Assembly: GCA_951406725.2 (NCBI GenBank)
Contig: OX597817.1
Location: 21,142,001 to 21,206,000 of the forward strand
Source: Octopus vulgaris
Lineage: Eukaryota
DNA: 64,000 bases
Direction: 5' to 3'
Part shown: one piece after another, positions 1-64,000 of the stretch
How the letters are laid out: every line of letters starts with the position of its first letter
Position numbering within the stretch: the first letter of the stretch is position 1
Notes under the pieces: generated by a model
What the model saw: only the letters and a program-made list of their open reading frames with translations
Told to the model about the DNA's origin: nothing
The model's database searches: none
Position numbers and translations under genes: made by a program

Positions 1-2640
1 GACGTATGAGTATTTAAAGGAGAGGAATTACATTTTAAGTGAGTGGTAGAAAGAGAACAAAAAGGAAAAAAGCTCCAAGAAACCGCATCTATTTTCGATG
101 GATGGGTGAATATATTCGGAGCGCTGATATGCATTTTGCTATGAATTTGCATTGGGGATATGGATGATTCTGATTTTACCCGGGATTGGGCAAATGTTCT
201 AGTACAGAAATAAAATTTATATTAAATTCGACTCCAATTTTAGCATATTGTCACCAGAACAATAAATGTCCTGCTGTTAGTCTGAAACTAGTTTTAAAAT
301 ATTATCCGTAGCCTCTTAATCTTTAGGGAAAGCCCTATATATATGGTCTCCGGTCCAATAAGAGGATTCCTCTTTGATATTGCAACTGCATATTCCTCAG
401 ATGTCTCCAATCAAATCTAATCAGCAATTAACTGTATGGCAAAGGTACCCCTGTGAATGTCGAGCGCAGCCCATCTGTCGAACTTATTTACAGTATTCCC
501 TCTAGCAAATTCTTAACACGATGTTGTGGTAAATGTAACTTTCACGAATTCTCACACAGTAGCGTTGAGAGTAGGATAGCATGGTTGAGGAGGAATTTTT
601 TATCGTTAAGGTATTTCGTCTTCTATATAAATGTTAGGGATAAATATATACACACTTCTTTACATAAACGTCTATGTGTGAGCGTGTAAGTGAACGTGTG
701 CATATGAGTTTGTTTGCATCGATATGCATGAATGTACTCGCATTTAATCAATAATTGAATAGGAATTCTAGTATATTTCTGTATAGAATGGTATGCAACA
801 ATCAATTTTAAAATGGAAAATGTGTATTCAAATAAAAACGTGTAATAAATTTATTGGAAGAATATCGAACAAAATCTGAAAATTTTACAAATCAGCGAGA
901 AGTATTCATAATAATTATTGCATTATATTCTTTCTGATATCTCATAATTTGTTTGTTATTATTCCTTGTCTGTATGTACGTTGTGGTGCGGAAGTGTGTC
1001 TGTGATTTCTTACCTTTCCGAGATTTGTTAGTAAGTGACATTTTGTTTTTACTATGTTTTTTTTCTCTTTAGTGTTTTATTGGTGTTTTGTTTATCGTTT
1101 TTTTTTTCCTCTCCATTAGAAATATTGCAAAGCACAGTGAAATTTATTGCAATGCAATTTATCTTCTAATTAGTTACAATGCTCAACAAGCTAAATTAAA
1201 ATAACTCTAATGTTCAATAACTGTCGAACATATATTTAATTTCAGTTCATTTTTGAAAGAGAAGAGTGATTAGTTTGACCGGTTCGGTTATATATTATTT
1301 TTATATTTTCGTTTTAGAAATATAGTTCTGATTTTTGTCAATGTTGGAAATATTGATATGTGTGTTTAGACTGGAGTTTATTGTGGTCATTCTTGTGCAG
1401 ATTTTGATTATGACGCTGCTCACAGTGACTGCTATAAACTTTGTTAAAAATACGTTCATTTGTGAATTCGTTGATTGGTCAGAGAGATTTTCCTAAAAGA
1501 AAAAAGTATCAACAGAAGCAGTTTTATTCACAAGTTGTGTGTCTATATAGTTGTCATATATACATGGACAAATATATAAAGAAACAAATACGAACAATTT
1601 CAGAAACGCCAAAACTTCAAAAGATATACATCTATACATACATTCATATGCACACACACAAACAGATGTATATATACTTACATTTATATATCTGTGTGTG
1701 AACGTGTATGTGTTTATGTGTGTGTGTATACACATAAGCCTATGTCTATATATGCGTGCCTTAAGATAAATTGGTTCGTATTACTGGATATGTAATCCTC
1801 TATTTTGAATTGAGTTGGATTGCAGCTGTCTTCTATGTATATTGACAAGAGGTTAGATTATCTAAAGAAATAATTAAATGTTTACCCGGTGAAATATATC
1901 ATCATGAACATTCAAACGATTCTTGAAGGTAAATCACTAAATTTAGTAATACAGACTTGGCATTTAAATCAAAGATTTGAAATATTCTGTCAACTGGTAA
2001 AGCTCTCATCATTTGACAAGTAAATGAAAATACTATATTTCAATGTTTATAGATTTATGGAACGAAGATATTGACGTCTTTATGCGGGAGAATTTAAAAT
2101 ATGAATATCGTACACGCTGAATATTCCAAACATTAGCTCAGTAGAGCTATCCGTCAATATAGTTAACGCACACATATGCAACAAATCTGACGCTGACATA
2201 ATAGAGTTGCAAACCACATTTCTCTCAAATAGTACATTTTAGATAAAGAACCTGGTTCACATAAGAGAGTATCATTCTACATAACATGCAAGAATGCAAA
2301 ACGTGCATGGTCAAGACTAGTAAAGCTTTAATTATAGAGAATGAAAAGGTTTGAATGGCATCACAATACACTATAATACAGACAATGGACTATATACCTG
2401 TTGTAAGTTAGTCATCCATAGTCTGATATTCTTTGTTACTTGTTTCAGTCATTTGACTATGGCCATGCTGGAGCACCGCCTGTAGTCGAGCAAATCGACC
2501 CCAGGACTTATTCTTTGTAAACCCAGTACTTATTCTATCGGTCTCTTTTGCTGAACTGCTAAGTGACGGGTCGTAAACACACCAGCATCGGTTGTCAAGC
2601 AATGCTAGGGGGACAACACACACAAACACACACACACATG

Positions 2641-2708
<68 letters not shown>

Positions 2709-2851
2709 TACGACGGGCTTCTTTCAGCTTCCGTGTACCAAATACACTCACAAGGCATTGGTCGGCCCGGGGCTATAGCAGAAGACACTTGCCCAAGATG
2801 CCACGCAATGGGACTGAACCCGGAACCATGTGGTTGGTTAGCAAGCTACTT

Positions 2852-5041
2852 TATTTCAAAACATTTGCCATAAAGGCAGTACACAGATTAAGTTAGCTTT
2901 GCGGGCTGGACGAGGACATTAATGAGGTGAATGATAATGAAAGAAAGATGATAAGGATGGGAGAAGACAAAAAGCGCCCGCTGACTTTCGCTTCTCTAAA
3001 ACATTGTTCTTTTTAAAGATAAACACAAAACGAGGTATTAAACCTCTTACAATTTTTACAAAACGAGGTATTAATCCTCTTACAATTTTTCAATTTTTGG
3101 ACTTAAGTCCATTACTAATAATACATATCGTCCTCGAAATAGCTTGTGCCCGCGCCCTCCACCATCAACCACGCCTCCCTCAGAACGTAATCAAGTTCCG
3201 AGTTCGCGTCGCCCGGGACCAAGTTATAATCTTCATTGAGCTCCTTTAGCCCAAGCGTCACGTCGAACGCCACGGCCTCCACAGCTACCTGCGGAGGCCA
3301 TTCGGGGTCCTGTGTGAAGGCTAAAGGTGCTCCCTTGTAGTGCTCTTCCCTCACTTTTTCAATTTCTCCTCCTCTATAGAAGAGGACCAATACGTTCAGT
3401 TCTTTCGTTGGCGGCACAGTTCCCGCCAACGGTATTCCTTCTCTTGTCGGTGGCACAACCTCAACCGACGTAGTTCCGGGACATTCCGGTGCTACACTGA
3501 CAGCCGGTAATGTCCCGTTTTTCTTCCTCTTTTTCATTTTTTTCCCTTTTCAACTGAGGGAGGGTGCGTCTCCTCCGTGGCCGGAAGATTCGTCTTCCTC
3601 TCCTCATCCCTATTATCCTTTGGTGAGCACCCATTGTTGCTCACCTTCCTCTTTCGGCCTCTGGTTGAGGAGTCCTCTGCTTTCTCGGCCGTTATCGTTC
3701 CCTCTTCTAGAGGGGTTTTACTTAACTGTTCCGGGATCCTATTTTGTTCCCGAGGACAGTTCTTCTTTATGTGGCCAGACTCCAAGCACCGATGACACTT
3801 AGGGGGGCGACCCTCAAGCATCACCGGGTACCTGCACCCGGCCATTTTCTAAAAATCTGGAAGAACCAGATTGGCTGATTGGGTCCACAGGGTCAAAATT
3901 GCTTTTGACCCAACCCAAGCAGCCGCATGAAGAACTTTTACATTGAGGAGTTTAGTTTCGCTGTCATCCAGACACCGGCGGATAGTCTCCTCTATCCACT
4001 CGGGTTCTATGTCGGGTGACAATCCGCAGATCCAAGCTTTCATCAATTTCTTTTTATTGTACGTGGGCAGGAATAAGATTTCCTTACCCTCCAGGGGTTT
4101 GCTAGCAAATTTGCAAGCCTCTTCAGGGGTGTCAAATAGCAACCATACCGTTGCATATTTGACACCACTGGAAATGAATTTAATTGTTGGCAAATACTCT
4201 ACCAAATCCTCCTCAATTGCCGTCTTTTCGAATAGGGCGATGGTGTCGAGTGCCTTGGAGTAGGTTCTCAACACCATTGTCCCATCTTCACGGTCTTTTA
4301 ACCACTTTTTAGGTGGTATGATTTCCCACTCCAAAATTTTGTTATTTTTCATTGCCATGTTTTTTTTAAAGTATATTCAAATTAAACTCAAAAAGCAGGA
4401 AGAAAAAAGTTCAAAAGTCCAAATAAAATTTGATAGATTTTTGAAAAAACAAAAAAGGAGAAAGCACAACAGAAGGGAAGAAATCAACGGAAAGTCGCAA
4501 TAAAGAAAAAAAACAAAAGGGGGGGGGGGTTAAATGAAGTTCAAAAGAAAATTAATAAACAGAAAAAACACAGCAAAAATATTCTGGCCATTCGGTACTC
4601 CCGGCCTGGGTTGAACCTGGAACGCCGCAACTGCAACACAACCTCCACAAAAATGGGTCCGAAAGGTAATCCAATAGTGGCTTATTTTTATAATTTTCTT
4701 GCGAAGTATTAGTTTTCACAATTCATAAAAGTTCTTCACAGCACAATACAATTCTCACAATTACGTGAGAAAAATATTTACTCAATTTATCGAAGACGGA
4801 TACGCCCCCAAACATTTTCTCAGCGAGAAAAATATATTTGCCACATGTCGGCAGAATCAGAATTCTGAATCCAGTAGGACTTCCTGCCTGTAAAAAACAA
4901 TTCTGAACAAAAACTCTCACTGGACCCAGAAAACAGAATCTTACCTTACATGGGGCTTCCAAAATTGTCAATTCAAGACGGCTTCAAAGGCACGTCTTCA
5001 CCGCTTCAGTGTCAAACACAACACTGACTCGCACATGCGCA
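2852..5041 (-). mobile_element. ORF1-only (HAL1-like) non-autonomous L1/Tx1-type retroelement, 2190 bp
   Basis: Perfect 15-bp TSD gttagcaagctactt at 2837-2851 and 5042-5056. It has a ~680 bp 5'UTR, a gag-like ORF1 and a ~260 bp 3'UTR ending in AATAAA that runs into the TSD. No RT or endonuclease sequence is present. Confidence 0.8.
3115..4358 (-). pseudogene. Tx1/L1-type ORF1 (gag-like RNA-binding protein with CCHC zinc knuckle), ~414 aa, one stop and one frameshift
   Basis: ORFs 4358-3849 and 3845-3534 are in the same frame, separated by a single TAG. ORF 3537-3115 follows a frameshift in an A-run. Knuckle EGRPPKCHRCLESGHIKKNC (CX2CX4HX4C) is followed by a K/E/P/T-rich tail. Confidence 0.75.
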
Positions 5042-5836
5042 GTTAGCAAGCTACTTACCACACAGCCACTCCTGAGCCTGATATGATTATTTCGGATTAA
5101 TATTCCTTCTCCAGATATTTCTTGATGAAGTGGCTGCTATAATCGGTTTTCTAACGGCTTCTTAAAAATTTTTTTGGAAGCGTCTCATCAGGGTCTCACG
5201 ATCCTCCTTCCGGAGAAGAGAAGAAAGGGGATGAAAAGGAAGCTGCACATATAATACGTAACTTAGAAGCAGCGCTATGGATGTACCAACACACACGAGA
5301 TTGAGACATAGCCGACATCATCACTTCTCATGAGGAATTCCGGAAGTAGCATCGTGAGACCACTGCTGAGACGCTTCCAAAAAATAAAAAGGAAAAGCCG
5401 TTTGAAAACCGATTATAGCAGTGACTGCATCTAAGATTATCTGAAGAAGGAATATTATTCCGAAATATCATATCAGACTATGGATGACTAAATTACAACA
5501 GGTGAATAGGCCATTGTGTGTATTATAGTGCATTGTTGTACCATTCAAGACTTTTTATTCTTTACAAACAATACACAATGCTTCAAGCGAACTACCATAC
5601 TCTCCTATCTTTAATTATAGCTTTAATGAATTAGAACTTACTTTGGTGCTCATCTTAAAACAGCACACACGTTGATAGATAATGCGATATATTTTCGTTA
5701 CCAAATGAAAAATACAATGATTACAACTCAGATATTGTAAATCCCTCAGAATCATTTAAAATTGAATAGCATCATAGTGTTGTTGGTATTAATGTTGTTT
5801 ATGGTATATATTTTGCTTCAGAATTGTAGTGATAGC

Positions 5837-6219
5837 GGAGGCGCAATGGCGCAGTGGTTAGGGCAGCGGACTCGCGGTCGTAGGATCGCAGTTTCGATTC
5901 CCAGACCGGACGTTGTTAGTGTTTATTGAGCGAAAACACCTAAAGCTCCACGAGGCTCCGGCAGGGATGGTGGTGATCCCTGCTGTACTCTTTCACCACA
6001 ACTTTCTCTCACTCTTACTCCCTGTTTCTGATGTACCTGTATTTCAAAGGGCCGGCATTGGCACTCTCTGTGTTACGCTGAATATCCCTGAGAACTATGT
6101 TAAGAGTACACGTGTCTGTGGAGTGCTCAGCCACTTACACGTTAATTTCACGAGCAGGCTGTTCCGTCGATCGGATCAACTGGAACCCTCGTCGTCGCAA
6201 CCGACGGAGTGCTTCCACA
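5837..6219 (+). mobile_element. tRNA-derived SINE, family B, full length
   Basis: tRNA-like head tggcgcagtggttagggc...gtttcgattccc. 10-bp TSD tagtgatagc at 5827-5836 and 6220-6229. Homologous copies at 7841-8110 and 22115-22485. Confidence 0.9.
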
Positions 6220-6860
6220 TAGTGATAGCAAGACTGTTTAAACTCTGGTGGATATTCTTCAGTTTGTCTTGATGTTCATATCTATATGGTTTCTCAATGT
6301 ATATTTTATTAACGTTGGTCCTTTGGTTGCTCAGGTATATTTTGTTGCTTTATTGGACGTTACTAGGGTTCTTCTTACATAACCTCTATCATAAAATACA
6401 TTCCACCCTGCTTTGAAGTCTCAAGTACTACGTTATCAACATTATCGTTAAGATAAATGTGATGAGTTATACCTAATGTATCGGGCAAGTTGAATGACCC
6501 ACATCATATTCCATCACCTGCGCGCACAAAGCAACATAAGAAAAATCTGTAACGAATTTTAGGTTAACTGATTGCTTTGTATTCTAAGCTTAATGATGAA
6601 TTTTTATTTCATTCTCTGTGTGTTGTTGCCAGTAATGGTGTACTTGTGAATTTATCTCAGTGTGTAAAAATAATGAGTAATGTAATGCGAAAGCCAAAAT
6701 ATAACCGCTACTATTAGCAGTATATCACTTAGTGCAAAGGTTCTCAACCCATTTTGGTCGAACGACCCATTAGACCCTTGGAGTCGCATACCGAGCCCTT
6801 AGAAAATATTTTAATTTTTCAATATATTACTATTTTAATTTTTCAATATACTACTATTTT

Positions 6861-7445
6861 AAGGCGGCAAGCTGGCAGAAACGTTAGTACACCAGGCAAA
6901 ATGCTTAGCGGTATTTCGTCTGTATTTACGTTCTGAGTTCAAATTCCGCTGAGGTCGAATTTGCCTGTCATCCTTTCAGGGTCGATAAATTAAGTACCAG
7001 TTATGCACTGGGATCGATATAATCGACTTAATCCGTTTGTCTGTCCTTGTTTGTCTCCTCTGTTTTTAGCCCAATGTAGATAGTAAAGAAATAGATATTT
7101 CGTCTGCCGCTATATTCCGAGTTCAAATTCCACCGAGGTCGACTTTGCTTTTCCTCCTTTCGGGGTCGATTAAATAAGTACCAGTTACGCACTGGGGTCG
7201 ATATAATCGAATTAATACGTTTGTCTGTTCTCAATTGTCCTCTCTGTGTTTAGCCCCTTGTGGGTAGTAAAGAAATAGGTATTTCGTCTGTATTTACGTT
7301 CTGAGTTCATATTCCGCCGAGGTCGACTTTACCTTTTACACTTCGGGGTCGATAAATTAAGTACCAGTTACGTACTCGGGTCGATGTAATCGACTGGCAC
7401 CCTCCTCAAAACTTTCGGGCTTTGAGCCTAGAGTAGAAAAGAATA
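6861..7445 (+). mobile_element. tRNA-derived SINE, family C (MetaSINE-like central domain), with a triplicated internal unit
   Basis: Head aaggcggcaagctggcagaa...gagttcaaattcc. The unit gaggtcgactttgcctttcatcctttcggggtcgataaattaagtaccag occurs 3 times with a ~180 bp period. Single-unit copies at 23271 and 54552. Confidence 0.85.
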
Positions 7446-7840
7446 TACTGCTTATTTTGATATCAGCAGATAATGATTAAAAAATAAAGCACCTCGTTTT
7501 ACACATGCGCATGTATCCAAATCTAGAGTACAGATGTACAACTTGAAATGCAAAACAAAAAAAAATTAAATGATAAACTGAAAGCTTAGTAATTGTGTTT
7601 ATATCAACAACGTGACACTTATGAGATCAACCTGTTGTCTATGAAAAGTGTGCTTTTTGGTACGAGTAAATGCTAACGAAATGATGAAATGAAATCAATT
7701 TAAATCTTTCCGATTTCCCTTATCAAAACGGCTAGAACTTGTGCAACAATCTGACAAAAGTTAATGTCACCCGGGAAGAGGATATTTTATGCTCAAGAAG
7801 GAGAGTGTGTTTGATAGAAATTGTTGAAATATATATGTGA

Positions 7841-8110
7841 ATGGAAGCACTCCGTCGGTTACGACGACGAGGGTTCCGGTTGATCCGAATCAACGGAACA
7901 GCCTGCTCGTAAAATTAACGTGTAAGTGGCTGAGCATTCCACAGACACGTGTACCCTTAACGTAGTTCTCGGGGATATTCAGCGTGACACAGAGAGTGCC
8001 AAGGCCGGCCCTTTGAAATACAGGTGCAACAGAAACAGGAAGTAAGAGTGAGAGAAAGTTGTGGTGAAAGAGTACAGCAGGGATCACCACCACCCCTGCC
8101 GGAGCCTCCA
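7841..8110 (-). mobile_element. SINE family B, 5'-truncated
   Basis: Reverse complement of ~5950-6218. Confidence 0.9.
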
Positions 8111-8897
8111 CAATACATATGTACTTCATATGAGTAACTAACTGCGGAGGATGGTATTCGCTGTATTTGGATCTAGTTAGTTTGCGTCACGGAATCAGCC
8201 CCCTTTTGAAATGACGTAAAAAATCTGAAAATTTGTCATATTAAACATTCATTTCTTATTCAGGATCTCGATTGTTTCATTCGTAATATCTGCATTTTTT
8301 AAATGGAAGTAAAAATTCTGAAATCGCTTATACTGATGCAGTTTCAACTGTGAAGCCATGAATTTCTAGAGAAAAAAATTGACACACACATTTTTTTTAT
8401 TAATTCGTGGTTATAAGATACGGACAGTCTGAATCTCCCATTCGTTTCTCTATAATTTCCAAATATTTTTTTTAGATACTTCAAAATCAGAACTGAATAA
8501 ATATGTTTGCCAGAAAAAGGAGTTAAAAATTACGAAAATATATTTTTGAGAAATCTCTTTTTATCACTGACTTTTATTCCTTTATTCTAATATCTTCTGT
8601 AACGTATACATATACATGTATAGATGCATACTGAAACGTATAAATGTATACACACACACATAAATTGTTACAGAGTTATCTTTATATACATCCTGTTATA
8701 TATATATAAAATTTTAGGCATATCTACACAGTTGTTCTCCAGATATGTGCTTCTTCATAACCTTAAGAAAATTAAATATTTCTTTTCTACAAATATGCTT
8801 CAGATCATGTAGATTCCGATTAAATTGGAAAACAATTCATGGTGAAAACCGTTTATGCCTAAAGGAGTTTTAGAACATCCACATCATTAGGCTTTCT

Positions 8898-8919
8898 GTA
8901 TATATATATATATATTTTT

Positions 8920-8983
<64 letters not shown>

Positions 8984-9118
8984 ACATACATACATATATA
9001 TACATACATACATATATATCTATACATACATACATATATATCTATACATACATACATATAAATATATATACATACATACATATATATATATACATACATA
9101 CATATATATATATACATG

Positions 9119-9160
<42 letters not shown>

Positions 9161-9184
9161 CATACATATATATATATAAATGTA

Positions 9185-9228
<44 letters not shown>

Positions 9229-9235
9229 TATATAC
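8898..9235. repeat. Compound (TA)n/(CA)n/(TACA)n microsatellite
   Basis: Directly visible. Confidence 0.95.
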
Positions 9236-11253
9236 GTGGGTATATTCGTATTGTTTTAATATCTTTATACACGCCCATACACACATGAAAATCTGGCACA
9301 CCGTCGGTTTGGAAAATCACAAGTATCCAAGACGTCTTCACCAATCTCCCAACTTCATTTTTTCCGTTAAAAAGAAGTCTTTTGTCTACTTGGACTATAT
9401 GTCATTCATACCATACGGGGGTTTGTCTACTAATATTGTTGATGGACCTGCAGCATATCACTGGCATTTCACATATATAGCCCAGGATTATGTGAAAAAG
9501 TTGGAAAACCATCAATTGAATTTCTTCCATAAAATATTAAAAAAAATATTTGGAAATTATAAAGAGGAATGCATGGTAGATTCAGACTGTCCGTATTATA
9601 AAACCATTTAATAAAAAAAATTAGTGGTTGGAGGAACGAGATTTTATTTTGTTTTATGCATAATCGCATCCATTATCCAGAAAGCAGATCAGTATCTTTG
9701 TGGTTTTCGTCACGGTATATAATTTTGTTCTAATTGTTTCCAAATTTGGTATATGGATTTAGTTTTGTACCCTATTTATGAAAATGAAATTCATTTTCCC
9801 TATAAATCCATGATTAAAAAGTTAATAGCGTTTAAAATTTGAAAAATTTGGGCATTTTAGCCAATCAGAAGCGAGAATTTTAGACTTCAATGTGGTGTAG
9901 AAGTCTATTTCTATAGTAACCAATGCAAAGAAACAACATGTGTTCCATAGCTGATTGCGAAGAAACAACATGTGTTCCATAGCTGATTGGGAAGAACTCT
10001 GTTTCCATAGTAACCAAAGATGCTGTGCATGCACACAAAGAATGTAGCAACCAATTGTTCTATAATTGTTTGTTTTCATAGCAGATGGCACTCACATTCA
10101 ACGAATTGAAAGTACCTTCGCATGATTGACTCTCATACTTGTGAATTTATGTGGAGAAGGAGATATGAAAACGATCATTTATTTTATAAACTCCTAGAGT
10201 GCATTGCAAGCTTTCGTTCTTGAATTTTTTTAGCTAATAAATGTCTGTTTTAAACAATGTTATTTTATTGTTATTTCTAGCAACTCCTGCTGGTCTGTTT
10301 GTTCGGTGCTTTTAAATATTTAATTTACTCGCGTAGCTAGTTTAATGTCTTGACATGCCGATGCTCCCCGACCCGCCCTGATGATGGAAGAGGCAGTGAA
10401 TATGCTGTTTTCTGATTGGCTGAAAATTCTGAAAATAGCCAAACTTTGAAACCTGTAACATTCTTGCATAATTTTTCTGGAATAAATAAATAACAAATTC
10501 AGATTCAGTGTCAAAAATTTACATCTATATGATACATTGAAAAAAAAATTTTGAAGATACTTGTCAACAGTGACCAAAATGTTTTGTAAAAATTCGTAAA
10601 AATATAAAAAAGTTGAGAGGTTTTAGCCTGAGCTTGCATCATAATTCCGCCTATTCATATATGTGTGTTTGTGCGCGCGGTTGGTAGTATCTGTTTTTCC
10701 TTTCGATTTTGTTTACTTACACACACCAACAAATAAGGCAATGAGGTAGTCAATATGTGATTGTTCAATTTGTTAGAAATAACAGTCAAATCTCTCTCAT
10801 GGTATGCTCTTGTTATTATTAAGGAAAGGGAAAATGTTTACTTCTCCCTATTATTAAGATTAAAATTGATATTTTTGATTTTGTTCGGCTCTATGAATCT
10901 AGTTTTTTTTTTTAAAATGCTTCCGTCGATTGCTTGATACAGGAAATTGGAAACTCCTGACCAAACAGAGAATTTCTAACCTCACAAAAAAATATAAAAA
11001 GAGAAATAAAAGTTTCTGTTTTCCAAAGCCAAAATATGTGTTTTTAGGGCTCTAGGTAAATTCCCCCGCGGTAAATTCTACCACGAAAAATTCCACCAGG
11101 TAAATTTAACCATAGGTAAATTTCACCATGGTAACTTCCACCCATGGACCGACTGCCAATATAAGCTGTTTTTGCTGATAATCACCGTGGTCAGTTTCTC
11201 TGGACTGTTGCTTAATACTTATGTTATTTAATTTGTTTGTCTTTCGAGTCTTA

Positions 11254-11290
<37 letters not shown>

Positions 11291-11701
11291 AATGTAAGAT
11301 AAAAAATAATTTTTATAATCTATTTGAACTGAGATTGGATCACTTTAATGTACTCCATCGCGTAAGAATCTATAAAAAAGACTTTCCCAAAACTTCAAAA
11401 ATGATATAATTTGCGATAAAGAAAAGATTAGACTTTAGCACACATCCTATTACAACAATAGGATAAAAAATAACAGCAAATACATTGTGAAGCAGAGATA
11501 GGATAATAAATTCTAATTTATTCTTTTAAAATTATATTAATATTTCTGAAGACAAATTGTGTGCAATACTTCTTAAAAGTTCAGAGGGCTTTCATTTTGA
11601 TATTCCTGAACTAGCTTCTTCAGCCATGCATCAACAGTTTGATAGATCTTTTTTTTTGTTGTTGTTGTTGAGTCTCCACGTGGAATGTGAGCAATTTTTG
11701 T

Positions 11702-12037
11702 CTAGTTTAATCTTTCCTCAGCTTTGAGGGCAGTGCATTTTTTCCACAAATTTGGATGTGCAGATGTTAGTACTGAGCGCAAAACATTGTGGAACCCTTC
11801 TAAATAATTATTTGATCTTAACAAGTCCTTTACGACACGATCACGTACATTCCAGAGTTGTATAGGAAAAGTGGAGTTTCTCTTCGCCGATGAGGATCGC
11901 GCCCTCATAAACAATCTCAATATATATATCTCAGGTCTAGGAATAGGTGATAAACGCAGAAGGGGTGTCTTCATTGTTAGATAAATCTTGAAATACATTA
12001 ACAACGTTTCCAACGTACTATTCATATTCCTTGACAT
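11702..12037 (-). pseudogene. MULE transposase C-terminal fragment
   Basis: FPIQLWNV...RSNNYLEGFHNVL...HPNLWK matches the Mutator-type FPxxxWN...RTNNxxEGxH...HPNxW motif around the catalytic E. Confidence 0.8.
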
Positions 12038-12087
12038 TATTGATATTTTTTATGCATTCTTTTTTACATCCATTATATCGTAATCCA

Positions 12088-14640
<2,553 letters not shown>

Positions 14641-17194
14641 TAATAATAATAATAATAATAATAATAGTAATATTTTACCATGGTGGAATATACCATGGTG
14701 GAATTTACAAATGGTGAAATCTAACCTGGTGGAATTTTCCGTGGTGGATTTTTACCGCGATGGAATTTACCGGTCACGTTTTTTTGCGGTGGTGTAATTT
14801 TATAATTAAAACAAATTCAAAATTTAAATTTCAGAACATAACACTTACCAAGTTATCAGGTGTATGTACAGTCGCGGTTCAAATCGGTACAAAACCTAAA
14901 ACAAATGCGTGTGTGTCGTTAGGTCTTTAATAGCCAGAAGTGAATTTAAGTTCAATCACAGAAAAGAATTCTAAACGGCAACACACGCAATCATATACAT
15001 ACAAACATACCCAAAAATACACGCACACATACACAAATATATAACTATCAGCCACTTTTAAAAGCTAGTTTCATCCATAATTCTGACCACTATTCTTTAT
15101 ATATTTGCTCACATACACACACATTCATCTTTACGCTTTTTTTCATTACTTGTTTCTCTTTTAGTCGTCTGTCACTATTCCTCAGTTTTTTGTTTGTTTT
15201 TTTTCTTTATTTTTGCTTTGGGGGTTTTTACTTTTGCGGCACCAATTCCTCATGGTACCAGGAATTTGCTTGGTGTCGTCAATGAGGAAAAAGTGTTTGT
15301 TAAATTTATGAAAATTTGAAACAAAAAGGCATGTTTTTTCTAAACTGACTGTTACAGAGAAGATGAAAATATGGTAATACTCGCTAATTTCAAATTAAAC
15401 ATACCAAAGCAGAGCGTCCCCCAGCGTCCCACTAGTGCATCTCAAATCTCTTAACGCCGCCCTAGTGCCCCTTTCTTCCAAAACGCCCACCTCAAATGGA
15501 TTCCCCTGGGAGGCTATATGACCTACGTTGAGAACCTTTACTCTAGTGAATAGGTTGGTGTCCCTTTTCTTTATTTACTTTTAAAAAATAATTTTGTATT
15601 CGTACTTATGCAATTGGTTTTGAAAAAAAGCGCTCAGTATTTTATTTTTGTATTGGAAGACTTCTAAACAGTTTCATTTCAATTATTCGTTATTTCAGTT
15701 TTTCTGTACATGCAATAAGTAGGTTTCTATTTAAAATGCGATACTCATGTCTTTTTTTTATATTTGTTATAATAGTTTTACTTTCCAAACAAGCTCCCTA
15801 GTATCTAAAGCTGGGGTACGAGACACAATTCTGCTTTCAGTTACTATATTTATATTCAAGATTTCCCTTAATCGTTTTCATAAACATATAAAATCATTAC
15901 TTTGAGAGAGACTTTGAACCTGTACAAAGTGTGTGAGTGATTTTTCAGATTTTAAATTTTGTAAGTCTGATTCTAGAGAGCTTCTGAGTCTTATTGTCCC
16001 CCATAGGCATAGTGGCTTAGCCCCTGATCTGTAAAAGAGATTTTGTGGAAAGAAAAGCATTTCTCTATGTACAAGGACCATGCAGAACTGGTAATAATAG
16101 TTTAGTAACGTATTTCTCATAATCCTATCAGAAACGATATACACTTGCTTGTATTTGGTTGTGCGTATGGTTTAAAGAAAGAGGGAGAGAGACAGCGGGA
16201 GAAAGAGAGAGAAAGAAAGAAAAGAGAGAGAGAGAGAGAGAAAGAAAGTGAGAGAGGATAAGAGCGAGAGAGAGAGAGAGAGAGACGAGTCTAATTGTAT
16301 ATTCGTGTGTGCATCTTTAACCTAACGAGACAATCTCCTACAGAATATTTCCAGCTATTTTGATTACTCCGTTCTAAATCTCAACATGCCACTTGTTCGA
16401 GGCAATTATATAGCCTCAATAAGTTTCTCTTTGAACTGGTGTATTCTTCTTTTGCCTCTACGTCTTGCATTCGTTTACTTTTTCTTTTTCCTTTCAAACA
16501 TATGTTTCTCTGTCTTCATTGTCTTTATTAGCGCCATTATGGCTAGTAATATAGTAATAGTCTTAGTAATATTAGCCATATTATTATTCATGTTATTGGT
16601 AATATTTGTGATATTGTTAGTACTATTGCTATCAATATTTGTCTTATTACTAGAATGATAACATTGTAATTCATTCTCCACATTTATTTCTCTATATTCA
16701 TGTTTTAATTTCTGTTTATCTTCGTTCTGTCGTCGAATGTTTATTTTAGTAAATCAACTTCTCATTTAGTGGATGCAACATACTATTCAGTAAGTATGTT
16801 CTCTTAATGAGATTGTCCTTTAAGTACCTCTCATGGATTGCCAAGTCTCATTTTAATGACATCTTATACAAAATATTGTCATTAATCTCCTCTTTGTAAA
16901 CTTCAAATATAATGAATGCTTCCAAACATGAAAACCAAAGAGGAACTAAAAATACAACACACAACGTCATGAATTTGTATCATCTTTATATATTAGAAAT
17001 TATACAAGTACTTATAAGCTAAGAAATGGAAGTGTTATGGAAGATGTGTACATAAAGCTTAAAATGTTTGTAGCTTTCATTTGTGGTAAAAACTCGGAAA
17101 TTCTAATACTATATTTTAAGCTGTAATGAAGCTATACAATTAAGCTGTGATGGTGGCGGCGGGAAAATTATCTCTTTATCTTTCTATCTATTTG

Positions 17195-17253
<59 letters not shown>

Positions 17254-17298
17254 GTCTATCTATCTGTCTATCTATCTGTCTGTATGTCTATCTATTTA

Positions 17299-17322
17299 GC
17301 TGTGTGGTAAGAAGCTTGCTTC
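17299..17322 (+). mobile_element. SINE family A head remnant
   Basis: gctgtgtggtaagaagcttgcttc matches the head at 62916-62939 and the reverse complement of 5043-5066. Confidence 0.7.
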
Positions 17323-18207
17323 TTTTCCTAGGATTCATTTGGTTTGTTGGTTTTGTACGAGACCGACCTCTTTTTTGGCTGTGCGACGTTTTCCCACTTG
17401 TGATGGAGGGACGTCGAACAAGAAGTTGTGAAGGCTTGACTTGTTCTGTTTCGAGCATTGAAGACTGCTCTTCCTCGTAATATATGTCGTCAGAGGAGGA
17501 GATTGAGGAGTTCTTGGAGAATATAGACAGAGCTTTGGAAGAAAGAAGCTATGCTGTGGCGACGGAAGAAAAGTGCGAAGAAATAAGGTTGGATGACGTA
17601 AGTTTAAGGGAATGCTTGAAATGGAGGGGAACGAGCTGAATGTGTTCCCCCCAAAGACGTTTTGAATGAAGTTGCGGAAAGAACCGTAAGTTATAGAAGT
17701 TACTCAGTAGAAGCCAGAAAAGCAGAAAGTATGTTCACTGTACAAATAGAAAAGGCGTTGAGACCAATCTGGCAAGGGATTTCGTACCTCGCCAGGGGAA
17801 AGAAAATTGGAACGGAAGAGGTGCGGTTTGGAAAGGTAGCTGCTACTTGGCTGCACTCAGCAGCACAGCTGGAAACGAATGAGGTTGTTTTGCCCGTTTA
17901 CCTTGGGAGACGTGCTTCCAGGGTTAGGGTGGAGGATGCAACCCCAGAAGTCGATGTAACTTGGCTGGTGGTTGCTATACTGCTTGGAATGGAGCAAAAA
18001 AGTCGTGGTCCTGCAGGCTACCAGAACTCCCCACAGGCACTGGAAATGATAAACTTTTGTAATGGTGGTACATGTTGCCGAGGAGGACTTTGAAAATTGG
18101 TGGAAAGTATCACAGTGGGAGAGTCGACTTTAAAGGTTATAGTGGAAGGGAGGATTCCGTGTTATAAATGTGGCCTTTCAGGCCACATTAGTGCGGATTG
18201 TCCTCCA
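17323..18207 (+). pseudogene. Second Tx1/L1-type ORF1 element (ATG at 17484, frameshifted), 3' part lost
   Basis: PPKDVLNEVAERTVSYRSYS / IEKAL..GKKIGTEEVRF / LETNEVVLPVY / EGRIPCYKCGLSGHISADC (knuckle 18160-18201) aligns colinearly with the ORF1 at 4358-3534. Confidence 0.75.
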
Positions 18208-21200
18208 CCACTATTTGGACTCGACTACCACGATTAACAACAGGTAGAATCTGCTTCCAGTCGCCTTCAAAAAGAACACATACTCCTCCAAACAGGGATT
18301 CGTTCACTCTGACATCACGAAAGGAACGATTCAAGCAAGTATATGAGCTTGTCACCTTGGCTGACATCATCAACAATTATTAGACTGGTTATTCTGAAGA
18401 AATGCGCAGGTGCATCCTGAGATGACACATTTCATTAGGACTCAGATATTATGTTTATGGGCACTTTGAACCGCGAATGAAATGTCCGGTCATTGTACTG
18501 CAATGTTGCCGCAATCCCAGATAAAGCTGTGGCGAGTACGACTTTTTCTCGAAACCTAGAAAATCTATACTGGCATTGATAAAATCTGTTTTATCAGTTC
18601 CACCACTCGCACTCAAGGCGAAGACCTTGTTTACTTGTTGTTGTAAAACTGATTTTACAACTATATCAAAGTTATGCTTTTGGTGAGTATTAAATACTGA
18701 GTATTGTGGGCGTCAGTAGACACTATTCGAAGACACTCTGTGTTATAGTTACTTTATTCAGCGATAATCTTTGGCATTAGTATCTGGTTTCGTTATATTC
18801 ATGTTCAGGCAGCTGGAAATCTCGAACGAGTTCAAGTTCATCTCTTTGCATTCGCTTCTGCAGACGAATCAATATTTCATTTCCAATGCAAGTTCGGAAA
18901 CTCCTTAGTACATCGAGCTCCGCCTCTCCTAGTTTCCATACACGGATTTCGGTGGTTGATAGCACCGCATGGACCATGATCTTTAATGTTGTTTCTTTGC
19001 ATTAGGTCTTGTCCTAGTTCAGTTTTCGACTCCTCCCAAAAGTTCATTGGATCAGGTGGCCGGCAGTAACTTATCATGTTGGCTAAGAAGTCGCGCAGCG
19101 AATCCCAGAAGCGAATACAGGCTGCTTCTTCCATTGCAGGGTATATTTCTTGGTCGTCCGATATCTGTTTAGTTTTCATGCATGCCTCCTGAAATGTTCA
19201 ACCTATATTTCCCTCCCCGGTCTTCAGTTAATCACAGCTAATCACACCTTTAATACATGGTGAAGGAATATGCAAAGGTGAAACATTTTTGTTTGATGAG
19301 CACTATATGGTATGGTTGGGATTCGTCCGATAGTATCAGTTTTGACATCACCATAATCACTAGCTGTACCTCGTTTTCGCTTTTGTCACGACTTGGTTTT
19401 ATTGTTCCTGGTGTAATATTTAAGAAAATCTTGATATAAAATATGTCGGAATTTTCGTCATGTTTGTTTGTTTGAAAATAAGGTGTCAGTTTAGTTATCG
19501 GTGGTCTGCCTTCCACTGCCGCAGCGACAGAAATCGAGTCGTGCACTTTGCTCATCAGGTAAAGGACACGGTAGCTTTTCGATTGTAGGAAGCTTTTGGT
19601 GTATGAAAAATCTATACAACTTCCAGAATTCTTCACTTGCAGAGATGTATCGAACGTTTACGAAGTTTTCTATATCGTTTAATACGGGAATTTGCTGTCC
19701 TGTCTACGATGTTGAGAAGACGATTCGATCTTATCCTTTTTTAATGTAATTGTACACGTGTTTCGCTGCGTGGAGGTACTGTACGACCTCGACTTTGATG
19801 TGGGTGTTGTATTTTATTGTGAGATATGGATCATATGCCACTATCCAAGAATTGTCGACTTGTGAAAAAAATATTAAATGTAAGTAAATAGTTAGTGTAT
19901 GTCATTAAAACATTCATCAGTGTAAGTTGAAAAAAGACTCACCACAAAATCTGTCTGACCATTATCGTAAATTCTATTGGTTCTTCCACCGTATACTGGA
20001 CCTATTCTGCAATACGTCGGGTAGCAATCTCTCGATATACAGGTAGTTGACCGGAAGGGTTTCGGAAACTCCTTAGTACATTGAGCTCCGCCTCTCCTGG
20101 TTTCCATACACGGACTTCGGAGGTTGATAGCACCGCACGGACCATGAATATTACGTGCCATTAATGAATTGAATAGATCCGGGTTTCGGCATTTGTTGGA
20201 TATTTCGGCACTAACGACTTTGTCTATGATTTCTTGAACAGTCGGTTTATGACGATTAGCCAGGATAAGCAACATATATCCATGTGTAAAGCCACATTTT
20301 TTGCATTCAATAGTTGGTGTATTGGCGACGACTCTTTCCAGAATGTGATTTTTCAGTAGATCATGGAGAAGTGCGTCGAGCTTGATTTTGCCAAGGAATA
20401 TCAAATCGGTAATGTGCATTTCCCCGTGGAAAGATGGCGGTCTGTATATCTATCCATTTCGGACTTGTGGTAAATGTGATGAAGTAAACTGGCTTTCCCA
20501 TTACTCTAACTATTACCAAGGCGTTTTGGAGGGCCGGGCTGGCTGTAAAATCTTGGATTTCCGGTGATAGTAGGTGGAATAATAATTCTTCTTCCAGGTA
20601 TTTATGTATCAGTTTGGTTCACAGCATCAAGAAACCCTAGGTATTTTCCTGCTATGATTGTCGTTTGATGGAGTTCTGCCAACCTTAGCCTGCTCCGATC
20701 TACTTTCGCCTACTGATCTACAACATATTGCTGTAAAAGTCTTCTACTTTGCATAAAATCATTGTCCGATTTAGTTCTTACCTGCAGTTGGCAAGCGTAA
20801 AAAATGCATTATCTTCCACTTTTACTTACACTTGTCTTGATTTTCGGCGAGCTAGAGTGTTCCTTATTTGTCCCGAAGCTCCCACTTGATGCTTTCTCCG
20901 TGTTATTTGGTGAGCTAGCGTATCTCTGCTTTATTCCGACGCTCTTACTTCCGTAACGCGGCAAATTCTATGAGCTTCCGTATTCTTATTCTGTTGAGAT
21001 TCTCTGTATTCACTGTTAGATTGTCTAGTACATTATATAGCGGCAGCTTTCTTGATAGTCCTACCAATTCCTGATTTTCGTTTCCAGGTCATAATGACGT
21101 GGAACAAAGGAAAATTTAATAAAGTATTACACGACATTATGCATGCAATCGTTATTGACAAAGTTCATAGTAGTCATACACCGATTAATAATGAGCCAAA

Positions 21201-21511
21201 GCCATCACAATCGTTCCTTAATAAAGTATATGGCGTAATTCAGTGCAGAAGTAAGTTGATTTACTTCCCTTTGTTTCATTATTACGAGTTAACTCCCATT
21301 AATTTTTATTTATTTTGTGTACGCCCGTAGACTGAAAAAATTACGTTCAATATCCACTAAACGACCATACTTTTCTACATATTTTTTTCGCTAAAAACCT
21401 GCCTGATTACCTCCTTCGTAATCCCGAAAAACATTATGGCAATTTGTCCAGCCGTTTGACCGTCATGAAGGTACAGACAGACAGACGGACATTACACCCA
21501 TTATAGTATGA
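18208..21511 (-). mobile_element. Degenerate autonomous Helitron (Rep/Pif1 helicase), 3' end missing
   Basis: 5' end A|TC (atcatactataatggg, then a tctg repeat) at 21511. Decayed HUH motif ECKKCGFTHGYML, HGPCG, DNSWIVAYDPYL..HIKVEV near 19740-19860, and Pif1 motif FGGVCVLFEGDWKQILPVV at 18210-18300. Confidence 0.88.
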
Positions 21512-22114
21512 TATTTGTATATGTGCGTTATTGCAGTTATGTGTCTCTGTTGTGTTTCTGTGTTTGAATGCCTACTCGTTTATGCGCGTGTATACTGCAG
21601 TGGTTTTGCTCCGAGTTTCTGTTAGTGTCATAAAGAAAGAAACTCGAAAACCGTAAACTTTATTGACAATTAATATTTAAGGACGAAGTGAAATTACACT
21701 GATCGTTATCAGTAGAATCATTAGTGATGCCGTCAACAATTCTACGTAAATTTCAGAGGCTGTGCGGTACTTGTGTAAATAAAATTTTCTTCCCTTCGAA
21801 AAGCTGCTCTTTTATCTTAATTTTGAAATCAGCTTTTAAATCTTCATGTTTATATTTCTATTTATAGTAATATTTTATTGAATTATCCACAAAATGTGCT
21901 ACAAACTAAACTTCGTTACTATAATTTATCACATTGCGCCGGAAGCATTATGGCTCTTTCATGATGAAATTAAATACGATCCGATAGTACTAACCTATTT
22001 GAATCAAATGACTTCAGTACGTGATAAAACCGTACAAAGTGAGTTTCATTCAATGGTATTTTGAATTATCTACTCGTGGCTCCATATAATTATGCAAGCA
22101 TATTGGATGTACTA

Positions 22115-22485
22115 CGGCACTCCTTCGGTTGCGGCGATGAGGATTCCAGTTAATCCGATTAGGCTGCTCGTGAAATTAATGTGCAAGTGGCTGAGCACAA
22201 CACAGACACATGTACTCTTAACGTGTTTCTCCGGGAGATTCAGCGACACAAAGTGTGACAAGGCTGGACCTTTGAAATACAGGTACAACAGAAACAGGAA
22301 GAAAGAGCGAGAGAAAGTTGTGGTGAAAGAGTACAGCAGGGCTCCCCATCAACGCCTGCCGGTGCCTCGTAGAGCTTAAGGTGTTTTCGTTCAATAAACA
22401 CTCACAACGCCCGGTCTGGGAATTGAAACCACGATTCTATGACCTTGAGTCTGCTGTCCTAACCACTGGGCCATTGCGCTTTCAC
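22115..22485 (-). mobile_element. SINE family B, diverged full-length copy
   Basis: Reverse-complement similarity to 5837-6219. Confidence 0.85.
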
Positions 22486-23270
22486 ATATTATGTGTAATA
22501 TTGCATAGTTAAGTGTCAGCGTGCAACAACAATAACTGGATTAAGCAATTAGCCTTGGGCATCTCATTCTTTCTGTAAAGCATCAAACTTATACAAACAG
22601 TTTTAATTTCAATATGCCTCAATAATGACTTTTAATGAAGATTCTTATCATTTTTAAGTGAATGCCTTTTTCATTTGCCCTACTCTTTCGTATATTCGAT
22701 ATATTGAGTCAAATACGATGTTAAATATATATTACGGTTTAAGGACATATATGCTCTGCAATAAAAAAAAAATCCTACATTCGTGCATTTGATCACATTT
22801 TCTTTGTGTATTTATTATCCATGCTGTAGCCTGAGACAATATTTACTTAATTAGTGTTGAACAAGTAGTATGGATGTTTTAAATTTCCGTTGCCATAAAG
22901 AATGCTTTTATAGATATAAATGTTATTGGTACAAAATACTTGTCCATAGAAGTAGGAAGAATTGTTCAAAGATTTTGAAACGAAGAATTAAAGGAAGATC
23001 ATTATAGGAAGCGAAACTAATTTTTTTCTTGCGTAGCTCCATGTCAGATTAATCAAGCATTCTTATGATATACAAGAGACGGCAGTGATGATGTTGCCTT
23101 GCTTTAAGGCAGAATATATCTATAAATACGTTATCCGATGTTCTGATTGCTTTTGCAGGAAGTATTCTGCGAAGATTTGGGGAATATAACTTGTCTTATT
23201 AGACTTAGCGTCACACATAGGCATTTTGAATTGTACTGCTTTGCTATTATTATTATTAAGTTTTGCAAGA

Positions 23271-23480
23271 AAGACAGCGAGCTGGCACACTCCTTAGCGC
23301 TCCAGGCAAAATGTTTAACGGCATGTCGTCATCTTTACGCTCTAAGCTCAAATCCCGCCGAGGTCGACTTTGCCTTTCATCATTTTGGCGTCGATAAAAT
23401 AAGTACTGGTTGAGTACTAGGGTCGATGTAATCGACTATCCCCTCCCGCCAAATTGCTGGCATTGTGTCCATCGTCGAAA
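23271..23480 (+). mobile_element. SINE family C, diverged
   Basis: Similar to the head and central domain at 6861-7030. Confidence 0.8.
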
Positions 23481-24442
23481 TGATTCTTACTTTCCGCAAG
23501 GAGTGATGTAATATGGGGTTCCAATTTTTCTTTGTCTATGTCATTCTGCAGGTTTTAAAGTTTAAAGTTTAATCGAATGAGACATTGGTCTACCTACAAT
23601 TTTTTAGTTCAGCTTCAATGGAGAAAGAGGAAACATGTGTTTCGATGTGTTTCATCAAAAACTGCAAAGGTTAAGATTTTCACATTCTTTTCCCCAAGTT
23701 TTATTTTATGATGAGATTCTTCTAAAGTAATTCCACACTCACGAGACTTCTTCTATCAATCTTTAACATATCTCTGTGTATATGCTAGTTGGTGGATAAC
23801 TATTGATAAGTAGCAATTTTTGTATATAGTAAGCTATTATTTTATTCTTCTATTCTTTTACTTGTTTCATTCGTTTGACTGCAGCCAAGCTGGAGCAAGA
23901 GGATTGAATCCATAAGTGAGCGTCATCTAACATAATTAGCTTTACATACTTTCAGCAATATAAAAGATCTGGACAATCGGAAATATCAGTAACTTCATTT
24001 ATCATCAACTATAGTAAAATATATTACCTGGTTACAGACTTTTTTAAGCTTCTTTTTCCAGAACAATAAATACATAAATAAATAAAACAAACGACCACTC
24101 GCACACTCAGGGAAAATATTATATTGAATATGAAATGTCATGAACCGTTATTAACCTGTGATTTTAAACGAACACGAACTGTGTATCGCAGCGGGGTCTG
24201 CAAGACGAGAATATCTCAAGATAAAGATGTTAAGATGGAGGTAATTGTTTTTCAAGCAAAACCGATATTAGGTAATTCCATGAGTCATTCAAACACAAAA
24301 AAAGCTTTACTGATTGAAAGTGTACATTCGCAAAAGCATATATTTAGCTCAACGTAATACAAGTCTAAATAACGACGCGAATGTTTTGACAGGTATATCT
24401 GCAGAAAAATACGTCACACAGAGCAATGTTCCAGACTCCCCC

Positions 24443-24521
<79 letters not shown>

Positions 24522-24581
24522 ATATATAAATATAGACATATGTATATACCTACATATATATGTATATATACATGCACATAG

Positions 24582-25410
24582 GCGTACAGGACAGCATAAA
24601 ACGTTGAACACAAGAGAAACGAAAACATAAAAACAAAAACATAGGAACGAGCTTTTTTCGAAAAACGAAAAAACAAACAAACAGAGAAACTAGACATACA
24701 ACATAAAAAAATATTCCCCTTCTTCAGATGTCTCTGATTCAACTACTCCACTTTCGAAGGCAAGGAAAAGACGCGACCTCGTTGAAACTATCCTTCCCGC
24801 ACATCAAATTAAATGAAAGCGGTAACAAGGACAGGACTGAGAACAAAACAGTAAAAACCAGAACAATGAAAACAAAACTGTAAAAACAAACGTTGAGGGT
24901 CGTTAGGCCAAGACAATAGAAAACATTATTATGAAAGCTTAGGAAGACGAGCTTATGAAGGAGACATCATAAGCACGTTTAGTCTTCACGAAGGTTTTGG
25001 TGAGAGAGTTAGATTCTCTTTCGTCACGTGTCATCGACGAGATAGTCGAGGAGGAGGAGAGAGAGAGAGGGAACGGTGAAGAGGAGAGTAGAGAAATTGG
25101 GAAGGGTGGGAGAGAAAACCAAAAAGGATGAAGAACAAGAGAGGGAGAGAGATAGTCAGAGAAGAGATATTAATGGCATAAGAGTGCGCATCGTAATTAT
25201 TAAGATAAAACTTACTTGGAAAAGAATGAGTGGCGTTCGATAATATAATAATATAAATAATATATAAATATATGCATATATACATACATATATGTACATA
25301 CCTACATATATACATGCATATATGGGTACAGGACATAAAAAACGTTGAGCAGAATGAGAAACAAAAAACATATAAACGAACTTTTTTCGAACAATGAAAA
25401 AAAAACAGAA
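24582..25410 (-). mobile_element. Penelope-like non-autonomous repeat with terminal direct repeats
   Basis: 24582-24690 and 25324-25410 are ~100 bp degenerate direct repeats. A similar element lies on the + strand at ~32650-33260. Confidence 0.4.
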
Positions 25411-26370
25411 AATGTTTTCGTTCAGAAAAATTAATGGAATTTAAGAAAAAAATCAGAAAAATTCAGAAAAAATAATGGAATTTAAAGCAAAATGGACGAA
25501 TGTTTCTTTGTTTTAAGCCCTTGCATAATCCTTGAGCGGATTTACGATTAAAGTGAAGGCCAAATATTGTCGCTTAAGAAAGCATGATAAATCAGTGATC
25601 ACACATCCAAAATGACTTTTTCAAGAAACTAAGCTTTAATTGAAAAGAAATTCAGCTGCTATTTCCAGCACATCAAGGGACCACTGATAGACTTCTCAGT
25701 TGGCCCAAAGAAAGATAAATAAAAAGGAATTCATTTCAAGCTGAATATTGGAATAGATTTCCTATAATTTCCTACTAATGTATTATTTTCACTTTATTTT
25801 AGCTTTTATTTGTATCTCAGAAATCACTTTACAATTCTTCAGCATCACAATTTACGACAAAAAGTGGTCGAAACGAAACATTAACAAACAAAAGAAATGA
25901 TGAACAAAGAAAACGAACCATTTACAAGCAAATTTCTTTCCACTTACTTATCGTATTTTTCTATGTTATTTTTCTCCATCACTCTCTGTGTAACTCTTTC
26001 CGATTAGCTAAATATATAACATGTGATACAAGTATGTTTCAGCTACAGAGTAAATTTCCGAATCGCTCGATTGTTTATTCAGGAGAAAACAGCAAAAGAA
26101 AACAAATATAGACATTCTGTAGAGCAAAAGCTATTGAGAAGGTAAAGATCAATAAACATGAAATAAAATTATTCGGCAATGAAATGGTTAGTGTGTGTTT
26201 ATATACGATACGTATTATATCTGTGTGCTGTGATTACATATAGGCAATACATACAGAGTTTTAACGTTAATTGAAAGCTAAAATTGCGAAGCAAACATAA
26301 TTGATAGCTTACTTGGGCATATAGAATGTAAACACACACGCACACATGCACGCACATACACGTGTGCATG

Positions 26371-26477
<107 letters not shown>

Positions 26478-26631
26478 GCAGAGAGATGTATTCCGGTACA
26501 TGTGCTAAATCTGTAGTGATAACCTGTTATACATGAAGGCATATGCGTATATGAATTCAGATTTGCGATATACAGGACTTGAGGAAAATTCGCTCAGATA
26601 CATACATTCATACATACACACATAGACACAT

Positions 26632-26710
<79 letters not shown>

Positions 26711-26711
26711 A

Positions 26712-26751
<40 letters not shown>

Positions 26752-27874
26752 CATATATAAATATATATGCATATACATTTATATATATTTATATATGTAT
26801 ATGTATATGTATATATAAGTATACAAACGTATATCACTTAAGTCGTTAAAATGCACTGATATCGATTGTATCTTCAAAGATTTCTTGTGTTGTGGCATTG
26901 TTTTCTTTTGCCAGAATGGTCCAGTAGACTTCAAGACAGAAGAATCCGTACTTTGATGGTAGTTGGAAGCCGTGGCTCTTGATAAGAATCCCGTGATATA
27001 TATAGCTCTGAACTAAGGAAATATTCTAGAAAAAGCAAGATACGCTACAAAAAACGCCGCAAAAATGATAACACTAACAGGCATGAAATAAAAAAAAATA
27101 CGCACATAATCACATACTCACATAAACAATTGTATATTAGAGTATCATTGTTTAGGAGTGTCATAAAAAAAATGTTCCCGGACAGAAGTGATACAAAGGT
27201 CATATATATGTACGTGTGTGTGTGTATACACTGAGGGAGAGAGAAAGATAGAGAGAAAGCGAGGGAGGGGAAGAAGAAGAGATTGAGAGACAGTGAGAGT
27301 GAGAGGAGGGTATATGGAAGTACCAAAATTCTTTTTTTGAAATCACAACAATTGTTTCGATCAGTTTTTACATCTAAGTATATTCGTGAAATACTGTGTA
27401 ACCATTACCTGCACTTAATAATACATTACTTTGGTAACGCATTACTACATTAAGTGAAATGACAAGAATAACTACCGAAGCGCTTATTTAAAAAAAAAAA
27501 CCTCACCTGATCTGGTTGTGCACTTTAGATATTGAATGTAAAATAATGAATACAAAATATGTGCCTAATATATTTAAAATTCTAAAAGGTATCTAACTAA
27601 ATGTAGTGATTTTGAATTTTGAATGTCGTTAGTTTCATTCTTTATCAATTCTCTATATATATGAACTCAAGGTATACAGTCAAATTCCTGGAGTATATCT
27701 AGTGGCAGGAGAATTTCCACTGCATAGTAACATCATGTTGATAATAAATTTGAAGAAATTTGCATAGCGTTCGGCAACGTCTTCATATTTATGTGTGTGT
27801 GTGTGATTGTGCGTGCGTGTATGTGTGTGTATGTCTGTGTGCATGTGCATATGTGTGTATGTGTGTGTATGTCA

Positions 27875-28243
27875 CTGGCATGGATTTCTGGTAAGATGCT
27901 TGCCTCCCAACTACATGGTTCGGGGTTCAGTGCTACTGTGTTTCACCTTGGCCATCTGTCTTATACTATAGCCTCGGGACGACCAATGTTTTGTGAGTGG
28001 ATATGCTAGATGGAAACTGAAAGCATCTTGTCATATACATATATACATGTATATATTTGTTTGTGTCGCTCTACAACCGATGTTGATGTGTTTAGGACCC
28101 AGTGATCTAGCGGTTCGCCAAAGAGAATTGACTGAATTAGTACAAGTCTTACAAAGAAGAAGCCCTGAGTTCGATTTCTTCGAATATAAGGCAGCACTCT
28201 AGCATGGTCACAGTCATAAATGTCTGAAACAAGTAAAAGAGTA
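27875..28243 (+). mobile_element. SINE family A, diverged
   Basis: Colinear with 62903-63320. Confidence 0.85.
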
Positions 28244-28245
28244 AT

Positions 28246-28378
<133 letters not shown>

Positions 28379-28389
28379 ATATATATAAC

Positions 28390-29558
28390 TTCTACCCATT
28401 GTCCAACTAGATTTTCAAACCTCGTTGGAAGAAATCACCCGATTTCGACTCAGAAACTTGTTCGATGCTCTCAATTCTGCATCAATATTAAATGAAACTT
28501 CGCGCATAGCATTTGAAAGACATAGAAAGAGGTGGAAATCCTTGGGTGCCAAATCAAGGGAGTACGGCGTGTGTGGCAGCACTTCCCAGCCGTGTGTTTG
28601 AATGGCTTCCTTTGTCATATTGGCGATATGAGTGCGGGCGTTGTCGTGCAGCAGAAGAACTCCATGCTAACGATTAGGTATATTCTCTTGAATAGCCGTG
28701 TTGAGTCGTTCCAACTGTTGAACATAGAGTTCCGCGTTTACCGTTTGGTTCCGTTCAAGCAATTCGTAATGGATAATCGCTTCCCAATCCAACCATACGC
28801 ACAACATCATGTTACGCGGATGAAGATCTCGTTTCACGCGTTGTATCGCTTCGTTATCGGGACCAAGCCATTTCTGACGCTGCTTCATATTGATGTAGAG
28901 GCACCATGTTTCGTCGCCAGTAACTATTCAGTAAAGAAATCATTGCTAATGTCCATGAGTAGAACGGGGACGGGCAAGCAAATCAGCGGAGATTGTGACT
29001 CTTTGATTTTTGTTGTTGTCACTTAAAGGATGCGTAACCCATGCACCATATTTCTGAACCTTTCCCACCGAGTGAAGATCCTTTTCTATAGCAGTGTGGG
29101 AGCATTCCATTTTCTCTGCCAGTTCCCTTTGTTTGACGAGAATTTTCGTAAAAATGTAGGTTTAATCGCTCTTCATCGAACTCAACGGTACGGCCAGAAT
29201 GAGGTGCGTTTTTGAGGTCAAAATTTCCATTTTTGAAATTGGGATATGAATCAAGAGCAGCTCTTTCGGCTATGGCACCCCCTCCATACACAGCACAAAT
29301 GTCACGAGCAGCTTTTGCGGCTTGGAACATTCATTAAAAGCAAAAAGAAGGAGGTGTCAAAAATGCTCGTTTTTCTTAACTTGACATTCCATTTTAATGA
29401 TCTGAAAATAAACAAAAATCGCCTGAAATTAACTAGAAAAAAGAGAAAGATTCCAAAATGATCCAAAAATAGAATTCTGGAAAATAATGGATTCCAAAAT
29501 TTAAAAACGCAATAAATTCCAATTTTTTTTAAATGGCGGGAACTTAGTTGCCAATCCA

Positions 29559-29559
<1 letters not shown>
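28390..29559 (-). pseudogene. mariner (DD34D) transposon remnant
   Basis: VTGDETWCLY, LHPRNMMLCVW, LHDNARTH, HTPYSLDLAPKDFHLF, with several frameshifts. TIR-like end tattggattggcaactaagttcc at ~29538-29560. Confidence 0.9.
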
Positions 29560-29593
<34 letters not shown>

Positions 29594-29654
29594 TATATGT
29601 ATATACGTATGTGTGTGTGTGTGTGTGTCTATATATCTAATCAATAATGATATA

Positions 29655-30217
29655 GGGTAAAATTAATTAATTAATAATTAATAATTTTACCAAGTAGTTC
29701 GGTATGTTAACGAACCACTTTCATTAACCATATACAAAAATTCTATAATTATAAGCTTAATTATAATGAGGATTCAGCAAAAATTGCTTCACCACATACC
29801 GAAATTTAGAAATAGCAGTTAAATATTATTCCACTACCATAAGATATCTCCCAGACAAAAATACTCTCAACTCGCGCAGGTAAATAGATGGCGCCTGGTC
29901 GAGTACGCATGTTAATTAATAGTGCTCTCAAATTTAAAATTGAAATTCTATACTGATGAAGGGATTAAGTGAGTAGAAATATGATTTTACATATATTTAC
30001 ATCTCTTTATCACAGAAACGCGTATATAGTAAATCAAAGCCGGGTGGATTCGTTATTCATTTTTTCCTCTTTACCTGCGTGAGTTGAGAGCATTGCTCTT
30101 TGGGAGGTATCTTATGAGAGTGGAATAGTATTTAACTGCTATTTCTAAATTTCGGTATGTGGTGAAGCAATTTCTGCTGAACCCTAAATACAATTATGCT
30201 TATAATTATAGAATTTA
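29655..30217 (+). mobile_element. Penelope-like pLTR remnant with inverted duplication
   Basis: ~145 bp inverted repeat (29738-29884 / 30071-30217) around a hammerhead motif. The first ~65 bp recur at ~58880-58950. Confidence 0.65.
29948..30029 (+). ncRNA. Minimal type I hammerhead ribozyme
   Basis: CTATA-CTGATGA-[long stem II]-GAAA-CGCG-TA-TATAG: perfect stem I and a palindromic stem III. Confidence 0.75.
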
Positions 30218-30335
30218 TATATATATATATATATAATATTAATTAGAGACAAAACCACTATTATGCAAATCAAACAAAGAAAGACTTAATCCAATACATA
30301 AAATTTTTTATATAAATTAAATAAAATTAAGTTAT

Positions 30336-30381
30336 CCACTACAATTGTTTCTTGTCACTTCTAAGGATATTCATCAGGTGG
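30336..30381 (-). ncRNA. Minimal type I hammerhead ribozyme (weak stem II)
   Basis: Minus strand CCAC-CTGATGA-atatccttagaagtgacaa-GAAA-CAATTG-TA-GTGG. Confidence 0.7.
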
Positions 30382-30658
30382 TTTTCAGACCTAAAAATAA
30401 TCGATATTTTTAAGATATAAATTTGAAATGACTAAAAAATATAAATAATATAAATTTATCAATGAAAAAATATATATATAATCTATATATAATCTATATA
30501 TAATCAAGAACTAAAATAACCTCTATAAACAATTGAATATAATGAAACCTAGTATTTAAGTTCTCATATTTAAAGAAGAATCTAATTTCAAAAAACGGAT
30601 TCAATCCTAAATCTGATTTTTCCCTGTAAATTTGGATTTATTCCCTAATATTTATTAT

Positions 30659-30722
<64 letters not shown>

Positions 30723-30781
30723 GCACATATCTATATATGTATGTCTATGTATGTATGTCTATGTATCTATGTATCTCTATA

Positions 30782-30831
<50 letters not shown>

Positions 30832-30857
30832 TGTATATACCATGTACGTTCATACAT

Positions 30858-31480
30858 ATTTCCCCAAATGTGCATCTGCTTAGTTATCCTGATATCTTTC
30901 ATTCTAATAAAGTGTTCAGTCCAATGTAACTGGTGCTTGTGCACGATCGCCTCAATCCTCAAGGTATGAGATGTCCTCAGTATCTGTGTTTCTGGGGTTT
31001 TTAAGGTCCAGCTAACATTCAGAATGTGTCTGAGACATCTCTGGGGAACCTTACACGACGTTTGTAAAGGGTTCATATCTCACATGAGTAAAAGAGCGAT
31101 GTCAGTACACATGTACCGTACACAACAATTTTTATGATGCCATGCTACAATTTAAGGACTGTGTCAAGTCCCTATTAAAGGTCTGTGATGTGCAGAAGAA
31201 TAACTGAGAGAGCTATGCCTGTCATCGAAATAGATGGAGGAAGCAGATTAAAGAAGGGGTCGACACTTTTGGGTGAGCTCGAAAGTGCTGCTCGAAAGTG
31301 CTGCTCGAAAGTGCACAGCTGGTGTATTGAATAGGGAAAGGTTGGTTTAGAATGTTTGCAGTCGTGTATGCTTGTCAAGAGCAGGGCTCATTAGCCACCA
31401 ATGAATCGGCAAATGCAAAATATGTAGTCCTACAGCGCACAATGTTCCTGAAGGTCGGCAATGGTCTTCCTCCATCACGA
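30858..31480. mobile_element. RTE-clade LINE 3' fragment with internal inversion
   Basis: Minus 30858-31170 encodes [32 protein letters not shown]. Plus 31175-31480 carries the downstream NRWRKQIKEGVDTF segment and tail. Confidence 0.7.
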
Positions 31481-31719
31481 GTGGACTGTCATAATCATTA
31501 TAAACATATATATAAATCTACATGTATGTATAGGTGGAGTGTGTGTATACACCCCATGCCCACAGATGCACACACTTCTTACAGTAGACATGGAGGCAGG
31601 AAGTATCTAGGCCAAAGTAATTTAGAAGGCCGTAAACAACCCCTACACAAAACGAATCGCTTTGTCACTGTGTCAAGCAGTACGTCTACAAATACTCTGA
31701 CTCACAGGAACCACTCTTT

Positions 31720-32025
31720 GCGCTGGTAAAAACAAGATTAAAACTTTCCTAGTATCCTGCCGCAAGTCCTTGCGCCAAACCTTTCTTTAGGGCGCCCTTG
31801 AGGGAGGCTGCTGGAGAGAGAGAGAAACATATAGAATCCTGGTCGGACACCATTTTGGGATGGAAAAATTATAGCACCGCAAACTTACACAGATGACACA
31901 AAACAGATACAAATATAACTTGACTAAAGAAAGAACGTTACGAATGACCTGACCTTTCAATGTCATGTCTATGTATGTATGTCTATGTATCTCCCTGTCC
32001 GTACATCTCTATATATATGTTCCAC

Positions 32026-32081
<56 letters not shown>

Positions 32082-32323
32082 TGTATATATTTGTACGTGG
32101 TATACATATTTAAAGTTGCATTTGGTCTAATATCCTGTCTGTACGTGACAACAGATGGCAGTATACGGTTGCATGTGCATTGAGAGCTAGCTGTAATCTC
32201 AGGAGGCGAGATGTCCTCAGTATCTGTGTTTCTGGGGTATTTTAAGGTCCGGTACTTGTCTCTCGTTCTGTGTTTATGTAATTTCACTCGTTGATAATAT
32301 CCTGTATGCAGCCTTTGTCAACA
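31720..32323 (-). mobile_element. Possible LTR plus primer-binding-site remnant
   Basis: The minus strand begins TGTTG at 32323 and ends ...CCA followed by aaaTGGTGTCCGACC (31852-31841). No second LTR or gag motif confirms it. Confidence 0.25.
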
Positions 32324-32347
32324 GTAAGATTTTACATTTATATATAA

Positions 32348-32646
32348 CTAGCAGTATCGCCCGGCGTTGCTCGGGTTTGTAAGGGAAATAACGATATAAG
32401 CATTTTTAGAGATGTAAGTATAATAGCCATCTCAATATGGCTAACCACAGAGGCTTGGTGTTACTGTAGCTTTTTTTAAAATCGTAGACTCGTCGTAGAC
32501 GCGCGCTAATACCCAGAAGGGCTCGATATGAATCACGACTATAAGATACCCGGTTTTGGTTAAACTGCACCGCAAAATGTGGGAGTAGTTAGGAATCTAA
32601 ATCGTAGGAGTCAGACAGCACACAACCTCTCTTTTATATATAAAGA
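32348..32646 (-). mobile_element. Non-autonomous Helitron, ~300 bp
   Basis: Minus strand 5' A|TCTTTATATA, subterminal hairpin cccgagcaacgccggg, 3' CTAG|T. Confidence 0.88.
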
Positions 32647-33559
32647 TTTCTCCGTATCGGCTCTCTGCCTATTTTCTTTCTGTCTCGCTATCCCTCTATA
32701 ATCCTCTATATTTCTTTTTCTCTCCCTCCTTATTTGCTGTCCTCTGCTCTCTGTTGGCCCCCTTTCCATGCACCTGTTGCTCACACATGACTACAGGCCA
32801 TTTTTCTCTTCTCTTTGGCTTTTCTGGATGGTATGCCGGAGCCGGACGTAATTTTTCTCGCCTCTCGATATCTTTTTTCTCTTCTATTTTTGTCTTCATT
32901 TTATTCTATATCCTTTCAAAATTTCACCCAAGCTTTACCCATTATAATTGGTCTTGGCCCAGCGACTCTTAACGCCTGTTTCGTCTAACGTTTCCGTACG
33001 TCTACTCTGGTATCGTTTATTCGTTCGAAGTCCTAACTCTCCGTGAATGCTATATTTTTGTAATTTCTTGATGCTGCTGTCTTGTTAAATGCACGAAGTT
33101 TTCCTGTCTTTGTAAATGCACGAAATAGGTAGTAATAAACAGTCGACAACTGAGGAAGAGTTAGAGTTCATCTGGTATTTTGTCCCGTAATTGCCTCTTG
33201 CTGTTTGGTTACGTAATTTTCGCAGGTTGGTGATGTCCTGTACTGAACATATGTTTCATTTATATTATATATATATATATATATATATGTTTGCTTATAT
33301 ATGTATATATATATAACCACTATAAATAATAGTAATCATACTATAAAACACTACTAGTTCAAATTTGGATTTGAAGTAATCCCTCGAGAGAGTATTTTCT
33401 ACCAACGTAAGTAAAAAAAACAGCAGTTATGGCACAAAAAGCTGTTAACGAAATTAGTAATGAATATTTACAACAGTGTGATGAACCCATATTCTGGCAG
33501 ATTAACACCTGTTTATATGCTCTGGCTACAACTAGAAAGCAGTACCTGAATGGCACTGA

Positions 33560-36207
33560 GTAAGTAAACGAAACGGAAACAACAAAGAAAGTACCAATAT
33601 GGGTTTTGAAGACAGAGCTAAAGAATACTGGTTTACGGAAGACCGTCTGTCATATAATGATGCTTATAGCGTTGAAAGAAACAAATCACTATACGCCCCA
33701 CTTACAGAAACTAGGAGATAGAAAGGATGTTTGGAGACACCAAAATAAAGACACTCGTAGACTCGTCGTTTAGACCCGCTAATACCAGAAGGAGCTCGAT
33801 ATGAATGTCAGTGAAAAACTCCGACAAGAGAATAAATGAGAGAAGAGCAAGAAACAGGCAGCAGTATACAAAGACAGGAGGGAAAGAGCAGTGAACATCA
33901 CAGATGCTCTTTCACGAGAAAAATTTTTCTCCTTCTGGAGGAAAATCTGGAGTGAAGAGGAGTTTAATTAAGATGCTCTGTGACTGAAAGAAATCGGAAG
34001 AAGTAATTGCACCTGCGTTACACCCAAGACATACAACATTGATGGTGAGACTCTTGCAACTGTGATCCAGAAACTCCAGATTGGAAAAGCTCCTGGAAGA
34101 GACTTGTTTGTTGGACATTTGAACAAGAAACTAACATTCTACCGACCGTATCTTACCAAGGTGTACCAGCAACTTCTCAATGGGAACAGATGCATACAAC
34201 ACTAGTTAACCTCTGACAGAGACATAATTGATCCCCAAATACAGAACCACCCACGTGGCAAAAACCTAGCGGCCAATCTCATTCCAGATCTTACTGTATA
34301 AGATATATGCAGCATATTTAAACCTCTTCCTCCAAGATCATTCTGAAACCAATTTCATCATCACAGCAGAACCAGCAGCTGAGAAGGGAATCTGGGGATG
34401 CGCTGAACAATTGTTTATCAACAAAACTGAGATGTCAGAGTTGCGAAAGCATAGGATGAGCCTAGTGTCAATATGGCTAGACTGTAAGAATGCCGTTGGC
34501 TCTGTTCCCCACTCATCAGGTTGGTGATGTCCTGTACTGAACATTGCTAAAGTCCCAGTGAGCATAGTTAAAGTCATAGCCGAACTGACTTCATCGTGGG
34601 TCACCATCTTGAAATTAAACACAAAGAATGACTGTATTATCACTGATAGAAAACAGTATTGCAAAGGCAAATTCGAGGTGAACAATCTCTCTATGATGCT
34701 GTTTATTCTTTCTGCAAAATCCCTCTAATTCATGTTAAGGAGGTTTGAACGTTCACAAGGAAACCGATATACCTAAAACACACACTATTTCTTTGTAGAT
34801 TACTTGAAACTTTGCGCAAAGAATATGCATATGATATACGAACGAACAAAGTAGCAAAAATACATTCTTTTTGGATGTTGTAATTCCAATGAAGGAGCCT
34901 TGGATCTGGCTTAGAAACCGGCTCTTTCTCTATTGGCAAGAAATCTTGAGCGTTGAAAGAAACAAATCACTATACGCCCCACTTACAGAAACTAGGAGAT
35001 AGAAAGGATGTTTGGAGACACCAAAATAAAGACACTCGCAACCTGTTTACCCTCAACCAGGAGCTAAAAGATGTCAGTGAAAAACTCCGACAAGAGAATA
35101 AATGAGAGAAGAGCAAGAAACAGGCAGCAGTATACAAAGACAGGAGGGAAAGAGCAGTGAACATCACAGATGCTCTTTCACGAGAAAAATTTTCTCCTTC
35201 TGGAGGAAAATCTGGAGTGAAGAGGAGTTTAATTAAGATGCTCTGTGACTGAAAGAAATCGGAAGAAGTAATTGCACCTGCGTTACACCCAAGACATACA
35301 ACATTGATGGTGAGACTCTTGCAACTGTGATCCAGAAACTCCAGATTGGAAAAGCTCCTGGAAGAGACTTGTTTGTTGGACATTTGAACAAGAAACTAAC
35401 ATTCTACCGACCGTATCTTACCAAGGTGTACCAGCAACTTCTCAATGGGAACAAATGCATACAACACTAGTTAACCTCTGACAGAGACATAATTGATCCC
35501 CAAATACAGAACCACCCACGTGGCAAAAACCTAGCGGCCAATCTCATTCCAGATCTTACTGTATAAGATATATGCAGCATATTTAAACCTCTTCCTCCAA
35601 GATCATTCTGAAACCAATTTCATCATCACAGCAGAACCAGCAGCTGAGAAGGGAATCTGGGGATGCGCTGAACAATTGTTTATCAACAAAACTGAGATGT
35701 CAGAGTTGCGAAAGCATAGGAGGAGCCTAGTGTCAATATGGCTAGACTGTAAGAATGCCGTTGGCTCTGTTCCCCACTCATGGATAATAGAAGGCCTTCA
35801 ACTTGCTAAAGTCCCAGTGAGCATAGTTAAAGTCATAGCCGAACTGACTTCATCGTGGGTCACCATCTTGAAATTAAACACAAAGAGTGACTGTATTATC
35901 ACTGATAGAAAACAGTATTGCAAAGGCAAATTCGAGGTGAACAATCTCTCTATGATGCTGTTTATTCTTTCTGCAAAATCCCTCTAATTCATGTTAAGGA
36001 GGTTTGAACGTTCACAAGGAAACCGATATACCTAAAACACACACTATTTCTTTGTAGATTACTTGAAACTTTGCGCAAAGAATATGCATATGATATACGA
36101 ACGAACAAAGTAGCAAAAATACATTCTTTTTGGATGTTGTAATTCCAATGAAGGAGCCTTGGATTTGGCTTAGAAACCGGCTCTTTCTCTATTGGCAAGA
36201 AATCTTG
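33560..36207 (+). pseudogene. Degenerate R4/Dong RT fragment present as a near-identical tandem duplication (33668-34948 / 34949-36207)
   Basis: WLDCKNAVGSVPHSWI (= WxDYxKAFDSxPHxWI). The two copies are identical apart from a few substitutions and two foreign patches. Confidence 0.85.
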
Positions 36208-37544
36208 CAGTAAAACTGAACAATGATATACATACACTTACACACATATCTGTATGTATGTGTATATGTATGTAGGCATGTATGTATACATGAAAGTGGT
36301 GTTTGTAAGAATCCGATTCTGTTCTAATGTTATAAATTCCATCAAAATCCTACTCTAATTAAGGTCAATGACCATATTAGTGAAGGCATATTTGATAACA
36401 GCTTGTCACGAAGGGAGAAGTATTTGATAAATTTTCAGTGAAGATAATCATACTCTTTCTTACTCAGTTGCATTCTGTAATAATTTCAAATTACAATTAA
36501 ATATTAGGAGTTAAACCAATGATCTCTGACACGACCATAGAAACATTTTATTTAAAGATATAATTTGTGACTCAGGTACTTCCAACTGATGCACCAATCA
36601 ATTTAACTAAATTTCAATGATGTCACAACACTTTTAGAAGTCTATAGACCAAAATAAATAAATAAATGAATAAATAAATAAAATGGATGCCAAATACAAA
36701 CTAGTTGGGCAATGACTAGAGAATTTTACTGATGGACAAATTAATATATGGAATCACTAATGATGATTGCAATGATTGCTTGAGCTGGACACTTAACTCC
36801 CAAAAGCCCAGTACTCTTAGTTGTAATTACGATCACAGGGTTGGTATAGAACAATGCACTTAGCAGCTGTAGTGTCATGCAATTAACGGGATTTATTACT
36901 TTGTCTTGTAGAGCTTGATTTTGCGTTTGAGCTTGTCTGAGATAAAATGAATAAAATCACACTCGCATTTCAAATCACCATCACACGAGACTGATCTAAT
37001 AACAATTTATTTCAACAATAATGAGACGTGCAGAATAATATTGCTTAATATTATATTTCAATCACAAATCAATCATCACTATTCAGTGTGGCAACATTTG
37101 TATAGAATTCTCTTTTGGGATAGTGACGCGTTTCTGCACCGATTAATTTCGCAGGTTTCATTAAAAAAAAAATTTTTATCTTTTAAATTTACAGTTTCTA
37201 TTCACTTGTGAGTAAACCAGTTCCCGCTTTTTGTTCATGGGTACCCTCATTCTTCGGCAGCAACCCCAGTAGTTCTATACAAACGACAAAAACTGATTTT
37301 GTTCGCTCACAAGTTTGTATGAGTACACACGCATATAAATACGCACACGCTCGCACACGCACACGCACACACACACACATGTGTGTATACGTATATTAGT
37401 GTAAGCGAATGTGAACTTCTGTATACATATACATACATAAATTTTTCCTTAGCAGTTCTGTATCCTTACATACACACACACCAACACATACACATACACA
37501 TACTGCTCTTCCTTGTCTATAGCTAATCGACGACCTCGTAAAGA

Positions 37545-37835
37545 AAGTCTGAGTTGTCCAAAGAGGTGAAAGTAGATCAAAGTGATAGCTAGTCTCTATG
37601 CAGTATGTTCCAGCAATTTAAAACCCAATGTGTCATTGGTTTTCAACGGTGTGGTCCGTATGTGATCGTGCATTGGTCTACAAAAATAAAACTTGCTTTG
37701 ACAATAGACCTTGACATTTGGTTCGAATTAGTGGTTTCGGTTTGTTAGCCAGCGTTTCCCTGTAGCCTAAAGTGGTGACTGGTGATCCTTTTTCCAGGTA
37801 ATGTTCCAGTATAGGCTCTTTAGCTTCCTCCAAAG
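37545..37835 (-). pseudogene. mariner transposase fragment
   Basis: PILEHYLEKG..QGLLSKQVLFL, then NARSHT and a decayed LEH..FHLFGQL segment. Confidence 0.7.
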
Positions 37836-38409
37836 CGGTCCCTATAGATGGCATTGGCACTGGGCGTGTTGCTGCTACTATAGGGATTGTCAGGTCTGCT
37901 ACTGTGGACGTTATGGACGTAGTTGGTAATGCTGGTGCTGTTGGTCATGCTCCTGTTGTTGTTGCTGTTGTTGCCGTCGGAGGAAATGTCAATGCTACCA
38001 GTGGTGCTGTTATTGCTGTTGTTGCTCGTGTTGTTAGCTGTGGCGATGGTGGCAGTGCTGCTAGTTCAGTTCTGGTGTGTACAGCTGCTACCGTTTCTAC
38101 CGGTTACATTGCCAGGGTTTACTACTAGTTCGGCTTCGTAGACTGCCGCTTTAGTTTCGCAGGGCTTCCCTGCATCAATATCCTGCCTCTTCCTGTGAGT
38201 TAAGAGCGTTATCTAGGAAGCTATTCATAAACGAGACTCTAAATTTGTGAAAATGGACCCGTACCTATGGGAACTAGTGAAAAACTTATCTATTAATTTA
38301 AGGAATATTCTACCCACGAGCCTTTTGTGTTATATATATATATATATATATAATTTTAGGTTTTTTACTTTACAACTTATATCCCTTTACAGTTTAACAA
38401 CTTTTCATT

Positions 38410-40106
38410 ACAGATTGGTCAAGGATATCCCCTGTGTGGCGACCACTGCGAACTGTTGCTCGGATCGCATGTTCTACTTTGGGATGACAGCAAACTGGCT
38501 GGACCGGCAGCTCGCACGAGACAACGCGTCGCCCTGGCCAGCTCTCAGCTGAGAGTAAATTACATCTTTGATGTTCTCGCTCAGGCCATGGTGAGCACCT
38601 GTCACAAGTTCCATTTGCAATACACGGTGACCAGGACCACGACGGTCAACTGCAAAATCATTAAGGTATTTATGAAATTGAACATTTGCCAGACATTCTA
38701 GAGGCTGCTACCGATCCAGACGTGGGGGGGCGTCGAGGATGTGGACCTGGACGTGTATCTCGAAGCTGGAGGTGTGGACGAAGTTGAGTACATCTCTGTT
38801 GAGGCCTTACATGACGAGTCCAGGAGATTGAGCCTAAAGCTGCCGGGGCACATGAATGAAGTGAGTAGCCCATACCTTCAATCTGGTTGCCAGAGTAGAT
38901 GCCGACAAATCTTCAGACAATGCTTCGTCCAATCGGCCTATAAGAAGGCCATTTCCGCGTCACAGCGGCTATATAATCTGCAGAGCTGTAGCAAGATGGA
39001 GGTAGACGGCTTCTGGACGTGTTGAAGAGTAGGCTGGTGTTCCCCAACAGTATCAGATAGAACTCTACCTACGACAATGTTGCTGTCCTCAACAACCTGC
39101 TGGACAAAATAGGGGAGCTATCCACGAGGTGATGACGAAGCTGACACTGCAGACCTTCGCTGATTCTGATTTCGGCTTCCTGGCGGAGTACGCTTAGGTA
39201 ACGTCTAATATTGCAAAAAGCTTCGATAAAATCCAGAAGGAGGACCAGGCCTATCTCGGGAGCCTTCTGCCGACTGTAGCGGCTTCCGTCATGAAGTTGA
39301 ATGAGGCCAAGTTAAAAGAAGTCTTAAACTGCAGTCGTCTAGTAATCGTGATACTGGTGGGCATAAAATGTATGTGCGCCTCCTAGCAGACCTGGAGTGG
39401 TGCCAATTGGTCGCTGATTTCCAACTCAAGTTTTGCCTGTTTTGGCTGGAACAGTATAATAACAGCCAGGTTATCAGAGTAACAGACGCCACGGAGACCG
39501 TCGAAGAGACAGCCCTAATGGAGACCCACTAGAAGGGCAGCAGTACCACTAGCAATGAGTATGAGGAAGATGATTTCTTCATCAATATCACTCGGTTCCG
39601 GGAGAGCAGGAGCAGGTCCAAGTGAGCCACCCAATTAGATGGTAACTTTGAAAGGCTGAGGTTCATGAAGGGCAACGTGCATCACGTCGAGGTGATGGAG
39701 AAGAACCAGCCAGAGTAGTACACCTTGATTATCATCTCATCTTGGCATGATACTACACTATAGCTTTTTGATTCGTATAATACATTTTGTACAGTAAATA
39801 GATGTTTTGATGTTTAATTTCATTTCTTCATATAATTATTCATCTGATTTAGCATGCTCTACGTTTTTGGAAAGCTCTGTGTCTAAACTACAAGATAAAA
39901 ATTCCAGCTCTCTACGTCTGTTGTTAAAGGTTTTAGATCAAAAAGAAAAGCAACCGAAAATATGACAAACGTTAGCGATCATCATTTACCGTTATCATCC
40001 GCTAATTTTTTTTTTACCCCGTTTAGCGGTCTTGCGTTTTGAAGCTGACTTTTAAGTTAGCGGATTAGCGGTTAGTGAAGCTAAACTTTTGGTCAGCTGT
40101 ACTCAC

Positions 40107-40110
<4 letters not shown>
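38410..40110 (+). pseudogene. hAT transposase pseudogene with 3' subterminal repeats
   Basis: VATTANCCS..YFGMTANWLD (first catalytic D region), VTRTTTVN (TTDN), LPGH..HTFNLVA, R*NSTYD (RWNST), FLAEY..IQKE..YLGSLLP. ttagcgg repeats and terminus ..ctcaccacta at 39970-40110. Confidence 0.85.
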
Positions 40111-40159
<49 letters not shown>

Positions 40160-40160
<1 letters not shown>

Positions 40161-40325
40161 CGATATTCGACACAGTTTCCCCTTAACCAAATTCCTTTAT
40201 ATTACAAAGCATCGGTCTACCCCGAGCTACAGCAAGGCTCACTTGCCTAAGATCCCGCGCGATGGGACTGGACCAAGTACGCACTTGCAATGTGATCGCA
40301 CTAACCATTCCATAGTTCGCGCATT
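40160..40325 (-). mobile_element. SINE family A, degenerate 5' half
   Basis: Similar to the reverse complement of 62920-63065. Confidence 0.6.
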
Positions 40326-41700
40326 TTGAATCATTTCTGAAATGACAAAACAATCATTCTTTCCAACAATGTGTGTTACTAAATAGGAAATAATGTAGTG
40401 CCCTTCTTAATATTTTTTCTGAGACTCTATACAAGCATTTAATGTTCAAAGCTTTTTTGTTACTTATATTATATAATTTTCATCTAGATTTAGTTGCTTC
40501 TAATTATTGTTTACGGGTTTGTGACTGAGCCAATTTGCTGATAGCTCCCTATTTTTATTAGGCGCTTCCACAAAGTTAGCGTGTTTGCATGGTCAAGCGA
40601 TATAAGCCTCAGATTCAAAAAATCAGATTTAGAATGCGTGTCTGGCTTCCTGTTTCTCGTTTCTACGATCTTCGATTCACTTCCAATTTTGCAAAGTGAA
40701 TATGTCGATATAACTGTGAGGGCAAAGCTATTGCGATCTACAATTTTCCTTCTGACATATTTTTGAAATATTAACTTACGTGTTATATATATTCAGTTCC
40801 ATCTGAATTCTGTTTGGATGTTTCTATTGTAATTCGTTGATTTCGCTGTCTGAATCTCCATTAATCTTTTCTGTTTAAATTAATTTGTCACTTTTTAAGG
40901 TAGTTTCGGCGCATCTTAACATTCTGTCCTCATGTTGTTATAAGACTGCTATTCATGCATAGTTGATTCACAAAATTACCTGTCTCTCGTGTATAGTTAT
41001 ATATTCACAAAATAGATATTACAGCATAAACTGCGTCCAATGTATACGAAACCATAAATGGTTTGATATCCGAAACTTCCAAATGACTTTACAGCAAAAC
41101 AGACAACTAATAAGTATAACGAATTTTCCTAGAAAATTCCTGTTCTTATGGAAATATGATGGTATTTTTTCACGTCTTGCAGGGTTATTGATTTTTTCCC
41201 CCGCTTAGATATAGTCTGCTTGATATGATGAATTAGAATCGGGGCTGCTTTTCTTGATATACAATGCTTTCAATATCCAGAAATGCTTTTCGGTAATCAT
41301 TTCATTCCATAGTTATGTTTTTTTTTATATTCTTTACTTTTTTTTCTTGCTGTCATTGATAATTGTTTGTTCTAAAAATAGTCGTTCTTCATATTCATAA
41401 ACTTCTCTCCTGCGCCATTTTCTGTTTATGTGTAAGATGTTATTAATTTCCGTCAGTATTGCCAAGGCTGGTGAACAAATAAGGTTATTGTTTTTATTAA
41501 TGGTTTTGTTTATCCTGCACAGTGCATCAGTTATTATAAGTATTGTTTCTGTAGTACTCCAACACGTTCATATTTCGCTGTTTTTTTTTTTATTTCTCTT
41601 TTGTACTTTAATATTTCTTTCCAATACGTTCGGGTCGAATTTTGGTTCAATGGGATTGCAACATTGATGTAAATATATAGCTTTATATCATTTTCTCTAA

Positions 41701-41772
41701 ATAATAATAATAATAATCATAATAATCATAATAATAATAATAATAATAATATTAATAATAATATTATTATTA

Positions 41773-41833
<61 letters not shown>

Positions 41834-41845
41834 CATTATTATTAT
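41701..41845. repeat. Back-to-back (AAT)n/(ATT)n microsatellite (self-complementary)
   Basis: Directly visible; strand switch near 41760. Confidence 0.9.
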
Positions 41846-41849
41846 AGTG

Positions 41850-44800
41850 GAGTCATTATTGAATCATGCGAAGAAAGCCGGCGTCATCAAAACTGAAAAT
41901 TGTGCAATGAAAGAAAAGAGGAAAAGAGCACAAGAAAAGAAGAAACGTCATAGAACAAAAAAGTACGAACAATTTGGAAGAGATACGAACGCCAAGACAG
42001 GTAGCTGTGCGTGAGGAGGAGTGAGCTAAAGATACCGACAGCAGCACACATATGCGCAGCTCAAGGACAACCGTTAAGGAACAGCTACGTGAAGTGTAGA
42101 ATAGACAACATTACCAACAGCGGCAAATGTAGAATGTGTGATGAAAAGGGCGAAAAATATATATAAAGTATATATTTATTGAATGCCCAAAATTGGCACA
42201 ACGCGAATACAAACGACGCCATGACAATGTGAAAAGAACGATATATTGCAAACTCTGTGGAAATCAGGGCCTACACAAAGCAAAGAGATGACGTGAGAAA
42301 ACCCCAGAAGTAATCATGAACAATGAGTACTGCAAAATCTAGTGGGATGCAAAGATTCAGTTCAATCACCTGACCAGACATATCAAATATTGTTGTGTTG
42401 AATAATAAAGAATGACGGTTGAGACTGTGCAGATTTGCAGCAAAGATATAGGGGTGGAATTCGGTATCTAGAAGTGTGTGGTGCTCACTTTGAAGCGGAG
42501 GAAAAAAAAAGATTTTAGGGACAAAGAAATGCCAAAGGGAGAGAGAATGGAAGACCCGGATGATGATGGGTACAAGTACGTCGGAATCTTTGTTCTGGAC
42601 AGTATATTGTACGGAGAAATGAAAGACAAGTGCATCACTGCATATTTCGAGCGCCTCAACAGTATCAAACAGAAAGAAGAAAAAATTAAAGAACTATGAC
42701 GATTTCAAAATGAAAGAAACCAAGTTTGAGTTCCATGAGATGCCAACAGTACACGAAATGCCAACAGTAACTGGCGCAGAATCAGTATTCAACTACTAAC
42801 ATGGCTCATACTAATGTGAAGGTAGAGCACCTAGAAAAACCAGCATTGCTTGGAACTGCATGAATTCTTTGTGGCGTTCTTGAAGCACAACCAGTAAACA
42901 AGTGTCAATTAGTTTTCTAGCTGTGGGCTGCTGAAACGTTCGATCATATCCAACAAATAAAGCTGTGAGCGGTGCAGTTCCGGAGTGGATTCTAGAGGGA
43001 AAGACAACATTATTGATGAATGATTGGTCAAAGGCCAATGAGGCTGGAAATTAGCGACACATTACTTGTCTTAACCTCATCTGGAAGAATTAACAGGCAT
43101 ACTCGTTGGGAAAATATATACGTTTCTTCAGGAAAAGCAGTCTACATCCAGTAGAAGAAAAGAAATACCGGAAAGGATCCAATGGCACCAAGAGCCACAT
43201 TGTGATAGACAAAGTTGAAATGAATAACACTAAACGTCAAGCAAAAACATATGCATGGCGTGGATAGACTTTAAAATGCTTAAGATATGGTGCCGCATTC
43301 ATGGATTTTGGAAACACTCGACACGTGTAAAATAGCTGAGAACGTGTGTGCATTGATTAAGAACCGCATACCCAGTTGGAAAACACGTCTTTTCTGGAAC
43401 AACTAGCATTTAGCCGAGCAAACAATTAAAGCGGGTATTTTCTAGGGAGACTTTTGTTCCTCTTTCTTATTTCTTATTGCCTTGATCCCACTTTCTATAG
43501 TCTTACGCAAAGTCAACGCGCTCTATGAGCTGAGAAATAGTGGAAGTTGTCTCAATCATATTCTCTCCAGGGGTGATTTAAAACTGCTCGCAAAAACAGT
43601 GCCTGAAATCATGAGGCCGATTGAGACTGTGCAGATTTGCAGCAAAGATATAGGGTTGGAATTCGGTATCTAGAAGTGTGTGGTGCTCACTTTGAAGCGG
43701 AGGAAAAGAAAAGATTTTAGGGGCAAAGAAATGCCAAAAGGAGAGAGAATGGAAAATCCGGATGATGATGAATACAAGTACGTCGGAATCCTTGAGGTGG
43801 ACAGTATATTGTACGGAGAAATGAAAGACACGTGCATCACTGCATGTTTCGACCGCCTCAAACTTATCTTGAAATAAAAACTCAACTCAAGGAACCTTCT
43901 GAGTGTCATCAAGATATGTGCTGGTGCTGTAGTCAACTATAGTGCACTCATCCTGAAATGGACACAAGCGCAGATTAACCAAATCGATCGCACTACTCGA
44001 AAGACAATGACAATGTATGGCGTGCCCTCCACTCTAACACGAATGAACATAGGCTCTACATGAAGTAGTGTAAACGTGGATGTTGGCTGATTAGCGTACG
44101 GGGGCGCATCCATAGTGAACGAAAAAACATGGCAGAATATTTGATAAACAGCAAACAAGAAATATTAAAATACGCTGCTAATGCAGAAGTATTTACCAAA
44201 AATGGACTTGAGAGTGCTCCTGAATTCCGATCACGAATAGCCAAGAAGGGAGAAGAAAACCTACTTCGCATGAAGTTACACGTTCAATTCCACCGTGAAA
44301 CAAGCAACTTAAAGCACCCGGAAGCATCATGGAGATGGCTGAGAATACTGAAAGCTTACTTATCGATGCCCAGGGTCTGGCATTGGGTACCAAATCAGTG
44401 AAAACAGATATATATCACACAAGTGCAGCGAGCTTCTGCCGGATGGGTGGGAGTAGGGTCACAGCGTGACTCAAAGCGGCTTACTTCGTGTGAAGTACTT
44501 GCGCAGAGAGAGTACAAATGAAGACACGACAAGGTAGCCCAAAACGCTGGCTACTATGCCGGGAAACGAGGGGCTTGGTGCCAACATGCACCGGAAAATG
44601 TATTGAATATAAGCACCTGGGTATCATTGAAAGAGATAAGGTGAATGAGCAAAAGCTGAAAGAAATTTACAGGAAAGAGTATTTCAGGAGAACTCGTTTA
44701 TGCTCTAATCGGATCTAAATGGCCACTATAAGGAAAGTGCAATTAACACGTGGGTTGTTGCTTTGATGAGATATGGGAAAGGAATAGTATCTTGGAAGTA

Positions 44801-45850
44801 GCATGAATTACAAGAGACAGACCGGAGAACGCATAAATCAATGGCAATGAACAAGAAACTACACCCAAAAATGAGTGATGATGTGTCAAGACTGTTTGTA
44901 AAAAGGAAAGAAGGAGGACGGGGATTGGTGTGTTATGAAGATTGTGTAAGGGAAGGGAATAGCCTGTCTTGGTATGTCGAGGGGAATAAAGAAGGAATGA
45001 CTGAAGCAGTGAAAATGCAGGGAACCTTAAAAGTGAGCGAAGTCGTTGATCCAACTCTATTTCAGAAAGACCAGAGTGAGCAGATGAAGGAAATTTGGCA
45101 GAACAAGAAAATGCGCAGTCAGTTTTTGAAGCGTAAAGATGCGATTGGTTTGAATAGTCCCTGCCAACAGCTACAGAAAAGTCTTAAAAGTGCCCACTGA
45201 GGCATTAGTGTGCAACGCTCTAAAACAAGCTCTCAGAACAAACTACTCCGAATACCACAGTGTAGGATGTGGTCTGAGAAGGGAGAAAGTATAAGCCATA
45301 TTGTTAGTGAGTGCTGTAAGCTCGCACAACGCGAATACAAAAGGAGACACGGCAATATGTCCACTCGCTGTTGTGTGGTAAAGCAAACCTCGGGAGAGCT
45401 GAACAATCGTATGAATGCAAGCCAGAGGGAGGAATGGAAAACGAACATTATAAAATACTCTTGCATTTTAATATACAGTGTGACCAAATCATAAAGGCGA
45501 GACGGTCAGATATCTTGATCATCCAAAATGATGAAAAAGAAGCAAAGATAATACATGTTGCAAAACCAGGCGATTCGAGGGTGGAACGTATGGAAACAGA
45601 TAAAGTGACAAATACGAGCTACTGCAGGTCGAGATAAGAAAGTTATAGGGCATGAAGAAAGTAATCGTGATACAGGTCGTAATTAGAGCATTAAGAGCAG
45701 TTTCCAAGAGCTTTGAAAATCATATTAAGAATATTAAAGCTGCTGTCAGACACGAGATTGTCCAGAAGACAACATTGTTGGGTACAGCTCGCATTCTAAG
45801 GATTGTCTCTTTGAGTCACAGGAGAATGCACTGCTTGAAATATTTGGTGA
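41850..45850 (+). pseudogene. Several abutting degenerate R4/Dong fragments
   Basis: CRMC/RHD (42125-42230), WIDF..VPHSWI (~43260-43310), YKYVGI (42570, 43772), NKKLHPK..RLFVKRKEGGRGL (44850), CRM..ESISHIVSEC (45260), RSDILI..IHVAKP (45500), QKTTLLGTARILR (45762). Confidence 0.85.
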
Positions 45851-45959
45851 TATTTTACAACCTGTTTTCAAGTAAAGAATAACCGGCAATGAAGAACTAT
45901 CCGAGAGTCTTTCAGAATGAGACAAAATAAAAAATAACAATAGCAATAATAACTGAAGA

Positions 45960-48430
45960 CATCCACTGACCGAAGAAGGGTCTGTTACTGCTTAGATCGA
46001 TTATCGAAAGGCTTTTGACAGTATTCCCCACATATGGATCCTAGAAACACTAGCCATGAACAAGGTGGCACTAATAATCATGAAATATATAAAATATACC
46101 ATTCATAATTGACAGACAGTGCTACAGCACCAGATAAATGAGAGCCTTATATAAACCCAAACCATCCCCATTAGAAGAGGAATATTCCAAGGATACTTGC
46201 TCTCTCCCCTCCTCTTCTACTTGGCTCTGAAACATTTATATGACATGCCAATCAGAACTGGATGTGGATACAGCTGTTACGGCAAAACAGTGAACCATCT
46301 CTTGTATATGGATGATCTAAACCTGTATGCTACTGTATGCAGCTGGAAACATTACTACATCAAATTGGGTTATGAAAAGTGTGCCAAAGCAAACTTGAAA
46401 AGAGGAAAATTATTTAAGAGTAACAACATCGCACTAGTTAAGGAAATCAAATAAAAGAATTAGAGCAAAGCTAGACGTACAGATACTTAGGACTTAATGA
46501 ACTTGATAAGATACAACACATGCAAATGAAGAATAAATTAAGAAATAAAACTAGACACTAGTTAGATTAATAGAGAAAACAGAGCGCAATGCGAAAACAA
46601 GATAATATGTACCAACATTCTAGACGTCTCAGTTATATGTTACAGCTGCAATATTATTAACTGAACTCCAAATGAACTAATGACAATAGACAAGAAAACA
46701 AGAAAAATAACAACATGATTTAGGATGCACCAACCAAAATGTCACATACAAAGGCTATTTATTTAGCAAGAAAACTATTATAATATAACGTAAGGTGTAC
46801 TAGCCATCTGAATGTGGCTAGCCACTGGGGGTGGAGTGTTACTGATGCTTTTAGCCCCAGGCGATCACCGTCACCAGATGGACTTTAGACACACAATTTC
46901 AGTACCCTTGTGTTATTTGCAAAGGGAGGTCATCCTCCCTCGAAAACCTAAGTGATACATACGGACTATAGTTTCGAGGTAATTGCCTCTCGTCAACGCA
47001 TGGTAAACACCGGTTTTCGATGAAGGAGACCCCTTGCAAATAATATTTAACGTTTTTCACAGCAACCACTGTCACTGATTTAGAAAAACTGTCTGAAAGC
47101 ATTAATAAATCTCTGAACGAGATATAAACAGTAACCGCTCGACAACGTAAGGTGTACTAGCCATCTGAATGTGGCTAGCCACTGGGGGTGGGGTGTTACT
47201 GATGCTTTTAGCCCCAGGCGATCAACGTCACCAGATGGACTTTAGACACAAAATTTCAGTGCCCTTGTGTTATTTGCAGAGGGTCTCCTTCATCGAAAAC
47301 CGGTGTTTACCATGCGTTGACGAGAGGCAATTACCTTGAAACTATAGTCCGTATGTATCACTTAGGTTTTCGAGGGAGGATGACCTCCCTTTGCAAATAA
47401 CACAAGGGTACTGAAATTTTGTGTCTAAAGTCCATCTGGTGACGTTGATCGCCTGGGGCTAAAAGCATCAGTAACACCCCACCCCCAGTGGCTAGCCACA
47501 TTCAGATGGCTAGTACACCTTACGTTGTCGAGCGGTTACTCTTTATATCTCGTTCAGAGATTTATTAATGCTTTATTATAATATAATCACCATAGAACTA
47601 CAGAAATATCTACTTCAGAAGCAAGGAACACTGATACAAAGAACCACAAACACGAACAAAACAAAAAAAAATGTTTTCTTAAGGAAAAAAAAAGGAAGCT
47701 GAATGATACAAGAATATGTCATACTATCTAACAAACATGAAGAAAACTAAGGAACAACAAAAATTGTAAAACTGCTGAAATCCAAACTAAACCTGCAGCA
47801 GCAATGTATGAAATATCGATGGTAAGAGAAACCCCTTAATGGCAATTATTAGGTCGAGATAAACAGAAAACAAAAATCCTAACAATTGCTGAGAAACTCA
47901 GGACTGAGGGCAGAGACTGAAGCAGTTTTAAATGCTACACAAGATCAAACGCATCCCACCAGTAATCAGCAAACACACGTAAAGATAAGAAATACATTTA
48001 ACTGCAGAAGATGTGTTCATGGAGATGAAACATTTAATTGTATTATCTCTGGCAGCCCAGTCTTAGCTATGAAGGAATATATTAACAGACATGACAGGGT
48101 TAGGACCTATATACACTGGAAGCTATGCCAAAACAATGGAGTAACAATAGAAAAAAGATGGTATAATTACACGTCAGATAATGTCACAGAAAATGAGAAT
48201 GCAACCATACTGTGGGATGTGCTATTAAGCATAGGGAGGAAATAAGGCCTATAGGCAGGATATACTTGTCACAGTTCACCAAGAAAAAGAAAGGCTTTCT
48301 AATAGATGTATCAATAACAAAAGATGACGATCTTTTTCTAAAAATGATCTGGAAATAGAGGTACTTGGATATGGAGCCTAAAAACAGAAACAATTCCAAT
48401 ATAGTAGGTGCTTTAGGTATGATGAAACAA
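45960..48430 (+). pseudogene. Degenerate R4/Dong copy (RT to RLE), interrupted at 46789-47573
   Basis: DYRKAFDSIPHIWI, GIFQG, HLLYMDDL, GLRAETEA..QDQ, CRRC, RHDRV, TILWD. Confidence 0.88.
46789..47573. mobile_element. Penelope-like insertion: partial tandem direct repeat plus inverted copy, 13-bp TSD
   Basis: 46789-46920 is repeated at 47147-47278; 47281-47573 is the reverse complement of the unit. TSD tattataatataa at 46776-46788 and 47574-47586. Confidence 0.75.
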
Positions 48431-48469
48431 AACGCCACCAGGGTGGATGACAATGAGTAGTGCAGTGCT

Positions 48470-50190
48470 GTGGTGCAAAACATGGAAAACGGCAACGCGG
48501 TAGACAATTACAGGCCGATATCCTCCTTGCCAATTTTGTGGAAATTATTGACTAGAATAGGCGCAGAGTCAATGTAATGAGATCTGGAGAAAATGAAGTT
48601 CTACCACATGAGCTGAAGGGTTGCAAGTATAAGTACCAAGGTACCAAGAATCAACTCCTGGTACACACAAAACTTTACATAGAGACTGCCAGAGGAGGAA
48701 CACTAAATTAGCCATGTGATGGATCAAGGATCGTAAGGCGTGCGATATGACCCCACATTCATTGATTATGAAATGTATGAACCTATTTGGTATTGCATCG
48801 AATGTTGAGCAATGGCTTGGAAAAGTATGGCGAAGTGGAGGTCGGAACTGACACCATATGGAAGAAGTTTAGGAACAATAGAAATCAGGAGAGGCATCTT
48901 CCAGTGGGACTGCATGTCCTTACTCATCTTTGTACTATGCGTGATACCACTAACACTGATTCTGAGGAAGGCAGTGTCTGGGAATGTATTCAAGAGCCGC
49001 CAACAAAAAGTCAACCACTTGTTATTTCTAGATGACCTAAACATTTAAGGTAAAGATTAATCCCAAGTCAGTTCCTTCGTTGACACGGTGTATACTTTCA
49101 GTGCTGATATCAGAATGGAGATCGGACTGAAAAGGGTGGTATGTGAGACTTGAAGAGAGGCAAAATCAAATGTATGGACGGGTTAGTGATACCATCGGGG
49201 GAGGTTATGAAGAAAATAGAAAGACGGGCTATAAATACTTGGAGATATTGGAAATGGATAAATAGATGGTGAAAGAAATGACTGAAAAATTTAAGGAGAC
49301 GAACTTGCGCAGACTGAGATTGATGCTTAAGTCGAAATTAAACGGACGGAATAAGATTGAAGCTATCAAAACCTGGGCGGTTTCACTCCTTAGATACAGA
49401 GCAGGGACAGCCGCATAGACAGTAGATGAATTAAAGAGCTTACATAGATAGACAAGGAAGTTACTGACTAGATATGAGATATTCTAACCCCAAAATGTCA
49501 CAGACAGACTGTAAGTACCAAGAAAAAGTGGTTGAAGAAGAATGATTGAATGCGAACACACCATTAGAGGGGAGGAAAACAAGATTGCATGGTATGTAAA
49601 AAATTCCACAGAACGGCTATTATTGGAAATAAGAAGATCAGGCTGGTGCAGGACGGAAGGTTGTAAAGATAAAGCACTGTACAAGCAATTGAAAATGAAT
49701 GAAACTGAAAATAGGTGGATAAAGAAAAGAATGCATGAGCAATTTCATAGAGATGTTGAGGCTGTGGACGACTAAATATGATTTAAAACTGGAAACGGAG
49801 GCTCTAATCTTCCAAGAGGAAGTATGAAGAACAAATTACATAAAAGACTGAATAAACAACACATCTGAAAGTGATAATAGCAGAATTTGCGGGCGAAATG
49901 ATGAAATCGTATAGCATATTACTAGTCAATGTAGGCCATACTCAGAAAGAATACAATATACTTTAAGAAAATATAGCTACAATTGACCATTGGACAATTT
50001 GCAAAAAGTATGAACATAAGAGAGCAAGAAGTTGTTATGATCATAAACCTGAAGTCATCATCGAAAAGGATAATGCAAAGATCCTATTGGATATTATGAT
50101 TCAGTGCGACCATGAGATAGAGACCACGGAACCGGACATAGTGTTAATTGAGAAAGAAAACAAACGATACTGTATCATAGACATAGCACG
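48470..50190 (+). pseudogene. Degenerate R4/Dong copy (RT to RLE)
   Basis: NYRPI, RRGIFQWD, NHLLFLDDL, YKYL, EPDIVLIEK..CIIDIA. Confidence 0.88.
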
Positions 50191-50699
50191 GTCTGGGATG
50201 AAATTCACATTATTTTGTTTTGTTTGAATGGAGAGGTCTATGGTCAACCCAGGCCAGTTTTCCTTTCTGGTCTGATATGCCTCCAGGATTTTCGAGTTTT
50301 CCTCAATGTCTGTCATCACTGTCGCAATTAATCAAGGAATGGCTAATTCTGGCGGCACCTGCTGGATTATAATTTTTACCAGTTTCTGACCGCAGTAGTA
50401 AGGAACTAGCAACAGCTCCTCGCTTTTGAGGAGATTCAGTGAATGATGTTTGGCTTCTTCCTCGGTGTGGAATCGAATGTTCAGGATTCCATAGAGCTTT
50501 CCTTTCTGTATTTAATTCTTTAGATTCGAGACGGGACTTAAATGTTGTTGTATTTGAGCCTCTGTGGCTCTTTTCACTCTCCTTGACTTTAACCCAATTG
50601 AAGGGTACGTCATGTATCGTATCTGGAATTGTCACAAGTGGGGTATTCAACTGTACAGCCTGTCCATCTCTCTCGACTAGCTGTCTAACATATTCCAGT

Positions 50700-51013
50700 A
50701 CAATTGCAGCGTTGAAGGTGTTTGTAAGCCATTAAATAAACACACAAAAGCCGTTCGATTCACTTCAACATTTAAGTTTAATTTTTCAAAATATTTTCGT
50801 CGCTATACGATGCAGCACGGATGTTTGTCTGTGAACAGGTCGCGGTCTTATAGCGACTAAAATATTTTGAAAAATTAAACTTAAATGTTGAATTGAATCG
50901 AACGGCTTTTGTGTGTTTCTTAAATGGCTTACAAACACCTTCAACGCTGCAATTGTTTTCGTTCCAGCACACGATCTCAGATCAAATTACTTGCTATGCA
51001 AGTACATCTCCGT
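50700..51013. mobile_element. Palindromic Penelope-like insertion with 10-bp TSD
   Basis: ~100 bp inverted arms 50700-50800 / 50850-50957. atattccagt at 50690-50699 and 51014-51023. Confidence 0.7.
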
Positions 51014-51778
51014 ATATTCCAGTTCATCTTCTGAAAATTGTATTTTCTGGATAGATGATTTAGTTACTTCAGCGTAAGAAATCTTTGAAAAGCTGCTCCA
51101 AGCCATTGTATCTCATTCATTGTGTTGTTGTAGTTGCTTTTGTAGCTGCTGTTGTTGGTTTTGTTGTTGCTGCTGTCACCTTTCTTGTTGTGGTTGTTGT
51201 TGTTGTTGTTGTCGTCGTTGTCGTTGTTGTTGCTGTTGTAATTTTAAGTCAACTCATCAGCTGCCTCATTCGCTGAAGGGTTTTCGAAGATAATGTTTTC
51301 CCTTCGAATAATATTATTAAAAAAAGAGACTTTGCTTTTCAAAAGAGCTTTTGAGTGATCCTCATTGAAAATATTGGCTCCCGCTCTATTTGTCCATTTT
51401 TTTTGAGAGAGAGAGAAATACGACTCATCTGTTTTGTTCTTCAGACTGAAATCGCTTCGCACGCATGCATTCTCTCTCATCCGTGTTGGGTGACGCTCCT
51501 CACCTTCTCCCCCTTTCTCACAAATGAGCGTCAGCGTGTTTTGTGTTTTCTCCATGTTGGTGGGGAAAACGAACGCAACTTTTATTAAAGAAACAAAAGC
51601 AATTGACCTATCCCCCAAAGCTGGGGGACAAAATAGGAAAATAAACTGACCACTAAGCAGTAAATGACTTCTTGCCCACGATGTTATAAACTTGAAGTGT
51701 GCAAAAACACTATTATGCGATGTTTTCTTATACACTTCACTGGCCGAGATCAAGCGTTACTTGCAAGACTGACGGCCA

Positions 51779-52398
<620 letters not shown>

Positions 52399-54200
52399 TA
52401 CAATGAGAGATAAAGGGAGGAATTGAAACAAAGAGAAGTAGCAATCAAAGCAAAATTGGAAAGATATGACAATAGAACAAAACATATTCAGGCAAAAGAG
52501 ATCCTTTGAAGCAAATCGGAAGAAACTGCTTCCGGAAGTAGATGGGAAATTATACGTAACAATGAACCCAAATGCAGTGGAAAGCAAGGCACTCTGGAGA
52601 GGGATATGAGATCAACTTCTAGAGTATAATGATAAAGCAGAGTGGCTGCATGAAATCCAACGAGTCATAAAAATAACTACAGAAACGATAAAATTGCAGT
52701 TAAGAAAATTCCGAAATTGGAAGAGTCCAGGACCGGATGGGATCCAAGCTTATTGAGAAAAGAAGCTTGAGAGGGCTCCATAAAAAAGAAAGCAAAACTT
52801 GTAAATGGGTGCTTGCAGGAAGGCGCAGTGCCCAGCTAGAGGTAAATGGGAAAGGCATTATTAAGTACCATGGTCCCTAAAAATGGAAATTTTGCATCCA
52901 ACTTTTGACGAATAACGGGTCATTCGCTAATATGAAGACTAATGCCAGGTGTTTTAGCCGCTGAACTATATAGATTCTTAGAAAAAGATGGGCTGGTAAC
53001 ACTTCAAAAGAAAGGGTGCCAAATGAGGATCAGAAATTAACGAATAATATAAGTATCAGAAACTGCGAGAAGACATACACCTGAGCATGGCAAGGGTTGA
53101 CTATGTAAAAGCATACGATATAATACAACACTGCATAATAAGAACAATGAACATATATGGAGTAGCAGAAAACATAAGCCTTATATCGAAAGGTATAAAA
53201 TGGTGGAGGACGGAATTGACAATTGAACCTCAATTCAGCTATAAACACATGGAATTATTGAGGCAGATGAAATTAAACACGACATGAAGGGAAAGACCCA
53301 AAAAAAAAGAGTATATACTGCGAGTGAGAAAAATACTGGCTTCGATGCTGAATAAGAGAAACATAATTTCGGCAATAAACTCACGCGCAGTTGCAGTTGT
53401 TTGGTATGGCACTGTAATCTTGAAGTGGACAGAGGAGAAGCGAACAAAATGGAAAGGACGTCCAGAAAACTAACGTCAAGATGCACGGTGTCCATTATTC
53501 ACGTGCAGGCACCGATCGCCTGCACATGAAAAGAGAAAATGGGTCTATAAGTGTGAAAGACTGTGTACGTATCGAACTCGAGAGCTTAATGACATACCTA
53601 ACCCAAAGTAAGGAAGCCTTGCTAGTGTCAGTTAGGAACGTTGAAGTATTGAAAGCAGAGAAAAAAGGAAAAACCAAGGAAGAAGTAAAAAAGGACACGA
53701 AGAAGAATTGCGCAACAATCAATTCCTTGTAGCCACAACAGAAGTTCCTGGAAAAAAGTAGGTGGGAATAGCTGAAGAAGGGAACAAAAAAAGACCCAGA
53801 GCATAATACTGGCAGCGCAAGACCAATTTTTTGCCACGAACAAGGGGTCAACTTTGGTAGTGAGAAAGTTTCTTCACTGTGCTGCATCTGTAATAGAGTG
53901 GATGAAACCATTGGCCATATCACAAACGAATGCCATAAAAGAAGAATGCCCTAGGTGAAGATGATGCCAATCATTGTTGGGTCCTTGGGACAGTAGGAGA
54001 AGAGATCAAGTGGAATTTTAGGGAAAGTGGAATAGAGTTCCCAGTAGAACTGTTATACAAGGTTTGCCTCCTTAGCACGGCTATAGTAATGTATAGGAAT
54101 GTATCAGATACATCAAAAGGCCGGATAACATGGTACCATTGCTTTTCTTGTACCATAGAAAATTTATCTGCATAGTAACGTAAGTAAAGTAATGCTGGGG
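52399..54200 (+). pseudogene. Degenerate, internally deleted R4/Dong copy directly after (AAT)n
   Basis: NWKSPGPDGIQAY, VDYVKAYDII, MHGVHYSRAGTDRLHM, CCIC..DETIGHITNEC, PIIVGSLG. Confidence 0.85.
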
Positions 54201-54551
54201 AAAAATAGTTTCATATTCTTTTGCCAATGCTCATCACGAGTTTATAAACACAGTAGATAAAGTAACCGAATAGATATCAATTTAGTTCTATTGTTGGTGC
54301 CTCCATCGGTAAAAGCATTAAAATATGTAGTACCGACTTGTTGAATGTTATCCGGTGCATATTTAGAACTCGTTGAACTGGATCGCTAATACCCAAACTT
54401 GCCTGGAAATATAAATGTGATTAGGTTAGATATTAGGAAATATAAATGTGGTTAGGTTAGATAAACTTCGAATCACTAATTCATTTAGGTATTCGTCCCA
54501 AATAACTGTTTGTAAGAAGTAGGGAAAGCAATTGAAAATATTGTCATGGAT

Positions 54552-54770
54552 AAGGCGGTGATTTGGCAGAGTCATTAGCGCGCCGAGCAAAATGCTTTGC
54601 GGCATTTCGTTCGTCTTTACCTTCAGAGTTCAAACTCCTCTGCGGTCGACTCTACCATTTATACTTTAGCTCGGTAAAATAAGTGCCAGTTGAGAACTAG
54701 GGTCGATGTAAGCAAAAACTCTCCGTTCTTGCGACATTGATGGCTTTGAGTCAACATTTGAAACCAAAAT
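54552..54770 (+). mobile_element. SINE family C, diverged
   Basis: aaggcggtgatttggcagagtc..gagttcaaactcc..ggtcgac. Confidence 0.75.
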
Positions 54771-57700
54771 TTTGTCTTGGATTCGTTTATCATATTGATA
54801 TTCAGATGATCATCTCAGTTTCTCAGATTAAAATATGTTTTCGTTTCTTTTTACTTTGGCACATGGACGGTTATTTCGATGAGAGTGGCGGCACTATAAA
54901 ATAGGTTCTATTATTGGATTGGTTCTTTATTTTATCGACAAGAGAAGACAAACTTGCAATTGGTGAGAACTGAACTCAGAATCTAAAGAACCAAAACAAA
55001 AACTGATCGAATTGAAGCTGAAACGATTCAACCTGTTTATTGAGGTAGATTAAGTTAAATATAAGGAATTGAATTATCTAATGCTCTGCATAGATCTAAT
55101 AATTGTATTTGAAAGCGATTTTATAAAATTAATAAAATTTGTTTTTCGCCATCAAACTGACAATCTAAGAAGAACCTTCAGCTTCGTGACAGATGATAAA
55201 AAGCATCTCTAGGATTACCGAACTGCAACATTTATGTTTTACTAGAAAACAGAATACTGTCAATTGAATCGATATTTAAATGTTGCCTTTAGTACACTAA
55301 TGTCGCTAGATATAGAAAACAGTTTCCGCCACATCGTCGCAATAAGTATTATATAGGGTGAAAATCATATAATTTTAACTGTTTAAGTAATATGGTTTAG
55401 GACGTAGTATAAAGCATTTTACAACATTTTGTAAATGGTTTAGTAATATGCTAAGTGGAGAATATGCGACGCTAAAGTTATGAATTATAAGTCAAAGTGA
55501 ACAATTATTTCCTCTGGTATAAACCCATCAATACTACAATTAATGTTAGTGCTAAATACCGTTTCCTTTTTAGACAGAAAAAGAAAATCCATGTAATATT
55601 AAAAGCAATACAAAGATATAAATAAAAGCAATAGAAAAGCCAGAGGTTCTTTCAAGAATTATGAGGGCAGTCAAAAAGCAAATGATTTTCACCGGTAAAA
55701 CTTTCATGCAGATTAAATGAGTTGAATTATAATTGTATAGAATAGAAGTGGTTTTGATAATATGATCAGCAGAAAAATATCAGACTACAGAAAATCACCC
55801 ACACTCTTACTTGCAAATCTCTGACGTTATATTAACAATGGAATTCATAATTCATTTCTTAATCTTTTCGTTTATATAGTGTCATGGCAAAGAGTGGACT
55901 GGGATTGTGGATTAACTGAAATACAACAGCACCTGTAGAAAGTATATATATATATATATATATATTTATCTAGCCTGTGTTAATGTCAACACTGGCCGTG
56001 CTAAATTCACATTTATGCTTCAACGATCGTTAAAACAGGTACTAGTTTTGCGATATATTTTTCGGCCCTATAGCATTGATTCGAAACCGAATTGCTAGGA
56101 GAGCAAGCAGATATCATGAGCGAACCACAATTGTTCCGTCTGATCGGTCTATTAGACTAACAATCAACGTAAAACCATCACGTGATTAGATTTTCTTGAA
56201 CTTTCACATAGTGCTTTATATAAAGGCAGTTATGTGTGGTAATCACAGAATGCTGAAACAATCACACGTCGTCTCTATCCTCATTGCCACACCCAGCCAA
56301 ATAAGACAGATGACAGATTGTAGACATGAATTTTCGTCACCACGAATAAAAAGCAATTATTTTCCAGGCCTTATGGGCTAATCGCTGATTGCTGTATCAG
56401 TTAACTAGTTGTAAATCCCAAGCAGTATATCTTTCCAAATATGTAATTATTGCAATTAGTTTTTTTGTGAAAACAGACACTGAAATCACTTTGTGCAGGA
56501 ATAAAATCTCTTAATTGTTCACGAGCGTTCTTAGTGGCTTCTTCACCCAGCACGAGAAATACATTTTTATTCACCGGCAACGACAAGATCAGATACCATG
56601 ACTACCACCACGACAGCCGCATTAATTTTTGTGGATAAATCTGTGATATTCTAAAAATTGCTCTTTTCTCATTATAAACTGTTAAAGATGACTTGCCAGA
56701 GTATTGGGAACGAATACTATTCAGGCTTTGCTTAAAATACTCCACAAACTCAACGTAAAATTCTTAACCCTTTGCATAAGATGCAAAATAACTGGGGATT
56801 TACTAGCCTTTTCACGCGCTTGTCACAAAACGAAATTGTTTAATCAGTTCCGTACATCACATAGTGTGATTTAATTTTAATGTGTACCCTTTGAGTAGTA
56901 GAATTCTACAGCCTGCAGTCATAAACGAAAATTCAATTGTTTTGCAGATGCTGCAGGTGGACAGATATTATTGAGAAACATATGTTATTTCTATTACGTT
57001 AAATATCGCGGCAAGCAATCTCTTCTATTTCGTGCTAATAGTTTTCGAAAGTCAACGCTGCTGTTGGTTTTTCAGAGGAGATCCAGTTGCATTGATTAGA
57101 ATGGTTTATAATTTGCATAAGGAAAGGTTCTATGACAGAAAATATCAAAATTATCTTTCAGTCAAGCGAAATTTAGAATTCATTGTTACTGTTTTGTTGT
57201 TTAAATGTATATAAGCTTCACTCTTCCTCATTTTCTCTCTCCGTTGTTTCATGTCTTTCTGCTTCTTCTCTAATCTCATGAAAGCGTTACCGACGGGTTA
57301 AGTAACGGAATAACCAGCAGAATTATTATAAGATGGTGAAGTGAATCACTCGTATAGCAAACGAATGGTGCACGAAAGGAGTTCGGCGAATAGTATAAGG
57401 GCAAGCATGACATCTGCATTGATTACAAATGATAAAGCTGATAGCATACTTTTAGACGCAGTTAGGCCATTAGTTACTTTAAAATCAAGAAGCCAAACAT
57501 AGTGCTATCGCGTTACGAGATTTTTTTTCCATGGGTGATTATGCAGATTGACATGCAAATTGACATGCAAATAAGAAAGACAACATGTTAGCCTAAAATT
57601 ATTTTACTATTTCGACATAGCTCGTGGTATGTAAAATGGTGTCGAGAACTATGAAGAATGTTATTGGTTCTGGGTGGATGATATATTTTTTGCTATTTAG

Positions 57701-57902
57701 GGTACATTAAAAAGTGATGGAAAAGAAACCCGACTTATTCAAGGGTGGTACTTCATCGCTCGTTTCTATAAGCTGAGATGCAAACGGAAAACCACACTGG
57801 AGTCACTGGGTCTTTACCGAAGCAACCCTTTGACTGTTTCAATCTTTATAGTGTTTCAGCAAGAGAAATAGACCGAAATAGGTTCAAAGGTTTAAAAATT
57901 AA

Positions 57903-58215
57903 TACGAAGTTTCAGGTCCATTTTAAAGGACGTTGGCATGGTAATTATCGTCCACGTATTAACTGCTTGGATTTTATTACATCCAGTCAATTTTGAGCGC
58001 AACGCCAACCTCAGTCTTCGGAAATACTCTATCCTCAATTGCTTGTTCATTTCGTTTTCCATTATCTCATTGAACTCTAGTACACAAGGGTATTCGTATC
58101 CTTCCGTTTGAATTTGCTTATTGATGTTCCTGTTCGGTAGTTCTATCCCTGCTGGAGACTGTCACATGCCTATTTTTAAGTAGATTACTACGCACTACTT
58201 GAGTCAACATTCCAT
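57903..58215 (-). repeat. ~310 bp Dong RT-thumb fragment duplicated at 60026-60338
   Basis: Near-identical copies encoding EYFRRLRLALRSKLTG.NKIQAVNTW. Confidence 0.9.
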
Positions 58216-58746
58216 GTTGAAAGCTCATTTTTACATGTGTTTCTTATTAAACAAATTCCGTTCAAAAATAGAAAATAATAGGGATGCTAGATTTTTATGT
58301 GCATGCGTGTCTGTAGCCTTAAAAAGTTTGTTTCTCAATCAAGACTTATTAGTTTCAGAGCTATTGTGCAGCCTCCTGAGCAAGTTTCTTCTAATATGGA
58401 CCCGGATCGACCAAATATTTGTGAATTGATTTGATGGGACTGAAGCAGAAAGTAACTCGTCGTACATGTTTGTATCGTTTAGTATGTGGGTCCTGATTAA
58501 TCCTTGCCACCGCTTCACAACTGGCATTGGTTTGTTAACGTGACGCTAACTAAGTGGTGCAGTAAGAGAAATAGACTGAAATAAGTTCCAGGTTTTAAAA
58601 TTAATAAGTAATGGGTAAATTAGTTCGAGAAAACATTTCGAGACGATGTTCAGCCAGAGCCCAAGTTCAAGGCCTGAATCTAGTATAAGAAAAGATACAA
58701 GGAAAACGTCAGGAATTAATTATCTACTCAGTAATACACTTGAAGC

Positions 58747-58859
<113 letters not shown>

Positions 58860-59024
58860 TATATATATATATATATATAAGGTAAAAAATTATTAATTCA
58901 TAATTAATAATTTTCACCAAGTAGTTCCGGTATGGAAAGGAACCATATTAGGTAAAAACTTATACAAGAAGTTTTATATATAATTATTACACTTATATAT
59001 AATTATAACACTTATTATTTATTG

Positions 59025-59060
<36 letters not shown>

Positions 59061-59344
59061 CAGTATTTCATATATCTTAAAAGAAGGAGGCTGTAAAGTA
59101 TCTAAAACTTTAGAGGTATAAACAGGTATAAAGCTAGGCACTTTAGAAGTGTGAGGCCAATGGTCACTCTATGACCCGCCATAACAGGCAATCACACATG
59201 CGCACACACACAAAAACACAAAATAATCATTCCAAAATATAACAATATATATATATATCATCGTCATCATCATCATAATCTTCATTAATATCATTATCAC
59301 TACTGTTATTATTATTGTTGTTGTTATTATTATCATTTATAGTT

Positions 59345-60340
59345 TCTTTTTATTATAACTTTATTTCAACTACTTGAGTATCGGGCATCCTCCGAAGCCC
59401 AAGATTTGTAAGGGCACTTTAGTTTTGCTATGCATGCTAAAATTATCACCACATTTATTCCATTTTTATCGAGAGTGCTTTTGGTAGTATAATGGTCTGT
59501 ACCCATCAAGGTTATCTTTTGTAGTTCTCGGAGAATTGAATTAATTGGGAGTTGCATAATATACTTCCCTGCTCCCTTCTTTATCATTCCCAACGCACCA
59601 ATTATTACTGGTATTACCTTAGTACTAAGTTTCCACATTTTTGTGATTTCAACTTGCAGATTTTATACTGAGAAATCATTTCGTATTCATTTCATGAGAC
59701 ATTTTGAACTTGTGGGACAGACATATCTCTTAACAGACAAGTTCCTCTGTTGTAGTCTTTGATCATAATTTCTGGTCGATTGGAGTCAATTTTTCTGTCT
59801 GTTTGTATTGAGAAGTTTCAAAGGTTGGTAACACCCTCGCCATTTACTACATCCTCTGTGTGGTGCTTGTGCCACTTATGGGATTTAATTTTGTAGTATT
59901 TACAAGTATTCTAATGGATGTACTTACTTAGTTTCTCATGTCTTATGAGGTACTCCTTTTAAGCGAGGACTGGGTTGCCAGAAATAAAACGATAAATTGT
60001 TTATGTGAATTTTCTGCAAATTCTGTACGAAGTGTCAGGTCCAATTTAAAGGACGTTGGCATGGTAATTATCGTCCACGTATTAACTGCTTGGATTTTAT
60101 TCCATCCAGTCAATTTTGAGCGCAACGCCAACCTCAGTCTTCGGAAATACTCTATCCTCAATTGCTTGTTCATTTCGTTTTCCATTATCTCATTGAACTC
60201 CAGTACACAAGGGTATTCGTATCCTTCCGTTTCAATTTGCTTATTGATGTTCCTGTTCGGTAGTTCTATCCCTGCTAGAGACTGTGACTTGCCTATTTAC
60301 AAGTAGATTACTACGCACTTCTTGAGTCAACATTCCATTC
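59345..60340 (-). pseudogene. R4/Dong 3' fragment ending in (TAA)n on the minus strand
   Basis: RPEIMIKD, MWKLSTKVIPVIIGALGMIKKG..LQKITLMGT, close to the C-terminus of the 669 aa ORF. Confidence 0.88.
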
Positions 60341-60356
60341 TTATATCAGTACTTTT

Positions 60357-60480
60357 ACAGTGGACCATGTTCACCAAGGAACTGAAACAGTGGACTGTGT
60401 TCACCATGGAATGGAAATAGTGGACGCTGTTCACCTAGAACAATGGACAGTGTTCACCATGTACAGTCGACCGTGTTCAT
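60357..60480 (+). repeat. Degenerate ~30-bp minisatellite (acagtggacNNtgttcaccatggaaNNgaa), ~4 units
   Basis: Directly visible. Confidence 0.8.
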
Positions 60481-60492
60481 TAATCATTATTA

Positions 60493-60571
<79 letters not shown>

Positions 60572-60589
60572 TATTATTACTATTTAAAA

Positions 60590-61150
60590 TGTTTGATCCG
60601 GTCCCATGCGACTAGAATTTTCTTTAACTTCTTAGAGAAACCTAGCTCGTCGACTTTAGCTAAAAGAAGGATTGGTCGAGAACCTGAATTGATTTTCTGG
60701 CGTCGATGATGATTTTGACATCATGGCTCATTTTACTAGTAAATTGCTTAGCGAAATCTAGGGTAGAAATTCACGATTTCAAACTCTGTAAACCTATAGG
60801 CTGTTTTATTCTCGATTTCGCGGAGCCAGTCGATGACAGCTGTTCTGGAATACCAAGAATACGCTTAATGACAATGGTCATCTCGGTCTTAGAGTCAGTA
60901 TTCGTGTGTGGAGAGGAAACTGGGTGTGTGACCCTTAAGTGCAATATGCGGATTTGGAGTAAAAGTAAAGAGTATTTCCTAAATGAATTATAATTGTTAA
61001 ATTCCTCTTCGATTACTCTTTGAGGTTCGATTGCTCTCACTTTCCTGTGTTGTGTGAAATTATCTAGTAGGTAGAAAGCAATGAAAATATAACAATCTAA
61101 TAAAAAGGCTTCTATCGCGTTGCTGAAACTGCTGGAAAATTGAATAGATT
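60590..61150 (-). pseudogene. Penelope-like reverse transcriptase fragment
   Basis: SKTEMTIVIKRIL, YRFTEFEIVNFYP (= FDIxxFYP), IIDARKSI. Confidence 0.55.
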
Positions 61151-61167
61151 TTTCCGTGAGAATTTTA

Positions 61168-61238
<71 letters not shown>

Positions 61239-62299
61239 TAAACACACATACGCAAACACACCCACACACACGCACACACATAATTCCTAATATGAATGGG
61301 ATCCTCACAGCTGGATTACACTTAATCACAAATCTGCTATATCACGACTGACTTAGGGTTAAATAGCAAGAACAATTCTAAAAAATCACTGTATATTATT
61401 TTTGTAGAATAATCTTAAACAAGGTATTATTCTATTTAAACAACATAAAATGAATGATGACCGACTTTATATGAAAAACAGTGATTATAAAGTAAAGTCG
61501 TTCACCTGTTATTTTTTCCAGTGTTTCGATACGTAACGTTTCTCTTTTTTTCCTTATCGATTTAAATTTTCTTTCCAAATCCCTGTCGTTATATGACCGT
61601 TTCTCATGTTATATACACCATATGGAATATACACTACAAGAGAGGAATCTGCATATCGAAAGAAAGGTTTGGTAGTTACCAGGGTGAGAATGTTTTTAAA
61701 GGAATCTACATATCTTTTAAAAAATATTCATGGCTAACTTTCAAAGTATTGCAATTGCCTTTCGTTTGACGTTATGCAATTGAATGTTTGTTTTTCATGA
61801 CATAACCCGCTGCAGCAGCAGCAGCTGTGATGATGGTGATGGTGGTGGTGGTGGTGGTGGTAACAGTAGTAGTAGCAGCATCAGTATTAGAAAAGGGTCA
61901 CATATCAAATATGCACAGGTGTCAGCAGATATTAAGCGTTTTGTCAAAGTCAGCAATAAAAAAACACCATAGCATGTTAACAGTGTACATTACAGTAACA
62001 GTTACAACTGCCACTACTTGTTAGTGATTCAGAACAGACAAAAGATATATTTGCAGCAACGGCAGCAGTAGCAGCATTAGATTTAGGGAAAAGTGAGTCG
62101 TGACACCCTATTTGCAAAGTAGCTGTTATCGTAAAAAAAATAAGGTCAGCAACTAAAACACAAGCAATTGCTAAGGAAATATTATTAAACAAGTAGGATG
62201 ATAAGAATCGGCATCACAATTTAGGCTGCAGCACAAATCTCTCTCTCTCATTCTCTCTCTTTCGTCTCGCTCCCCTTTCTGTCTCCCTCTCTCTCACTT

Positions 62300-62300
62300 C

Positions 62301-62371
<71 letters not shown>

Positions 62372-62434
62372 ACTATCTATCTATATGTCTGTCTGTCTAT
62401 CTGTCTGTCTATCTATCTATCTATCTATCTATCA

Positions 62435-62498
<64 letters not shown>

Positions 62499-62545
62499 GT
62501 CTAACTGTCTGTCTGTGTATCTATATATCTATCTATCTATCTAAC
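62300..62545 (+). repeat. (TCTA)n/(TCTG)n microsatellite; similar tracts at 17183-17295, 26411-26476, 62778-62860
   Basis: Directly visible. Confidence 0.95.
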
Positions 62546-62671
62546 TACATATATATGTGTGTGCGCGTGAGCGCGTATGCGTCTGTGTGTGGATGTGTTT
62601 ATAGGAAAATATGCATAATAGAACTTTCTGCATGCGTCACTGCATGTCGCTACAACCTATGTATGTATATG

Positions 62672-62728
<57 letters not shown>

Positions 62729-62777
62729 TATTTCATGTTTACAGTTTTTGACCCCCTGTACCCATATATGCATATAA

Positions 62778-62845
<68 letters not shown>

Positions 62846-62902
62846 ATATCTATCTATATATCTCTATATATATATAAAATATATATATATATATATATAT
62901 AT

Positions 62903-63320
62903 AGGCGCAGGAGTGGCTGTGTGGTAAGTAGCTTGTTTACCAACCACATGGTTCCGGGTTCAGTCCCACTGCGTGGCACCTTGGGCAAGTGTCTTCTACT
63001 ATAGCCTCGGGCCGACCAAAGCATTGTGAGTGGATTTGGTAGACGGAAACTGAAAGAATCCTGTCGCATATATGTATATATATATATGTATGTGTGTGCG
63101 TTTGTGTGTCTGTGTTTGTCCCCCTAGCATTGCTTGACAACCGATGCTGGTGTGTTTATGTCCCCGTGGCTTAGCGGTTCGGCGAAAAGAGACCGATAGA
63201 ATAAGTACTGGGCTTACAAAGAATAAGTTCCGGGGTCGAGTTGCTCGATTAAAGGCGGTGCTGCAGCATGGCCGCACTCAAATGACTGAAACAAGTAAAA
63301 GAGTAAAAGAGAGAGTAAAA
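62903..63320 (+). mobile_element. SINE family A, intact full-length copy (reference empty target site)
   Basis: aggcgcaggagtggctgtgtggtaagtagcttgtttaccaaccacatggttccgggttcagtccc..., internal (TA)/(TG) tract, tail (gtaaaaga)n. Confidence 0.92.
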
Positions 63321-63370
63321 GAGTATGTATATATATATATATATATGCATACATACATGTATGTGTTCGT

Positions 63371-63404
<34 letters not shown>

Positions 63405-64000
63405 ACGTGTTTGTGTATGTGCTTGCACTATATTCCCCATAATTTTCAGTTTATTATTCTAGGCAGCGGAAGTTTTCAAAACTCTGGTAAGGTTAGCGAG
63501 ACTATAAAAGAAAATAAATCTCATTCATATTTTTTTCTTTTCTCCGATTGCTGATGAAAGCGAAATATGATAGGACATCCAGACAGATGATTTATCACAT
63601 ATGTTCATCTTATTAAAATTAATTTTTTTTAATATACCTACTTTGAATAGATTTTACTAAGTGTCATCAGTTTCAAGTTGTCCGTATACATTCGAATTTC
63701 AGCATCTGAAACTTCCCCTCATTCCATTTCATTGAGCTCTATACTAAGATCTTGCATGATGTGCAAAGAAATGATGTTGATATATTTCTGAAATGCACCT
63801 ATAATATTAGTAGTAATGATTATATACATATATATCAAGAATAATAACGGTAACAATATAAATAAGACGAATAATAATAATACAGATGATTGTATGTATG
63901 TGTGTACATATGTACGTATCTCTGTACGCTTGTGTGAGCATGAGTAAATATGTGTGTGTCTATGTGTGTGTGTATCTGTCTGATCTGTACATGTCTCTGT

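Follow-up and report, generated by a model that had tools for sequence, protein, structure and literature searches.

Two retroelements of the window, by which we mean the whole 64-kb stretch of Octopus vulgaris DNA analysed here, encode ORF1 only and share one fixed base of insertion in a tRNA-headed SINE that is abundant in the genome, where they have likely been copied by the endonuclease and reverse transcriptase (RT) of L1/Tx1-like LINEs that end at the same base. The families to which they belong, herein F1 (element 1) and F2 (element 2), both insert after nucleotide (nt) 37 and before nt 23 of this SINE, which leaves an apparent 15-bp duplication, and their fixed 3′ junction, in one orientation, was shown to result from independent insertion into pre-existing SINE copies. 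Together with a candidate autonomous LINE (A1) and a second SINE, this adds a new target, and an unusually full set of participants, to an already known kind of site-specific LINE system. An earlier, sequence-only reading of the window had proposed a sequence-specific family; the site specificity holds genome-wide, whereas the window elements themselves are ORF1-only and need ORF2 in trans.

Table 1 Features of the two ORF1-only elements and of the reference SINE, in window coordinates.
Feature	Position	Strand	Remark
Rest of the SINE interrupted by element 1, nt 38 onwards	2436..2836	-	
3′ copy of the 15-nt target	2837..2851	-	same as 5042-5056 letter for letter
Element 1, complete 2190-nt ORF1-only element, young family F1	2852..5041	-	
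5′ copy of the 15-nt target, young T/TAAC variant	5042..5056	-	
SINE head nt 1-22, upstream of element 1	5057..5078	-	
SINE head remnant, SINE nt 13-22	17299..17308	+	nt 1-12 gone; (TATC)n tract upstream
5′ copy of the 15-nt target, SINE nt 23-37, older A-variant	17309..17323	+	last base altered
Element 2, 5′ half of an old ORF1-only element, family F2	17324..18213	+	3′ half and tail absent
Uninterrupted SINE copy	62904..63320	+	served as reference; empty site 62926-62940

SINE positions were counted from the uninterrupted copy at 62904 (Table 1). Element 1 has SINE nt 1-37 on one side and nt 23-end on the other and is flanked by two identical 15-nt repeats, and its ORF1 (4358-3115) carries one stop and one frameshift in the window copy. 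Element 2 comprises a 5′ region of ~80 nt and a broken ORF1 from an ATG at 17403 (stops and frame changes), with a zinc knuckle at 18157-18204 (Pfam zf-CCHC, E 5.8e-6); its match to complete relatives ends at ~18213, as in a decayed, 3′-truncated copy. Neither a 3′ tail nor a 3′ duplication of element 2 is present within the 64-kb window, so the window alone cannot show its target duplication, and ORF2 is absent from both window elements. The window has three copies of the 22-nt head motif (5045-5066 on the minus strand, 17299-17320 and 62916-62937 on the plus strand), against a mean of 0.01, and never three, in 100 shuffles. The sequence-only reading had remarked that two hits at one site in 64 kb are unlikely by chance; the claim is carried by the genome-wide counts instead. 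The same reading had placed a second ORF1 element at the same SINE point, and the F2 family junction indeed lies in exactly the register of element 1; the 1-nt offset that it had allowed between the two junctions reflects decay of the element 2 copy, the family registers being identical. Its common orientation holds relative to the SINE, while the two elements are opposite on the chromosome. The proteins are, as it had stated, distant yet colinear (ORF1 identity is 22% across 199 aligned aa, E 2e-9), and DNA similarity is lacking, the sole match with E <0.8 between both regions being the 22-nt SINE head. Duplication of a single insertion was rejected, there being no DNA likeness beyond that head. 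Elsewhere in the window, a 708-aa open frame (12324-14450, plus strand) encodes an unrelated reverse transcriptase, 24% identical to A1 ORF2, with C-terminal motifs that we take to resemble those of restriction-type endonuclease LINEs, and fragments just downstream of the element 2 break (18877-20449, minus strand) bear a twice-occurring motif that presumably resembles a Helitron replication protein.

The genome searched comprised 2.8 Gb in 227 contigs. With element 1 as query, F1 copies were found at 95-97% identity; 40 of the 2174 candidates were scored and 30 read, which gave 29 copies with both junctions (L057 excluded) of 2.17-2.27 kb, eight of them with an intact ORF1 of 412-414 aa. Element 2 returned at least 45 matches at 68-93% identity (mostly 69-77%), and here 40 of 274 candidates were scored and 30 loci read. 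The 5′ ends at these F2 loci join the SINE head in 18 cases and the tail of another element at the same 15-mer in 6, with a degraded head in 1 and nothing recognisable in 5; both junctions are visible at 12 of the 30 loci (1.56-2.18 kb). No ORF2 match was found in any of the 41 complete F1 and F2 copies (1.56-2.27 kb). A named database neighbour of the F1 ORF1 is from Octopus sinensis (63%), and the F1 element is covered by contigs of four runs (three organisms besides the first), in which strand, start and junctions are not readable. Near-identical F1 bodies among L031-L060 bear at least four different first 30-60 nt, which suggests that the 5′ end of F1 was replaced repeatedly.

The SINE head is colinear with tRNA genes of the same genome over ~72 nt (alignment score 58; none of 300 shuffles exceeded 51), and it is too decayed to be detected as a tRNA by ARAGORN or Rfam tRNA. 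The insertion site spans the D-arm to anticodon-arm part of this head, which is where the sequence-only reading had put it. That reading had further taken the target to be tRNA-like, and this stands for the head; the target itself is the SINE's own sequence and no tRNA-gene sequence. For each of 30 tRNA genes of 6 isotypes, retrieved as intact genes, the 15-mer differs at 5 or more of its 15 nt, a difference that speaks, as less than a full test, against tRNA genes as targets, and no A1 or F1 junction read continues into a tRNA gene, all running into the SINE or another element. Judging by eye from the letters, the putative A and B boxes of the SINE promoter flank the site. A mobilisation of the SINE into itself by A1 was likewise rejected: the 3′ end of the SINE consists of a short tandem repeat and does not resemble the tail of A1.

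Site specificity was assessed at the 3′ junction, which lies at SINE nt 23 in 30/30 F1 copies and in the 30/30 best A1 copies (one with one A fewer). Genome-wide, A1/F1-type tails number 512, versus 3 for a reversed control pattern, and 459 of these 512 are directly followed by the exact AAG-N-AG motif, the other 53 being without it. The genome has 69,051 exact empty sites, which amounts to 1.2e-5 of strand positions (the density would be 5e-5 at an assumed 300,000 sites), and the 459/512 young tails at the site show the junction enrichment over SINE abundance by which the earlier reading had proposed to judge its case. Among F2-type tails, 27/45 have the exact motif and 18/45 do not; with up to 4 mismatches allowed, 27/30 of the F2-type loci read are at the site and 3 are clearly elsewhere. 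The last ~30 nt, which include a small hairpin, are shared by A1-, F1- and F2-type tails: by eye, F1 is alike to A1-type tails and F2 to older ORF2-bearing tails (L175, L184), although the likeness covers only ~30 nt and a looser form also occurs in families with other or no targets.

The candidate autonomous LINE, A1, measures 5.45 kb and has an ORF1 (487-488 aa) with a zinc knuckle (zf-CCHC, E 4.3e-5) and an ORF2 (1140 aa: endonuclease, RT and zinc motif) that scores above Pfam cut-offs for Exo_endo_phos (4.9e-12), RVT_1 (1.9e-27) and zf-RVT (1.4e-8), with the usual catalytic motifs visible by eye. A separate ORF1 with a CCHC knuckle is also a trait of the Tx1 clade. In the 20 full-length copies, ORF2 is open in 9 and both ORFs in 3, and the upstream flank is the SINE head in 19 and an F1 tail in 1; the copies are 99.6% identical, and A1 looks recently active. 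An exact pattern of element end plus site has 729 matches genome-wide, and at the first 30 of these 729 junctions an ORF2 end lies upstream in 6 and ORF1 in 11. The site also holds older relatives with an ORF2, whose identity to A1 is mostly 54-94%, depending on the segment. A named database neighbour of the RT is from Argonauta hians (64%), and for a relative 74% identical to A1 in the RT the nearest solved structure is human L1 ORF2 (E 1.8e-67, versus 1.3e-24 for R2). A quick RT tree joins 14 elements of the same genome and 2 database proteins (one from Argonauta) in one group (SH-aLRT 99), and A1 belongs with two-ORF elements that have radiated locally and are 67-74% identical in the RT, several of which have fixed flanks of their own. 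No Tx1-named protein was among the homologs retrieved by homolog searches or the Atlas; A1 would be Tx1-like by domain layout and target preference, a clade placement drawn from these traits rather than from named Tx1 sequences. As to target preference, 30/30 A1 flanks are one repeat, against the >20% used as a criterion in PMC4494074.

Relatedness of the flanks separates independent insertion from inheritance of a single junction. Across 28 F1 copies (L059 was excluded, as another element follows it), the last 600 nt of the element are 98% identical and the SINE bodies behind them 92%, and element and flank relatedness are uncorrelated (Mantel rho −0.04, p 0.84); the corresponding value for 10 F2 copies is rho 0.18 (p 0.13), and for 20 A1 copies the 99.6% of the elements compares with 92.8% for the flanking SINEs. 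The variant of the 3′ duplicate goes with the subfamily to which the following SINE body belongs (29:3 versus 0:13, p 8e-9, with 45/50 classifiable), single copies have private changes on both sides (L032, L331, L349), 5′-truncated inserts share the 3′ base (L154, L162, L170, L179, L180, L188, L190), and tandem stacking occurs at the regenerated 15-mer (6/30 F2 5′ ends; L047, L048, L059, L236). Since the flanking SINEs belong to different subfamilies and 5′-truncated inserts end at the same base, these are independent insertions, as had been argued from the window alone. A composite of SINE head, ORF1 element and SINE body that moves whole, with its junction inherited, would account for the head upstream and the body downstream in nearly all full-length copies, but it conflicts with flanks that are more divergent than the elements, fall into several subfamilies and are uncorrelated with element relatedness, with the private changes and the truncated and tandem copies just listed, and with the same junction in unrelated elements; the flank analysis rules it out, and we give it hardly any credence.

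Whereas the 3′ junction is constant, the 5′ junction is variable. The 5′ and 3′ duplicates are identical in 12/28 F1 copies, and in 8 F1 copies 9 matching bases are followed by a fixed 5′ end of the element type; joins after 9-10 matching bases are also found in A1 (L221, L223, L227) and in truncated inserts (L162, L170, L180), and in A1 L225 and L238 the 5′ repeat stays TAAC although the target is TTAC-type. From these joins we infer a stagger of ~9-10 nt, the element probably supplying the final bases of the 15-mer; truncated inserts L154 and L179 have the full 15 nt, so the top-strand cut may vary. The possibility raised by the earlier reading, that the SINE head belongs to the element's own 5′UTR, appears true only for the last 5-6 nt of the 5′ duplicate. 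Under the mechanism that we favour, an A1-type endonuclease would read the SINE sequence and place a bottom-strand nick between nt 22 and 23, reverse transcription would begin at the nick from the shared tail (target-primed reverse transcription), and the top strand would be cut ~9-10 nt downstream; a few target-like bases carried at the element 5′ end may assist second-strand priming and lengthen the apparent duplication to 15 nt. The ORF1-only elements and the second SINE would use ORF2 in trans, and ORF1, with its predicted two RRMs and zinc knuckle, would coat its own RNA. The site could instead be chosen mainly by base pairing between element RNA and SINE DNA, with a loosely specific endonuclease. 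The 5′ duplicate does retain the element's form where the target differs (A1 L225 and L238, F1 L035 and L039, and the 8 F1 copies whose 5′ end is fixed), in L050 a full target copy comes before a second one, and 53/80 young inserts occupy TAAC, the variant to which the A1 leader corresponds, versus 44% of exact empty sites (p 5e-5); yet leaderless 5′-truncated inserts and a second SINE without the leader reach the same 3′ base, and the 3′ duplicate is linked to the target and not to the RNA, so that we consider this choice of site improbable. Steering by the RNA polymerase III machinery on the SINE promoter, rather than by DNA sequence, has a precedent in the tRNA-gene-targeting elements of yeast and Dictyostelium, which are directed by that machinery, and the octopus site does lie between two promoter-like motifs of the tRNA-like head (boxes assigned by eye). 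It is nevertheless a distinctly more improbable account, given that the tandem inserts listed above lie at a regenerated 15-mer where the promoter is already split, that the A1 and F1 junctions read never enter a tRNA gene, and that the insertion position is exact to the base. Reading of the SINE sequence by an A1-type endonuclease is the explanation that we hold to be likely.

The ORF1 proteins of F1 and F2 are 22-24% identical to each other, and in an ORF1 tree (rows with <140 aligned residues were dropped) F1-like (15 rows) and F2-like sequences (8 rows, the window copy included) form two well-supported groups. Identity to the A1 ORF1 is 28% for F1 and 39.5% for F2, neither joins A1 with support, and AU tests reject none of the three ORF1 groupings (p 0.33-0.48); no close autonomous parent of F1 or F2 was found among the ~16 two-ORF elements compared. 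With such low ORF1 identities and no supported grouping, A1 is a candidate partner of F1 and F2 rather than a demonstrated parent. A model of the F1 ORF1 core, built from a 9-row alignment, has a pLDDT of 81, and both of its halves match RRM domains (Z 8.5, 2.3 Å over 75 residues; Z 8.4, 2.6 Å over 80), such that ORF1 is predicted to consist of two RRMs followed by a zinc knuckle. The Atlas clusters nearest to the F1 ORF1 are CCHC and ZCCHC3-type RNA-binding proteins (scores 0.91-0.93).

A second short element of ~245 nt has 276 exact junctions at the site of the first SINE, and 20/20 of those read are that element. Its tail resembles the tails of other LINEs in the genome, and its other tails among the loci read are mostly elsewhere, so the site is one of several for this second SINE. 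Copies in the window lie at 6861-7395, 23271-23437 and 54552-54711 (junction loci are L331-L350); it is often inserted into its own copies, with three pieces in tandem at 6861-7395.

The families differ in the SINE variant that follows them. Behind F2-type tails the variant is nearly always A (25 A, 2 G, 0 T; n=27), as it is behind the second SINE in 96 of the first 100 junctions listed, whereas young tails precede the T variant in 97 of the first 100 listed. The A variant makes up 9% of exact empty sites (6,186/69,051), and given this share its 3/100 after young tails and 0/80 at A1/F1 junctions are fewer than expected (p 0.018 and p 5e-4, respectively). It is also older, at 80% pairwise identity (n 24) versus 96% (n 12) and 84% (n 6). 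With the A variant both rare and old, availability explains much of the succession, and a strong shift of the endonuclease from the A to the T variant was rejected; old families lie in the older SINE variant and young families in the younger ones, and availability may account for most of it. The residual preference for TAAC, the youngest variant, among young inserts (above) is real in the sample and could stem from the 5′ leader, chromatin or the endonuclease. A broader scenario, in which a guild of LINEs tracked the subfamily succession of one SINE, with endonuclease preference, RNA tail and 5′ leader changing together, and preyed on the youngest active copies through insertions that split the A and B boxes, is speculative and in our judgement rather doubtful.

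Site-specific LINEs of this kind are known. In the passages of PMC4494074 (Kojima 2015) and PMC4640811 that bear on them, Tx1 of Xenopus inserts into Tx1D, Keno into U2 snRNA, and Kibi and Koshi into microsatellites; PMC4494074 further lists Harbinger and LTR elements as Tx1 targets, and PMC4640811 tRNA genes and transposons. A1 resembles Tx1, Keno, Kibi and Koshi, as described there, in being an AP-type endonuclease LINE with a strict preference for a multicopy sequence, and differs in its target class, a SINE. The closest parallel in these passages is that of crocodilians, where Tx1-Mar LINEs and SINEU insert into Mariner (Kojima 2015, PMC4494074). Both systems combine LINEs and a trans-mobilised SINE (in octopus presumably so) at one target inside an abundant transposon, both have a duplication of ~15 nt (16 nt in SINEU-3), and in both tandem inserts sandwich a duplication and independence is argued from 5′-truncated copies. 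Unlike there, the octopus target is a tRNA-headed SINE and not a Mariner DNA transposon, the main passengers are ORF1-only protein-coding families, and the autonomous A1 looks recently active (99.6%), with ~90% of young tails at one base. ORF1-only LINEs are represented by HAL1 (L1 clade), HeT-A (Jockey) and Ag-Sponge (CR1) in passages of PMC5786205 and PMC5753468, which name no Tx1-like example and none targeting a SINE; F1 and F2 share with them an ORF1 only, a LINE-type 3′ end and the need for an autonomous partner, and may by analogy be called HAL1-like in coding ORF1 only. For an octopus, PMC13282606 lists 13 L1-Tx1 families with recent activity, and the word “target” does not occur in that paper. 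Our literature search, with Repbase Reports and subscription journals outside its coverage, listed no paper in which a LINE targets a SINE and none that deals with the targets of Tx1 elements in cephalopods.

With these results a SINE head joins the target list of site-specific AP-endonuclease LINEs, with genome-wide counts beyond a few copies, and four kinds of passenger have used one base over a long time (an autonomous LINE, two ORF1-only lineages and a second SINE). A1 is apparently intact and recently active and has a defined target with natural target variants, so the gain or shift of endonuclease specificity is directly testable, and sister families with other targets (RT 67-74% identical) offer natural controls. 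About 1% of exact-match sites are occupied (729 versus 69,051), so the effect on SINE copy number is small unless active copies are preferred. For annotation, the inserts split SINE copies and yield spurious “uncharacterized protein” genes.

Several relatives of A1 have flanks of their own. One two-ORF family (L096-L101; G000:C2:73046133-73068136 and others) has a fixed downstream flank in 6/6 copies read and forms a tandem array on C2 with a period of ~5.4 kb. Another (L084, L090) has a 3′ flank that by eye is like a hammerhead-ribozyme core, which we take to be a motif as in Penelope-type repeats; no Rfam match reached the gathering score for this flank, and none was found for the targets of four other families. 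A related two-ORF family (L104, L107, L109, L085) has one repeat as its fixed flank, a further one (L106, L108) a second, different repeat, and L110 (one copy) is flanked by a (TTA)n tract. A young related family (L061-L077, L088, L091-L094; ORF2 of 1132 aa) has varied flanks and is possibly a non-specific sister of the site-specific families; its members lie several times at the 5′ end of other LINEs and once at that of an F1-like element (L071).
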